This document shows, piece by piece, positions 1 through 64,000 of a DNA stretch of 64,000 bases. The DNA comes from Monocercomonoides exilis PA203. Taxonomy: Eukaryota > Protista > Preaxostyla. The stretch's first letter is position 1, and each line of letters begins with the position of its first letter. Under the pieces are notes generated by a model that made no database searches, was not told where the DNA came from, and worked only from the letters and a program-made list of their open reading frames with translations. The DNA lies in NCBI GenBank assembly GCA_001643675.2, contig LSRY02000014.1:496001-560000 (forward strand), read 5' to 3'. The translations under genes were made by a program, and so were the position numbers.

Positions 1-2908
1 AATGCCTCTGTTCTGTCATGTCCAACAATCGAGTTGTCTTTCTGAGCGATGTTTCTCATGAAGGCGAACAAGGGCTCTTTCACAGAAGCGACAAATGATT
101 CACACACAAAATACATATCTCTTCCGACACTGGCCTTGTTGGCTGAAAACACGATATTGGTGATGGAAAAGGTTGTGGATGACACTTCTGAATCATCCTT
201 GAACTCGATCATAAGTGCCCCGCCTCTTCCTCCAGAACTTGTATCCTCGCTCACAGAGCAGGTGGAGAAATTTGTGTCACTCACTGAAAAGGAGTTTGCA
301 GGGGCAGATGATGCGAATGAGATGCATCCGCCATCTGTTGCAGTCTGTTGGCTCAACTGTTCTGAGTTGATACTGGTGATGGTGCAGTTGGTGAGGGAGA
401 TGGAGAGGGCAGGGGAGGTGGCAGAGGAGAGGACACAGCTGGTGGGGGTGGCTGTGGATGTGATGTGAGTGATGTTGGAGGAGTTGAGAGTGAGAGGTGC
501 TGTGAGGGAGGAGAGGTGGAAGATGCTTTGGCTGTTGAGGGCGAGACTGGTGATTGCTGTGTGGTTGAGGGCGAGGGAGCCAGCAGTGAGGAAGAAGAGG
601 GGGGTTGTGATTGATGATGAAGATGAGGTTGTTCCAGTGATGGTGGTTGTGTTGAGGTTGAGGGAAGGGGAGTTTTCGGAGAGGTGGAAGAGGATGGGGG
701 TGATTTGATTTGAGGAGTTGTGGGCGATGGCGAGGGCAGAGACTGTGAGGGAGCCCTGGGTCTGTTGGAAGAGGGTAGACGAGGCAGATGGATCTGGTGA
801 AGAAGAAGAAGATGAATATGACGAATTTGATGATGTTGATTGTAATGAGTGTGAATGTGAATTTTGTGGTTGGGGAATACCACTGGAGGCAATGGTGATG
901 GCAGTTGAACAGTTTCCTGTGATTTTTGTATCAACAGCGTTGAAGGTGAGTGTTTGAATGGGAGTGAAAGTGGAGCTGAGAAGGGTAATGAAAGCCTCTT
1001 GAACAACATTTAAACCTTCGAGAGCATACTCGATGGTGGCACATGGGATCTGTTGTGGTCTTCCACAGGCATCTGCGTCTGTTCCACTGTTGGAAACTAT
1101 TATTCTCGAAGGAATAAGAGGAATCCAACAGTTGACAGTCTCGTTATCAGCCGCATTATTATTCCACACTCTTTTTGTCGGAGTTGTTGATCCACATTGT
1201 TGGAATGGAGATTGAGTTATGTTGCTTCCATTGAAGAACATATTATTCCCTTTTCCACTAGAAGCGAAGTTACAGTCGAAGAAACAGAATATGATGATAT
1301 TTGTTCCATTTATCCACTCATTTAACAAATGGAAATACATACCAGCTCCACCATAAATTGATGATGCAGTCAATGTATTGCCAATAAACTGGCACTCTTT
1401 TATTGAAAACTGACTTGGTTCACTTTCTGGAGGATTATGAAAAGTCACAGCTCCAGCTGAATCTCCGCCAGTATTTGCAATGCACTTGCATTTTGAAAAC
1501 AAAAACTCACCATTTTGTGGAAAGCTTCCCATGAAAAAATACCAACCTGTTCCACACCAATTTATAATTTAACAATATTCAACTCTGTTACCCGAGAATA
1601 TCCAAACAGAATGTGGTTCAGGATATCCAACATAAACAGCTCCTCCATGATCAGCTGAACAACTTGTGAAATTTGATATTAATATACAAACATCTTTCAA
1701 ACTTCCACAACATACGGCTCCACCATGATCAGTATTTGAACAATTTATAAATAAGCAAGAACTTATTGATAGATTTGCAGTTTTGCAAGAAACCAAAAGC
1801 GCTCCACCATTACTACCTCCACTATTTGAATTTTCCCATTCACACCATTCAAAGCGATGGCTGTTTGCATCAAAAAAATCCAATCTTCCAGGTGCTTTTC
1901 TTTGAGTTTCAGTTCCAATATGAACCTCTGCAGCATTTTCAGAAGAGCGTGTTTGATGAAGGAAAGAGGTGTTGAAAGCAGAGAGAGAAGTGAATGGGCT
2001 GTTGAGGTTTGGAAGGATGGCACCATCGATGGGATTGTGAGTGTGAATGAAGACGGATGAGTAGATGGAGAGGGTTGAGTGAAGAGATAAAGAGGGGATT
2101 GTTTTGATATTGATGTTGGCGTTTGCGGTTGCAGTTGTGGAAGTAGTGAATGGATTTTGTGAGTGAAAGAGAAGGGATTGAAGAGATGGATGGAATTTGG
2201 GTGAGGAGATGTTGGAAAAGAGGGTATCTGAGAGATGGAGATTGAGGAGGATTTGGTGGTGGTGATGGGATTGATGATAGTTATGGAGAGGAGAAGGGGA
2301 AGAGAGGGAAGAAGGAGAAAAAATGAAGGGTTGTGTGAGAGAGATGAAAGAGGAGAAAGAGGAGTGGGAGATGGAGAAGGAGGCAGGGATTGGGGAGTGG
2401 GCATCTGGGAGGAGATTGTTTGGGGTAGAGAAGAAGGGGAAGGAGAGGATGGCTGATTGAGATGCGGTGAGGGAGAAGTTTGTGAAGGAGAGGGAGGCAT
2501 GGGCAGAGAGGAAGAGGGGGCAGTGGTGGTGGTGGTGGTTGTTGGTGAGGGAAGGTGGGTGGATGGTGCAAGTGGAGGAACAGATGGCTGCAGCGGAGTG
2601 GTGTTGGGCAGTGAGGAGTGGACAACCAGCGAGAGGGATGATGTTGAGATGGGTCACACACAAGGAGGTGTTGATAACATTTAGAGTTGTTTGAGCCCCA
2701 CAGATGTGATTGCCAGGTGCATAATTAGCATGCACCATTTCGATTTCAATTTTTTCTTTATCCTTTTCATTTCCATTTGAAGCACTAAATATGCTTTTTG
2801 TATCTCCTCATCACAAATTTGTTGAATTTGCCTTTCTTCAATGACTCTGCCATTGCAGCTGTAAACAACAAGCAATAACAATGAAATAAAATCGAATGCA
2901 ACTTCCAT
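1..2908 (-). pseudogene. Disrupted paralog of the giant Cys-rich beta-helix-like surface protein family (5' part only; runs off the window)
   Basis: ATG 2908 gives a signal-peptide-like start (MEVAFDFISLLLLVVYSCNG). The frame shifts near the T5 run at 2795-2799 into ORF 1569..2738. After a single in-frame TAA (1569-1571) the same frame stays open by manual translation: ...CFFDCNFASSGKGNNMFF..SPFQQCGSTTPTKRVWNN..VSNSGTDADACG..PCATIEYAL. This aligns by eye to YCFFDGNIAGIGNGHDVYI..CPFELSYSTTEKQRVWFN..YVSSNGSDAELLCG..PCKTIERAV in the 43778 gene. GGAL/GGAV repeats are present. Confidence 0.75.
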
Positions 2909-3491
2909 GATGGAATGAATTCTTGCAATAAATGCAGAAGATACTCAAGAGCAAAAATAAAATTTCTTTGCTAACCATATTATGTTAATAATTCGTCATA
3001 TTATTTCTAATTTGGATTCCTTTGAAAATTCAAGCAAACAAATAAGAAATATGAAATATGTGATAATTTTATGTTCAATTTCAGAATTAATTGAGTATTG
3101 CATTGTATTTTTCATTTTTTTTACAAGTATTTTTTAAAAAACAACATTCCAAACAAATTCATATACAAAAAGATTATCCGTTTCAATAAGCGGATAAAGT
3201 TAAACCTAATAAAAAACTGTGTACCTTCGAAACTTGCAAGCATCATTTATAACATCTATTGGGCTAGATGAATAGAAATATAAGAAGACAAAGTGTACAA
3301 ATCATTCAGCTGAATAAAAAAAATTTGAAGTGTAAAAACATATGCAAATCTACTCAAAACAATTGAAATAAAAACAATACAATAATTAGTCATCAAAACG
3401 AGGCGCAGAAAAAAAAACATATCATGAAAGATCTGAGAAAACTGAAATAAACACAAGTTGATTGCTTTCTCTATGTGTTCCACTCAAAACT

Positions 3492-6400
3492 TCAATGAAC
3501 AGGAAATGAAGTTATCTCAGCAGGCGAGGTGTTCGAGACAGCCAAAGGAAGCTGCGCGGAAGAAGGGGCAGAAGCGAAAGCAGCAGCATTTTTAGAAGCA
3601 TTTGACATGTTTGTGGTGGAAGAGGAGGAGAATGTGTGGAGTGTTCTGGGTGAGTCAGGCGAGGCAGAAGAAGCCAGGCGCCCAGCAGACAATGAAGATG
3701 AATAGGTGCCAAGGGCGTCGGTGGCACTCAACTGCCGCTGATGCAGACGCTGCTGCGGAAACTGCCCAGAAAGTCTGAAATGGAGTGGAAAACAAAGGAA
3801 TATATATACATACGTCAATGCACAAATATTTCAAATAAACAAATAAAAAAAAATAGACAGAAAAAAAAAAAACATTAAAAAATTTTGAACATTTCAAAAA
3901 AAGTTAATTATCGCACACCTTCTTGCAATCATTCCTCGCTGTTGGACCTTCGGGCGAACAAAACTGAAAGGAGAAGGCAGAAGACTCGATTGCGGCTGAA
4001 CAGGAGACTCTTCTCTCTTATCAAACTGAAACACTTCTTTTTCTGCTTTCTTTTTGATGTTGCTATTCATTTCATTGGAGACTGTTTTTTTTCCTTTGTT
4101 TTTATTATCATTGCTCTGCTCAGCTGAATATTCAGATGGCAATTTGGAGTTAGACTCAGTCATTCCATTCTCATTGTGATTTTCATTCATTTGTCGTGCA
4201 TTATTAGCTCCTCTTTCAGCTCTATTATTTTTTAACCTGTTTTCCTCTTTGTCTTCATCCTCACTCCCATCTTCCTCACTTTCACTTTCTGCCACAGATG
4301 TTTCAGTTCCACTGATGTCTTCCTCTTCTTCTGCATCAAACAAACTCAGTAGACTTCCATCATTCTCATCTCCTCCTCCTCCTCCTCCTTCATTGTCATT
4401 GTCATCATCATCATCATAATCAGAAATATCTGTTCCACTGTCCAATTGAAACACAACAGCTCCTCTATGTTTTCTCAAAGTAATACTACGTTGTTTGTCT
4501 TCTGATTGCATCCGCTCTTCCTTTTGCAATTTTTCTTCCTCTTCTCTTTCTCTCTTCTCTCTCTTCTCTCTCTTCCTTTTCATCTTTTCAAAGCGTCTCT
4601 CAATGAAAATCCTTCTTTTCCTCCTTCTTTCTCTTCTTTCTTCAGTCGTGTACTGCGAAAGAAGGCTGACAAACTTCGTTTTGCTCCCTCCACGTGTCAG
4701 AGGAGAAGAACACATTGAAGACAACGATGCTGCTGAAGCAGAACCAGACGAACCAGAAGCAGTTGAAGAAGAAGAAAGAGAAGAAAGAGAAGAAGAAGAA
4801 AGAGAAGAAGAAGAAAGAGAAGAAAGAGAAGAAGAAGAAGAAGAATTAGCATTAATATTATTATTATTATTCTCTGCATAAGAGCCAGTGAGAGAAGGGG
4901 TTGCCTTCACAGTGATGCTGAAGGAGAGTGCTTCGTTGAGTCTGCTGATGAGTGTGAGGAGATTCCGAATGAGAGCTGTCTGCGTCTGTGCAGATGCGCC
5001 TGTGTGTGTGGTGGAGGAGGAAGAGGAAGAAGAGGAAGAAGAGGAAGAAGAGGAAGAAGAGGAACGAGAGATGGAACGAGGAGAAATGGCTAAGGAAGAT
5101 TCAGAATTGATTGAGGAGGATGAAGAAGAAGAGGATGATGAAGGAATGAGTGTGTATGTGGGTGAAGCAGGGAAGAGTGGGTCAGCATCAGCCGGTGGCA
5201 GAAGAATGTGCACAAAAGAGTCTTCGTCTGTCTCCTGAGGGGAGGCTGGCTCTGATGGAAGGCTGATGTCGAGATAGGCAGCCATTGAAACAAGACTCGG
5301 GTCATTCAGAACTTCAGATGATGAAGACTTAAAAGAAGAAGAGGAGGAGGAGGATGAAGTGGAAGAAGAAAATGTTGACTGTGAAGAGGTGTTGGATGTG
5401 GATTGAGAAGATATATTTGAATTTGAAGCGGATTGATTCAGATGAGAGGGAGAAGAGGAAGAAGAAGAAGATGCTGATGCATCTGAAACAGAAGAAGAAG
5501 AAGAAGAGGGGGAGAAAGAAGCTGATGTTGATTGTGTTTGTGAATGCTCGCCAGAATGAAGTGACCGAGGCGAGTGAATCATTTGAGCAGATGGCAGACA
5601 GCCAGTTGATGAAGAAGAGGAAGAGGAAGAGGAAGATGATGATGAAATAGAAGAAGAAGAACGACTCAGAGGCGACGGAGGAGATTGTGATTGTGAAGGA
5701 GCAGGTTTTGTGGTGAGCTGCTTCAGAATGTCGTATTCTGCTATTCTGATATGAACATGGCGAACAAAAGAAAGCAGCTGATCATCAGGTTTCTGCGTGC
5801 CAAAGAGAGAGTTAAACAGAGAATAGGAACCAGAAGAGGAAGAGGAAGAGGAGGAGGAGGAAGAAGAAGAGAATGAGGAAGATGATGATGGTGCTATTAA
5901 AGAAGTAGATCTGGATGATATTGTCTGATTAGAAGAAGAAGAAGAAGAAGAGAAGGAAGAAGAGGCGAATGTGTTGGAAGCAGCACGACTGCCAACGGAA
6001 AGAGTTCTTTGATTTGTCTGTGGAGGCTGAGAAGGCTGCTGTTGGGGCGATTGAGGAGGAGAAGGGGTGGAATGAGAAGAGAAAGGAGAGAACTGCTGGT
6101 TGGGCGAGGAGGTTGATGAAGTGGGAGAGGAAGGAGAAACCGAAGAGGTTGAAGAAGAAGAAGATGAGGAGGATGATGTGAATGAAGGAGAATTTGGTGT
6201 TTGTGTGGATGAGACAGAAGAAGAAGAAGGTGATGATGACGATGACAGCTGTTGATGTGAAGAGATTGAATGAAGTGCAGGAAAGTTTGAGGATGATTGC
6301 TGGTTAGAAGGAGGAGGAGAAGATGAAGAAGACGAATGGGTTGATACAGGAAGCTCACCGAAAGACAGCTGTGGATGAGAAGAAGAAGACGAAAAAGAAG

Positions 6401-9400
6401 GCGAAGGCGAAGGAGATGCAGAAGCAGAAATTGAAGAAGAGGAAGGGGTGAATGAGGAAGAAGAAGAGGAAGAATAAGAAGTGGTGATGGCTAGTTGAGG
6501 GTCAGATCCCTGCACAATCCTCAGAATAGGAAGCGGGAACAGCACTCTCAGCTGATCTTCGCTGAAGAAAGGGATGGGAGGGATAAGAAGAGAGATGGAT
6601 TCTGATGAACTCTTTGGAGATGAACTGGAAGAAGAAGAAGAAGAAGAAGAAGAAAGAGATGAGGAGGAAGAGGAAGAGGAGGAAGAGGAAGAGGAGGAAG
6701 AGGAAGAGGAGGAAGAGGAAGAAGAAGATAAAAGAGAATGAGAATGCTGAAGTGTGGTGTGTTGCATTGATGTGGGTGAATTAGTTCTGATTGGAGACAA
6801 ATGAGGTGAAGCAATTGAAGAAGAGGAAGAGGAAGAAGAAGAGGAAAAGGAAGAAGAAGAGGAAGAAGAAGATGATGCTAACATACTATTAACAGATGAT
6901 GTGACACTTGAAAGCTGCTGCATCGACGATGTTGAATACAACAGACTCCATTTTGGATCTTCTGAACGCTCATTCGCATCAGCCCTTTCTCCTCCTCCAC
7001 TTTCTCTTTCTCTTTCTCTATCCCTCTCTTTGTCTCTCTCTCTCTCTCTTTCTCTCTCTCTGTCTCTTCCCTCTCCTTCTCTTCGTTGAATGTGGTGGAA
7101 TGGATTGAAGGCGACGGGGAAGACAAGACGATGGGCAGTTGTTGGGTCTGTCAGATATTCGATGAGATCGATGCTGAGCTGAGGGAAGAGAGATTTGTTG
7201 GCATTTGGGCGAGAGAAAGAAGTGGAGATGGAGGAAGAAAGAGAGGAGGAAGAAGAGGAAGAAGAGGAAGAAGAGGAAGAAGATGATGACGCAGAGGGTG
7301 AATGAATGAAGGAGGAAGAGGATGACTCAGGGAGTGATGGTGGAGGCATTGGACGAGACATCTTTGGGGCAGAAGCAGCACTTCACACAGCATTAATGGT
7401 ATGTGAACATGAAATGAATAATGTTTTAAACAATTGAAGAAAACAACAAATAAATGAAATATTCAATAAATTGAATAAAATAAACAAATAAAATAATTTG
7501 AAGGGAAAAAGTGAAAATTAAAAAGCAAACGGAGTAGTAGAAGAGCCTGTCCTCAGCTGTGTTGGAAACACTCCAATGTGCTCAGGAACAGGACATATCA
7601 CACGAGAAGGCGTAGGAGAAGACGAAGAAGACGAAGAAGAAGAAAAAGAAGAAGGCAGCAGTTCAGCAGGCGCTGGCTGTCTTGAAAGAGTATTCCAGTC
7701 GATTCCTCTGAAAAAAGGGTGGTTTTTTGCCTCGTGCATCGACAGGCGCTTTTTCGGGTCCAGAACAATCAGCTGCTTAATCAGCGAGATCATCTCAGCA
7801 GAGAAACAAGGCGTGCTGTTCTGCTTCTTTCTCTTTCGCTTTCTGTATGATGAGCTGCTTTTGTGGCTTTGTGCATTCACTCCATTGGTTTGTCCTTTGA
7901 TTGTGTTTGGATTTGTTGAAGATGAATTTGTTGTGTTCGTTGAAGTTTTACTATTTGAAGCAGTCTTGTTTTTTGAATTGTTATTTCTCTGCTTTTGAGA
8001 AGGTTCTGTTCCATCTTCTTCGCTGTCTTCAGGCAATCTATTCGGCTCATCTGCTGCTGATGATTTCTCATCAGTTCCTTCTTCATATTCTTCTTCTTCT
8101 TCTTCCTCCTCCTCCTCATCCCCTTCTTCATTGTCCTTATCATCAACATTACTATCAGCATCATCCTCATCTTTTCCGTCATTATCATCTTCCTCCTCCT
8201 CCTCTTCCTCCTCTTCGTCGTCATCATCTTCACTTTCATCTCCCTCCAAACTGTCCAGTTCATCTTCATCAGACGCCTCACCCCCCTTCCGCTGATTCCT
8301 CCTCTCCTCTCTCCTTCTCCTCCGCTTCTCTGCACTGTGCATCCCAGTGAACCTCACAACCCCCTTCTGAATGTTCTGAAACACAAGATATTCTGTCGAC
8401 CCTCCAAAGGGCGGCCTGCCACAGCACAAAAAGTACAGCACACAGCCAATGCCCCACACGTCGCTCTTCTCTTCGACTGCATCACCTCTCAGCATCTCAG
8501 GCGACACATAAAGCGGAGAGCCCACAAACGTCGGCAGCGGCCCAGCTGTGTGGCGCTCGTGCATGGCAGACGATGAATTGCCACTGCGAGCGACACCTGG
8601 ACTCGCCCCTGCACAACTTGCGTTGCTTGATGCGCCTGATGCAGAATCGAGCTCTTTTGCTGTTCCAAAGTCAGTTAAGCGCACATGTCCATCCATACTT
8701 ATGAGTATGTTCTCTGGTTTGATATCACGATGAACAATTCTGATAGAAAATCATAATTTGGTAAAAGAACATCAATCATTGGAAGGTAAATATTATATTT
8801 TAAGAATAGCTCTCACAAAGTATATAAACCTCATTTGATGCAAATAGTCAACAACATCAATTAACTCGGCTGACAAAAATTTAATTGCTTCAAATGAAAG
8901 TTGCTTCTTAAAAATATTTATAAAACATATTAAGATAATCCAAATAAACATAGAAAATCAATTAAAATTGCAAACTTTTGAAAACACAGAAAGATTATAC
9001 GACCCCAATTCATTTACAAAATCTTAGAAAAAGATATAAAACATTAACTGTTCATTTGAATAAAAAGAAAAAAACAAACAAAGACAATGTCCTGATTGGA
9101 ACGCTGCAAAAAATTTAATGATATTCGGATGGTCCAATTTCGCCATTATCTTTTTTTCGGAAAAAACTGCTTGTTCTTTTCCAAATTGTTTAATTCTGTG
9201 CTTATCCATTTCTTTAAGGGCATAACGTTGTCCAGTTTCTTTATAACGAACTCTATAAACCTGAATAAAAAGTTACACCAGAATTACAAGCCATTTAAAG
9301 AAAAAGAGAAAATTTAATATTCATTTATAAAATAAAACATACTGTTCCAAATGCACCTCGCCCAATTTCCACTTCTTCATCAAAATCTGCCCTGGTTATA

Positions 9401-9462
9401 ATCTTTTTATTTTCCCCTCGTTGCGTAGTTTGCTGCCTTCGGGTAGCTGAGGGGGCAGACAT
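3492..9462 (-). CDS. PDK1: PDK1/Pkh-like AGC protein kinase with acidic insert and long Ser-rich C-terminal region (multi-exon)
   Basis: Exons join in frame at GT-AG sites: 9462-9343 (IGRGAFGT), 9260-9080 (YALKEMDK), two small exons (YFVNELGS; AELIDVVDYLH), then IVHRDIKPENILI..LTDFGTAKEL..TFVGSPLYVSPE..KSDVWGIGC..PPFGGSTEYLVFQNI..HPFFRGIDW. A phase-2 intron links ORF 7518..8696 to ORF 3894..7361, and a phase-2 intron 3918-3775 links that to the last exon 3774-3492. DFGTAK, FVGxxxYVSPE and EYLxFQ are PDK1-family hallmarks. Confidence 0.8.
4750..7290 (-). repeat. Coding trinucleotide and dinucleotide low-complexity tracts (poly-Ser; RE dipeptide)
   Basis: Multiple (GAA/GAG)n tracts on the + strand (e.g. 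5013-5063, 6627-6727, 7240-7282) encode poly-Ser on the minus strand. A (CT)n-rich tract at ~7001-7067 encodes the RE/RD repeat. Confidence 0.9.
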
Positions 9463-9674
9463 TGACAATGAAATCAAATGATCCAACCATAATAACTCCT
9501 TGAAAAAGTTTTGATCTTTGTTAACTTTTTAAAAAATTATTATCTCGTTTTATTAAAAAATAAATTACAATTCTTTCTTTATTGTGAAGTGTTTTAATGT
9601 AAAATGCAATTGATTAAAAAATTTGCAGCACAGACAAAAGCAAAAAAATATTTTTTGTTTAAAATTTTTAATAT

Positions 9675-10613
9675 TTAATTCTTTTTCTCATTTTTTGATG
9701 GAGCATTTGCTGCTGGTGCCTTTCCTTTAACAACTTTTGCTTCACTCTTTTTTGATTTTCCTTGTTCAGATTCTGATGAATGTTTTTGCTGTCTGTGTTG
9801 GTTCATTCCAGCCTCTGTTCCAAATGATTTTCCACATTCAGGGCATTTAACGCTTTTCTGATCCTCCTTCTTTTCTGGTTTCTTTTCTTCGCTTTTTGGT
9901 TTTTCTTCTTTTTGCTTTTTCTCGGCTGGCTTTTCCTTTGGTTTCTCTTCTTTCTTTTCTTTCTTTTCATTTTTGTTACCTTTTTCTTCTTTCTTTTTCT
10001 TTGGAGCTTCCAATTGAGCTAAGGATTTCTTTTCCTTTTTGGGGAATTGTGGTTTAATCGACAAACCTTTAGTTCCCTTTCCTTCATCTTCCTCATCACT
10101 TTCTTCTTCTTCATCTTCCTCCTCCTCTTCGTCTAAATCATCAGAATCGTCTTCGTCATCCAAATCAATATCTTCATCTTCATCATATTCCTCATCTTCT
10201 TCATCACTGTCACTGTCAAAATCTTCAAGCTTCAAACGCTTATTTCCTGGAAGCTTCATTTCATCTTCTGACATCTCTTCATCTTCATCGTCGTCATCAA
10301 GATTCATGCCGTCAAGTGGATCCGATGGCATATCTTCTTCAAATCCAGTCAAACAAATTCCGCATGATCCGGTAACCTGTGCCTTGATTTTCTCGTCTTG
10401 TTCAAAAATGAATTGAAGACGAACATTTGGTGCACCATCATGTGACAAATGACAGATTGGAAAATATGTATCATCGAGCAAAAACGAAAGTGTAGCCTTT
10501 CCATCCTTTGGATCCATCAAGCAAGCTCCTGTCACATGAATGAGACGATTTGTTGGCACAGTTTTTTCATACTTTTCACCAGCCTGAATATTCGCTCCAA
10601 ATACTGTAAACAT
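9675..10613 (-). CDS. Nucleoplasmin-like (NPL) domain + acidic tract + Lys-rich region + C-terminal C2H2 zinc finger; HD-tuin/NPL-FKBP-like histone chaperone
   Basis: N-terminal beta-rich ~95 aa (MFTVFGANI..IHVTGACL..FPICHLS..NVRLQFIF..GSCGICLTGF) fits the NPL pattern. It is followed by long D/E runs, a K-rich segment and CPECGKSFGTEAGMNQHRQQKH (C-x2-C-x12-H-x4-H). Confidence 0.8.
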   Translation of the reverse strand: MFTVFGANIQAGEKYEKTVPTNRLIHVTGACLMDPKDGKATLSFLLDDTYFPICHLSHDGAPNVRLQFIFEQDEKIKAQVTGSCGICLTGFEEDMPSDPLDGMNLDDDDEDEEMSEDEMKLPGNKRLKLEDFDSDSDEEDEEYDEDEDIDLDDEDDSDDLDEEEEEDEEEESDEEDEGKGTKGLSIKPQFPKKEKKSLAQLEAPKKKKEEKGNKNEKKEKKEEKPKEKPAEKKQKEEKPKSEEKKPEKKEDQKSVKCPECGKSFGTEAGMNQHRQQKHSSESEQGKSKKSEAKVVKGKAPAANAPSKNEKKN

Positions 10614-10818
10614 AAATTAATATTAAAGATGTTAAAAAACAAAGTGAATGATCAATTGAGAATGACGAAAACATGTTGCATACTCGGCATATTTATAAAA
10701 TATTTATTGTCAAAATTTGATCTTGTGCAAAAGGGGGATTTATGCATATAATAAAATTCCCACATAGTATTTTATCTATCGATCCAAAACTTTTCATTTC
10801 AATTTTTCATGTTGTTTA
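10614..10818. promoter_or_regulatory. Probable bidirectional promoter
   Basis: Only 205 bp of AT-rich DNA separates the divergent ATGs at 10613 (-) and 10819 (+). Confidence 0.55.
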
Positions 10819-12399
10819 ATGAGCAGAGAAAAACAGTCACTACTTAGAAAAGCAGCATCTGATTTATATTTTAACGTTGTCCAGGACGTGATAACTTACG
10901 CTTCCAGAGAATTTGACAAGCCAAATGAGGGGAAAAAATTTGCTACAGACTTAGCACAGAGATGGAAGCAAAAAATCATCGTCTCAGAGGCATTACTTGC
11001 TCCAAAGGATCGTTCAATGGAGCAGCCGCTTCTTCCATATATGAATATCGTAACAACACAACCAGAACCTCCAAGGCAAATGGGAGTTGCATTTATGCCC
11101 CACCAACCTCAACATCAATTTCCTATGCCTCAACAGCTTGCGTCAGCACCTCAGTTTTCACTTCCTTATCAAAGCACAGCAAATTCAAATCAACTTATAA
11201 ATCCAACACAAAGCTTTCCTCATCATCCTGGACCTCACCCACTTTCGCAAACGCAACAACACGAACAAATATCGATTCCTATTAATGCAAGAGGATATTC
11301 GCTTCCACAGGCGCAACTTCCATACATGCTGTCTCAGGGTAATCAACAAAACCAAAATGGAGATCGAACAATTCCTCAATTAGATGGGGATGGAATTGAC
11401 GATACTTCTCTTCAAGAAACATCTTCAAGCATTCAACAAGCAGAGATGCCCCAGCGAAGAACGCGCAGTGAATTGACAGCTCCGGTAGTTAATTCAACAT
11501 CAGTTTCAAAAGATCCAAACACATCATTACCAACCAACAATTCTCAAACAATACAGATAGGAAAGCATAAACTAACACAGAAAGAGTTGTTGCTTTTAGC
11601 AGCGAAATTGAAGGAGAAAAAGGAAGCTAAACAAAATTCATCGTCTGGAGCTTCAAATAAGGAAGCAGAAGATTATGAAGAGGAGGAAGAGGAAGAGGAA
11701 GAAGAGGAGGAGGAAGTTGAAACTTCTGGAAAGAATGAGCAAAGTCTATGGGCAGGAGAGAAGCGCCCGAAATTGTTAAATGAAGAAGGAATGATTTCCG
11801 CATTGGGAGGGCATATAAGTGGCGGAAAGATGAGGGAGGAGCTTCCGCCAGAATTATACAGGCAAATCACGCCAAATACTGAACGGCCAATTCCATTGAC
11901 CACTTCAAGTCTGCTGGATGGGAAAGGCAGAGGTTCGTTGCAGACATCTGCTTCTGCTTCTTCAGAGGAAAACAGCAGACTCACTTCATCTCGTCCGAAT
12001 CATTTGTCTTCCTCTGCACTGTCACACACTGCTGAAGCAGAGGATGCATCTTCAGCAGAATCATCTCACACACAACACTTGTCTTCATCTTTAGCTTCAT
12101 CATCATCATCATCTTCTTCTTCTTTACCTTCGCCTTCGCCTTCATCTTCTTCTGCGTCCTCTTCCTCCAGCCATCTTGAATCAGAAGGAGGTGAAGATGA
12201 TGACGTAGAGTCACTAAGTGATGATTCACAGCCAGAAGAGGAGCCGTTTGAAACGGAGAACATTGTTCTGTGTCAACTCGAGCGGAACAAGCGAAAGGGA
12301 GACAAACACACATATTATTTGAAGGATGGAATTATGCGATTGAATGGCTGCGACCACGTGTTCACAAAGTGTGTGGCGGAACTACTGTTTACGAAATGA
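10819..12399 (+). CDS. GTF2A1: Transcription initiation factor IIA large subunit (alpha/beta precursor)
   Basis: N-terminal helix pair (SDLYFNVVQDVITYASREF..LAQRWKQKI), Q/P-rich linker, IPQLDG motif, acidic tract, and C-terminal beta-barrel motif ENIVLCQLERNKRKGDKHTYYLKDGIMRLNGCDHVFTKCVAEL. Confidence 0.9.
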   Translation: MSREKQSLLRKAASDLYFNVVQDVITYASREFDKPNEGKKFATDLAQRWKQKIIVSEALLAPKDRSMEQPLLPYMNIVTTQPEPPRQMGVAFMPHQPQHQFPMPQQLASAPQFSLPYQSTANSNQLINPTQSFPHHPGPHPLSQTQQHEQISIPINARGYSLPQAQLPYMLSQGNQQNQNGDRTIPQLDGDGIDDTSLQETSSSIQQAEMPQRRTRSELTAPVVNSTSVSKDPNTSLPTNNSQTIQIGKHKLTQKELLLLAAKLKEKKEAKQNSSSGASNKEAEDYEEEEEEEEEEEEEVETSGKNEQSLWAGEKRPKLLNEEGMISALGGHISGGKMREELPPELYRQITPNTERPIPLTTSSLLDGKGRGSLQTSASASSEENSRLTSSRPNHLSSSALSHTAEAEDASSAESSHTQHLSSSLASSSSSSSSSLPSPSPSSSSASSSSSHLESEGGEDDDVESLSDDSQPEEEPFETENIVLCQLERNKRKGDKHTYYLKDGIMRLNGCDHVFTKCVAELLFTK

Positions 12400-12953
12400 G
12401 CAAAAGGAACAGGGATATTTGTGCGATGGTAGTATGATAAATATTAATAAACATATTTCACAAGATTAGATAACAATTTTTCTTATTCTTTCCGTTTTTT
12501 TTTTTATTTTTTTTGTTGGAATGCAGATATTTAGATAAGATATGATTTCTAATGATTTGACCAAATTTTCAGAATAGTAAAAATTTTATTTGTGAATTTA
12601 TTTTTTCCGTTTTCTTTTTATTCCATTACGTTCAATTTCATATTCTTGCTTTTTTATGGGAATTGTATCAAACATTGAAATTTACAATATTTGAATATGT
12701 TGTGCTTTTCTTCCAATTGCATCATTTTTAAATCAGGGAATGTTTATACTTCATTGTTTTAACATCTTTTCAACTAAAACGAATGCATTTGTTTAAAATT
12801 TGTAAACATATTGGTTTAATGTTTTTTTATAAAGAGAAAGCCTTTTACAATAAATAAAAGGAGTTTTGGTGTTTTTTGAAAAGAAAAAAACAGCATAAGA
12901 AAGAACATATGCGCAATTCAATGAAAATGAAATGTTAATGAAACAGCATAAAA

Positions 12954-14754
12954 CTAAGATTCACTTTCTCCTTCTTCAACAGAGGAAGACGAAGAGGGAG
13001 AAGAGGAAAAGGATGAAGAGGAAAAGGCTGATTGACGAGGCGATGGAGGCAAATTCTGCGCTGAAGGAGCAGAAGAACGAGTAGATGCAGCAGTTGAAGG
13101 CTCGGGAGAAGTGAATCTGTTTTGCTCGTTCGACTCTTGTGAATGTTTGGGTGTTTCAAAAGAAGAGGCTTGAATGTTAGTTCTTTCAGGAGTATTTCCT
13201 GGCACAACAAAAGAAGAAAATGAAGAAACAGTTCTTTGTGTGCTTTCCATCGAATTGTTCGAAGGGCGAGGATATGTCTGCATGTGCTGCCCGTAATCAG
13301 AAGAAGAAAGAGAAGCAGAAGAGAAAGCAGGAACAGTCGAATTCAAGAGATGCTTTGCGATCGGAGCAGTCAAACTCATAAACGATGAAGTCATCTCCAT
13401 CCGCATCGTCCGCTCGCGCGCTGCCTCTTCTTCTGCTTCGTTCTTCTCACGCTCCAGTTTTGTGATCTCGTCGCGCATCCGCTGAGTCTTGTTCGCCAGC
13501 TCGTTCTTCCATTTCTGCTCAACACGACTGACTTCCTCTGTTGCGAGCATTCTTTCCTTCTTCCGCTGCTCCTCCAGCACACGAGTTGCACTCAGCACCT
13601 CTGCTTCTTTTTCCTTGCGAAGCCCTTCCTTTTCCTTCTCGTTCATTCTGGTTGCTTCCCACAGCAATGCCAGCTGGATGTGAGTTGTGGTCGTTGATGA
13701 GTGATCAGCATTTGACAACTCTTTCTTTAGTGTTTTCTCCTTCGAATCTCCACTAGCGCTCTGCGAGGCAGATGGCTCAGATGTCTGCTTGACCTTGTCA
13801 AATGGATTTTCTGCGAGTGATTCACCACCAAGGATATCTCTTTTTCTTTCTTCCTCTTCTTGTCGTGAAAAGCCAAGTGATGTTGATGTACGAGCTAATT
13901 GATATTCGAAATCTGTTAACTCATTTTTTGCTTTTCTATCTTCATGCCTCAATCTTTTTATTTCTTCTTCTGCATCCTTTAATTGTCTGGTTGTTCGTTC
14001 CAAGTCAGCTTTTAATTGAGAGCATTCGAGTAATGTCTCATTTTTTGCGTTTCTAAGAGCATCGTTTTCTTGCTGAAACTGCAATCTCTGCTCTTCCATC
14101 TGGCGCTCTTTTGTGCTTAATTGATCTTTAAACAATCTTTCCTTTTCTCTCATTGCATATTCTTGCTTGTACATGGAATTCCATCTATCTTCCTTTGCCT
14201 GAGCAAGCTGTTGATGGAGATCTTGAATCTCTGCTTTAAGAGCTGCAACATTATCTTCTTCATACGTTCCAATATTTGCAACATTAGAAGAAGATGAATT
14301 TGATCCAAGAAGGCGTTGGGCGATTGGGCTTGTTTTTGCAAGAGTGTTTGAAGCTGACTGTTGGGCTTCTTGAAGTAATTGCTCAGCTTGCTTGCATTTT
14401 TGCTTCGATTCGTAAAGTTCCCTTTGGAGAGAAGCAATAATCTTTTGATATCAATAATTAATTAAAATTTTTGAATTGAAAATTTATATATGAACCTACC
14501 ATCTGGGAATCTTGAGAGCCAGTTGGAGAAATGAAATTTTGCTCTTTAGTTGGTGTAAACATCTTTTCACTTTCCTTTAAGTTCTGGTACAAACTCCACA
14601 AAATTCAAAAAGAATTTTTTATGATCTTGTCATATAGTTCTATTTTGATATTTAAACAATTTTTTTCATGGCACTTTTTACACCTTCAACAAAGTGGGAG
14701 GTGCTGTCTCTAAATGGAAAATGTCCTTCATTTGATCCACTATCTTTTCAAGCT
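12954..14754 (-). CDS. Coiled-coil protein of unknown function (5' exons not fully resolved)
   Basis: ORF 12954..14174 is open upstream to an AG acceptor near 14442. Further in-frame exons lie at ~14583-14500 and ~14754-14684. The protein has heptad-rich E/K/R/Q segments and a Ser-rich tail. Confidence 0.7.
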
Positions 14755-15165
14755 CTAATACAAAAAGAGTTGCGTATATTTTTTGAACACGTGTGAATTA
14801 GTTTTTTCTTTTTCTTATGGATTATATCCTTTTTATACTTGGAAATTTAGAATACTAAAGTATTTGGAATTGAACATGGCCCGATTTTATGTCGTTCATT
14901 TCTATTTTATAATCAAATGAAGCGTAGACTTCTAATTTTGTTGTTTCCTTCGAAAGAGTTTATTTTTATTCATACAACAGTCAGAGGACCATATAAATTT
15001 TTGCTACTGGATTTAATATCTTTGGTTGTTGGAGTTGATGTTGAAACGACTTCTGATGAATCAACAGATCTGTGTATGTCTTCTTAACTTATTTTAAAGA
15101 TTAAATCCTCGATCTTGATTACATTTTCAGCTTATCTGGTTTCACGTTTTATAACAAAGAAAAAT

Positions 15166-15791
15166 ATGCAGCTTAGGCCAACTGGCGAACCAATAAGTCC
15201 ATTTTCTATTCCACCATCTTTATTAATACCATATCAACCTGGAATTCCTGGAGGAACATTAAATGAACAGAGAAGAAGAGAAATTGCAGATTCTTCATTT
15301 GGTCCTATTTCTGATAGAAATCAGCTTCGATCTGGAATTATTACAAGTGATGATATTGATCCTAAAAAAAGAAATGATGTTATGAAACGTCACCGCATAT
15401 TAAAAAAGATAGAGCTAAAGGTTTAAATTTTTTTATTTTATTTTATTTTTTATTCATTTTTGAATACAAACTTGTATTTTTGCATGAATGCATGAATGCT
15501 TTTCGTTGACAGTTTGAAGCACCTAAACTGATGTTTACTCTTACTTTGAAAGGAAATGATATACTGGGCGATTTTCATTCAATGGTTTCTTTGGGCGTAT
15601 CATCCCCCATTCTTCCAGAATTTATTCACCAAATGACGAAAGATGCTCCTTTACCACACGTAGTTAACGGTTATGGAAGAGTTTTGTCAGATAAGGATTC
15701 ATTAAAAAATAAATCGAAAGAAATACGAGAAAGGAAAGTGAAGCCTAAAATTGTTTCTCAACTTCAAGCAAAAGATGTAACTGCAACTTGA
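15166..15791 (+). CDS. Hypothetical protein, ~177 aa, two exons
   Basis: join(15166..15420,15513..15791): a phase-0 GT..AG intron links ORFs 15115..15426 and 15531..15791 in frame. No recognisable domain. Confidence 0.6.
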
Positions 15792-16012
15792 GAGTCATGC
15801 TCGCGTGTTGGATTTTAAGCATCTTTGAATTTGCATCAAAGCGAATAATCTTTAAAAATAAACTATTTTGTTAATCTGTTGTTGATTTTAGATTTTTTCG
15901 TTAAAAACATTGTTTTATTTAGCAAGAAATATTTTTAAATCATTCTCTTTTCGCAAAAACATCATCTATTTTGAAAAACAATTTTAACCGTTAAATATCC
16001 CATAAATTTCCA

Positions 16013-19000
16013 ATGAAACCAAAGATAATTATCGAAAAGGTTTTTTGATGCTTCCATTGAAATTTATTAAATCATATTTTCTTATTAATATTTACGATTA
16101 TGAACATTATCCCTAGCAACTGACGGATAACCCAGATACCATCTGGGGGATGACATTTAGTCCAGGTTTGCTTTTAAATCTCTCTAATTGTTATCTTCAA
16201 CTTAACATTACTTATTACTTTGTTAATTAGATGGAAAACAACTTTTATGCGTATCTGGGCAATATATTTATAACATAAACGTTCTTTCGCCAGATTTTGA
16301 AATGCAAGTTATCAAAGGTTTCGAAGTGTATTTTTGAAAGGAGTGCAATTTTTAAATTTGAACATTTTTAGCACACAAAGATACAATATTTTGCATTGCT
16401 TATGCTCATGATGGATCAATGTTTGCTACAGGAGGGTGTGATGAACTTTTTATGTGGTTAGAAATTTTATTCGCGAATATCTTTTTCAAGGGCTGATCGA
16501 TCTGTGAATATTTGGACTCCTCAATGCCAAGGAAAAGTAACATTTCCTCATTCATCTACTATACAAGCACTGGCGTTCAATCCAATTACAAAAACACTTG
16601 CAAGTGGAACTGAATTAGATTTTGGATTGTGGAATGAAGATGCTCAACAAGTGAAGAAAGAAAAAGTGTCTTCAAAAATAACATGCATAGCGTATGCTTA
16701 GCGATTGGCAATTATTAATATTTTTTATGTGGACATTTTTTTTAGATGGTCAAACAATGGACAATATCTTGCTACTGGGCATTTTAATGGGCGCGTGTCA
16801 ATAAGAAACAAAGAAGGAAAAGAGATGTATTTCTACGAACGAAAAGAGCCCATATGGACAATTTCTTGGAATCCAATGAGAGATAATGGTGTGCTACATA
16901 TGTTAAAAGAAGATAAATATTTTTATTATTTGAAATGCTTTAATTTTGAAAAAATTTGAAAACTGGCTTTTCAAAACGGATATGATTTAAATTTAATCTT
17001 AAATGCTGACTTTTTGATTGCAATTTAAATATTTTCCGAATATTTTCTTTTTCAACAATTCAATTAATAATGTCATTAAACCTCATTTCATTCATTCATT
17101 ATTTATTTATTTATTTATTTATTTTATTTCATTTTCAAATTTCCAGGCGACAAGCTAGCTGTCGGTAGTTGGGATGGCCAGCTTTCATTCATCAATCCCG
17201 ATGGAAGCCCACTGACACACCCACGGAAAGTGGATGGTGACCCGTGCTGCATCGAGCCATTCCAAGGAGGAGAGTTCTGGATCCTTGGTGGCTCAAACAA
17301 AGAAGCGTGGTTGATGTCGAAGGACGGGGTGAAGCTGGCGAAAGTGGGAGAAAGCAGCGAGTGGATCTTCTCCATCGCTGCACGTGGGAAGAGTGACGTG
17401 CTTGCAATGAGTACAGGGAAGGGCAAGATTGCCATCATCGACTGCATGTTTGAGACAGTCCATGGATTGTATCAGGACATCTATGCATACCGCGATCTGA
17501 TGACTTATGTAATGGTGCAGAGCCTCACTAACATATCGCAGATGGTCAGAATCAACTGCAATGATTATGTGCAGAAGCTGGCTGTTTATCGAGGAAGGTT
17601 TGTTTTTTTCATTTTTGTGCAATACGTTTCATGTATAATTGTTTATTTTTAACTATTTCATTATCTAACCAACAGACTTGCCATCCAAATACCCAAAAAG
17701 ATTCTCGTGGCAGACATAGCTGATGATTTTGAGTCAGGGATGCTTGTCCACCGTCCGCGTGGTTCTGTTCCGTTTGACGAAGAGTGCTCGCTTTTACTAG
17801 CAACAGCCGAGGCGGTGATTGTGTGTCAAGTGAAGACGATTATCGTGTTTGATCTGAGAGGCAGGAAGAAGATGGAGTGGCAGATGGAGTCAGCCATTTT
17901 GTACCTGAAAGTGATCGGCGGACCGCCAGGGAAGGAATGCTTGCTTGCAGGGCTGTTCAATGGAGAGGTGCATTCAATCTACATCGACAACCCATTCACC
18001 ACGAGAATCCTCACTCACACAGCTGCTATCAGATGCCTGGACTTTTCTATGAGCAGAGCATCGCTGGCAGTGATCGACGAGAACTTCGACATGTTCATCT
18101 ACAACACTTCAACAAAGGAGGTATGAAATTTTATTGTTTTATTATTCTTCTTATCATTGTTTGTAATTTAAAATGACTCATTTGTAAAAAACATCTTTTA
18201 TTTTTTTAACATTCTTAAATACTCATTGAATCTCCCTCTTAAACAGGTTATCCTCCACGAGCGAAATGTGACCGGCGTTGCCTTCAACACAGAATTTGAG
18301 CAGATGTTGTGTTACAGCGGGCAGTCACAGCTGATGATCAAAGTGGCTGACCTTCCTGTATACAGGCAGCGTATGCAAGGGCTTGTCGTTGGGATGAAAG
18401 GCAGCAAAGTGTTCTGCCTGAGAAGAGTGGCCATGCTCACATACGATGTGCCCCAGTCTGATGCTCTTTACAAGTTCATCGACAGAAAGGACTTTGAGAG
18501 TGCTTATCGTATTGCGTGTTTGGGTGTCACTCCAGTCGATTGGACGAACCTGGGCACTGCTGCTCTGCGCTCGCTGGAGATTCTGATTGCAAAGAAGGCG
18601 TTTTTGAGGAACCAGGAAATGAAGTACATGGACATCATCGCAGATTTGGAGCAGGACAAGATCAAAGGAACGGTTCCTGAGGCGATGATGGTGGGGAAAG
18701 TGCTTGCTTTCCTTGGCGAATACGACGAGGCAGCCAAAATGTATGTGTCTGCTGGGCATCCTGAGGCAGCAGTGGATCTCTTCCGCGACCTGCGCAACTT
18801 TGAAGCAGCGCTGAACTATCAGAAGCAGACATCAGCACCAAACGGGAAGATGATGAAGGAGCTGATCCAATCACAGGCACGTTGGTGCGAAGAGATCGGG
18901 CAGATGCTGCAGGCGTCGATGGTGTATGCAATTGCAGGGATGTCGATGAAAGCTGTCACCATCCTCGGCGAAAGAGGGCTCGTGGACGATCTGGCGGAGC

Positions 19001-21003
19001 TGATGCGGCAGCGGAAGCTGGACCACCAGGCGCTTGCAAAGTGTGGCGAGTACTTTGTGCGCTTCAAGGCGCATTCGTATGCACGTGAGACGTTTCTGAA
19101 GATGGGTGACACGGCAGCGCTGATCGAGCTGCATGTGCGGTTGGGCGAGTGGGAGTCTGCCATCAGCATTGCTGAGCAGACGCCAGGGCTGATGTCGCGG
19201 GTGTATCTGCCGTATGCTGCCTGGCTCGCTGAACACGGCCAGTTCAACGACGCACAACGCGCCTTCCACAAGGCAGGGAGACCCGACCAGGCGATTCTGC
19301 TGCTGAGGGAGATGCAGAACGATGCTGTTGCGAAGAGTCAGTTCAGAATAGCAGCAAGGTATTTGTGGATGATCTCGCGGGAGTTCGTGTCGATCGCAGA
19401 CGACCCCTCAGCCGGTGAGAAAGCGGAGTTTGCGCAGTTGCTGGCTGAGTTGTACTATGCATACGCTCTCATTCACGAGTCGACATACTCTCCAGTCACC
19501 ACACACTCATCAGATGTGCTCTTCAATGCAGGCATCTTCCTTGTCACCACTCTTGGGTCAAGCACATTCACAAAGATGAACTCTTCTCTTGTTCTGACTG
19601 CACCTCCTGTCGGTGCATCAGCTACATCACCGTCTTCTGCCTCTGCTTCTTCTACTTCTTCGTCTCTCTCATCTTCTCTGTCAGGAATGATTCCATCTCC
19701 CTCATCCTCTTCCTCTTCATCAACCTCCATCAATTCTGTTTCATCCTTCTCCACTCTCTCATACTCGTCCATCTCCTCTCGTCTCCCCGAAGGCATCAGC
19801 TACTCCATCGTTCTCTACTCTCTCCACCGCCACGCATGGCGCATGGGTGCCTGGCGGTTCCTCCGCAACATCTGCACAAAACTGGCTGACTATCGTCTCC
19901 CCCAGCAGCTTGTGCACCAAGTGGAGCTCACCTCTCTTCTCGTGCGGTCGAAGCCAGAGTCAGACGCAGACTATCTGCAGCAGTTCTGCTGGCGCTGCTC
20001 GTCGGTCAATGCACTCTCCCTCGACAACCACAAGGGCGACGCCTGCCAATTCTGCGGACAGCAGTTCATCCGCTCCTTCTCCTCGTTCCTTCCTTTGCCC
20101 CTTGTGGAGTTCTTTGTTGAAGACGATATCTCGCAAATTGAGGCAGAGCAACTGCTGAAATCGCTACCGCCATCGAAGACATCGCAGATGACATTTGGAG
20201 CAGGAGGTGCTTTGAGACGCGGTGCAAAAGCAGGAAAGACGAGGATACGCGACAGCGACGGATGGGATGAGGAAATTGAAGGCGGAGGAGGAGAAGATGG
20301 AGAAGGAGGTTATCAGCGCCTGACGCTGAGCAACACACTGACAGTAACCTCTGCCTCTAATTCTTCTTCCTTCTCTCCATTCGGCCCGTCTGCCTCTGAC
20401 GTTACAGTTGGTGCAGGCCCCGCTGCACAAGGATTATTCACAGGCACTCAATTTGCCTCGCAGCTGTACCAGATCCAGCACGGAAACGCCACACAGGAGC
20501 TGAAGTTGAACAGAGAAGGATTGCGACAGATGCCACCGTCAGCGGTGTTTGTGGCAAAGCACGGTGCACCTCTTCGCTGGAGATATTATGCGAACCTTGC
20601 TCCGGACATTGTGGTGGTGATGTGCTCAGCCTGTTTGCACTTCTTCACAGAGGAGGACTTTGCGATGAGCATTCATCAGAACAGCCGGTGTCCGTTCTGC
20701 TTTACTCACCTGGACGATCTCGACGAGGCGATAAAGAAGCTGTATGTGGTGAATGAAAAGAACTCTTCAATGGCTGGTGAACAAGCAGCAACCCCTGTGA
20801 AAACAGCCTCAGCGTCTGCTTCTTCTTCAGCTGCAAGTATGGCAAAGGTTGGGCCGAAAATCGGAGGAGAAAGTGCTACCAATGAAAATGGCGATGTTAA
20901 ACTGGGGTTGAGGAACTTGACATCACCTGCAACGCAATCAAAAGCTCGGCAGATGACTGTGAAGCAGGGCGTGTGGAGGATTCCGTCTGTTGGGAAGAAC
21001 TAG
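16013..21003 (+). CDS. IFT122: Intraflagellar transport protein 122 (IFT-A core; WD40 + TPR-like + C-terminal zinc ribbons)
   Basis: Multi-exon WD40 N-terminus ([30 protein letters not shown]). It contains the characteristic [56 protein letters not shown] and [25 protein letters not shown] segments, plus CWRC/CQFC and CSAC/CPFC pairs. Confidence 0.93.
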
Positions 21004-21850
21004 TCATCAAATTATGTGAATGGGATGATTGTCAGTTGAAGTGCTTTCAGATGTATAACATTATATTTAACAGATACAATTTTTCATGTTTATTATTGCA
21101 CTTATCATTATTCTCATGTATTTGTTTTCACAAATTTAGTGCTGTTAATCTTATTCCTTCGCTCTTTTTCACCAAATCAGCTATTCGTGTCATATGCTTT
21201 TTTCTATTGTGCGTTTTCTTTCCTTCCACTTTCTCGTGACATTGCCAAATATTCACGTTTATTTGGTTGCTTTCAAAGATTGAAAGTTTGTTCATTCACT
21301 TTCATTTTTGGAATGCAACCGAAGATTTTTTCGCTTCTTCATCTTTTCACTCGTATCTCTAACACCTCATTCCTTCCGTTTCATTTTCAGTTTTGTTTTG
21401 TTTTTATCCTTCTTTTGCTTTTTGCAGATGACAACATTTATCAGGAAAATAAAGGACATTATGAAAGATACGCAACGATGTATGAATATAACACAAAAAA
21501 ATGATGGATGAAAAGCGAAATGAATTGATTAAAAAACAAAGAGAATCTTAAAGAAATGTGAAGCAAATGAAAAAAAAAAAGTGAATAAAAACAGATTTAT
21601 TTGAAGAATAAGCAGCTTCATTTCTTTTGAAAAAACTACAAAACAAAGGATAAAAAAAAAACATTGAATAAATTGTTGCTACAAATCATTGTAAAAAGCC
21701 TTTTAACATTTATCATCTATGAAATATTGTTAGTTCTTGCTCCAAAATAACCGATAGAATTGATTTTAATTTTTGTATTTTTCTTCAAAATTCATAGAGG
21801 ATTTAACAATTCCCTCATATTTTTCTTTGAGTTCTTTTCTTCTTCTTTTT

Positions 21851-24800
21851 CTATAAATCTTTATCCTCTTCCTCCACGTTTATCTCTTCTTCTCTTTTTA
21901 TTCTTTCCTCTTCTTCCTTCCTTTTCCTTTCTTCCTCTTCTTCTTTCTTCTTTCTATCTTCCTTCTCTTTTTTCAATCTTTCTTCTTCCTCTTTTCTCTT
22001 TCTCTCTTTTTCCTCTTCTTCTCGCTCTATTCTTTCTTCCTCTTCTTTCCTCTTCTTCTCTTCTTCTTCCTTTCTCAAACGTTCTTCTTCTTCTTCTTCT
22101 TCTTCTCTTCTCTTCCTTTCTTCTTCCTCCTTCATTTTCCTTTCCTCTTCTGCTCTCTCTCTTTTCTCTTTCTCTTCCTTTCTCAACCTCTCCTCCTCCT
22201 CTCGTTTTAATTTCTCTTCTTCTTTCTTCTTCTTTTCTTCTTCCTCTTTTCTCAATCTTTCTTCCTCCTCCTTACGTTTTCTCTCCTCTTCCTCTTTCCT
22301 CTTTCTCTCTTCTTCTACTCTTTTAATTTTCTCTTCCTCCTCTTTTCTATTTCGTACTTCATCTTCCTTCTTTAATTCTTCCTCCTCTTCTCGTTTTAAT
22401 GTCTCTTCTTCTTCCTTCTTCTCTTCTTCTTCTTCTTTCCGCAACCTTTCTTCCTTTTCCTTCATAAGTTCTTCTTCTTCTTCTTCATTCTTTTCTTCCT
22501 CAACATTTCCGTTTGCTTTCTCTTCCTCAACTCTTCCTTCTCTTTTCTCTTCTTCTTCTTCTTCTTTCACTTCTTTCTCATTTTTCTCTTCTTTCTCTTC
22601 TTTATTCTTTTGATCTTCTTTATCCACTTTCTTTTCTTCCTCTTCCTCTTTTCTTTCTACCTCATTCTCTTCTTTCCTTTTTCTTTCCTCTTCTTGTTCA
22701 ATAATCTCTTCTTCCTTCCGCCTTTCTTCTTCTTCTTCTTCTTCTTCGCGTTTTCTTTCTTCATCCTCTTTCCGCTTCTTTTCCTCCTCCTCTTCTTCTT
22801 CTTTCCTTATTCTTTCTTCTTCCTCCCTCTTCCTCCTCTCCTCCTCCTCCCACTTTAATCTTTCTTCTTCTTCCTTTCTTTTCTTTTCTTCTTCCTCCCT
22901 CTTCACTCTCTCTTCCTCTTCCTTCCTCTTCCTTTCTTCCTCTTTCTTCTTCAATCGTTCTTCTTCTTCTCGTTTTCCTCTTTCCTCCTCTTCCTTCTTC
23001 CTCTTCTCTTCCTCTTCTCTTCTCTTTTTCACCTCCTCTTTCTTTTTATTGATCGCTTCTTTTGATTCTTCTCGCTTTATTTTCTGTTCCTCTTCCTCCT
23101 CATCATCTTCATTCAAAATGGCATCCAAAATTTTCTTTTCCTCTGCTTCTTTCCGTCCGCTTTCCAGTTCCAGCGCCTTCTCCTTTTCATACTCCCTCAC
23201 AATTTTGATCTGCTCTTCTCGTTCCATCCTCGCCCTGTCTTCTGCATACGTTGCTCGTCTCAGCTCTTCAAAGGCTTCGCTGCTGTGTGTTGTCACAAAC
23301 TGGGGGAGCGAGTCGATGCTCTGATTTTTGTATGCAGCAAAAGCCGCACTCACAAAGGCAATGAGAGAGTAAGTGGGGATAGGAGCACGGGGCGGCCTGG
23401 GCCAATAGAACACATTCTCATCATACCTCGAAGAAGAAGAGCCTTTTGGCGCAGCTTCGAGGAGATTGGTGCTGATGACTGGACGAGGCACAACGTTGCA
23501 AGCACAAGGCAAGAACATTGTCTATTTTAACATAGGAATTTTGTTAATGATTAAATATATAAGAAATGTGGAGATTATTTTAAATATGAACACAAGAATA
23601 AAAAAAAAATATTGTTCAGTTCAAAAAGAAAATCAACTTCACAAACCAATTCATGTGTGCCATCATCGTTTTCTTTCCATTCAGAAATAGTCGGCGGGTC
23701 AGTTCCACAGAGCAGCGAGACTGTTATGAATGGTATTTCTCTGTCATCGCCTGGTCTTCTTTCTCTGAACTTCTTCGCATTTGCCTTGTCTTTGAGGATA
23801 ATCGCTGTGGATGTTCTGTTTTGTGCAGATGGATCGTCTGTGGGAATAATTGTGGAGATGTATCGGTAATAAAGCTTCATCTCGTATGTGTCCACATCAT
23901 AAAATGAACTGATTATGTGCATAATTTTTATGTCACATTTTTGCATAGAAAAAACCCAATTGAAAAACAAGTTGAAATTATGATAAAATTTGTGCACCAA
24001 ATTCAACACAAAGAAATTAATTAAAGAAAAAGAAATTTTTTTAAGCAAAACTAAAATTATTTGAAGATCAAATACAAACGCAAGAATTGTCGTGTATGGC
24101 TTTTTATTCTCAACGATCTTTGCTTGTCCGCCAAATACAAGTGTCCAATAAAAGCTAAAGAATAACATTTATGAATGAAATAAAAATACAAGTGTTAAAA
24201 GAAGCATAATTCAAATGTATGTTCAAAGAACTTAATAAACCTCACTTCAAAACAAAACTCCACAAATACAAAAATGCACTCCTTCAAAACCAATCGTATC
24301 AATTCTCTTTTCTTTTGCATTTCTTTCTCTTTCTCTCCTTCATCAAACCTTTTCTTTTCGTCTTCGAATTTCTTTCCGAAATACGACGCCAAACACCTCA
24401 CCATTGAGTCATTCTGTGTCTTACTCATCCACCAATCGACATGCTGCAGCTGCCTCTCTTTCTCAGCAATCGTGTCATTCAGCGATCGGATGCTGTCTTC
24501 ATAGCCAATGGTCGCCTCTTTGTGAAGATTGTACTTCAGAACAGGATCAATTGGTGGATATGCTGAGAAAGATAGATAAAAATGTAAGGATAATGAAAAG
24601 TTCAAATCAATATGAAAGAAAGAGAATGTAAAGTTAATCAAAAATTATCATCCAAATGGTATAATTTGTATATTGAGAATTTCAAAAAAAAAAAATCTCT
24701 CTTTAATCCTCCTCTTAAATTTTTTTCTTTGACTTTCCCCTTCATCTTCATTCTCATTCATTTGCATTTCACACCTTTTCTTTGAAATACAGCTCTCCGT

Positions 24801-26297
24801 CTTTCTCTCGAGAACTTTTCTGAGTCCTTCAAAGTGTTATCCATCCGATCCACCACGCTGAAGTCGTCCTCGTCTTCTGTCTTCTCCTTCAGCCAGTTCA
24901 GAAACATGAAGATGTAATGCGAAAAGAAATGCATTGTGTTCTGGATGTGTTTGAGTGCTGTCTTCATCCGCAGAGAAGCTGATAAAGTGAGCTGCTGGAA
25001 GCGAAATGCAATAAAGGCTTCATCGCTAAATGGCCCCTTGTTGTCGGGAATGTGGAAATGATGGTGAGAAGATGAATGAATGTGTGACGTGTGTGTTTTG
25101 TTGGCATCGTCTGTTGAATTGTCTGTTTTGTGAAGTGAATCATTGGAATTACTATCGCTGTGTTTCGATTCTCCAGTCTCATTTGAACTGCTTGTGTTGT
25201 CCATGCTCTTTTCAGTCGTTGGCTTTCTAAATAAACTGCAAATTTTCTCTTTCCACCTTCTCACCTTCGCCAGATTCACCAATTCATTCCGAAGTTTGTA
25301 TTCTTCATCAAGTTGCTGTGATTCCATATCATTTCTAAATTTAAGATAAACTGAAAAAATTCAATTGATATCATTTTGTTTGTTATAAATACAGTTCAAT
25401 CCATAATTATAAAAAAAATGTTCATGAAATAAGCATTTGTCCAGCAAACTTTTTAAATTGTATCTCTTTTTCGTTGCTTCATCCATTTTTCGTTTGGCAA
25501 TTTCTTTGACTCGTTGGAGTCTTTCCACACCTCCAATTCTTGGAGTTGATCCTCCAGGTGTCTTATTTATTTCAAAATCAAGAATAGTCGGCAAAATTTC
25601 TCGAAAAAATTGTACTTAAGAAAACACATACAGCTTTAAGAATTTCTAAAAGTTCAGTTTTCTCTTTCACAATTTCTTCGTTGACTTTTCTGCAATTTTT
25701 AACTAATTCACTTTTCTCTTTTGCATCAAGTTCTGCTCTTTCGATAAATTCTATTTCATCGCTGCCATCGCAACAATCTGAATCATAAATAAAAGAAAAA
25801 TCTGATTTCAAGATAAAAAAGAACTTTCATACCAACAATTCCATCATCAACTCTGGAAGATTCAATATAATAGCCGCGTGACCTTAAATTCTGGCACCAA
25901 AATTTTCCATTTGGACATGCAGATGTTCCTGGTTCATCACTTCCATCAGGGCAGTCGCATATGTTGTCATTAACATAGCTGGCTGGTATACTAATATGAT
26001 ATTAACACAAAAGATATATAAAATAAGCAATGCTATGTCTTAAAAATGAGTTGAGCTGTCTCAAACGTTTTTGATCCATCAAAACAAGTGAAAGTGTCGT
26101 TGTAATAATATTTCAAAACTTTTTTTGATTAAAGAAATACACCAATTATAAGAAATAAAGTGTACTAAAAAATAGCTCATACGTTTTGGATGAACCCCTC
26201 TTGTTCGATCAATAGAGCCAGCATGAATAAAATCCAAAACATTCACCAACAAAAGGATCAAAGTTGCAATCGAGTGGTGACAAAAATATCTAGTCAT
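21851..26297 (-). CDS. PRKCSH: Glucosidase II beta subunit (PRKCSH/Gtb1-like) with a long E/K/R C-terminal extension
   Basis: Signal peptide + RTRGVHPK. The LDLa-like G2B region is spread over exons ([68 protein letters not shown]). It is followed by a coiled coil, an MRH-like end (ITVSLLCG..ISEWKE..TMFLPCAC) and ORF 21851..23518. Some internal exon boundaries are inferred. Confidence 0.8.
21870..23110 (-). repeat. Coding purine-rich repeat encoding ER/K-type charged helix (EEEERKRK-like units)
   Basis: ~1.2 kb almost purely C/T on the + strand. It translates to repeated E3-5 / (K,R)3-4 blocks. Confidence 0.9.
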
Positions 26298-26443
26298 TTT
26301 ATAATGTAATGATACTATTTTAATATCAGTCTAAGCAATGTGAATTCAAATATTTCGTTGTAAAAAAAACAATTTCAGACAAATTTATGTTATGGAACCA
26401 TCAATCGGTTAATATTTTATTTTCCTCTTTTCAAGGAAACTAG

Positions 26444-29400
26444 ATGCTTATACCATGTTATCTTGCTCGCTGGCTAGCAAAATGTGATGTACCATTGGAA
26501 ATAGATGAAACAATCGAACCATTTGCCTTATTTCCAGTTGGACAGAACCTTGAATCAATTCTTGTTAATGGAACAATGTTTCAATTACTTTTGGTTAAAA
26601 TATTTACAAAAGCACACCAAGATCAGACATCTAATGAATTATCAGGAATACAATTTGTACAGTCAAGTGAACCTTCGGATATCGCACTGAATTTTGGATA
26701 TTTGTATATTTACTTAGAAAAGTTGGGAATTATTCTTCCAGACGCAATGAAAGCAGACATTTATTTAAAAAGTCTGCTTTGTTAATTTTTTAAGAAAATT
26801 ATTGATGATTTTCGTTCATTTAAGATAAAAATGCAATTTTATATTTGCTGTCATGCGTACACACAAAATCTGAAGCATTGGATGGATTACAAGGTAATAA
26901 TGAGATTTGACATGTTTTGCATTTATTTTTTCTTTTTTATTCAGGCCAGCATGTTGACTCAACAAATGAACCTGTTCCTTTCGAATTCTTTCAAACTATT
27001 CCACCTCCTCCATTTGTTGAATATCCAGAAGAATTGCCATTGCAAAACGAGCAACCTGCAAGCACAGAAGAAAACTCAGAAAATCAAGGTCAAACAGACA
27101 ATGCACAAGTTGAGGCTCCAGTTATACCTGTTGAAAATGAGTCAAATAATGAACAACTACCAAAAAGCGAGCAAACAGAAGCAAAAACAGAAGAAAAAAT
27201 AAAAGAGACCACTGAAGATGGAAATCGCGCAAATGAAGAGAATGCGGAAAAAGAAAAGTTGCCCTCAGAACCAAAAATAGAAAGTGAAAGCTCTGAACCT
27301 ACAAAACAGCTCCAATCAGAAGAAGACGCATTAGCTGCAGCTTTGAGTCGAATTGAGAAAGCAAAGAAACGAAAGCCGCTGATTCCCACAGTCCTTCCTC
27401 TGAGGGTGCAGAAGGAGAGAGAATTAGCTGAGGAATTGGACAAGATCAAGAACGAAGAGAAGAGATTGAAGAAGCAGTTGGAAGAAGAAGCGAAAAAGCT
27501 GGTTGAAATGGAAGATAATCAGAAAGACGATGAGAAAGGCGATATTGCACAACCAAAAAACACTTCTGAAGCAAAAACTGTAAAAGGACGCTTTCCGAAA
27601 CGGAAACCATTTGCCAGGAAAGGCATTTCACTCAGCGAAGCTTGGAAGCAAAGGGATGTGAGGAAGGAGAGGCTGCGCGAGGAAGAAGAGAAGGAGAAAG
27701 AAGACGCAGCAAAAAGAGGAGAGAAAGCGCTCAGCAAAAAGGAGCAGATTGAGCAGAAGATGAAAGAGCTGGCGGAGGAACAACAGAAAATGAAGGAAGA
27801 ACAAATGAAAAGGAAAGAAGAGGAAGAGGCTGAAACAGAAAGAATTAGAAGAGAAGAAGAAGAAGCAGAGATGCAAAGAAGACGAATAGAAGAAGAAAAA
27901 GCACTGAAAGAGAAGCAAATCCAGGAAGAGGAAGAAGAAAGGAAGAAGACGATTGCAAAAGAAGAAAGAGAAGAAAGAGAGAAAGAGGCAGTTATAACAC
28001 ATCTTGCAAAGAAAATGCTGAATGCTGAAGGGTTTGACGAGAAAAAGGCAGTGCTGAAAAAAGCAGAAGAAGAGTGGACCAAAAAAGAGGAAGAGAAAAG
28101 GAGGGCAGCAGCCAAAGAGCTAAAGGAGAAGTTGAAAGAGAAAGAGGCAGAATCAAATAAAACACCTGATGGACAAGTTGTTGATCCTTCTCAGATCAAA
28201 AAAGACAGCGAAAACGAACAAGGACAGCCATCACAACAGCAATTTCCAGACAAGCCTGAAACTTCTCCTTTTCTTTCTTCCTCTCAAAGAGAGTTGCAGA
28301 TACTGCAACGCGAAGCACAAGGACAGGCTATGCAATTGATGCCATTAAGCAGAGCGTCGCTGCGATTTCTGAGGATGTCTACGCTGCAGTACTCGTTCAC
28401 ACTGGCACAGGAGCGTGCGCTGCTAAATGAGCGAAATGAATGCTATCTGTCAGAAAGGGGAGACAAAGAAAGAGGAAGTGTGTGCATCGGAGGAGCCGAT
28501 GGGAAGAGGATTCTGGATCTTCCGAGATCGACAGTGGAAGTGAAGAGCACAAAGATGGACAGAGGAAGAGTGGAAGACGAGAAGAAGTGGAGAAGAATGC
28601 TGAGAACGTGGGAAAGGGAAGAAAGAAAAATTGTGCGAATGAACCAGAAAATCGACATGTTTAAAGCAAAACAGGCAAAAATTCAACCGAATGAAGCTGT
28701 TTGTGAGAAAAAAGACGAATATGTTGTTTCTGATGAAGATCCAGCAAAATCAAATGAAGTCAAAAATGAGGACGCCACATCATCAACAAAAAGTGAAGAG
28801 GAGAATGATGCGAAAGCACCAAAAAGATTGAATTCAGGTGCCGAAAACCCTTCTGAACAAGAGACAACTTCAGAATTTGATTCGTCAGACTCATCTGATT
28901 TGTCTGAATCTTCTTCGTGTATTTCATCTGCATCTCTTCTTTCTTCTTCTGATTGCTCCTCATCTGACGACTGCGCCATTCCCACCCCGTCTAATCCTCC
29001 TTCGCTTTCTCAGCTACTTCACACCACTCCTTCCACATTCTTCTCCTCTTTGTCTCTTTCTGCTACGCTGATCTCTCCTCTCCGCCAGCCACACACCTGC
29101 CTCGACTTATTGGCATGGCTACTTGAGGCTTCGTTCGGGTTCTCCACTCAAATGGCTGTGGAGCTGGCGACGAAGAGGCCTGGAGATCTGCAGAGGCTGT
29201 TGTGTGGTAAAGGGATGCTCTGCTTTCCGGCCCTGGATGCAGCAGAACGCCAGTTTGAGTGGGAAATGAGAATGAGGGAATGGATGATGATGGAAAGGAA
29301 GAGGAGAGAGGAGGAGGAAGAGTTGGAGAGAATAAGAGAGCTGGAGGCACAAAAGGAAGAGGCTATTGAAAGAGAAAGGGCAAAAGCGCTTCTTCTGAGA

Positions 29401-32400
29401 AAGCTGAAAATGAAACAGGATGAAATGCTGTATGATGAAGAAATCAACTTCGATGGCGTAATTTTACCTGAAGACCCTGCAAAGCTGTTGGAGGAATTGC
29501 AAAATCCGACAAGCAAATCTTCAAAGCAAAATTTGCTTTCAGCAAAAGACTCAAAAAGGAAAAAGAAGCGCAGGCTGCTTGCTCCGTTCCCTGTTTATCC
29601 ACCTTCACCTCCAGTGTTTTCTGAACAGCCTCGCTACTCGTTCTGCCCTTCTCTTCCTCCGACTCATCCGCTCTATTTGCATCCATCGCTTGTCTTCTTC
29701 CTGCTGGCTGAGTCGCATGCAATGCAGATGGTGTCGCTAGCTGTTGCAGAGCCAGGCAGTATCGGCTTTGTGTTGGAGACGCTGGCGTTTGGGATGACTT
29801 CTGAGGACTTTTTGGTTGCGCGCTCGTCGTGCAGTTGTCTTGCAACGGTTTTGAGGTGCATCAACTCTGAATTGGAGAGAAGCATTTTGAGGGAAGAGCA
29901 GAGAATACAACAGCAGCTGGTCAAATTGACTGGAAGCGATGCATTCAACTTCAATCAAAGGATGACTGAAAACGATGAGATGCTCCTTAATCCAGATCAA
30001 AACCAGTCTTCAATTTCATCGCCAATGGTTTCTGCCAATAACGATGCCATGAATAATAATAACAATGCTGTTATCTCCAATGCTTTGTTTCCACTTCAAG
30101 CATCGTTTACAGCACAACCTGTTCTAACACTTGCAGATGTTGAGTCTCTTCAGCTGCATCTCACAGAGTTGCAGAAGAATGCTTGGCGATGGTTCATTTC
30201 ACCGCGTGGTGGGCTGGTTGTTTCGACTTTTATGCTTCTCAGATCAGATTCGTGCTATTCATATTCATCTGATGCAGAATGGGGCAAATGGAAGGAGATT
30301 GTTGGAGAAAGAGCAGAAAGGATGGAAGTCTGGCTGAAAATGAAGGAGACGATTTGGAAAAGGAAGGAAAGAAAAAGAAAGAGAATGTTCAGCATTGAGA
30401 ATATTTCGAGTCCAACAAAAGAAAAAGAAAGAAAGCAACGAAAACGCAAAGACAAAAAGAAACGAGAGAAAATGAACGAAACAGGAAAACAGAACGTGAA
30501 TCAATCAGAAGAAAGAGCAAGGGAAAAGATCGAAGGACAAATTGGAGATGAAGAAGAGACAAAGGAAAAAGACAAAGAAAAGAAGAAAAAGAAAAGCAAA
30601 GATAAAAAGAAGAAAGGTGAGAAAGAAAACAAAGAAGATAAAAAGAACGAAAAAGACAAACTGCAGGAAACAGCTAGTTACAAAGAAAGAGATAAAAAAC
30701 AAGACAAGCCAAATGAACTTTTTGAAATGACAATTCCTGAATTGCCAAAAGAAAGCGTAAAGAAGGATCGTCCTGAAGATAAGAGAATGACACAATTGAG
30801 AGAGATATTGCAAAACAAACAAGAACATCTTCCTGAAGACCAATTAGAAATAGAAGGGAATGCCATTACATCGTCTCCAATGGCGTCGTTGAATGCTTCA
30901 TTGTCGACTTCAAATGTCAAAGGAAACGAGCCAAATGGAATTAAAATTGAAAAGTCTGATAATGAACAAACAGCAAAAGTTGCGAATATTCAAAGCTTCG
31001 GAAATAAAAATCAAATATTGCAAAATAAAGCATTTGATGTCTCAATAAAAGAAAATCTTGATTTAAACAAACAAAAAATGAAAACATTTTCTTTTTCTGA
31101 TGAAAATGAAGAATCTTATTTTCCGCCACTTCCATCTCCTCTACCCCGTGATTCTCCAACTCTCTCTGCACTCATAACACAATATTTATCTGTGGACACT
31201 TCGCTGATTCCTTCGGCATATGCCTCTCTTCTTCTTTCATTCCCACGGCAGTCGTCTTTCGATGCCTTGTTTGTTGAGGTGCTTCCTCCTTTGTTTTTGG
31301 GCAACGTGGCACGCTATCTGTCGATTGTGGAAAGACTTGCAATGGAATTCGCTTCTTTGACAAACACAACTCTCATTGAGAAGCATTCACAAGAATTGGA
31401 AGCTGCTCTAATCGCTGGAATTGGCATCACTGGAGCAAAGCCGAGATTTAATGGAGTTGGTAGCGAATTGAATAAAGGAGAAGGTTACAACGATAAAAAT
31501 GCATTTCAAATGAATGGAATTGCTAATAATTTTGATGGAAGCATACAGAAAGCTAAAGATCAACAGAACAGCAGAGATGAAGGCAAAAGCAAAGATTTTG
31601 AGGGTATTAACATCAGCAATTATGACGATGAGTTTGACGAGGATGAAGACATCGAGGCTGTCCTGACTGACGCAGAGCGTGCTCTGCTCCGAGCTCAATT
31701 GGAAAAGAAAAAGGCGCAGCTCAACAGAGAAAGAGAAAGGCTTCAGAGAGAAAGAGAGTCATTGCTGACTGGAAATGCGGGCATGCAACCTGATTCTGAG
31801 CAGAACGGTTTGGTCTCAACCGAAGAGGAGAGAGAAAGAGGAGAAATGAAAAATGTTGCTCGGGCTGGAATAAGCAGCGGAGGAATCAACGCAAATTCGA
31901 ATACATCGACTTCTCTTGCATTGTCACAGAGGCAAATAAACACAGTCAACAAGCAACAGCAGCCTTTGCCTCCGCTCAGAGATCCAATTGTGCGCTCGAA
32001 TGGAATCTTGGCATCTTCAACAAACAAAACAGGGATCGTTAAGCGAGGATCGTTTTCAATTCCAAAGCAAATGGAAGGAATGTCTTTGATTGAACGCGCA
32101 AGAATGGCACAGATGATGAAGCAGAAAGCGATGGAAGGAAAAGGAATGCCAGGAGAAGATGGCGCTTTGGGGAGAAGAAGCAATTTGGGATATGATCCAC
32201 AAACAGGAAGAGCGATGGGGGCAAATGTGAAGGTGATTGTGCACGATCACACCAAAGACAGCTTCAATAAGTTCGATCAGATGAAAAGAGAAAGAGAGCT
32301 AAGGAAAAAAGGTTTGAACAATCATTTCATGAAAAAGAATGTGCAATTGTATCTCATTCTTTATCTGGTTCCTTTTTTGTTGTGAAATAATATTATTATG

Positions 32401-35400
32401 TTTTTTTTTATTCATATCATTATTATTTCAAACGGTATCATAATTTTCTATTTTTCTATTATTCTTCAACTTAGCTTTTCCAGCAACAAAAAACACATCA
32501 AATGCTCTCCAATTGCGTGGGCTTCGCGGTGCAGCTCATCCTCAGCCGCAGATGCCTCGAGCGCATTCTGGTGTGCGCCTTCCTCCACTTCATTCTTCTT
32601 CCTCCTCTCCAACTCTTGTGCGATCCAACGCTTCATCTCCAATGCACCAAGCATCTGTTCCTCCAACTGCTTCGACTAATGAACCTTCTCTCCCAGCTCC
32701 ATTAGCATCTTCACTTTCTGCATCTGACAACCCACCCGATCTTCCCACGTTTTTTGGAATTGACGGTGTTCCTGCTGAAGTAGTTGAGAATCGCCTGGCT
32801 CCACTACGGAGGATTGTGGAGGAAGAAGAGCAGAGAAAGGAAGCTGAACTGAAAGAGCAGCAAAAAAGAGAGGAGTGGGAAAGGCTCCCAGCTGAGGTTA
32901 AAGAAGAGATTCGACTGAAAGAGGAAGAGGAACGGATTAAAAAGGAAGAGGAGGAGATGAAGGAGCTGATGAACAGAGAGACGACAATGCAAAAAAGGAA
33001 CCGAATGGCTCGTGAGGAAAGGAATGCGATCGCGCTGCAGTTTCAGACGGAACGAAGAGCATTCATTGGACTTCGACTGAAAGAGACAAAGAGGGCAAGG
33101 CTGGTTGTGATGCGAACACTTGCACAAGTTGTTGATGCTGCATTTCATCTATGCAACTACATCCTTTCAATGACCACTGTGAAAAAAGTTAGAAATAATA
33201 GGACCATGGAAAATAAGCAAAGTGGACTTTCTATTGCTGAAGGAAAGGATGTTGAGAATCAAAAACTATCAATCAAAAAAAGTTCAAACACATCTGAGGA
33301 ACTTCAAAGTTCAAATGGAGAGTTCTCAAATCTATCAAGCAAGATGGACGACGGGCTTGCAGAGAAGATACAACCAGAGCTGAAAGGGGAAGAGAACAAT
33401 TTGATCAATGAAAGAAAAGATGGAAGTGTGGATGAAGTGATGCATGAAGACGAGCAAATTGTCCCAACTGCTTTGTTCACTCTTTCTGCTCCACTTGAAA
33501 CTCTCACTTTTCTCTCTGCTATTTCTTTCATCATTCGCATATTCCAGTTTTTCCCTCCGATATTTGAATACATTCCACGGGAAATGCGAAAGAGAACAAA
33601 AACAGAGATAAAGAAAAATGTTAAAAGTCCCGCAAAAAATAAAAAAAGTGGTAAGCAGGTGAAGTTGAACAACAATATGAAAGAGAAAGAAGGAAAGAAG
33701 AAAGAATTAAAAACTGATCAGAATGATTTCATTGAGATAAAAAATGATATTAAAAAGGATGATAATGATAAATCAGGAGAAAACGATGGCAACGTCAAAG
33801 AAAACAAAAGTGAAGATGGTGAGAGAAAAAGCCTGGTTGAAGTTGGGCTTGATGAGCAAAAGAATGAAGAAGAAAATATTGAAGAGATTGATGAGGATGA
33901 AGATGAAGTTTATGAAGAAGATGATGAGGATGATGAACACTTAATAATATCTCCTCGTATTGCACAGCTGCAAACACTTTTGTCTGCTGTTTCTGCATCG
34001 CCATTTGTTGAAATTTGGGGATTCAGTTTAATTCGAGTTGCTTCTCTTCTTTGTTCGCTTGTAGTGATTGGAGGAGATACCGAAGGAGAAGAATACGATG
34101 AGGAAGAATTCGGAAGTGAAGACAATAGGACTAATTTAAATAGAAAAATTCTTGATAAAAACATAACTCAGCGTATGGTCTTTAATGATGAGATGAAAGA
34201 TGGTTATTCCGATAACTGGATTAACTCAAGCGATGAAGGGGTTGATTCCGCTAAAAAACGCTCAGTTAGCTCACTTTCAATGGTTGTGGCAAAATTGTCG
34301 CGGCCTCAAATACAGCAAAGCCTCCCTTTGCTGTTTAATTCCTCACTTGTATATGCGATGCTAGTGTCATTTTTCAGAAATGTTCCTTCCATGCGTACAC
34401 CATCATTTTTCGCTGATTCGCTTCCTTTGATGACACTCGACTTTCCTCCTTCTCCTCTTTATCCTCCCTTCAGCCAGGCACAGGGTGCAGTGCAACTGAC
34501 TTCGCTACTCCGTCTCTTCCCTACATCACTTGTGTTACCTCTTCTTCCAATGCTCAACAGAATAAGATCGCGCTTTCTCCGCCACTGCTGCACGGAAGCG
34601 GATGTGGAGATGGTTTTAGCTGTGCTGCATCATCCTCTCACAACAAGCGGAGAAGGTATCGGAATAGCACGATGTGCAGCATCGATTGTGTTGGCTGGAA
34701 GAAGAGTAGTTGAAGGCTGGGATGAATCTCTTTTGGAAGATGATCAGAATCTGCAGGAAAATATGAATGAAGCAAACAGAGATCCTGACGGAAATAGTGA
34801 TGGAAGAATAGTAAATCAATTAGATGCGAATATAAACAAAGAGAATGAAAATAATCAAATAAATCCCAATCACTTAGCCGCGACTCCTGGTTTCTCTTCA
34901 TCTACAACAACAAAAACAAACATTCCTTCATTTGGAAAAAACTCGAAAATATCACAAACTCAAAAGGAAGATACAATTTTACTCGAAGAGAAGCACCGCC
35001 AAAAAGCAAAGCAGGCGATTGTAGCAGAAAAGATGCAGCAAATGCAGCTTCAAGCTGAACAGCAGTCTGCCGCTGAGCAACTACGTTTGGCTCTTGTGCA
35101 AGCAACTTATCCGCATCTTCCTCAGCTTTATTGGTCAAGCGATGCTTTCTCATTCATTCAACCAAGGCTGACTGGAGCACGACCTCTTCCCTTGTATCCT
35201 GCAATGCCGTTTGTGTTGCTTCTCCGCAAACTGGCAGAGTGCATCAGAAAACTCGCAGAGCGCTTTGAGGAGAGAGCAGGTGCTGTGCGAGTGTTTATAG
35301 CATCTCTCGTGAGGCATGCATTTATGGAACTTGCCACAAATCAGAAATTTATGCATGCGATTATCAAACACAACAGGAAAACTAAAATGAGCTCTGCGAT

Positions 35401-38400
35401 GATGAGAGAAATGAAGGCTGTGAGCAGAAGACCTGTTAAAGCAGATAGTGACAACGATGAATATGAAGAAGATGATGAGGAATTGGATGGAGAAAATGAG
35501 GATATTACTGAACTGCAATGGAATGGAGAAGAAAATGCATTGGGTGAAGGAGATGTGAACGATGATGTGAATGAGGAGGATGGTCTTGAAGGATTAGCTT
35601 CTGAACGCGCAGAGGCTGACTTTCCAGATGACAAAGACTTCATTAATAAACTTGTCAAAAAAGTGAAAAGAGAAAAAAGGAAAAAGGAAAGCAGAAGAGG
35701 AAAAGAAGTGGACGAAAATGAGGATAAGGATTACATCAGCGAATATTCAAATTTGAGTGATGTCTCAGAAGATGGGATGTCATCAATTATGTCACAAAAA
35801 TCTGATGTTTCTTCAAATGAAGATGACGACGATGAAGAAAACGAGCTAAGCTTTGCTCTCCTTCGGAAGAAGGAAGAGGAGTGGCGGGCGAAAAAAGATC
35901 AAAACAAACTTCTCGAAGAACAGAAACTTGAGCTTCTTCGACTTCTTAAAGAGGAGGAAGAAGAGAAAAGCAGCAATAAGAGCGAAAGGGATGAAGTTGG
36001 TGATGATAACAGCATCAAAATTGAAGTCAAGCATAAAAGAATCAAAAGAAGTTCATCCAGATTTCTAAAAGAATACGAAAATGCTCATAAGGCATCTTCA
36101 CGTGAACTGAAAAGACCTCTTCCACCGCTTCCTCCTCATCTTCCAGCCACGCCTGATCCTGCAGCTCCTCAGAATGATCATTGGATTCCAACTCCTTCAC
36201 AGAAAATACTTGTGGATCTGCTGCTTTCTCTGGCATGCAGCAGAAAGAAGGCCAAGCCAGCCGATGAAAATGAAGAGAGCAACAGTATTTCACCTTCATC
36301 ATTTTCTGATACTCCGCCACCAACACCGCTTTCTTCCACACATGTTTTGAAGCAACATGAAAAATCCGCTCCTATTCAGTCGATTCCTGCACCTCCTTCG
36401 CTTTTAGGAGAGCCCTCTATCGTGTCTCTACAGACAACAGGGACGCTACTTTCGCTTGTAGCTGAAATAGAACGAAAAAAGATGAGAAAGAAAAGGAGGG
36501 AAATGGCTGATGCAGGAATCCCTTATTATCCACCGGAGCCAAAGAAGAAAATGAAAAAGAGATCCAAAGCTAAGGAAATTGAAGAAGGGGATGAAGGCAA
36601 AAACGAAATGCCTGATACATCTGAGCAAAGTGAGGATAAGAAAAATGCTTCTGAAGCACCTGAGTTGCTCCAAGAAGGTTTGACATCAGAACAACAACAA
36701 ACTGAAACGACTGAAGAAAATAAAGACGACAAGGAGCATTCACAGCCTTTGCCTGAAGCGATAGATCAAGTAGATCCAAGCGAGCCACAAAATATATCTT
36801 CTTCTCCATCCCCTGCTCCATCACCATCTCCCTCACCTTCATTTTCACCGTTCATGAACATGTCTGATAATGTCAATTCTGCATCAGAAGTTCTTGAACC
36901 ACCTCTCCCCCCGCTCATCCCTCCGGGTGCGGAATTTGCCTTTGCAACTGATCTGAAAAATCCCTTTTTTGGTGCTTTTGCATACAATGCACCTCTTCCT
37001 ATTTGCATGCAAAATCTATCTTTCACAGACGAGAGCTACATTGAGCCTGAGCAGCCAATCACAACTCCTCCTCCCCAAAACATCCCCACTTCATCTACTG
37101 AAGAGCAGTCTTTCATTCCTGAGAGTGTGGAGAATTCTTCTGATAATCAATCTGCAGTTCTTTCTTCAGTGATGATGCCTCCTGTTACTCTCGATGGTCT
37201 TCCGCCACCACCTCCTTCACCTCCATATCCGCCCTATATTCCGTTTCGTAATCGCGATCCATTACCGCTGATGCCATTGCAACCCCCACCGATCAATCCG
37301 GACAATTTGGAAGGAGCATCACTGCTATTGATGTATCTCTTAGGTCGTGTCTCACATTTCTTCCGCTTTTGTGATGTAGAAACTGGAGCAATCTCGAACA
37401 TAGAATCAAACGAAAAGTCCTTCGAAAATAATAACAAAGCTTCTGCGAAGAAAAAGGCATCATGCGAAGCGTTATCTCTTCCCGTGCCTCATCCATCATT
37501 ATCAAAGAAACCATTGCCAATGTCATCTCTTTTTAATGAAGAGCTTTTAATTTTCCACAATGACGTGGAGATCAGCCGAGAGGACATATTTTGGCGTACT
37601 TTTGATGGAATGTTCCTGAAGAAGCTAAGCTCACCAACAACGCTCTTCTTCTATTCTCCTGCGCGCAGGCAAAAAGTGTGGGAACGCCTTCACAAAAAGA
37701 AAGTGAGCAGAAAAGTTTTTCTGAAAGTCCAAAGAGAAAACGAAAGAGAGCAAGAAAGAAAAAGAGAGAGGATTGCAATGCAGGCAGCAGCAGAGCAAGA
37801 GCAGCTTCTTCGACCCATCACAGTTGCTGTTCAGAATCAACAGCCACAGCCTCGACCAGAAAACGTATTGTCTTCATATTCCCTTCTTCAGCATAATCAG
37901 CCAATAGAGCAAATGGGGCAACGAAAAGCCATTGATCTTGCTCGTCGTACAGCTCCAATCCAAATATCAGAAGGTGTATCACTCAGAGGAATGAAAGCAG
38001 AAAATGCACACAAGCAACAGCTGGAGCTGGCTGAAGCAAGACGAGAGGAGCGGCTGCGCAAACAGCAGATGCGCTTGAGGGAGGAAGAAGAAAAGCAAAG
38101 GAGAAAGGAGAGAGAAACAGCAATGTTGATGCTTGTAAAAGATGCTACAATGATACAAAGAGACGCAATAAAGAAGGAGGAGGATATCAAAAAAGTGGCA
38201 AAGTTAATGGCCTCCAATCAAAACATTGGAGCGATGCAGCAAAAAAAGGCATATGAAGAACAACATTTAATTCAGCGCCAGCAGGCGCTTTTGGCTCAGA
38301 AAAGAATGTCAGAACTTGAAGAGAGTAAAATTGAAGCATTCGATATTCTGGTTGGTGGAGGAAAAGCTTTTCATACAAAAGGAATACCAAAAATGAAAAA

Positions 38401-39289
38401 GACACCAGAGGAAATTGAAAGAGAGAAGCGAATTGCGCGCATGAAAGCAGCACGTGAGCTTGGCAAACTATATGGGCACGGCTTCATCCCTGAGGAAGGA
38501 ATACCCCTTTCTGAACTTATTGAAAATGGGCCAAAAGGCGACAGGCACATAGATGTTCAGAAGCATCTTGGCTTGAAATTACTTAATGAAGCTAAATTTC
38601 AACCGCAGCATTTCGAACAAAAGAAAATGCAACATCAGACATCATCATTTTTATCTCAAAATTCTCATCAACTCGCTGAGGGTAATCATTTACCTGGAAC
38701 AGATCAACTTTTCTCACAGAATCATTCACATCTCACATCACTACCCATCTCACAAACATCTCACTTTGTTCCTACTCTTCTGGAGCAGCAACATCCTCAT
38801 CCACTTCGTCAATCTTTCACTTTGGAATCATCATCTAGTATCACTTCGCCATCAATGCAAATACAGCAAAATCCTCTTTCCCTTTCTTCTTCATCATCAT
38901 CCTTAAATATTCAGTCAGAGATAGCTCCGACATCAATCTCTCCAATGATTCAATCTGTATATTTTCAGGCACCAGCTGAAATGAAGCAGAACTTGGAACT
39001 GGCTGAATCAAAGAAAAATGGTCCAGTGCTTGAATTTTCCTCTGACAGCAATGGCATTCCTAGCGTCATGTCTGATATTGTATCTCCAACTAGAAACCAG
39101 TTCGCATCACTTCCAGAAGATGATAATAAAGCATCTGCTCATTTCGCTCCCTCTTTTCTTTCCGTTCAAGCTGGATTGAAAAAAGATCCCTCCAAAGTAT
39201 CTATCATCCCAGACTTACTTCTCAAAAGTCGTATTGAAGAAGAGATTTCGCAATTTAGCTGGGAAGAGGAAGCCAACTTGTCAAAATGA
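26444..39289 (+). CDS. Giant (~4,190 aa) protein with N-terminal calponin-homology-like domain, coiled coils and helical blocks separated by low-complexity inserts
   Basis: join(26444..26771,26825..26893,26945..32311,32475..39289): all three phase-1 GT-AG introns keep the frame and merge the 1822-aa and 2258-aa ORFs. The N-terminus (LARWL..LVNGTMFQLLL..NFGYLYIYLEKLGI..DI..NAILYLLSCVH) fits the CH helix pattern. Confidence 0.7.
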
Positions 39290-39741
39290 ATTGTTAAGCA
39301 TATTATATTGGAAACATTAGTGAAAAGAGCTTTTAAATATTAAGGTAATTACTTTTAGAAATTTCAGTATTATTTTGTTGATGCGATCATTTTTTCGTTT
39401 GTTATATTTTTCGCATAATTTTTATGAATAACTATATATGCCTGGTTGATTTCATCCTCGTATTTTATTCTTTTTTGTAACTTTTTATTGGTGTATTAAA
39501 TTTTATTTAAAGGCAAATTGGACTGCTTGTCATTTTCTCAAAAATGTATTGATGGCTTTCTTCATAAAAGAAAAAAAATTCCTTTAATTCTAAAAAAGAG
39601 AAATTTGCAAAAGAAGATAATGGAATCAAAACCTGAATGACGAATTATTATTTTTGTTGCCACGTCCGTCAGTGAATTGTATTCACGTTAATTTAATGAG
39701 CATGAAATTATATAATTTCAATAACAATTCGTTATGGAGAG

Positions 39742-40128
39742 TGATGCAGATATCGCGCAAAATACCGGACAAGATCGATTTCTCTATCTCTGCAAGAGAA
39801 TTAATTCTGACAATTTTCCTTCATATATCGAAACAATACTTTCTCAGTTGATATACGAGTCTTTCAAAATAGACTCTTTAGTGTTCAGCAAAAATGATTT
39901 TCAAAATTTCGAAGAAACTCAATATCCTATTTCTCCGAGAATTAAATAATAAATTATTTCTGAACATAAACGAGGAAGTTTTGAAAGTTTTTCATATGAA
40001 ATGAGTTTGTATTGATGAGATATATTTGGAGGAAAATTATCAGAATATTTCCTCTTGTGGTAATTGTGAAATAGATCTTGTCCGGTCTTTAATACAGATG
40101 TCCGGTATTTTATGCGAGATCTGTGTCA
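39742..40128. repeat. Long degenerate inverted repeat (fold-back hairpin)
   Basis: ACCGGACAAGATC (39764-39776) pairs with GATCTTGTCCGGT (40074-40086). Pairing continues inward through ATTCTGAyAATTTTCCT, CTTTCAAAA and TGTTCAG blocks to a ~12-nt loop (39918-39929), and outward to 39742/40128. Confidence 0.85.
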
Positions 40129-43100
40129 ATATATGTGATACTTTTGAAATCATTATGTTTCAGAAATCGCTCCATTTGCAGAATCTTTAATTGTTTTCAA
40201 AATTACTGAATCATCCAAGTTTGCTATTTTCCATGAGATAAAACAACAAATTATGAAATGCAAAACATGGAAAAAACCACAAAATTGTTGTTCAAAAAAT
40301 TTGAAGAATTTTTATGAAAACCGAACTCAAATAATAGAAGTTCACAAACCTTGAAGGATCAAGGGGAAATGGTTTCAAAAAAAAAACAATCATCAGAATT
40401 CTATAAAATGTAAAATTATTCAAAGTTGCTTGCCTGACTTTGAGATTACGCAACAAAAAATACAATCTATGTGTGTATCCTTTTTTTATTAAAAAAAATG
40501 TTTCATCTTAAAATCTCAATGTTTCATTCACAATTGCATTTTTTCACTGATTTCTTTAAAAACCGTGTGAATCTGTAATTATTTCGGAAAAACTTTTGAA
40601 TGACACCTTCAAATTTTGAATAAAAAATGTTTTTTCATCAACAAAGTTTACTCAACTGTTTATTACAAATTATTAATTTAAACGGATTATTGATCTCGTT
40701 CTTTTTTTGTCTCAGAGAATCTCAAAATCTCAACTTCTTTCTCCATTATTCTTTAACAAAAAAAGGAACTTGTGAAATCCACAGATAAATCAAGAAAAAA
40801 TACAAAAAAATTGATAATGAAAGTGAGATATTCATATAATAAAAAGAAAAATAAAAAGAAATAAAGAACTGTATTTTTCTTCTCTGAAATCGGGGCAAAA
40901 TTCTTGTATTTATGAAAAAATCAACGATTTGATCCAAACTTTTTCCACAATAATTTCATTATAAATCAACAGCAACCATGCAAATAATTACATAAAATTC
41001 AAAAATTGAGAAAAATATTTGTAAGAGAAGAATAGAACAAAATTCAAAAAGCAAAAAATATTGTTTAATTATGTTGTGTACCCATTACAGAATGAAAATA
41101 TTCAACAGATCTTTGAAAGCTAATTTCTTACGTTAAAAGCAAGAATTGAATATATGAGATGAAACAAAAGAATTAACAATTCAATTATCTTTTAATATTC
41201 GCACTAATGCGATCAACGATGCGCAGAAAGAATGCCATTATCACTTTCATAAATAAATTCATTTCTACCCCCCGAAATTGGCGAAGGTGTCAAATTAAAG
41301 CCATAAAAACAGTATAAAGATCATTGTGGCAAGCAATATCGCAAATCCAGAAAAAAAGCTAACGAAACAGGCAAATTGAGTCAAATGCAAGTATTTATGG
41401 ATTTTTCGTTGAAATGGAAGCAAGCGCCAGCAACAAACAGTTCCAAAAGAGTTGTTTTTAATGCATGAGAAAACTCAAATGGAACATGTATCAAGATAAA
41501 AAAAAATGAGCAAGCTTTTGGTTCATTTGCTGTGTTCGAAAGAACTGAAAAGTACAAACTTAAATGAGGAAACAGAAGATCTCGAAGATGCTAATAATAG
41601 AGATTGTATAACTACAAATAAAGCTTCTTGGAGGAATATTTGTTTTCGCTTCAATCCCAGAGCAGTGACTTGCCTTCACGAAATACTCATGAAATCTTTG
41701 AATGCGTGTGAAAGATTCCTCCTTCAAAGTTTCAAAACTCAGAATCTTGAACATGCGTCCATTTTAAAGCACTTGCACTTACAGCTTTGCGGGTGAGATT
41801 GTCTTTCTGCCAGCCTTTTTTCAAGTGTGATCTATCGCAGTTTTTTTTGGTTTTATAAATTCATTCCATCCTCTTTCAAGTTTATCCATTGAATAGTTGA
41901 CTTACACAGACTATAACTGGTTTTTTTTATGTATTCCCGCTTAAAGATGGGTTTTTGGAAATTCACTTTCGGAACTTTGATTGAAATCACTAAACTCTTG
42001 TTTTCAGTTTTGGTGAAAGTGATTTATCTTCTTCTGATTCGCGTTCCGTTGGCAAATTCTTTTCCAGAAGGCAAGCGGCATTTCCCTTCAAAGAAGTTCG
42101 CGAAGGATGCTTATTGAGAAATTGAACAGAAGAAGAGTACCAAAAGGGATGCCACTTGAAGGAATGCACACAAGGAAGAAGAGAAAAAACAAGGCGAAAA
42201 CGGACATTTGAAAATGGGCAAATGTTTCAATTGAAAAAGAAAAGAAAAAGGAAAAGAAAAGAAATGAAAAGAAATAAGGACAGAACAAAGCAATTCGAAT
42301 GAATATTAGGAAAAATAGAAAGAACTCATTCAACAGCAGGCAACAACAAAGAAGTATTTCCGTTCAATTGCAACATTGACGAAAGAATTTTGAAAGCTGG
42401 ATTTTGAATATCTTTTGTGAGAGGCAGCTTGCTGTGGTGATTGTGAAGTTTGTATTTAACTTGATTTTGTGAATTTATTTTATCATTTTTAACATCCATA
42501 TTCCCCACTTCTTATGTGCATTTGATTTGTCTATTTCAAACAATGATTGCTTTCTTCCAATGAAAATAGAATTAATGACAATAGCGTTTGATATTGTTGT
42601 TGCGTGTTTCAGCAGACTCGAGCAGATGCATTGAAGAGATCCAACGTGCCAAACTGCTTTGTCTGTGTTTGGCGAGCTTTCTCTCTCGCTTTCATTTCAT
42701 CGCTCTGCTGTTTGCATCTCGATTATGGGCTGTTTGTCAATTGTTATTCTGCAGAAGATTCGAAAAGAAAAGTGCTCTGTTCGTTATTGTCAAAAAAAAA
42801 AAATACGAGGAAAATGCTTCAACTTACCACAAAACAGACACGCGAGATACTTTGTACTGGAACGAATAGAGGCTGTGTGTTTTGAAGGCAGAAGAGAAGG
42901 AAGGAGCAGAGCTTGCAGAAGCTGAGACAGAAATGTCGAAACGTGAAGGAACAATTATTGAACGATGATGAGAGTGCTTGTGAAGCAGATGAACTGTTTA
43001 TTGCCGAAGAAAGGAAATGGAAAATTACGAAACAAAAGCAGAAAAGAAGAAAAAAATATTGAACACTGCAGGGAAATGACAGCTGAAGGCAGAATAATGA

Positions 43101-43777
43101 ATGGAAAGGAAATTTTGAATGAAATGAATGTTGAAAGATTGCGTTTTTGCGATGAACGTGAAAGATCCTTCCTTTTCCTTTTTATGGTTATCACCTTCTT
43201 TGAACGAACAACCTTGCTTCAACGGTTTGGATTGACTTTTATTATTATTTTCATCATCTCACATTTTTCTTTGAAACTCAAAAAATTTATTTGTTTATTC
43301 ATTTCAGTGCTTACAATTTTACCTATTTTTTGTCGAGCTTGTTTCTTCAGTTTTCACATTAAACCTTCAATATTATTTTACTAGCACTTGCAGTGAAGTC
43401 AAGTCATTGTTGTTTGCATTGGGGATTATTTTTTATTGAATCAGAAAATGCATTATATCGGTATAAATTGTTTGAGTAGAAATATTTATTTTTTTCTCTT
43501 CCAAACTTTGTGAAAAGAATAAAATATGTTTTCTTCATTTGTATTATCATTTTTCATTTTTTGATTCTTTTTTCATATAATAAAATTTTAATTCTTTAAT
43601 TATCATTGATTCTATATTTATTTCAAAAACGCAAATAGATCAAATTACATGTGCCCTTTGACTTGAAGAGAGCAGTTAAAAAGCCCAGTGTTGAAGCAAT
43701 ACAAGGAAAGAGGATCACAGTTATTATTGCGGGAATGATCAGAAGTATTCAACATTCAACGTTGAGATTTGTTGGCC

Positions 43778-46700
43778 ATGCAAGCATCAAATTGTTTGTT
43801 TGTTGTACTTCTGTCTTTTGCTGTCAACATGGCAACATGTGGAGGTTTGATGGATAATTACTGGTCAAAGGAGAGTGAGGAAATGAGTGAAACATCAAAT
43901 GTGCATCTTTTAATTCCACCTGCTTGCTTGCAGATGCTGCCGAATAACGACAATCCACCGGGGGATATGGAGAAAAATGATGGGAGAGAGAGTCAACACT
44001 GCGGGAGTTCAACTCGAATTGATGTGAGCATACACATAATGAATTCCACTTTTTCAGTATGGAATGTTGAGATTTATGCAAGAGAGAAAATTTCAGTGTT
44101 TTTCATCAACGAATCTTCGATATCTTTGAGCTACTGCTCGATGAAATATTCAGCAAAAAGATGCATTCCTCCATTCGCGCAAACTGGTGGTTGCTTGTGT
44201 TGCGAGAATATTTCACTCACAACATCTGCTGCTGAAAATGGCATTCCTTCGTTGATGGCTTCCCATTTGGTTGGAGATATTTTGATCCAAGAAACATCAA
44301 ACAGAGTGAGTGTATCCAATTCTGCATTTTCGTCTCTGCAACTTCTGTCTTCTCCGTTTCTTTCTTCGTCAGGAAAAGAAGATGTGAATTTGGCAAGATC
44401 TTCATTTTGCAACATGTCGATCGCTTCAGCACAAACAATCAGAATTCCTTCTTCTTTTTCAGAGAGTTTGAATTTGATTTCAGGATGCTCGTTCTGCGAA
44501 GTTTGCGAAGTCTTTTATGGAGGCATTGTTCGATCAATAAACACTGCAGGCACAGCACTGCTTTCATCCAACAACACATATCATCGATGCATCAGAAATG
44601 CAAATGCTAATGCACACTATTCAGGAGAATCAGGACATCAAGTTCTGACACAGTCAGAAACATTTGAAGATGACACATTTGATGGATGCATTTCCCCAGA
44701 TTATGGTGGTGGAATTAATCTATTTCGTTTCAAAGTTCAATTAGTTGTGAGAAGATGCAAGTTTATTTCGTATGCTATAGTCTTATTTCACATATTAAAC
44801 AGATTCATGTTTTTTTTTTATATATTTTCCATTTCTTTTTATTCATTGAATTATATTTCTTAATTTCGTTTGTTTTTAAACAACTCTATGTACACATGTG
44901 AAGTTGCACAGCTCCTCATATTGGAGCCATTTGTGTGAGTGGAGCTTTAGTAGCGAGTATTGGAGAGTCTAATTTTTCTTTTTGCTATTCAACTTCAAAC
45001 GGTGTTGGAGCTGTTCAATGCTATAATACATCTGAAGGATCGGTTCTTCTATTCGGTTGCCTTTTTGATAGATGCAATTCCAGTAACTATTACGCTGGTG
45101 CAGTGAGGTTGGTGAAGATTTTTGGGAAAGATGGAAAGAAAGTTGATCCATTCTTAGTCGATAATTGCACTTTTTTGAAGAACAAAGCAGGATCTTTAGC
45201 GGGAGCCTTATTAGTGGAATACGAACTTGAAACTTCATTTCTTTTGAAAGAATCTGCGTTTCAGAGGAACATAGCTGAAAATGAAGGTGGGGCATTTGTA
45301 ATAAAACAGAACTCATCCGAAGAGATTAGTGGATCGTTAGTATTTGTGAAATATTGCTTTTTTGATGGAAACATTGCAGGAATCGGAAATGGTCATGATG
45401 TTTACATTGTTTATCCGAATTTGATTGACTGTCCATTTGAATTATCATATTCGACCACAGAAAAGCAAAGAGTTTGGTTCAATAGCAGTCAAACATATTA
45501 TGATTCCTGGCTTGGGCTGGGGTTGCTGAAGCGTTATGTTTCCAGCAACGGAAGTGATGCTGAGTTGCTTTGTGGGGAATCGGAAGACAAACCCTGCAAA
45601 ACGATTGAAAGAGCTGTGAGAAATTCAGGATATGCCATGATACAAGGAGTGAAGCTGATGATCTCCATATTTGCTCCACTTGCTTCGATTGACTGTGGAG
45701 AAAAGCACATTGAACTTGCTGGAGAAAGCCATCTTAACTCAATTGTTCGAACACAATCGTTGGAAGCCTCTTCAGTTTTATTCAGCATGTCGAATGGGAG
45801 TTTGATGATAACAGCAATTCAAATCCAACATGATTCAGCAGTACATCCATCTCCACGACTTTTTATGGTAAGCTCTTCCGCAGGAGTGCTTTCTTTGTCT
45901 GATGTTCTCGTTTTATCCCCAGCATCTGAGTCAGGAGGAAGCGAAATAGATTCATCACCATTTGTGTTGAATATGAACTGCATTTCGCTGGAAAATGTGG
46001 AGATTCAGAATATGGTTCTTTCAGTGCCAATCTTCAGTGAAGTTGAACTATCTTCGAGAAATTCTCCAAGAATAGTGAATGTGACCTTTGAGAACATCAC
46101 AAGAGCCACTGGAAGTGGATCTATTTTCTCCAGTTCATTAGATTCTGGAAGTTCTTTTGGCTTGTCAAACACAACGCTGAAAATGTGCTCTTGTGCAAAT
46201 GGCAATGGGGGAGGGATTCACTTTTCGATGCAAACAGGAAGCGAATTGCGAATTGGAGGCAATTCAAATGTGATGTTTGAGTCATGTTCATCACCTGCTG
46301 ATGAAACAAAAAAAGGGAAAGGAGGGGCGATGCATCTGGCATGCCTGAGCAACGAATGCAGTTTCAGGATTGAGCTTTGTGCCTTTGTTGGATGTGATGC
46401 CTGGAGAGGAAAGAATGTATTTGTGGAAGCGCAGAGCCTGTCGAAGGTCATCAGCAATGCATCACTTGGATTTCGTCCCCAAATTGGAATCAACTCGACA
46501 AACTTCGGTGAGTTGAGCGGTATTGAAAGAGGCAATCCTGAGATTATTATTCCGCTTGCCTTGTTTCTGCGAGCTTTTCAGCCACCTGCATATGTGAGTG
46601 GAAAAGCAAATGGAAATGATTTAAGGTTGTGCGGTTATGCTGATTATCCATGCCAAACGATTGAAAAAGCTGCAGAGCATCGGTTTCCAGAATCGAAACG

Positions 46701-49700
46701 AGTTGTGAGGCTTGTGAACACATTTGGATTTGTGGAGGAAATAACTTTGAGCGAGCAGTCATATGAAATAGATTCGAGTGACAAAGCTATTGGATTGAGA
46801 GTGGAGACAATAGAACCAAAAGAGCACGACTGGTTGGTGAAAAACAATGTTACTACAACACTCACAAACATCACCTTTGAGCTGGGGCAATCGATTTCAG
46901 GGCGTTCCACATTTGTATATTCGTTGGCCGGAGACATGAGAATTATTGACTGTGCGATTGATGGGATGGACAATGCAAATACGATTGGGTATATATTTGC
47001 CAGAGCGAGCGGTGGGTATATGCAGATGCTGAGGCTGAGATGTGGGGCTGAGAGAGAGGTGTTGTTTGAAAGTTACATGGTGCTTGTGGATGGAAGTGCG
47101 AAATGCACAATTGATCTATTGACAATGAACAATGTGAGAGCAAGCGGGAGTGGAGGAGTGATCAGAATGGCCACAAGCAATTCAGTATCAATTCAGAATT
47201 GTTCATTTGGAGATTGTGCTTTGGAGAAGAGTGGGATGATTCACATTGAGGTGTGCTCGTTGTTGGAGCTGAAGAACACATCATTTGAAAACATCACGAG
47301 AACAGATGGGGATGGTGCAAGCATTTCTTTGCAAGCAGACGAAGCAAGCAGATTTGTTGTTGATATAGAGAACTGCTCATTGAAAGGATGCGGAGTGTCT
47401 GGAAATGGCAATGGGGGAGGAGGAATGCACGCAGTGCTGGAAAAGGCGAGCGAGTTGTATGTTTCATCGACGAAGCTTGAAGCATGTAGCGCACCCTCAG
47501 GAAGTGGAACGAATGGGAGAGGAGGAGGGATGCTGCTTCATCTTTTGGATGCTGAGGCAAGATTTGAGCTATCAGAAACACTTGTTTTCAGATTGAACGA
47601 GGCAGAGCATGGAGCAGATCTGTTTGTGCAATCTCCAGATTTGGCAACAAGTGTGAGAAAAGAACAGATTCAATTTCCAATTCACATTTCTGATCTCAGC
47701 TCTTTGGCGATGGGAATTGACTCAAAGTGGGGAGATTTGATCATTCCATTGAAATATTACCTTGCAGACGATCCTGAGTGGATGTTCATGAGCAACAGTG
47801 GGGTGGATGTTGTTGTTTGTGGATTTGAAGAGTTCAGGTGCCAAACAGTTGATTATGCATTGAAGAGAGTGATGGGGAAAGAAAGAAAAGTGCGATTTGG
47901 AGAAACGTATTCATTTTCAGAGAGTGTGATACTGAACGAAAGTGAAGGATACGAGTTTTGTGGGGTCGCAACTAGAACAAGGATGGAAATGAAGGGGAAT
48001 GAGACTGGCAGTGAATGCATGATTGAAGTTTTTTCGAGAGTCGAGTTTGAGCTGTTTGTTCACATTCTTGCTGGATCGCTTCCATCTGTTCAAACAAGTG
48101 TGTTTCAAGTATCAGGAGCTGGCGGAGAGTTGCAAATCGAAGATTGTGCAATTGAATGCGAGCCTTCTGTGATTCAGTGCAATTATTCGTTCATTCGCCT
48201 TCAAAGTGGAAGTCTTTCTGTTGCAGGGTTGAGGATAGAAGCTGTGCAGTTTACATCAGCTCCCATCCTGTGCCTGAAAGGAAATGGAAAAGCATTGATA
48301 AATAATGTCTTTATCAGCGATGCGCAAATGATAGACACAAATGGTCTAATTGAGTACACCTCCGAGAATTCACTTTCGCTGGCTAATGTGACAGCACAAA
48401 GCTGTGGAAACAAAAATTGCGGATTCATTAGTGACAGAAAAGGGGGAGATCTTTCGATTGCAAACAGCTCATTTCAGGGTGTGAATGAATTGGAAGGGAA
48501 TGGAAGTGTTGTGAATGGAGTGATTGGTGATGAGTGCAGGATGAGTATTTATGACGTTGAGATTGAAGGCTGTGGAACATCAAAGGGATGCGGGGGAGGA
48601 ATAAGTGTGGTTCTGAAAGGAACAGGAGTGATGAGGCTGGGAATTGTGGAGAGTGAGACATATTTTGGGAAGTGCTCAGCCATTGGCGAAGGATCAGTTG
48701 GGGGATATGGAGGGGGAGTGATGCTGAGGTGTGAGGAAGGAGGAAGAGATTTTGTGATGACGAAGTTGACTTTTGGAACGGAAGAGGCAGCCAATTCAGC
48801 AAGTTTTGGAGGCAAGAATGTGATGATGGAGTGCGAGAGCTTGTCAGAGCTTGTGAATGAAACATCGTTCAATTTTTCGTTTGAGGTTGATGTTGACAAG
48901 AATCCGGATTTGAAGGAGTTGATGGGAATGGAAAATGGAAGTGTTGGTCAGCTGATTCCGCTTGTGGTGCTGTTTCGCGAAAAACCCACAGTTGGATATG
49001 TTCATGGGAGAGATGGAGGAATGGATCACGCAAAGTGTGGGTATTTTGATTTTCCGTGCAGAACACTGAAATATGCAGGGAAAGCCTTGTTTGGAACATC
49101 ATTGGCAGTGCTGCGTCTGCTATCTTCTTTTTCAATTGAAGAAGAAATTGTTATTGATTCACAGACAATGACAATTGACGGAGAGATGCAGATGCAACGA
49201 ATTGTTGTGGATGGATCAGGAGGAGGAGAGAGGGAAAAGGAAAGCATGATTGAAACAATGCAAAATGTGAAATTTTTCAATTTGGCATTTGTTGTTTCAA
49301 GGTTTGCAGAATCGATGAAGAACAGTGTGTTTCTGTGCAGTGGCAACATTTTGAGAATTGAAGGATGTTCATTTGCAACCAAAGAAGGGATAGTTGAGGC
49401 AACATGTGTTTGTTGCAGAGGAGGAAAGATTGAGATGGTGAAATGTGAATTCGGGAACTTTGAGACACTTGGAAAAGGGATGATTGTGATTGATGGTGTT
49501 GGCGTGGAAGGTCTGATTGATGAAGTGACAATTTGGAATGCAATAAGGGAAGGAGGAGGGAGTGTGGTGGAATTGAAGCAGGGGAAGGAAGTAGTGATTG
49601 CAAACTCAACGCTGAAAGAAACAGACTTTGCTTATGGGAATATGTTTGCGATTGGAAATGGAGAGGAGGGATATGGAACGAGTCTGACGATGAAGAACAA

Positions 49701-52700
49701 CACATTTTTGGAGATAACGAGAAATAATGGAAATGGCGGAGTGATGAATGGGGATGCGAGGAATGGAGAATGCATTGAGATTACAAACTGCACTTTTGAG
49801 AAGTGTGGTTGTGAGGCAGATGGTTCAGTGGGAGGAGGAATGGTGATGATTGTGAGAGAAGGAGGGAGGTTTGTGTATGAGCGCAATAAGATGGACAAGT
49901 GCACTGTACCATCTGGAAGTGGAAAGGGAGGAGGGCTGTATGTGAGGTTTGAGAGCACGAACATCACATATTCAATGAAAAACAACGAATTCAGAAACAG
50001 CGTGGCAGAAAAGGGAGATGATGTGTATCTGGTGTGTGAGTCACCATGGCTGATGCTTCTTCCGACATTGTGGTATGGGACAGCCACGAATGCGACAGTT
50101 CAGAAGTTGATGTGGGTTGAAGAGCTTTCTGACGCCAGCAAGGAAGGGTCTATCATAAGCTATTTGTTCCCGTCTTTGGGATCATATATGTTTGTGGATG
50201 GAACAGGGAACGACGGGCAGAACTGTGGATTGAAGGAAAACCCGTGCTTGTCAGTTGATGTGGGGTTTGCTCGGATGAAAGATGAGCATGTGATCATGCA
50301 GCTGGAAGGGGAGGCAGAAGTGAATGGGACAATCAATAGAAACGGAAAATCACTGACGATGCAAGGGAATGATGAGGCACAGAAAATGATTGTTGGGGAG
50401 GAAGGAAAATTTGAGCAGACAGCGGGTGAAGCATTAACGTATTTGATTTTTTCAGTTCTTGAGTTTGTTCTTCCGCGAGCACCGATGAATCTGGCAGAAG
50501 AACAGTCAGTTGTGGAAGTGAGGGTGGGGCAATGCACTTTTGTTGGCTGCACATTTTCTGGTTGTGTGAGTGCGTCGAATGAATGTGGGAAATGGATAGT
50601 TGCTGCGAAAGGAGGATTCGTTCATTTTGACAGGGCTGTGATGAAAGGAGTGCATTTTGGAGGAAGTGGGATTGCAATGTGTAGCGGTGGAAGCACAGCT
50701 TTTGAAAACTGCACAATCGATGATATGCACGCAAATGGTGTTGGGCTTGTTATGAATGAAGCAGGATCTGATGCATCTTTGAAGAACACAACAGTTACGA
50801 AATGCGTTGTGGGGTTGAGCTCATGTTTTGTGTCGAAAAAAGGAGCAAAATTGAGCATCAATGAAGAGAGCTCTTTTGAAGATATTCAAACTGAAAGCAT
50901 GCAAGGCGGATGTATCCGATGCGAATTGGGAATGAATGATCAAATCAAAGTTGAATTTGTATCTTTTATGAAATGTTCAGCTAATAAAAATGAAGGAAGA
51001 GGAGGAAGTGTGTATTTGGATGTGCTGGATGATAGTGAGAACAACATCAGATTTTCAGAAGTGCAATTCAAAGGCAACCAAGCATTTGAAGGGAAGGATT
51101 TGTTTGTCTCGTGCAAAAAACTGAACGAAACGGTGACAAGTGCGGGGTTTGGATTTGAGTATGAGGATGAAGAAGGAGTATTTGTTGATATGAAAGGAAG
51201 GGATCGAGATCGGTTTGAAGAAAGTGTGGATCTTCGGTTGTTTCTTGTTGAAAGAAAGGCGGAGGAAGTGTTTGTGTCTTCAGAGGGATATGATGCAGCT
51301 GGGTGTGGAAGCGAGATTTTTCCTTGCTGTTCTGTGTGGAGTGGAATTAACCATATTGGTGGGAATGAGGTGGGAACTGAAGGGAGACTGGTTGTGATGG
51401 ATGAAAGCAGAGTTGAAGATTGCTTCATGTTTGATGAAGAGATGGCTTTTGATTGCCATGTGAATGAAGAGGAAGAGGTGAAATGGAAGCTGATCCACTT
51501 TTCCAGCTCAATAACAGGGAATAACATGATTTCAGTGATTGCTTCGAGTAATTCACTCAGTTTGCTTTCGCTGAAGCTTGAGATTCCTTCGTTGTTTGAA
51601 GCGAAATTAGCATCATTGATTTTTTCGAGCGGAAAGCTTCGATTTGAGAATTGCACTTTTGCTGTGATGGTGGCAGATGCAGTTGAATACTCGCTTGTGA
51701 AAACAACGAGTGGAACATGCTCGATGATTGGGTGCTCATTGCAATGTTGCCTGTTTGCCATTTCTCCGTTTGTGGTTTCATCTTCGCTGGAGCTTGAACG
51801 CTGCAACTTCTCTCAAATAGAGAATACCGGAGGCAATGAAGGTGGCGTGATGAATGTGATATTGAAAGAAGAAGAATATGTTGCGATCAAGGATATTAAT
51901 TCATCAGTCTGCTCGCTATCTGGTGATCACAACAGAGGAGGGTTTTTGTTTTTGAATTGCCAGAAATGCAGCAGCGGCAACAACGGCATGCCTTTGCTCA
52001 TGGATGTTGGTGTGAAGTTTGACAAGAACAGAGCAGATATTGGAAAGAATGTGTTTATTTTGGCGGCTGATTTGAACAGCACAGTGAGGGTAGATACATT
52101 CAGATTTGATTATGAGTCGATGAAGGAAGACGGATTGCTGTTTGTTGGGAGCGACAACATTCATTCAAACAAAGATTTGCTCATGTTTCTGATTCCGTAC
52201 AGCTCATTTGAGATATTTATCTCATCGGACGGATTTGATGTGGCCCGATGTGGAAGCAAGGAAGAGCCATGCAGAACACTTTGGAAAGGGATGAAAAACA
52301 TGAAAAAGGAGATTGGAATGAAAACGATTCAAATCGAAGGATCAACTATCATTCATGATTCATTCAATGTGTCCAGCTTCAAGTTTGAAAAAGCAGAGAC
52401 AATGGGCGAAGAAAATGAAAAGGCTGTGCTGTTTTTGGAGAAGGCAGTTGAAGATGGACTGGATTGCTATTTGGTGAATCACAAGTCACTTTCGTTCACA
52501 GACATTGCACTTCACTCGGGAACTGGAGTTGATAATGCTTGCAGAACTGCAGTTGCAAATAGAGCTGGGAAGTTGGAAATGACTGGATGTTCATTTCGCT
52601 CAGATGCTCAGCAAAGCACTCCAAGCAGATGCGTGTTTGTGGCGATGGATGCAGGAGAACTGATTGTAAAAGATTTGTCGATGGACTCCGGCAGTGTTGG

Positions 52701-55700
52701 ATGCAGTGTTTTTGTGATCAATGAAGTTGGCGTTGGTTGCACCATGGAGAGTGTTGATTGCTCATCTCTGAATGAAACTGATGGATGTGTTTTCACAGTG
52801 AAGGAAACTGAAGAGCAAATGTGCACGAACAGTGGGAAAGAAATGAGCAGCGTTTTGATTGAGAATTGCTCGTTTGTGGGAATGAAAAGAAAGGATGATG
52901 GAGCAAGTGTGTGTGAGATGAAAGGAGAGAGCGGGATTGAGCTGAGGATTGAGGACAGTTTGTTTGTGGACAACAAAGCAGAAGCAAGCGAGAAAGGCGG
53001 AGTGATGCTATTTGTGTTGAGTGGGTCAGGGGCATTGCGTATTTCGAGATCGACGATAAGTCGGTGCTGTTGCAGCGAGAGTGGGAAAGGAGGAGGGGTG
53101 TATTTGAGGAGCAGAGAAACAGGAAGGCTGAATTTTGTGTTTGAGAAGATGAATTGGGGTGCAAACATAGCAGGTGTGGGGAATGATATTTTTGTTGAGT
53201 GCTACAACATCACGAGCCAGATTAATGAAACGCAGTTTCATTTCGATCTGAGAGAGAAGTATTATGTTCAGCTGAATGCGATATATGGAATAGATGTGAC
53301 TGAGCACACAGGAGACACAAACTTGATCGATTTCATAACGATCCATCAGAGCGATACGATTGTTGTGTCGAGTGAGAACGGGTCGAATGAGCGCCAGTGT
53401 GGTGCGTACTCTCTTCCGTGCTATTCGATTGAATATGGACTGATGCACCTGACTTCAGAGTTCATGAGCCTTGTGTTTGCAGATGGAGCAAGTGTGATCA
53501 ATGGGGAGCTGCAGCTGGAAGAGATGAGTCTGATTTCGAGAGGTCGAGGATTGTGCGTTGTGGAAGTGTGCCCTGCAGTCGAATGTTCCCGAGAGGCTCT
53601 GATAGAAACATCAGGTGCTGTGTCAATTTCAAGACTGAAATTTGTGTTTGAGACTGAATTTGCTTCACTTCATTCTATTCTTCTTTACCCTGTCGGAGGA
53701 TTGCTGGAAGTGGCGAACTGCACATTCAGCACCAAAATCACAGAGGGAATGGGAGAACATGTGCAATCGAGTATTCCATTCTGCATTGTGCGAATTGAGA
53801 GAGGTGAATGCATGCTTGAGGGCTGTGTGGTGTCAGATCTTTCACTCTCTGCTTCAGCTGTCTGTATGCTTCAATCTGCAATCCTTTCCTTGATTTCGTG
53901 TGACTTTTTTGATCTCAGGATGGGAACAAGCCTTATTGATGCAGTTGAAGGAGAGCAGTTGGGAATAGAAAAAATGAGTGCAACAAACATTACATCGTCT
54001 GACGATGGGGCATCGTTGATATCATGTTTGAAAATGAAAAAGATGACACAGCTGACAAATTGTTCATTGAGAAATACACTTGCTGCAAATGGAGAAGGAA
54101 AGGGAAAATGTATTTCTGTGAAGGAGAGTGAAAGCACTGTGATTGAGAGCTGCATTTTTGATGGCAACACAAACGAAAGAGAGTCTGTGAAGATTAGAAA
54201 TATGGATGAAAAAGCAAATGGAAACAATAACAAAAATGAGATATGCAAATGGAATGGATCAGTTGTTGAGGTGAAGGAGAGTTCTGTGGTGATGAAAGAT
54301 ACAACAATCTCAAATTCACATGATGGTGGACTTGCAATTAGTGGAGGAAGCGTAACAATTGAAGCAGGGAATTTCACGAACAACAACCCATCAATTGAAG
54401 GATATTCATCATTGAGAAGAAACATTCTCTGTTCAGATTCAGGAGTGTTGAATGTGATGAATTTGAAAGGAGGAGATGGATTGAAGGATAATTCTTCACT
54501 TTGGATATTGGATGAAGGATGCGAGTTGAGCGGGATGATGGAGGAGAGAGGATCACCACTATTCATCCCAGTTGTGGAAGAGGCGAGGAATGAGACAGGA
54601 TCTGAGGGAAGAACAATCATCACGCTGAGTGGGAGACTTCTTCTACCATGTGATGTTTGGTTGAAGTTGAGCTTCAGGAATGGAAGGGAAGAGGTGGTTG
54701 AGAGCTATGGGATTGGAGAAAAGGAAAGTGAGTCAGAGAACGAAATTGTTGCAGTTGTTTCATCTGTTCAGATGGGAGCAGTGGGAGCAGAGACAGAAGT
54801 GTCTGTGAGTCTTTTGTTTGGAAAGATTGATTCGCCTTCATCGACTGATTCGTTTATCCTGAAGAATAGAAGCGAAACCGAAGGAAAAAGAGATGGCAGA
54901 ATTGCTGAAAGTGGGAAAGAAGGAAAATTCTCATGGGCATTAATTGTGTGCATTGTGATTGTAGTAATACTGTTAATTATATCCATTATATTCATTGTCC
55001 GGTGGAAGAAGGTGAAGAATGAAGCAGAAGATCTGAGAGAGATTGTGAATGATAACATCAGAAAAGATCCGAAGGCATTTGAGATGGTGACGATGGAGAT
55101 GTCACCGGAGGAGCAGTGGAGGAGAGCAGAAAGGGAGGCAGAGAAGAAGAATGAAGAGAGGATAAAGAAGAGGGTGTATGAGAAAAGCTTGGGACACTCG
55201 GAGTCATCAGAGCATTTGCTGAGTGAGAGTGGCTCCACTGAATACATTTTGGGAAGAGACTCGGACAAGATTCCAGAATGGATGCTGGAGAAGGTGGATG
55301 AGAAAGAAGTTGAGGAAGAGACAAGAAAGCGAACGCCATCACCTTCCATTTCATCCACTTCAACCACAGATACTTCAGACACAGAATCCACTTTTGTTCG
55401 AGGGGAGGATCTGTGCCCAACAACCTCATCCATGTCGAATCTGGTGGATGCAATGGCCTGCTCGTCTCCACATGAGAAGCTGATTGTGGATCTGAGGGAT
55501 TCGCTGTTCATGTTGCTTCATGGAAGGAATGAGAAGAAGGAGATGGCGATAGGCACATTGACTGAGAGAGAGCAAACAGCTGCGCAGATCCTGTTCTGGG
55601 TGGCGAATCTGGCACTCCATTCATTTGATGAAATGGAAAATCCACTCCAATCTCTTTCCAATCTCAGTCCCCACATTGTGCTGTTCTCTGAGCACATGGT

Positions 55701-55815
55701 GATCTGCATTGTGATGCATTCAGACTTCTCATCTTCAGACTCAGATTCCTCATCGATCTCATCAACAACAGTTGTGACATCTGCAAGTGATGATAATGAT
55801 GATGATGATGATTGA
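43778..55815 (+). CDS. Giant single-pass surface receptor-like protein (signal peptide, 8 Cys-capped beta-helix-like modules, TM, degenerate kinase), truncated by a retrotransposon
   Basis: join(43778..44769,44904..55815), ~3,967 aa. It has the signal-like MQASNCLFVVLLSFAV, eight V-S-x2-G-x-D-x3-CG-x4-PC-x-T/S anchors, GGG/GGA and FxxN motifs, and a TM segment WALIVCIVIVVILLIISIIFIV (54934-54999) followed by RWKK. The TGA at 55813-55815 is created by the insertion junction. Confidence 0.85.
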
Positions 55816-55830
55816 AAAAGAAAATATGTA

Positions 55831-55893
55831 TCTCACTTCCTTCTCTTTATTTGAGAGCATCACTTAAGGGTCAGTCACCCTGCTGATCTGAAA
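55831..55893. repeat. DIRS inverted terminal repeat (3' end of element)
   Basis: TCTCACTTCCTTCTCTTTATTTGAGAGCATCACTTAAGGGTCAGTCAC..CTGATCTGAAA is the reverse complement of 60340-60403. The first 48 nt match exactly, then a small mismatch patch follows. Confidence 0.93.
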
Positions 55894-56077
55894 TGGAAAA
55901 CATAAAATATTTTCATGTGAATCAAAAATGTTCAAGAAAACTTATAAGAATAATTGTTGATATGTTTTGTTTATTATCAAACTTTAGTGCATTAAACAAG
56001 CGCACCTAAAGAAAAGGAGATGAAAAAGGTGTTTATATATGTATTCTTGAGGGGTGGGAGTGCAACGTGGTGGGAAA

Positions 56078-56180
56078 AAAGAGAAGGAAGTGAGATACAT
56101 ATTTTCTTTTTCAATCAAAGCACATATGCACTTTGATTTTAAAGAAAACATTTTCTCACTTCCTTCTCTTTATTTGAGAG
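56078..56180. repeat. DIRS internal complementary region (ICR)
   Basis: Exact reverse complement of 60377-60444 joined directly to 55814-55848, i.e. a copy of the circularised end-to-end junction. Confidence 0.93.
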
Positions 56181-56231
56181 AATACACATAATTGGGCGTT
56201 TCATAAGATTATTTTAAATTAAATAATCTCA

Positions 56232-59200
56232 TTATTCATCATCATTGAGCAATCTTTCCAGTAGTTCCTTTTTGCACTGGTATCTTGTGCGCACCGAAAG
56301 TTGAATCGTCTTTTCTTGAACAGCCTCAGCTGACGAACAGTAACCTTTCGGGGAAGACTTTTTTCTTTCGCGCAGAACTGGCGTTTGAACCTCTTTGTAG
56401 TTTTGATCCATCTCATCTTCACAGTTATCGCTTGCTGAAGATGATTCGCTGGTGGTGTTGCAATCTGACGTGTCGTCAAAAATAATTTCCTGCTTCTGGG
56501 AAGTGTCCACTGCTGCTGTTTGCGTTAAGGCTTCGTGTTGCACTAGGCTATGTTCCAATGGTGTTGTATTTGTTTGACATGCAATTGTTTTTGCACATGT
56601 CATTGTTACGTCGGAGCGAAAGTAGTGTCTTGAGATCGTGTCACTCTTAGGAGATAGCCTGGCGAATCTTGCAATTTGTGCCACCGGAACTCCGGCCATT
56701 GTTAGTGCGGAAATGGAAGCATGCTTCAACGAATAAGGGCCAAAGTACTCTGGAACTCCTGCTTCAGTTAGGAACTCTTTTGCAAGTTTTCTCAATGACC
56801 TTGCTGATAAGGCGTTCATTTGGTCTTTTCCAACAAATAAATGGACTGGGTTGGATTGTGTTGTATTTTGTCTCTCCCACAACTCTCTGACAGCTGAAGC
56901 CGGACAAATTAGTGGAGAGTCGATCAAGAAGGGAATGATTATGTCTGTTCTTCCGAGAGTTGTTTTTAACGAGGTGTCTAAGGCAATAGAATCTTTTCTA
57001 ATCGAAGAATGAACGAGGTCAATTCTTTCAAGCTCAGTAAACCTGCATGCGGAAAAAAGCATACACAAGCAGATCGTTTTCTTGGTTAATTGTAACAATT
57101 GAAGCTTTGAATTTTCTCCAAGCGTTATGATGTAGTCCAACATGATCTTTGGATTCCAAATCTGCGGCTTATCTTTTTTCTTTCTCCTTTCTGCTCTTTT
57201 GAACGAGCGAAACAACATTTTTATGAGCGGAAACTCACCCAAACATCTGTCGAATAGTAGCTGAGTTAGCATAGACACTGCAGATCTCGTTTGGCACAGT
57301 GATGACACCTTCATTCCCCTATCGCGAAGAGTGATGAAAATATCGGAGCATTTTCCAACCCAATCACTCCACTCATCCGAAGGCGGGCCATATCCACGTT
57401 GAGCCCATTCCGATCCAAAATTAGACAGACCCGACATGTACCCCTCCCACGTTGTTTGTGCTAGACTGGATTTACAAATTTCCATAACGTTGTTTGAGAA
57501 ACCTTTCACTTCGAGGACAGCCTTGAACCATTCTTCGCCAGAGATTGTTACGGGTTGAGAAGGACAACTCTCATTTTCCCTGGCGGAAGGTTGGCTCCTG
57601 TTCGTTTCATCCAAATCCCCGGATTCAGCAGATCCGCTTGGTTCCTCCACGTCCATTCGAATGTCCTCATTCTGTTCAAGATTGGCTCCCAAATCTGTCC
57701 TTTCCAATCTGGCATGAGGAGCAAAACACGCGCTTTTTCTTTTATTGCTTTCATGAGAACTGGGACAATCAGAGGGATTGGAGGATGGGCTAGAACTGTT
57801 TCTCCTTCCCATGGATGTTGAAGCCCGTCTTCGTTTATCAGGCTTCCTGGCCCACACCAGCGCTTCACCTTTTGATTGCATCTTGTTGCAAACGCATCGA
57901 GAGTGAATTTCAGATTCGTCATCTTCTTCAGTACTTGAAATGCTTCCGGTTTGATTGTGTAATCGCCTCCCCTTTCTAGCCTTGACAGGGAGTCCGCTCT
58001 TGTGTTTCTTACTCCTGGTATGTGTTGAGCTTTCACTTGAATTTGGTTTTCGTTTGTTAACCTCCAGATCCTCCTTATTAAAGATCTCAGGTTCGATCCT
58101 GCGTTCCATCGGTTGATGTTGAAAATGGACGTTGAATTGTCCGATCTGATAAGCAGTTTTCTTATGTTCTTTGCTTTTAATGTTGGAAGAAAATTGCTTA
58201 ATGCTTTCCAAATTGCCCACAACTCTCGAAAGTTTGAACTTTGTTTTGTTTGCCAATGAGGGAGAGGGTGATGATAGTCGAGCGTTGTATTTCCCAAGCA
58301 AAGGCATGCTCCCATGGATCTTCCGGACGCGTCTGTTGTCAAGGTTGCTTTGGCCTGGAAGAGGGGGCAAAGGAACCTCGGCTGGTTCCGTTTCAGTCTC
58401 GATATCCATTGCTGAAGACTGTTCATTATTGACGGAGTTATTTTCGTCCTCCCCGACCATCCGGTTTGTCGAACAGTCCTGTTGAGTACTCGATACATCT
58501 GCGTGAGAAGAAGGGATGCCTCCTTGAAAACGAATCTTGTCGAATTGAGTTTTCCGATAAAGGTCGCCAAATCTCTTACCCGAACCTGACTTATACGAAT
58601 TGCTCTTTTTTCCCATTTGCTGCACTCCGAGATTAGTTCCTTCGCCTTTTCTTCTTGCAATCGTACCGTGAAGTTTCTTGTGTCCCACAAAAAGCCGAGG
58701 TACGAGAATGCCTGGGAGGGACTCAATTGACTTTTTTCTTCGTTTATGAGAAGGCCTAACTTGTTGAAAAGGCTGGTGACTTCCTGTGCTGTGTGGCGAA
58801 GAAATTCTGGATTTTTGTGAAGAAGAATAACGTCGTCGAGGTAAGCAATGATCTTGATTTTGAATTTTTGACGAATATACATGACAACTTTCCTCATAAT
58901 TTTTGTAAAAAGCCTCGGGGCGTCTTTGAAGCCAAAAGGCATTCCGTTGAAACAATAGAAGTTTCCGTTGAATTCGAATGAAAGATATGGTGAAAGCTCG
59001 TGATCCACCTTTATCAGATAGTAAGCTTGGTGCAGATCGAACGTGACCGCATAATCCTGCTGCTCTATGATTCTTTCCAATGTTCTGAAATCTTCCAATT
59101 TGAAGTGGACAGATTTGATAGCTTTGTTCAGTTCCCTGCAGTCGATTATCTGTCTCCATCCTCCGGTCTTCTTTTTTATAACAAAAACTGGATTCAAATT

Positions 59201-59537
59201 CTTGACTTTTTCCCGTTGGATCGGTTGGATTATTTTGTTCCTTAATTGTTCTTGAATAAGCTTGCTCATTGCATCCCGCGCTTCTTTTGATTGGTGAGGA
59301 TTGGTCCTGTTGATGTTTTGATTGGACAGTTTCCTCCGCGCTTGTTTGCTCTTCCAAATTGCAAATGCACCTCTTCGTACCAGTTTTGCTCCATCGATTT
59401 TTGACCATTCTTTCCAATGCTCTGCCGTTCTGCCCCCAACAATGTGCGCATCCACGGTTAATTTTGAGTTTGTCCCCTGGATCGTTGCCTGGAATTGCTT
59501 CTGCTGTTGTAAAAATTCGGGCCTCTCTTTCTGGCAA
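56232..59537 (-). CDS. DIRS tyrosine recombinase ORF (YR domain in the C-terminal ~430 aa; N-terminal part overlaps RT in another frame)
   Basis: SAM-like core-binding region (SSLAQTTWEGY..RSAVS), then CRFTEL, SLKT, CPASAV, LFV, YSLKHAS and TISRHY. The listed start is TTG, so the true start is uncertain. Confidence 0.88.
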   Translation of the reverse strand: MPEREARIFTTAEAIPGNDPGDKLKINRGCAHCWGQNGRALERMVKNRWSKTGTKRCICNLEEQTSAEETVQSKHQQDQSSPIKRSAGCNEQAYSRTIKEQNNPTDPTGKSQEFESSFCYKKEDRRMETDNRLQGTEQSYQICPLQIGRFQNIGKNHRAAGLCGHVRSAPSLLSDKGGSRAFTISFIRIQRKLLLFQRNAFWLQRRPEAFYKNYEESCHVYSSKIQNQDHCLPRRRYSSSQKSRISSPHSTGSHQPFQQVRPSHKRRKKSIESLPGILVPRLFVGHKKLHGTIARRKGEGTNLGVQQMGKKSNSYKSGSGKRFGDLYRKTQFDKIRFQGGIPSSHADVSSTQQDCSTNRMVGEDENNSVNNEQSSAMDIETETEPAEVPLPPLPGQSNLDNRRVRKIHGSMPLLGKYNARLSSPSPSLANKTKFKLSRVVGNLESIKQFSSNIKSKEHKKTAYQIGQFNVHFQHQPMERRIEPEIFNKEDLEVNKRKPNSSESSTHTRSKKHKSGLPVKARKGRRLHNQTGSISSTEEDDESEIHSRCVCNKMQSKGEALVWARKPDKRRRASTSMGRRNSSSPSSNPSDCPSSHESNKRKSACFAPHARLERTDLGANLEQNEDIRMDVEEPSGSAESGDLDETNRSQPSARENESCPSQPVTISGEEWFKAVLEVKGFSNNVMEICKSSLAQTTWEGYMSGLSNFGSEWAQRGYGPPSDEWSDWVGKCSDIFITLRDRGMKVSSLCQTRSAVSMLTQLLFDRCLGEFPLIKMLFRSFKRAERRKKKDKPQIWNPKIMLDYIITLGENSKLQLLQLTKKTICLCMLFSACRFTELERIDLVHSSIRKDSIALDTSLKTTLGRTDIIIPFLIDSPLICPASAVRELWERQNTTQSNPVHLFVGKDQMNALSARSLRKLAKEFLTEAGVPEYFGPYSLKHASISALTMAGVPVAQIARFARLSPKSDTISRHYFRSDVTMTCAKTIACQTNTTPLEHSLVQHEALTQTAAVDTSQKQEIIFDDTSDCNTTSESSSASDNCEDEMDQNYKEVQTPVLRERKKSSPKGYCSSAEAVQEKTIQLSVRTRYQCKKELLERLLNDDE
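57548..59455 (-). CDS. DIRS reverse transcriptase - RNase H - DNA N6-adenine methyltransferase-like polyprotein
   Basis: RT: NPVFVIKKKTGGWRQIIDCRELN, FDLHQAY, GMPFGFKDAPRLF, YLDD (58843-58832), NEEKS, YLG. RNase H: TTDAS, SSNFREL, SDN, HIPGVRNTRADSLSR. MT-like: LDAFAT, DGLQHPW, AHPPIPLI. The listed start is GTG. Confidence 0.93.
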   Translation of the reverse strand: MDAHIVGGRTAEHWKEWSKIDGAKLVRRGAFAIWKSKQARRKLSNQNINRTNPHQSKEARDAMSKLIQEQLRNKIIQPIQREKVKNLNPVFVIKKKTGGWRQIIDCRELNKAIKSVHFKLEDFRTLERIIEQQDYAVTFDLHQAYYLIKVDHELSPYLSFEFNGNFYCFNGMPFGFKDAPRLFTKIMRKVVMYIRQKFKIKIIAYLDDVILLHKNPEFLRHTAQEVTSLFNKLGLLINEEKSQLSPSQAFSYLGFLWDTRNFTVRLQEEKAKELISECSKWEKRAIRISQVRVRDLATFIGKLNSTRFVFKEASLLLTQMYRVLNRTVRQTGWSGRTKITPSIMNSLQQWISRLKRNQPRFLCPLFQAKATLTTDASGRSMGACLCLGNTTLDYHHPLPHWQTKQSSNFRELWAIWKALSNFLPTLKAKNIRKLLIRSDNSTSIFNINRWNAGSNLRSLIRRIWRLTNENQIQVKAQHIPGVRNTRADSLSRLERGGDYTIKPEAFQVLKKMTNLKFTLDAFATRCNQKVKRWCGPGSLINEDGLQHPWEGETVLAHPPIPLIVPVLMKAIKEKARVLLLMPDWKGQIWEPILNRMRTFEWTWRNQADLLNPGIWMKRTGANLPPGKMRVVLLNP

Positions 59538-60333
59538 ACGTCCGGGGCTCTGAACGAAAAAACTGTTTATTTGAAACGTTAGATATAAATGGTTTCGAGT
59601 ATTTCCTTTTACTGTTGTAATAGCTAGGCGCGATATGAATATTTCTTAATACGTGAAACTGCTCTTTTCTTTCTTGTTTCTTTGATTCTTCAAGAAGTTC
59701 TGCTTGTCTTTTTGTGAGGAGAGTCGAAGAAAATTCGTCCTTCATCTTTGCAGCCTCTGTAAACCCAAATCGCGCTTGTATACGCACATGTCTTGCTTCC
59801 TTTAACGCCTTTCCAAGGAGGAGACAAGCATCTGCAATCATTTTTCGTATTGGATCTTCATCGGAAGTCATTGCATGGGAAGATAGTAACAGTTTCATCA
59901 TTGGGTATAAAAATGTCTCGGCTCTTTCTCCCGCTCTATCCAAGGCATCCTTGTACGGGCTTGTTGTTCTTGAAAATGGAGGTGGAGCGTTCGGTAAAAA
60001 TGGAGATAGATCTTCGCACTTTAAGGTGGAAACTATTTCTGTGATCTCAATCTCTGGAAGAGGCATGTCATATAGGGAAATTTCTGGTGATCTTCCAAAA
60101 ATATCAACGAAGGATTTCTCTAGGTTAATACCCTGGTCAGCAGGCGAGTCGGAGTCAATAGAATCTTCTTTCATTTCAGGTGCAACCTGAGAAGACGATG
60201 GAAGAGAGGGAATAGATGATGGAGAGGGAAAAGTTTCCGAAAAAGAAGGGAAACTACTTGTTGGACCACCTGTCAGCGTTGCTGAGTTAGGTTCGGCCGC
60301 AAGTCCAACTCCTAAGGTGGAATTTAATAACAT
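59458..60333 (-). CDS. DIRS gag-like ORF1
   Basis: ATG-initiated 291-aa ORF starting 7 nt inside the 5' ITR boundary. It has a helical core and a basic C-terminus. The call is positional. Confidence 0.75.
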   Translation of the reverse strand: MLLNSTLGVGLAAEPNSATLTGGPTSSFPSFSETFPSPSSIPSLPSSSQVAPEMKEDSIDSDSPADQGINLEKSFVDIFGRSPEISLYDMPLPEIEITEIVSTLKCEDLSPFLPNAPPPFSRTTSPYKDALDRAGERAETFLYPMMKLLLSSHAMTSDEDPIRKMIADACLLLGKALKEARHVRIQARFGFTEAAKMKDEFSSTLLTKRQAELLEESKKQERKEQFHVLRNIHIAPSYYNSKRKYSKPFISNVSNKQFFRSEPRTFARKRGPNFYNSRSNSRQRSRGQTQN

Positions 60334-60339
60334 TTATTT

Positions 60340-60403
60340 TTTCAGATCAGTGATCGTGACTGACCCTTAAGTGATGCTCTCAAATAAAGAGAAGGAAGTG
60401 AGA
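60340..60403. repeat. DIRS inverted terminal repeat (5' end of element)
   Basis: Reverse complement of 55831-55893. Confidence 0.93.
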
Positions 60404-60439
60404 AAATGTTTTCTTTAAAATCAAAGTGCATATGTGCTT

Positions 60440-63400
60440 TGATTCTCTGCCTTCATCAGCGTTTGAGGATGAGGATGATTTCAGGAAGGAGTGTTTGAGG
60501 TGGAAGGCGCCAGAGCTGCTGGTGAACAAAAACATGGGAGCGACAAAGGAGTCGGTATCGTTCTCGATTGGGATGATGCTGTGGGAATGTCTGACGCTGG
60601 AGATTCCGTTTGGAGAGTATGGAGCAGAGGTGGCGGGGCAGAAGATTGTGAATGGGGAGAAGCCGGATGTGAGGAGGGTGGGCGGGAGCAGCTTGGCGGG
60701 TGTGGTGAAGGGGTGCCTGTCGCAAGACTGGGGGCAGCGGCCGAGTGTGAACGAGCTGAAGCGGGAGTTTATTGTGCGGTTTCCGAAAGGGGCAGCAATC
60801 ATGACGATGACAGACGCGATCTGTGTTCGGGAAGAGTCCATGGCTGGGCTGAACAGAAGCAGAATCAGCGAGTCAGAGGAGTGAGAGGATGTGGATTGGA
60901 AGTTGGCAAGCAGGAGAGCAGAGGAGCAGGAGAGCAATGAAACTGAGACAATGAAGACGATGTGAGGTGTTTTTACCATTTACAACAACATCCTCCAAAA
61001 ATAGAGCATCGAGAGGAATTGGGCAGGAGAAATGAAAAAGGAGGATGATTGAAAGGGAAATGGCTGTTGGGGCAGAAGCCTTTGAGAGGAATGGGCATGG
61101 TGAAAGGAGGAGAGATGAAGTGATGCACCTCTTCAAAAAAAGAGTCAGAAGGAAAAGATGAGCTGGATTTGCTTGAAGGAAGCGAGCCAACTTTGTGGAA
61201 CGGGGTTGTGGAACGGGGCTGAGGAGAGTTTTATTTTTCTGTCAGATTTTCAACACAAATTATTTTATTGTTTTTTCATTTTTCTTTATTTGCTTGTTTT
61301 TCAAAGTTTGTTGTGGAGCAGCATGATTTGCGAGTTGTGCTGCCTGTTTGCGTTATTGAAAAAAAGGAATGCTTTGAGTGTATTTCAGTTCTGTGTGTTC
61401 GATATTTGGAATTATTTGTTCATAGTCATCACATATCTGTATGTATTTTCTGTTGCATCATGAAAACAACATTCGTTTGAGCGTAGCTTTCTTAGAAAGC
61501 ATGGCTAACGATAATTCAATTCATTTTAAATGATTCGTAATGCTTCGACAACGTCTGCTTCACTTATCATGTGTCTAAATTCTTTCGTTTTTAAAGAAAA
61601 AAAATAGGATGAGCATTTTTATATGTGGATATTTTTTTCTCCCCCAAAAAGATAGTGACAAAATAAATGTGAATCAAAAATGAACAAAACAAGCTGGAGT
61701 ATGTATTTATAACTTATTTTGTGTTCGCAATAAAAAATATGTCTTGATTTATTTTGTTTCACAAGAAAGATCTCGAAAATTTACTGTTGTTTGATTTCCT
61801 TCTTATCATTTGATTTGCTGAGTATGTTGATTAGAACGCAGATGCACTGGGATATGATGGTGTTGCAAATTCGATGAGTTTTTTTTTGTTTGCTGGCAGA
61901 CAGATTTTTCATCTTTCTGCTTCATTATGCAGAAAATGTCAATATTGTCAAATCATTTGTTATTTTTTTTTTCTGATTTGTGGATTGAAATATCATGTTG
62001 ATTGATTGTTAATTTTGTGTTTGTTGATTTTGGTTATTCCAGTCTTTTTCATTATCTTGTATTTTTTCTCCATCAATTTTTTATTTCAAACAACATTATT
62101 TCTTTTTATTTGAAATGCAAAATGCATCCACATAAAAAATCTCTTGTGTTTCAATGTTGTTCATTACTAAAAATGGATGATCATTATTGGCACTGTTCAT
62201 TATCTTTCTTAAAATTCATTAACTCTGTGTGGATTTTCAAAGTTCATCTAACAAATAAATAAACGAGCAATTTTTCACATTCGCAAACAATGAAAACATT
62301 TCATTTTGGATTTCAGATTGCGTTCGTTGAATTTTTTTTTCATTTTTTTGAAATCATTCTTTTCGCTAATTAAAATGAATAACAGAATCGAATTAATAAA
62401 GATATAACAATGATTTCGAATAATTCATTTTTCCATTCAATCAACAAATCAGAAAAAAAAAATAACAAATGATTTGACAATATTGACATTTTCTGCATAA
62501 TGAAGCAGAAAGATGAAAAATCTGTCTGCCAGCAAACAAAAAAAAACTCATCGAATTTGCAACACCATCATATCCCAGTGCATCTGCGTTCTAATCAACA
62601 TACTCAGCAAATCAAATGATAAGAAGGAAATCAAACAACAGTAAATTTTCGAGATCTTTCTTGTGAAACAAAATAAATCAAGACATATTTTTTATTGCGA
62701 ACACAAAATAAGTTATAAATACATACTCCAGCTTGTTTTGTTCATTTTTGATTCACATTTATTTTGTCACTATCTTTTTGGGGGAGAAAAAAATATCCAC
62801 ATATAAAAATGCTCATCCTATTTTTTTTCTTTAAAAACGAAAGAATTTAGACACATGATAAGTGAAGCAGACGTTGTCGAAGCATTACGAATCATTTAAA
62901 ATGAATTGAATTATCGTTAGCCATGCTTTCTAAGAAAGCTACGCTCAAACGAATGTTGTTTTCATGATGCAACAGAAAATACATACAGATATGTGATGAC
63001 TATGAACAAATAATTCCAAATATCGAACACACAGAACTGAAATACACTCAAAGCATTCCTTTTTTTTCAATAACGCAAACAGGCAGCACAACTCGCAAAT
63101 CATGCTGCTCCACAACAAACTTTGAAAAACAAGCAAATAAAGAAAAATGAAAAAACAATAAAATAATTTGTGTTGAAAATCTGACAGAAAAATAAAACTC
63201 TCCTCAGCCCCGTTCCACAACCCCGTTCCACAAAGTTGGCTCGCTTCCTTCAAGCAAATCCAGCTCATCTTTTCCTTCTGACTCTTTTTTTGAAGAGGTG
63301 CATCACTTCATCTCTCCTCCTTTCACCATGCCCATTCCTCTCAAAGGCTTCTGCCCCAACAGCCATTTCCCTTTCAATCATCCTCCTTTTTCATTTCTCC

Positions 63401-63986
63401 TGCCCAATTCCTCTCGATGCTCTATTTTTGGAGGATGTTGTTGTAAATGGTAAAAACACCTCACATCGTCTTCATTGTCTCAGTTTCATTGCTCTCCTGC
63501 TCCTCTGCTCTCCTGCTTGCCAACTTCCAATCCACATCCTCTCACTCCTCTGACTCGCTGATTCTGCTTCTGTTCAGCCCAGCCATGGACTCTTCCCGAA
63601 CACAGATCGCGTCTGTCATCGTCATGATTGCTGCCCCTTTCGGAAACCGCACAATAAACTCCCGCTTCAGCTCGTTCACACTCGGCCGCTGCCCCCAGTC
63701 TTGCGACAGGCACCCCTTCACCACACCCGCCAAGCTGCTCCCGCCCACCCTCCTCACATCCGGCTTCTCCCCATTCACAATCTTCTGCCCCGCCACCTCT
63801 GCTCCATACTCTCCAAACGGAATCTCCAGCGTCAGACATTCCCACAGCATCATCCCAATCGAGAACGATACCGACTCCTTTGTCGCTCCCATGTTTTTGT
63901 TCACCAGCAGCTCTGGCGCCTTCCACCTCAAACACTCCTTCCTGAAATCATCCTCATCCTCAAACGCTGATGAAGGCAGAGAATCA
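60440..63986. repeat. Near-identical inverted duplication (arms ~60440-61989 and ~62437-63986, spacer ~450 bp)
   Basis: Mirror ORFs are identical on both sides (60491..60940 vs 63486..63935; 60873..61190 vs 63236..63553). The differences I noticed were homopolymer lengths (A7 vs A8 near 61359/63060) and a mismatch at the inner edge. Confidence 0.93.
60444..60884 (+). pseudogene. Orphaned 3' end of the 43778 receptor gene (kinase subdomains VIII-XI)
   Basis: SLPSSAFEDEDDFRKECLRWKAPELL..SVSFSIGMMLWECLTLEIPF..CLSQDWGQRPS. It continues the reading frame of 55812 if the element is removed. Confidence 0.9.
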
Positions 63987-64000
63987 TCATCATCATCATT
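63542..64000 (-). CDS. 3' end of an uninterrupted paralog of the receptor-like pseudokinase (partial; 5' part lies beyond the window)
   Basis: Reads N-DDDDD-SLPSSAFEDEDDFRKECLRWKAPELL...SESEE* continuously across the position where the DIRS sits in the other copy. Confidence 0.85.
   Translation of the reverse strand, partial: NDDDDDSLPSSAFEDEDDFRKECLRWKAPELLVNKNMGATKESVSFSIGMMLWECLTLEIPFGEYGAEVAGQKIVNGEKPDVRRVGGSSLAGVVKGCLSQDWGQRPSVNELKREFIVRFPKGAAIMTMTDAICVREESMAGLNRSRISESEE

Follow-up and report, generated by a model that had tools for sequence, protein, structure and literature searches.

Insertions of young DIRS1-like retrotransposons in Monocercomonoides exilis point to conservative exchange at one obligatory T with a soft target preference

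In a stretch of 64,000 nucleotides of the Monocercomonoides exilis PA203 genome (the window; contig LSRY02000014.1, positions 496,001–560,000 of the forward strand), a retrotransposon interrupts a gene, and a neighbouring copy of that gene carries the same site unoccupied. The locus raises the question of how the element was integrated and of how much sequence a target must have in common with the donor. The first-pass annotation had proposed a conservative crossover between identical 5-nt TGATT cores of donor and target. From the window copy, further copies in the genome and their unoccupied counterparts, we consider it probable that this is a young DIRS1-like insertion made by conservative exchange of the equivalent of a circle defined by the element's internal complementary region (ICR), with a point crossover, one obligatory T and a soft target preference.

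The left junction carries TGATT at 55809–55813 on the plus strand, with GAAAAAG following from 55814, and the right junction carries TGATT at 60440–60444, also on the plus strand, preceded by GTGCTT (60434–60439) and followed by CTCTGCC. The circle junction GTGCTT-TGATT-GAAAAAG was located in the ICR at 56106–56123 on the minus strand, and the unoccupied paralogous site has its one TGATT at 63982–63986 of the minus strand, where the palindrome arm 62436–63986 has its outer end. All four strings on which the first-pass annotation was built (left junction, right junction, circle junction in the ICR and empty form) were recovered in the window where it had placed them, and the chance expectation for the 18-mers, as estimated from shuffles, is close to nil (0.00 and 0.01 matches). 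The span given in that annotation (55795–55820) takes in the left junction. In the alignment with the paralog (locus L032), the left flank ends at 55813 opposite position 3008 and the right flank starts at 60445 opposite position 3009, so that the filled copy exceeds the empty copy by exactly the element plus one TGATT. Comparison with the other copies described below indicates that the left-junction TGATT is target sequence through its fourth base (T) and that its fifth base, T, can be element-derived; at the right junction, all 19 copies have TGAT from the element and the fifth base from the target.

The unoccupied form with a single TGATT is real, but it is a paralog, the neighbouring inverted, tail-to-tail copy, and not the empty allele for which it had been taken. 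Between −453 nt and about +1,550 nt relative to the site, the two copies agree at every base bar one 1-nt indel in the right arm; the first differences lie further upstream, with 97% identity across the left 1.5 kb, and this near-identity around the site makes the paralog a good stand-in for the pre-insertion state. Among the assembled contigs of public runs, those of the empty form stop at 60440 and are inseparable from the paralogs, and they give no sign of an allele. The palindrome arms (60440–61989 and 62436–63986) mirror each other across a 446-nt spacer, and the gene in the second arm runs past the end of the window (L032). The near-identical stretch of approximately 2.0 kb in these arms, from −453 nt to the spacer, looks like the outcome of gene conversion between the arms, of which one alone carries the DIRS insertion.

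The inserted element is a DIRS1-like tyrosine-recombinase retrotransposon of 4,626 nt, counted without either TGATT, which occupies 55814–60439 with its sense strand on minus. Its 48-nt inverted terminal repeat at 55831–55878 is 100% complementary to the second inverted terminal repeat at 60356–60403, and outside the former lies an extension (55814–55830) which matches the ICR only. The ICR (56075–56183) consists of a left-end complement of 43 nt (56075–56117; 98%) and a right-end complement of 71 nt (56113–56183; 99%), and the overlap of the two halves, AATCA (56113–56117), is the circle junction. Inverted terminal repeats combined with an ICR built from both termini are the arrangement by which DIRS1-like elements are recognized and told apart from PAT and Ngaro elements, which have split direct repeats, and the same layout is common to the related families B, C and D introduced below. 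A further, terminal inverted repeat, AATCAAAG-N10-CTTTGATT, is found at 60419–60444, and its outer arm ends exactly at the crossover. It is kept as AATCAAAG-N8-10-CTTTGATT in families A, B and D, and in family C it reads AATCAAAA/TTTTGATT, with both arms changed and the pairing preserved; the repeat is a candidate site of recombinase binding or of folding.

All coding regions of the element lie on the minus strand. ORF1 (59458–60333; 291 aa) is in the gag position and has no Pfam match. The adjacent ORF (57548–59455) encodes a reverse transcriptase (RVT_1, E = 2e-31) together with RNase H, as DIRS1-like elements do, the RNase H family matches at residues 356–492 of the same ORF being weak, and a putative Dam-like methyltransferase, for which the family match (E = 1e-3, 19.3 bits) is below the cut-off and the position, downstream of the reverse transcriptase and RNase H, is that expected for the methyltransferase domain that sets DIRS1 and PAT elements apart from Ngaro and VIPER. 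The putative tyrosine-recombinase domain (56661–57107), of the kind that DIRS elements have in place of a DDE integrase, lies inside a long frame (56232–59537) and was recognized by a Pfam Phage_integrase match of 22.3 bits (E = 1.3e-4), which is under the curated 27.1 bits; a sequence search of the PDB with this domain gave no match to any solved structure. Its translation (...ACRFTEL...SLKHASISAL...SRHYFR...) shows the pattern R...KHAS...RHY, in which KHAS stands in the place of the usual H-x-x-R box and the second arginine is absent, and the window recombinase looks non-canonical in this respect. At 56294–57021, the recombinase end, the element is matched with zero mismatches by contigs from an RNA-seq library that bears the label 'synthetic metagenome'; these contigs leave the remainder of the element uncovered and may reflect transcription or carried-over DNA.

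The gene that was hit is a giant intronless ORF on the plus strand (44935–55815; 3,626 aa) of a receptor-like, kinase-tailed multicopy family with at least 40 paralogs (77–97%), and it is cut short by the insertion, which creates a premature TGA stop across the left junction (55813–55815). The rest of the interrupted gene (60444–60881, plus strand) encodes the C-terminal lobe of a protein kinase (PF07714, 2.8e-8). The match covers the C-lobe only (profile positions 164–257), downstream of the poly-Asp run, and a search of the 500 aa before the site (54313–55812) revealed no kinase N-lobe, giving weak matches of the membrane-segment type only, so that the label of receptor kinase is owed to the C-lobe match alone and the gene tail may represent an incomplete or strongly diverged kinase. 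The M. exilis genome has been noted for its very large tyrosine-kinase family (PMC8767320). For the host gene, the event amounts to an ordinary knockout of one member among dozens of family copies.

The position of the insertion at the end of a (GAT)n run had led to the suggestion that such runs, the one in this gene family among them, could attract insertions. This suggestion did not survive the comparison of copies: the window copy is the one insertion among 19 that lies in such a run, and genome-wide the site GATGATGATT-CTCT[G/T]CC is unoccupied in 25 cases and occupied in one, which is not the behaviour of a hotspot. Six of the 19 insertions lie in the receptor-like family, approximately the genome share of the repeats of this family according to PMC8767320 in what is an informal comparison.

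Further termini were located with blastn-short, and 19 independent insertions from four families in this one genome were counted, families C and D contributing three events each. Family A consists of the window copy, L002 (97% identical to the window copy) and L003 (93%). Family B comprises eleven copies (L007 and L011–L020) at about 67% identity to family A, ten of which are 99.4–99.9% identical to one another (L007 was outside that comparison). Family C (L021–L023; 92–97% mutually) and family D (L008–L010; 96–99% mutually) are at about 64% and about 66% identity, respectively, to the window copy. L020 was left out of the counts as it duplicates L011 including the flanks, and the degenerate or ICR-deleted relatives L004, L005 and L006, as well as L024, the left end of which is missing from the fetched locus, were left out of the target logo. 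L011 (C57) and L020 (C95, a 27.5-kb contig) carry the same family B insertion with the same flanks at 99.4% identity, and represent either an uncollapsed haplotype or duplicate contig or a recent segmental duplication. More distant DIRS-like fragments, at 64–69% identity to the window copy, are found at C8:1468430-1475353, C77:401-9644, C7:1407070-1451446 and C91:1722400-1723983 (G000); some form close inverted pairs, which hints at clusters or nested insertions.

Across the four families, the ICR junction has the common form ...TT-TGATT-[G/A]AAA..., and neither element end lacks a single base in any of the 19 copies. The right element end reads ...TTTGAT in 19 of 19, with T (13), C (3), G (2) or A (1) as the next base. 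TT closes the left flank in 19 of 19, and the three bases before vary (TCTTT, TCATT, TAATT, TCCTT, TACTT, AGCTT, ATTTT and others); full TGATT is present there in three copies, namely the window copy, L017 and L021. The crossover was taken as the point CTTTGAT^TG, and the 19 targets were reconstructed around it. Position −1 of the target is T in 19/19, and T is also common further upstream, at −6, −5 and −4 (12, 13 and 15 of 19, respectively). Position −3 is mostly C (9) and does not match the G of the junction, position −2 is A or T (15) and never G, position +1 is T in 13/19 and position +2 is a purine in 16/19. To the right of +2, the 19 insertions show no signal.

Thus, the target resembles the donor arm CTTTGAT^TG loosely, with a soft preference TTT-N-W-T^T-R. 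The mean overlap between target and junction is 2.9 nt, against 1.86 nt expected at random T sites (P about 5e-4), and overlaps of at least 5 nt occur in 4/19 (P about 1e-3), with 2 nt or fewer in 11/19. The annotation had called for the flanks of all copies to be collected into a target logo. For the 19 insertions, the logo bears out a favouring of junction-like targets, with a single T as the one invariant position in place of the core that had been envisaged. Given this soft preference, targets with full TGATT are over-represented and are not required, and the window target is one of the better matches to it.

The filled and empty forms were further compared at four other insertions, the unoccupied sites being taken from paralogs, as many of the insertions are in multicopy genes. 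For L016, a family B copy, three concordant paralogs give the empty site as ...ttttccTcaa..., which has one T in common with the junction; the filled site reads ...ttttccT-TGAAAAAG on the left and ...TTTGAT-caa on the right. The empty site of L002, ...attattTcaaac... (...ttTca...), likewise has one T in common with the junction. At the other extreme, the target of L017 carries TTTGATTG, an 8-nt match to the junction. For L007, a family B copy on the same contig as the window, the unoccupied paralogous site lies in the window itself at 50752/50753 on the minus strand and has 2–3 nt in common with the junction, one base differing between the paralogs. A candidate pair at L012 was dropped, the paralogs being too diverged at the site. 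In all five pairs, the extra DNA is one circle as written by the ICR, with zero duplicated, deleted or filler bases, and with the absence of a target-site duplication that characterizes DIRS elements; in four of these pairs, the empty site is provided by paralogs of 80–92% identity, which are not true alleles and in which single site bases could have changed. The donor is equivalent to the ICR-defined circle and its insertion is conservative, and the earlier claim that no base is gained or lost beyond the circle holds for the window copy and extends to the four further pairs.

Two of these loci merit separate description. L002 (C14, family A) and L017 (C2, family B) are insertions approximately 76 nt apart in paralogous sequences, and each locus serves as the empty site of the other. 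L016 (G000:C8:329283-333970 plus L049) lacks approximately 320 nt including the entire ICR; the deletion falls between two direct copies of an inverted-terminal-repeat segment, of which the first lies at the left end and the second at the inner ICR edge. Without an ICR, this copy is not expected to be able to restore its termini. Its host is another member of the kinase-tailed family, in which the equivalent poly-Asp site lies approximately 1.1 kb upstream of the insertion.

In the mechanism that we favour, the ICR would set how the two termini are joined (...CTTTGATTGAAAAAG...), as in the model of Cappello and of Goodwin and Poulter, and the joined form would then enter by conservative exchange, the genome gaining one circle length without any base being duplicated or lost. 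The exchange would act as a point crossover, the left junction having target sequence to the left of the point and element sequence to the right of it, and the right junction being its mirror image with element on the left and target on the right. The sole base in which target and donor would have to be identical is the T before the crossover point. Catalysis by the encoded tyrosine recombinase and the physical form of the donor are what we infer; intermediates, circular or otherwise, were not seen.

The requirement that had been proposed for the window copy, namely attP × attB-type recombination between identical 5-nt TGATT sequences in the donor circle and the target, draws on the targets of the window copy, L017 and L021, in which full TGATT is present, and on the enrichment of TGATT-bearing targets above chance. 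However, the left flanks of the other 16 of 19 insertions are without TGATT, the empty sites of L016 and L002 have one base in common with the junction, and the 99.4–99.9% identical copies of family B show the same non-TGATT pattern, which makes mutation of the flanks since insertion an unlikely cause. The annotation had itself held that copies sharing only 2–3 nt of the core would speak against an identical core, and with 11 of the 19 sharing 2 nt or fewer, such a requirement is extremely improbable. The textbook account, in which exchange takes place at an identical trinucleotide, was derived from comparisons of element ends. In its published version for DIRS1-like elements, the trinucleotide common to circle junction and target is NTT, most often ATT (PMC3266345), and would be ATT here. 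This account is very unlikely to hold as it stands, since ATT is found on both sides in six of the 19 insertions and fails to be so in 13, and four young or well-supported cases have it on neither side (TTT/ATC, CTT/ATC, CTT/ATG and TTT/ATC); the empty sites of L016 and L002, ...ccTca... and ...ttTca..., also go against an ATT rule.

The insertions could also have arisen without any site-specific recombination, either from linear double-stranded cDNA end-joined by the host into breaks with 1–8 nt of microhomology, or through a nuclease that leaves a 1-bp duplication of T. The range of overlap lengths, 1–8 nt, is indeed microhomology-like, and the main DIRS-1 intermediate in Dictyostelium is a linear single-stranded cDNA (PMC7192593). 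Against end joining, the five empty sites are all exact, without deletion or filler, the 19 copies have ends complete to the base, and the invariant T with TTT upstream indicates the specificity of an enzyme. The 1-bp duplication of T was ruled out because closing the inserted DNA restores the ICR junction with its two Ts, an outcome that such a duplication would not produce. Taken together, an origin without site-specific recombination is most unlikely. For the conservative point exchange that we prefer, two mechanisms remain: a very short stagger, or exchange of one strand followed by replication. In a speculative form of the latter, which we regard as a minor possibility suggested by analogy, DIRS elements might not enter as double-stranded circles by way of a matched overlap; base pairing between the ICR and the joined termini might give the single-stranded cDNA its sole duplex site, the recombinase would exchange a single strand with the chromosome at T^T and replication would complete the insertion. 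If true, this route would explain the one-base point crossover, the always-intact ends and the mainly single-stranded DIRS-1 cDNA in Dictyostelium.

The Goodwin–Poulter model, at which the first-pass annotation in effect arrived again from sequence alone, and the type of element are already known. What is modestly new is the direct multi-site test, in which the 'identical trinucleotide' of the model is reduced to as little as one base. To our knowledge, DIRS integration has never been tested biochemically, and the specificity of the DIRS recombinase has been stated as not investigated (PMC7192593). Also modestly new is the occurrence of intact, recently active DIRS1-like families in the oxymonad lineage, in which the existence of DIRS1-like elements was considered uncertain in a 2011 survey (PMC3266345); the report of the M. 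exilis genome (PMC8767320) makes no mention of DIRS elements, and a full-text literature search found no paper naming Monocercomonoides exilis together with DIRS. The combination of several recently active DIRS1-like families with a huge paralogous gene family makes the integration rule checkable base by base. The identity of one T and the one-sided T-rich preference constrain the possible chemistry and supply concrete substrates for work in vitro.

Classical tyrosine recombinases of the λ type need a matching overlap of 6–8 bp between the two partners. As in the attP × attB reaction of λ integrase, the exchange at the M. exilis sites is conservative and reciprocal, without duplication, and donor and target of the window copy have a short sequence in common; the donor is circular on both sides of the analogy, being known here only as the circle equivalent read from the ICR. 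The likeness to attP × attB drawn in the first-pass annotation is therefore sound for the conservative, circle-equivalent insertion and fails for the matched identical core, which is present over 5 nt in three of the 19 targets; unlike λ, 11 of the 19 share 2 nt or fewer, and identity of one base is unusual for this class. The Tn916 and CTnDOT integrases use many sites that resemble one donor arm, with little or no identity at the crossover, and leave heteroduplex 'coupling' sequences. The M. exilis targets similarly resemble one donor arm; however, a Tn916-like heteroduplex with a 3–7 nt overlap, which predicts that approximately half of the copies have an element end replaced by target sequence, was rejected, as this is seen in 0/19.

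In the integron attC × attI reaction and in CTX-phage integration, a single-stranded folded donor exchanges one strand and replication resolves the product. A point crossover beside TT and a very short target requirement, which for CTX and integrons applies at secondary sites, are features that the M. exilis insertions have in common with these systems, and the donor here could by analogy be single-stranded with a local duplex formed by the ICR paired to the joined termini; the comparison is one of analogy only. Cryptons, which are eukaryotic DNA transposons with a tyrosine recombinase, also insert without duplication, with a proposed short identity between circle and target; unlike these, which have no reverse transcriptase, inverted terminal repeats or ICR, the M. 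exilis elements are retroelements with all three. The closest correspondence is with DIRS1-like elements, with which they have in common a gag-like ORF, an ORF for reverse transcriptase, RNase H and a putative methyltransferase, an overlapping ORF for a putative tyrosine recombinase, inverted terminal repeats that are extended on their outer side, an ICR whose two halves complement the termini and share a short circle junction containing ATT, and the absence of a target-site duplication. In the integration model for DIRS1-like elements (Cappello et al., 1985; Goodwin & Poulter, 2001; Piednoel et al., 2011), a circle is integrated at a 3-bp NTT/ATT junction without target-site duplication (PMC3266345; the circle-integration model without duplication is also given in PMC7192593). 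Unlike this model, in which the same 3 bp are present in the target, the M. exilis insertions invariably have one T in common with their targets, together with a directional T-rich preference 4–6 nt upstream.
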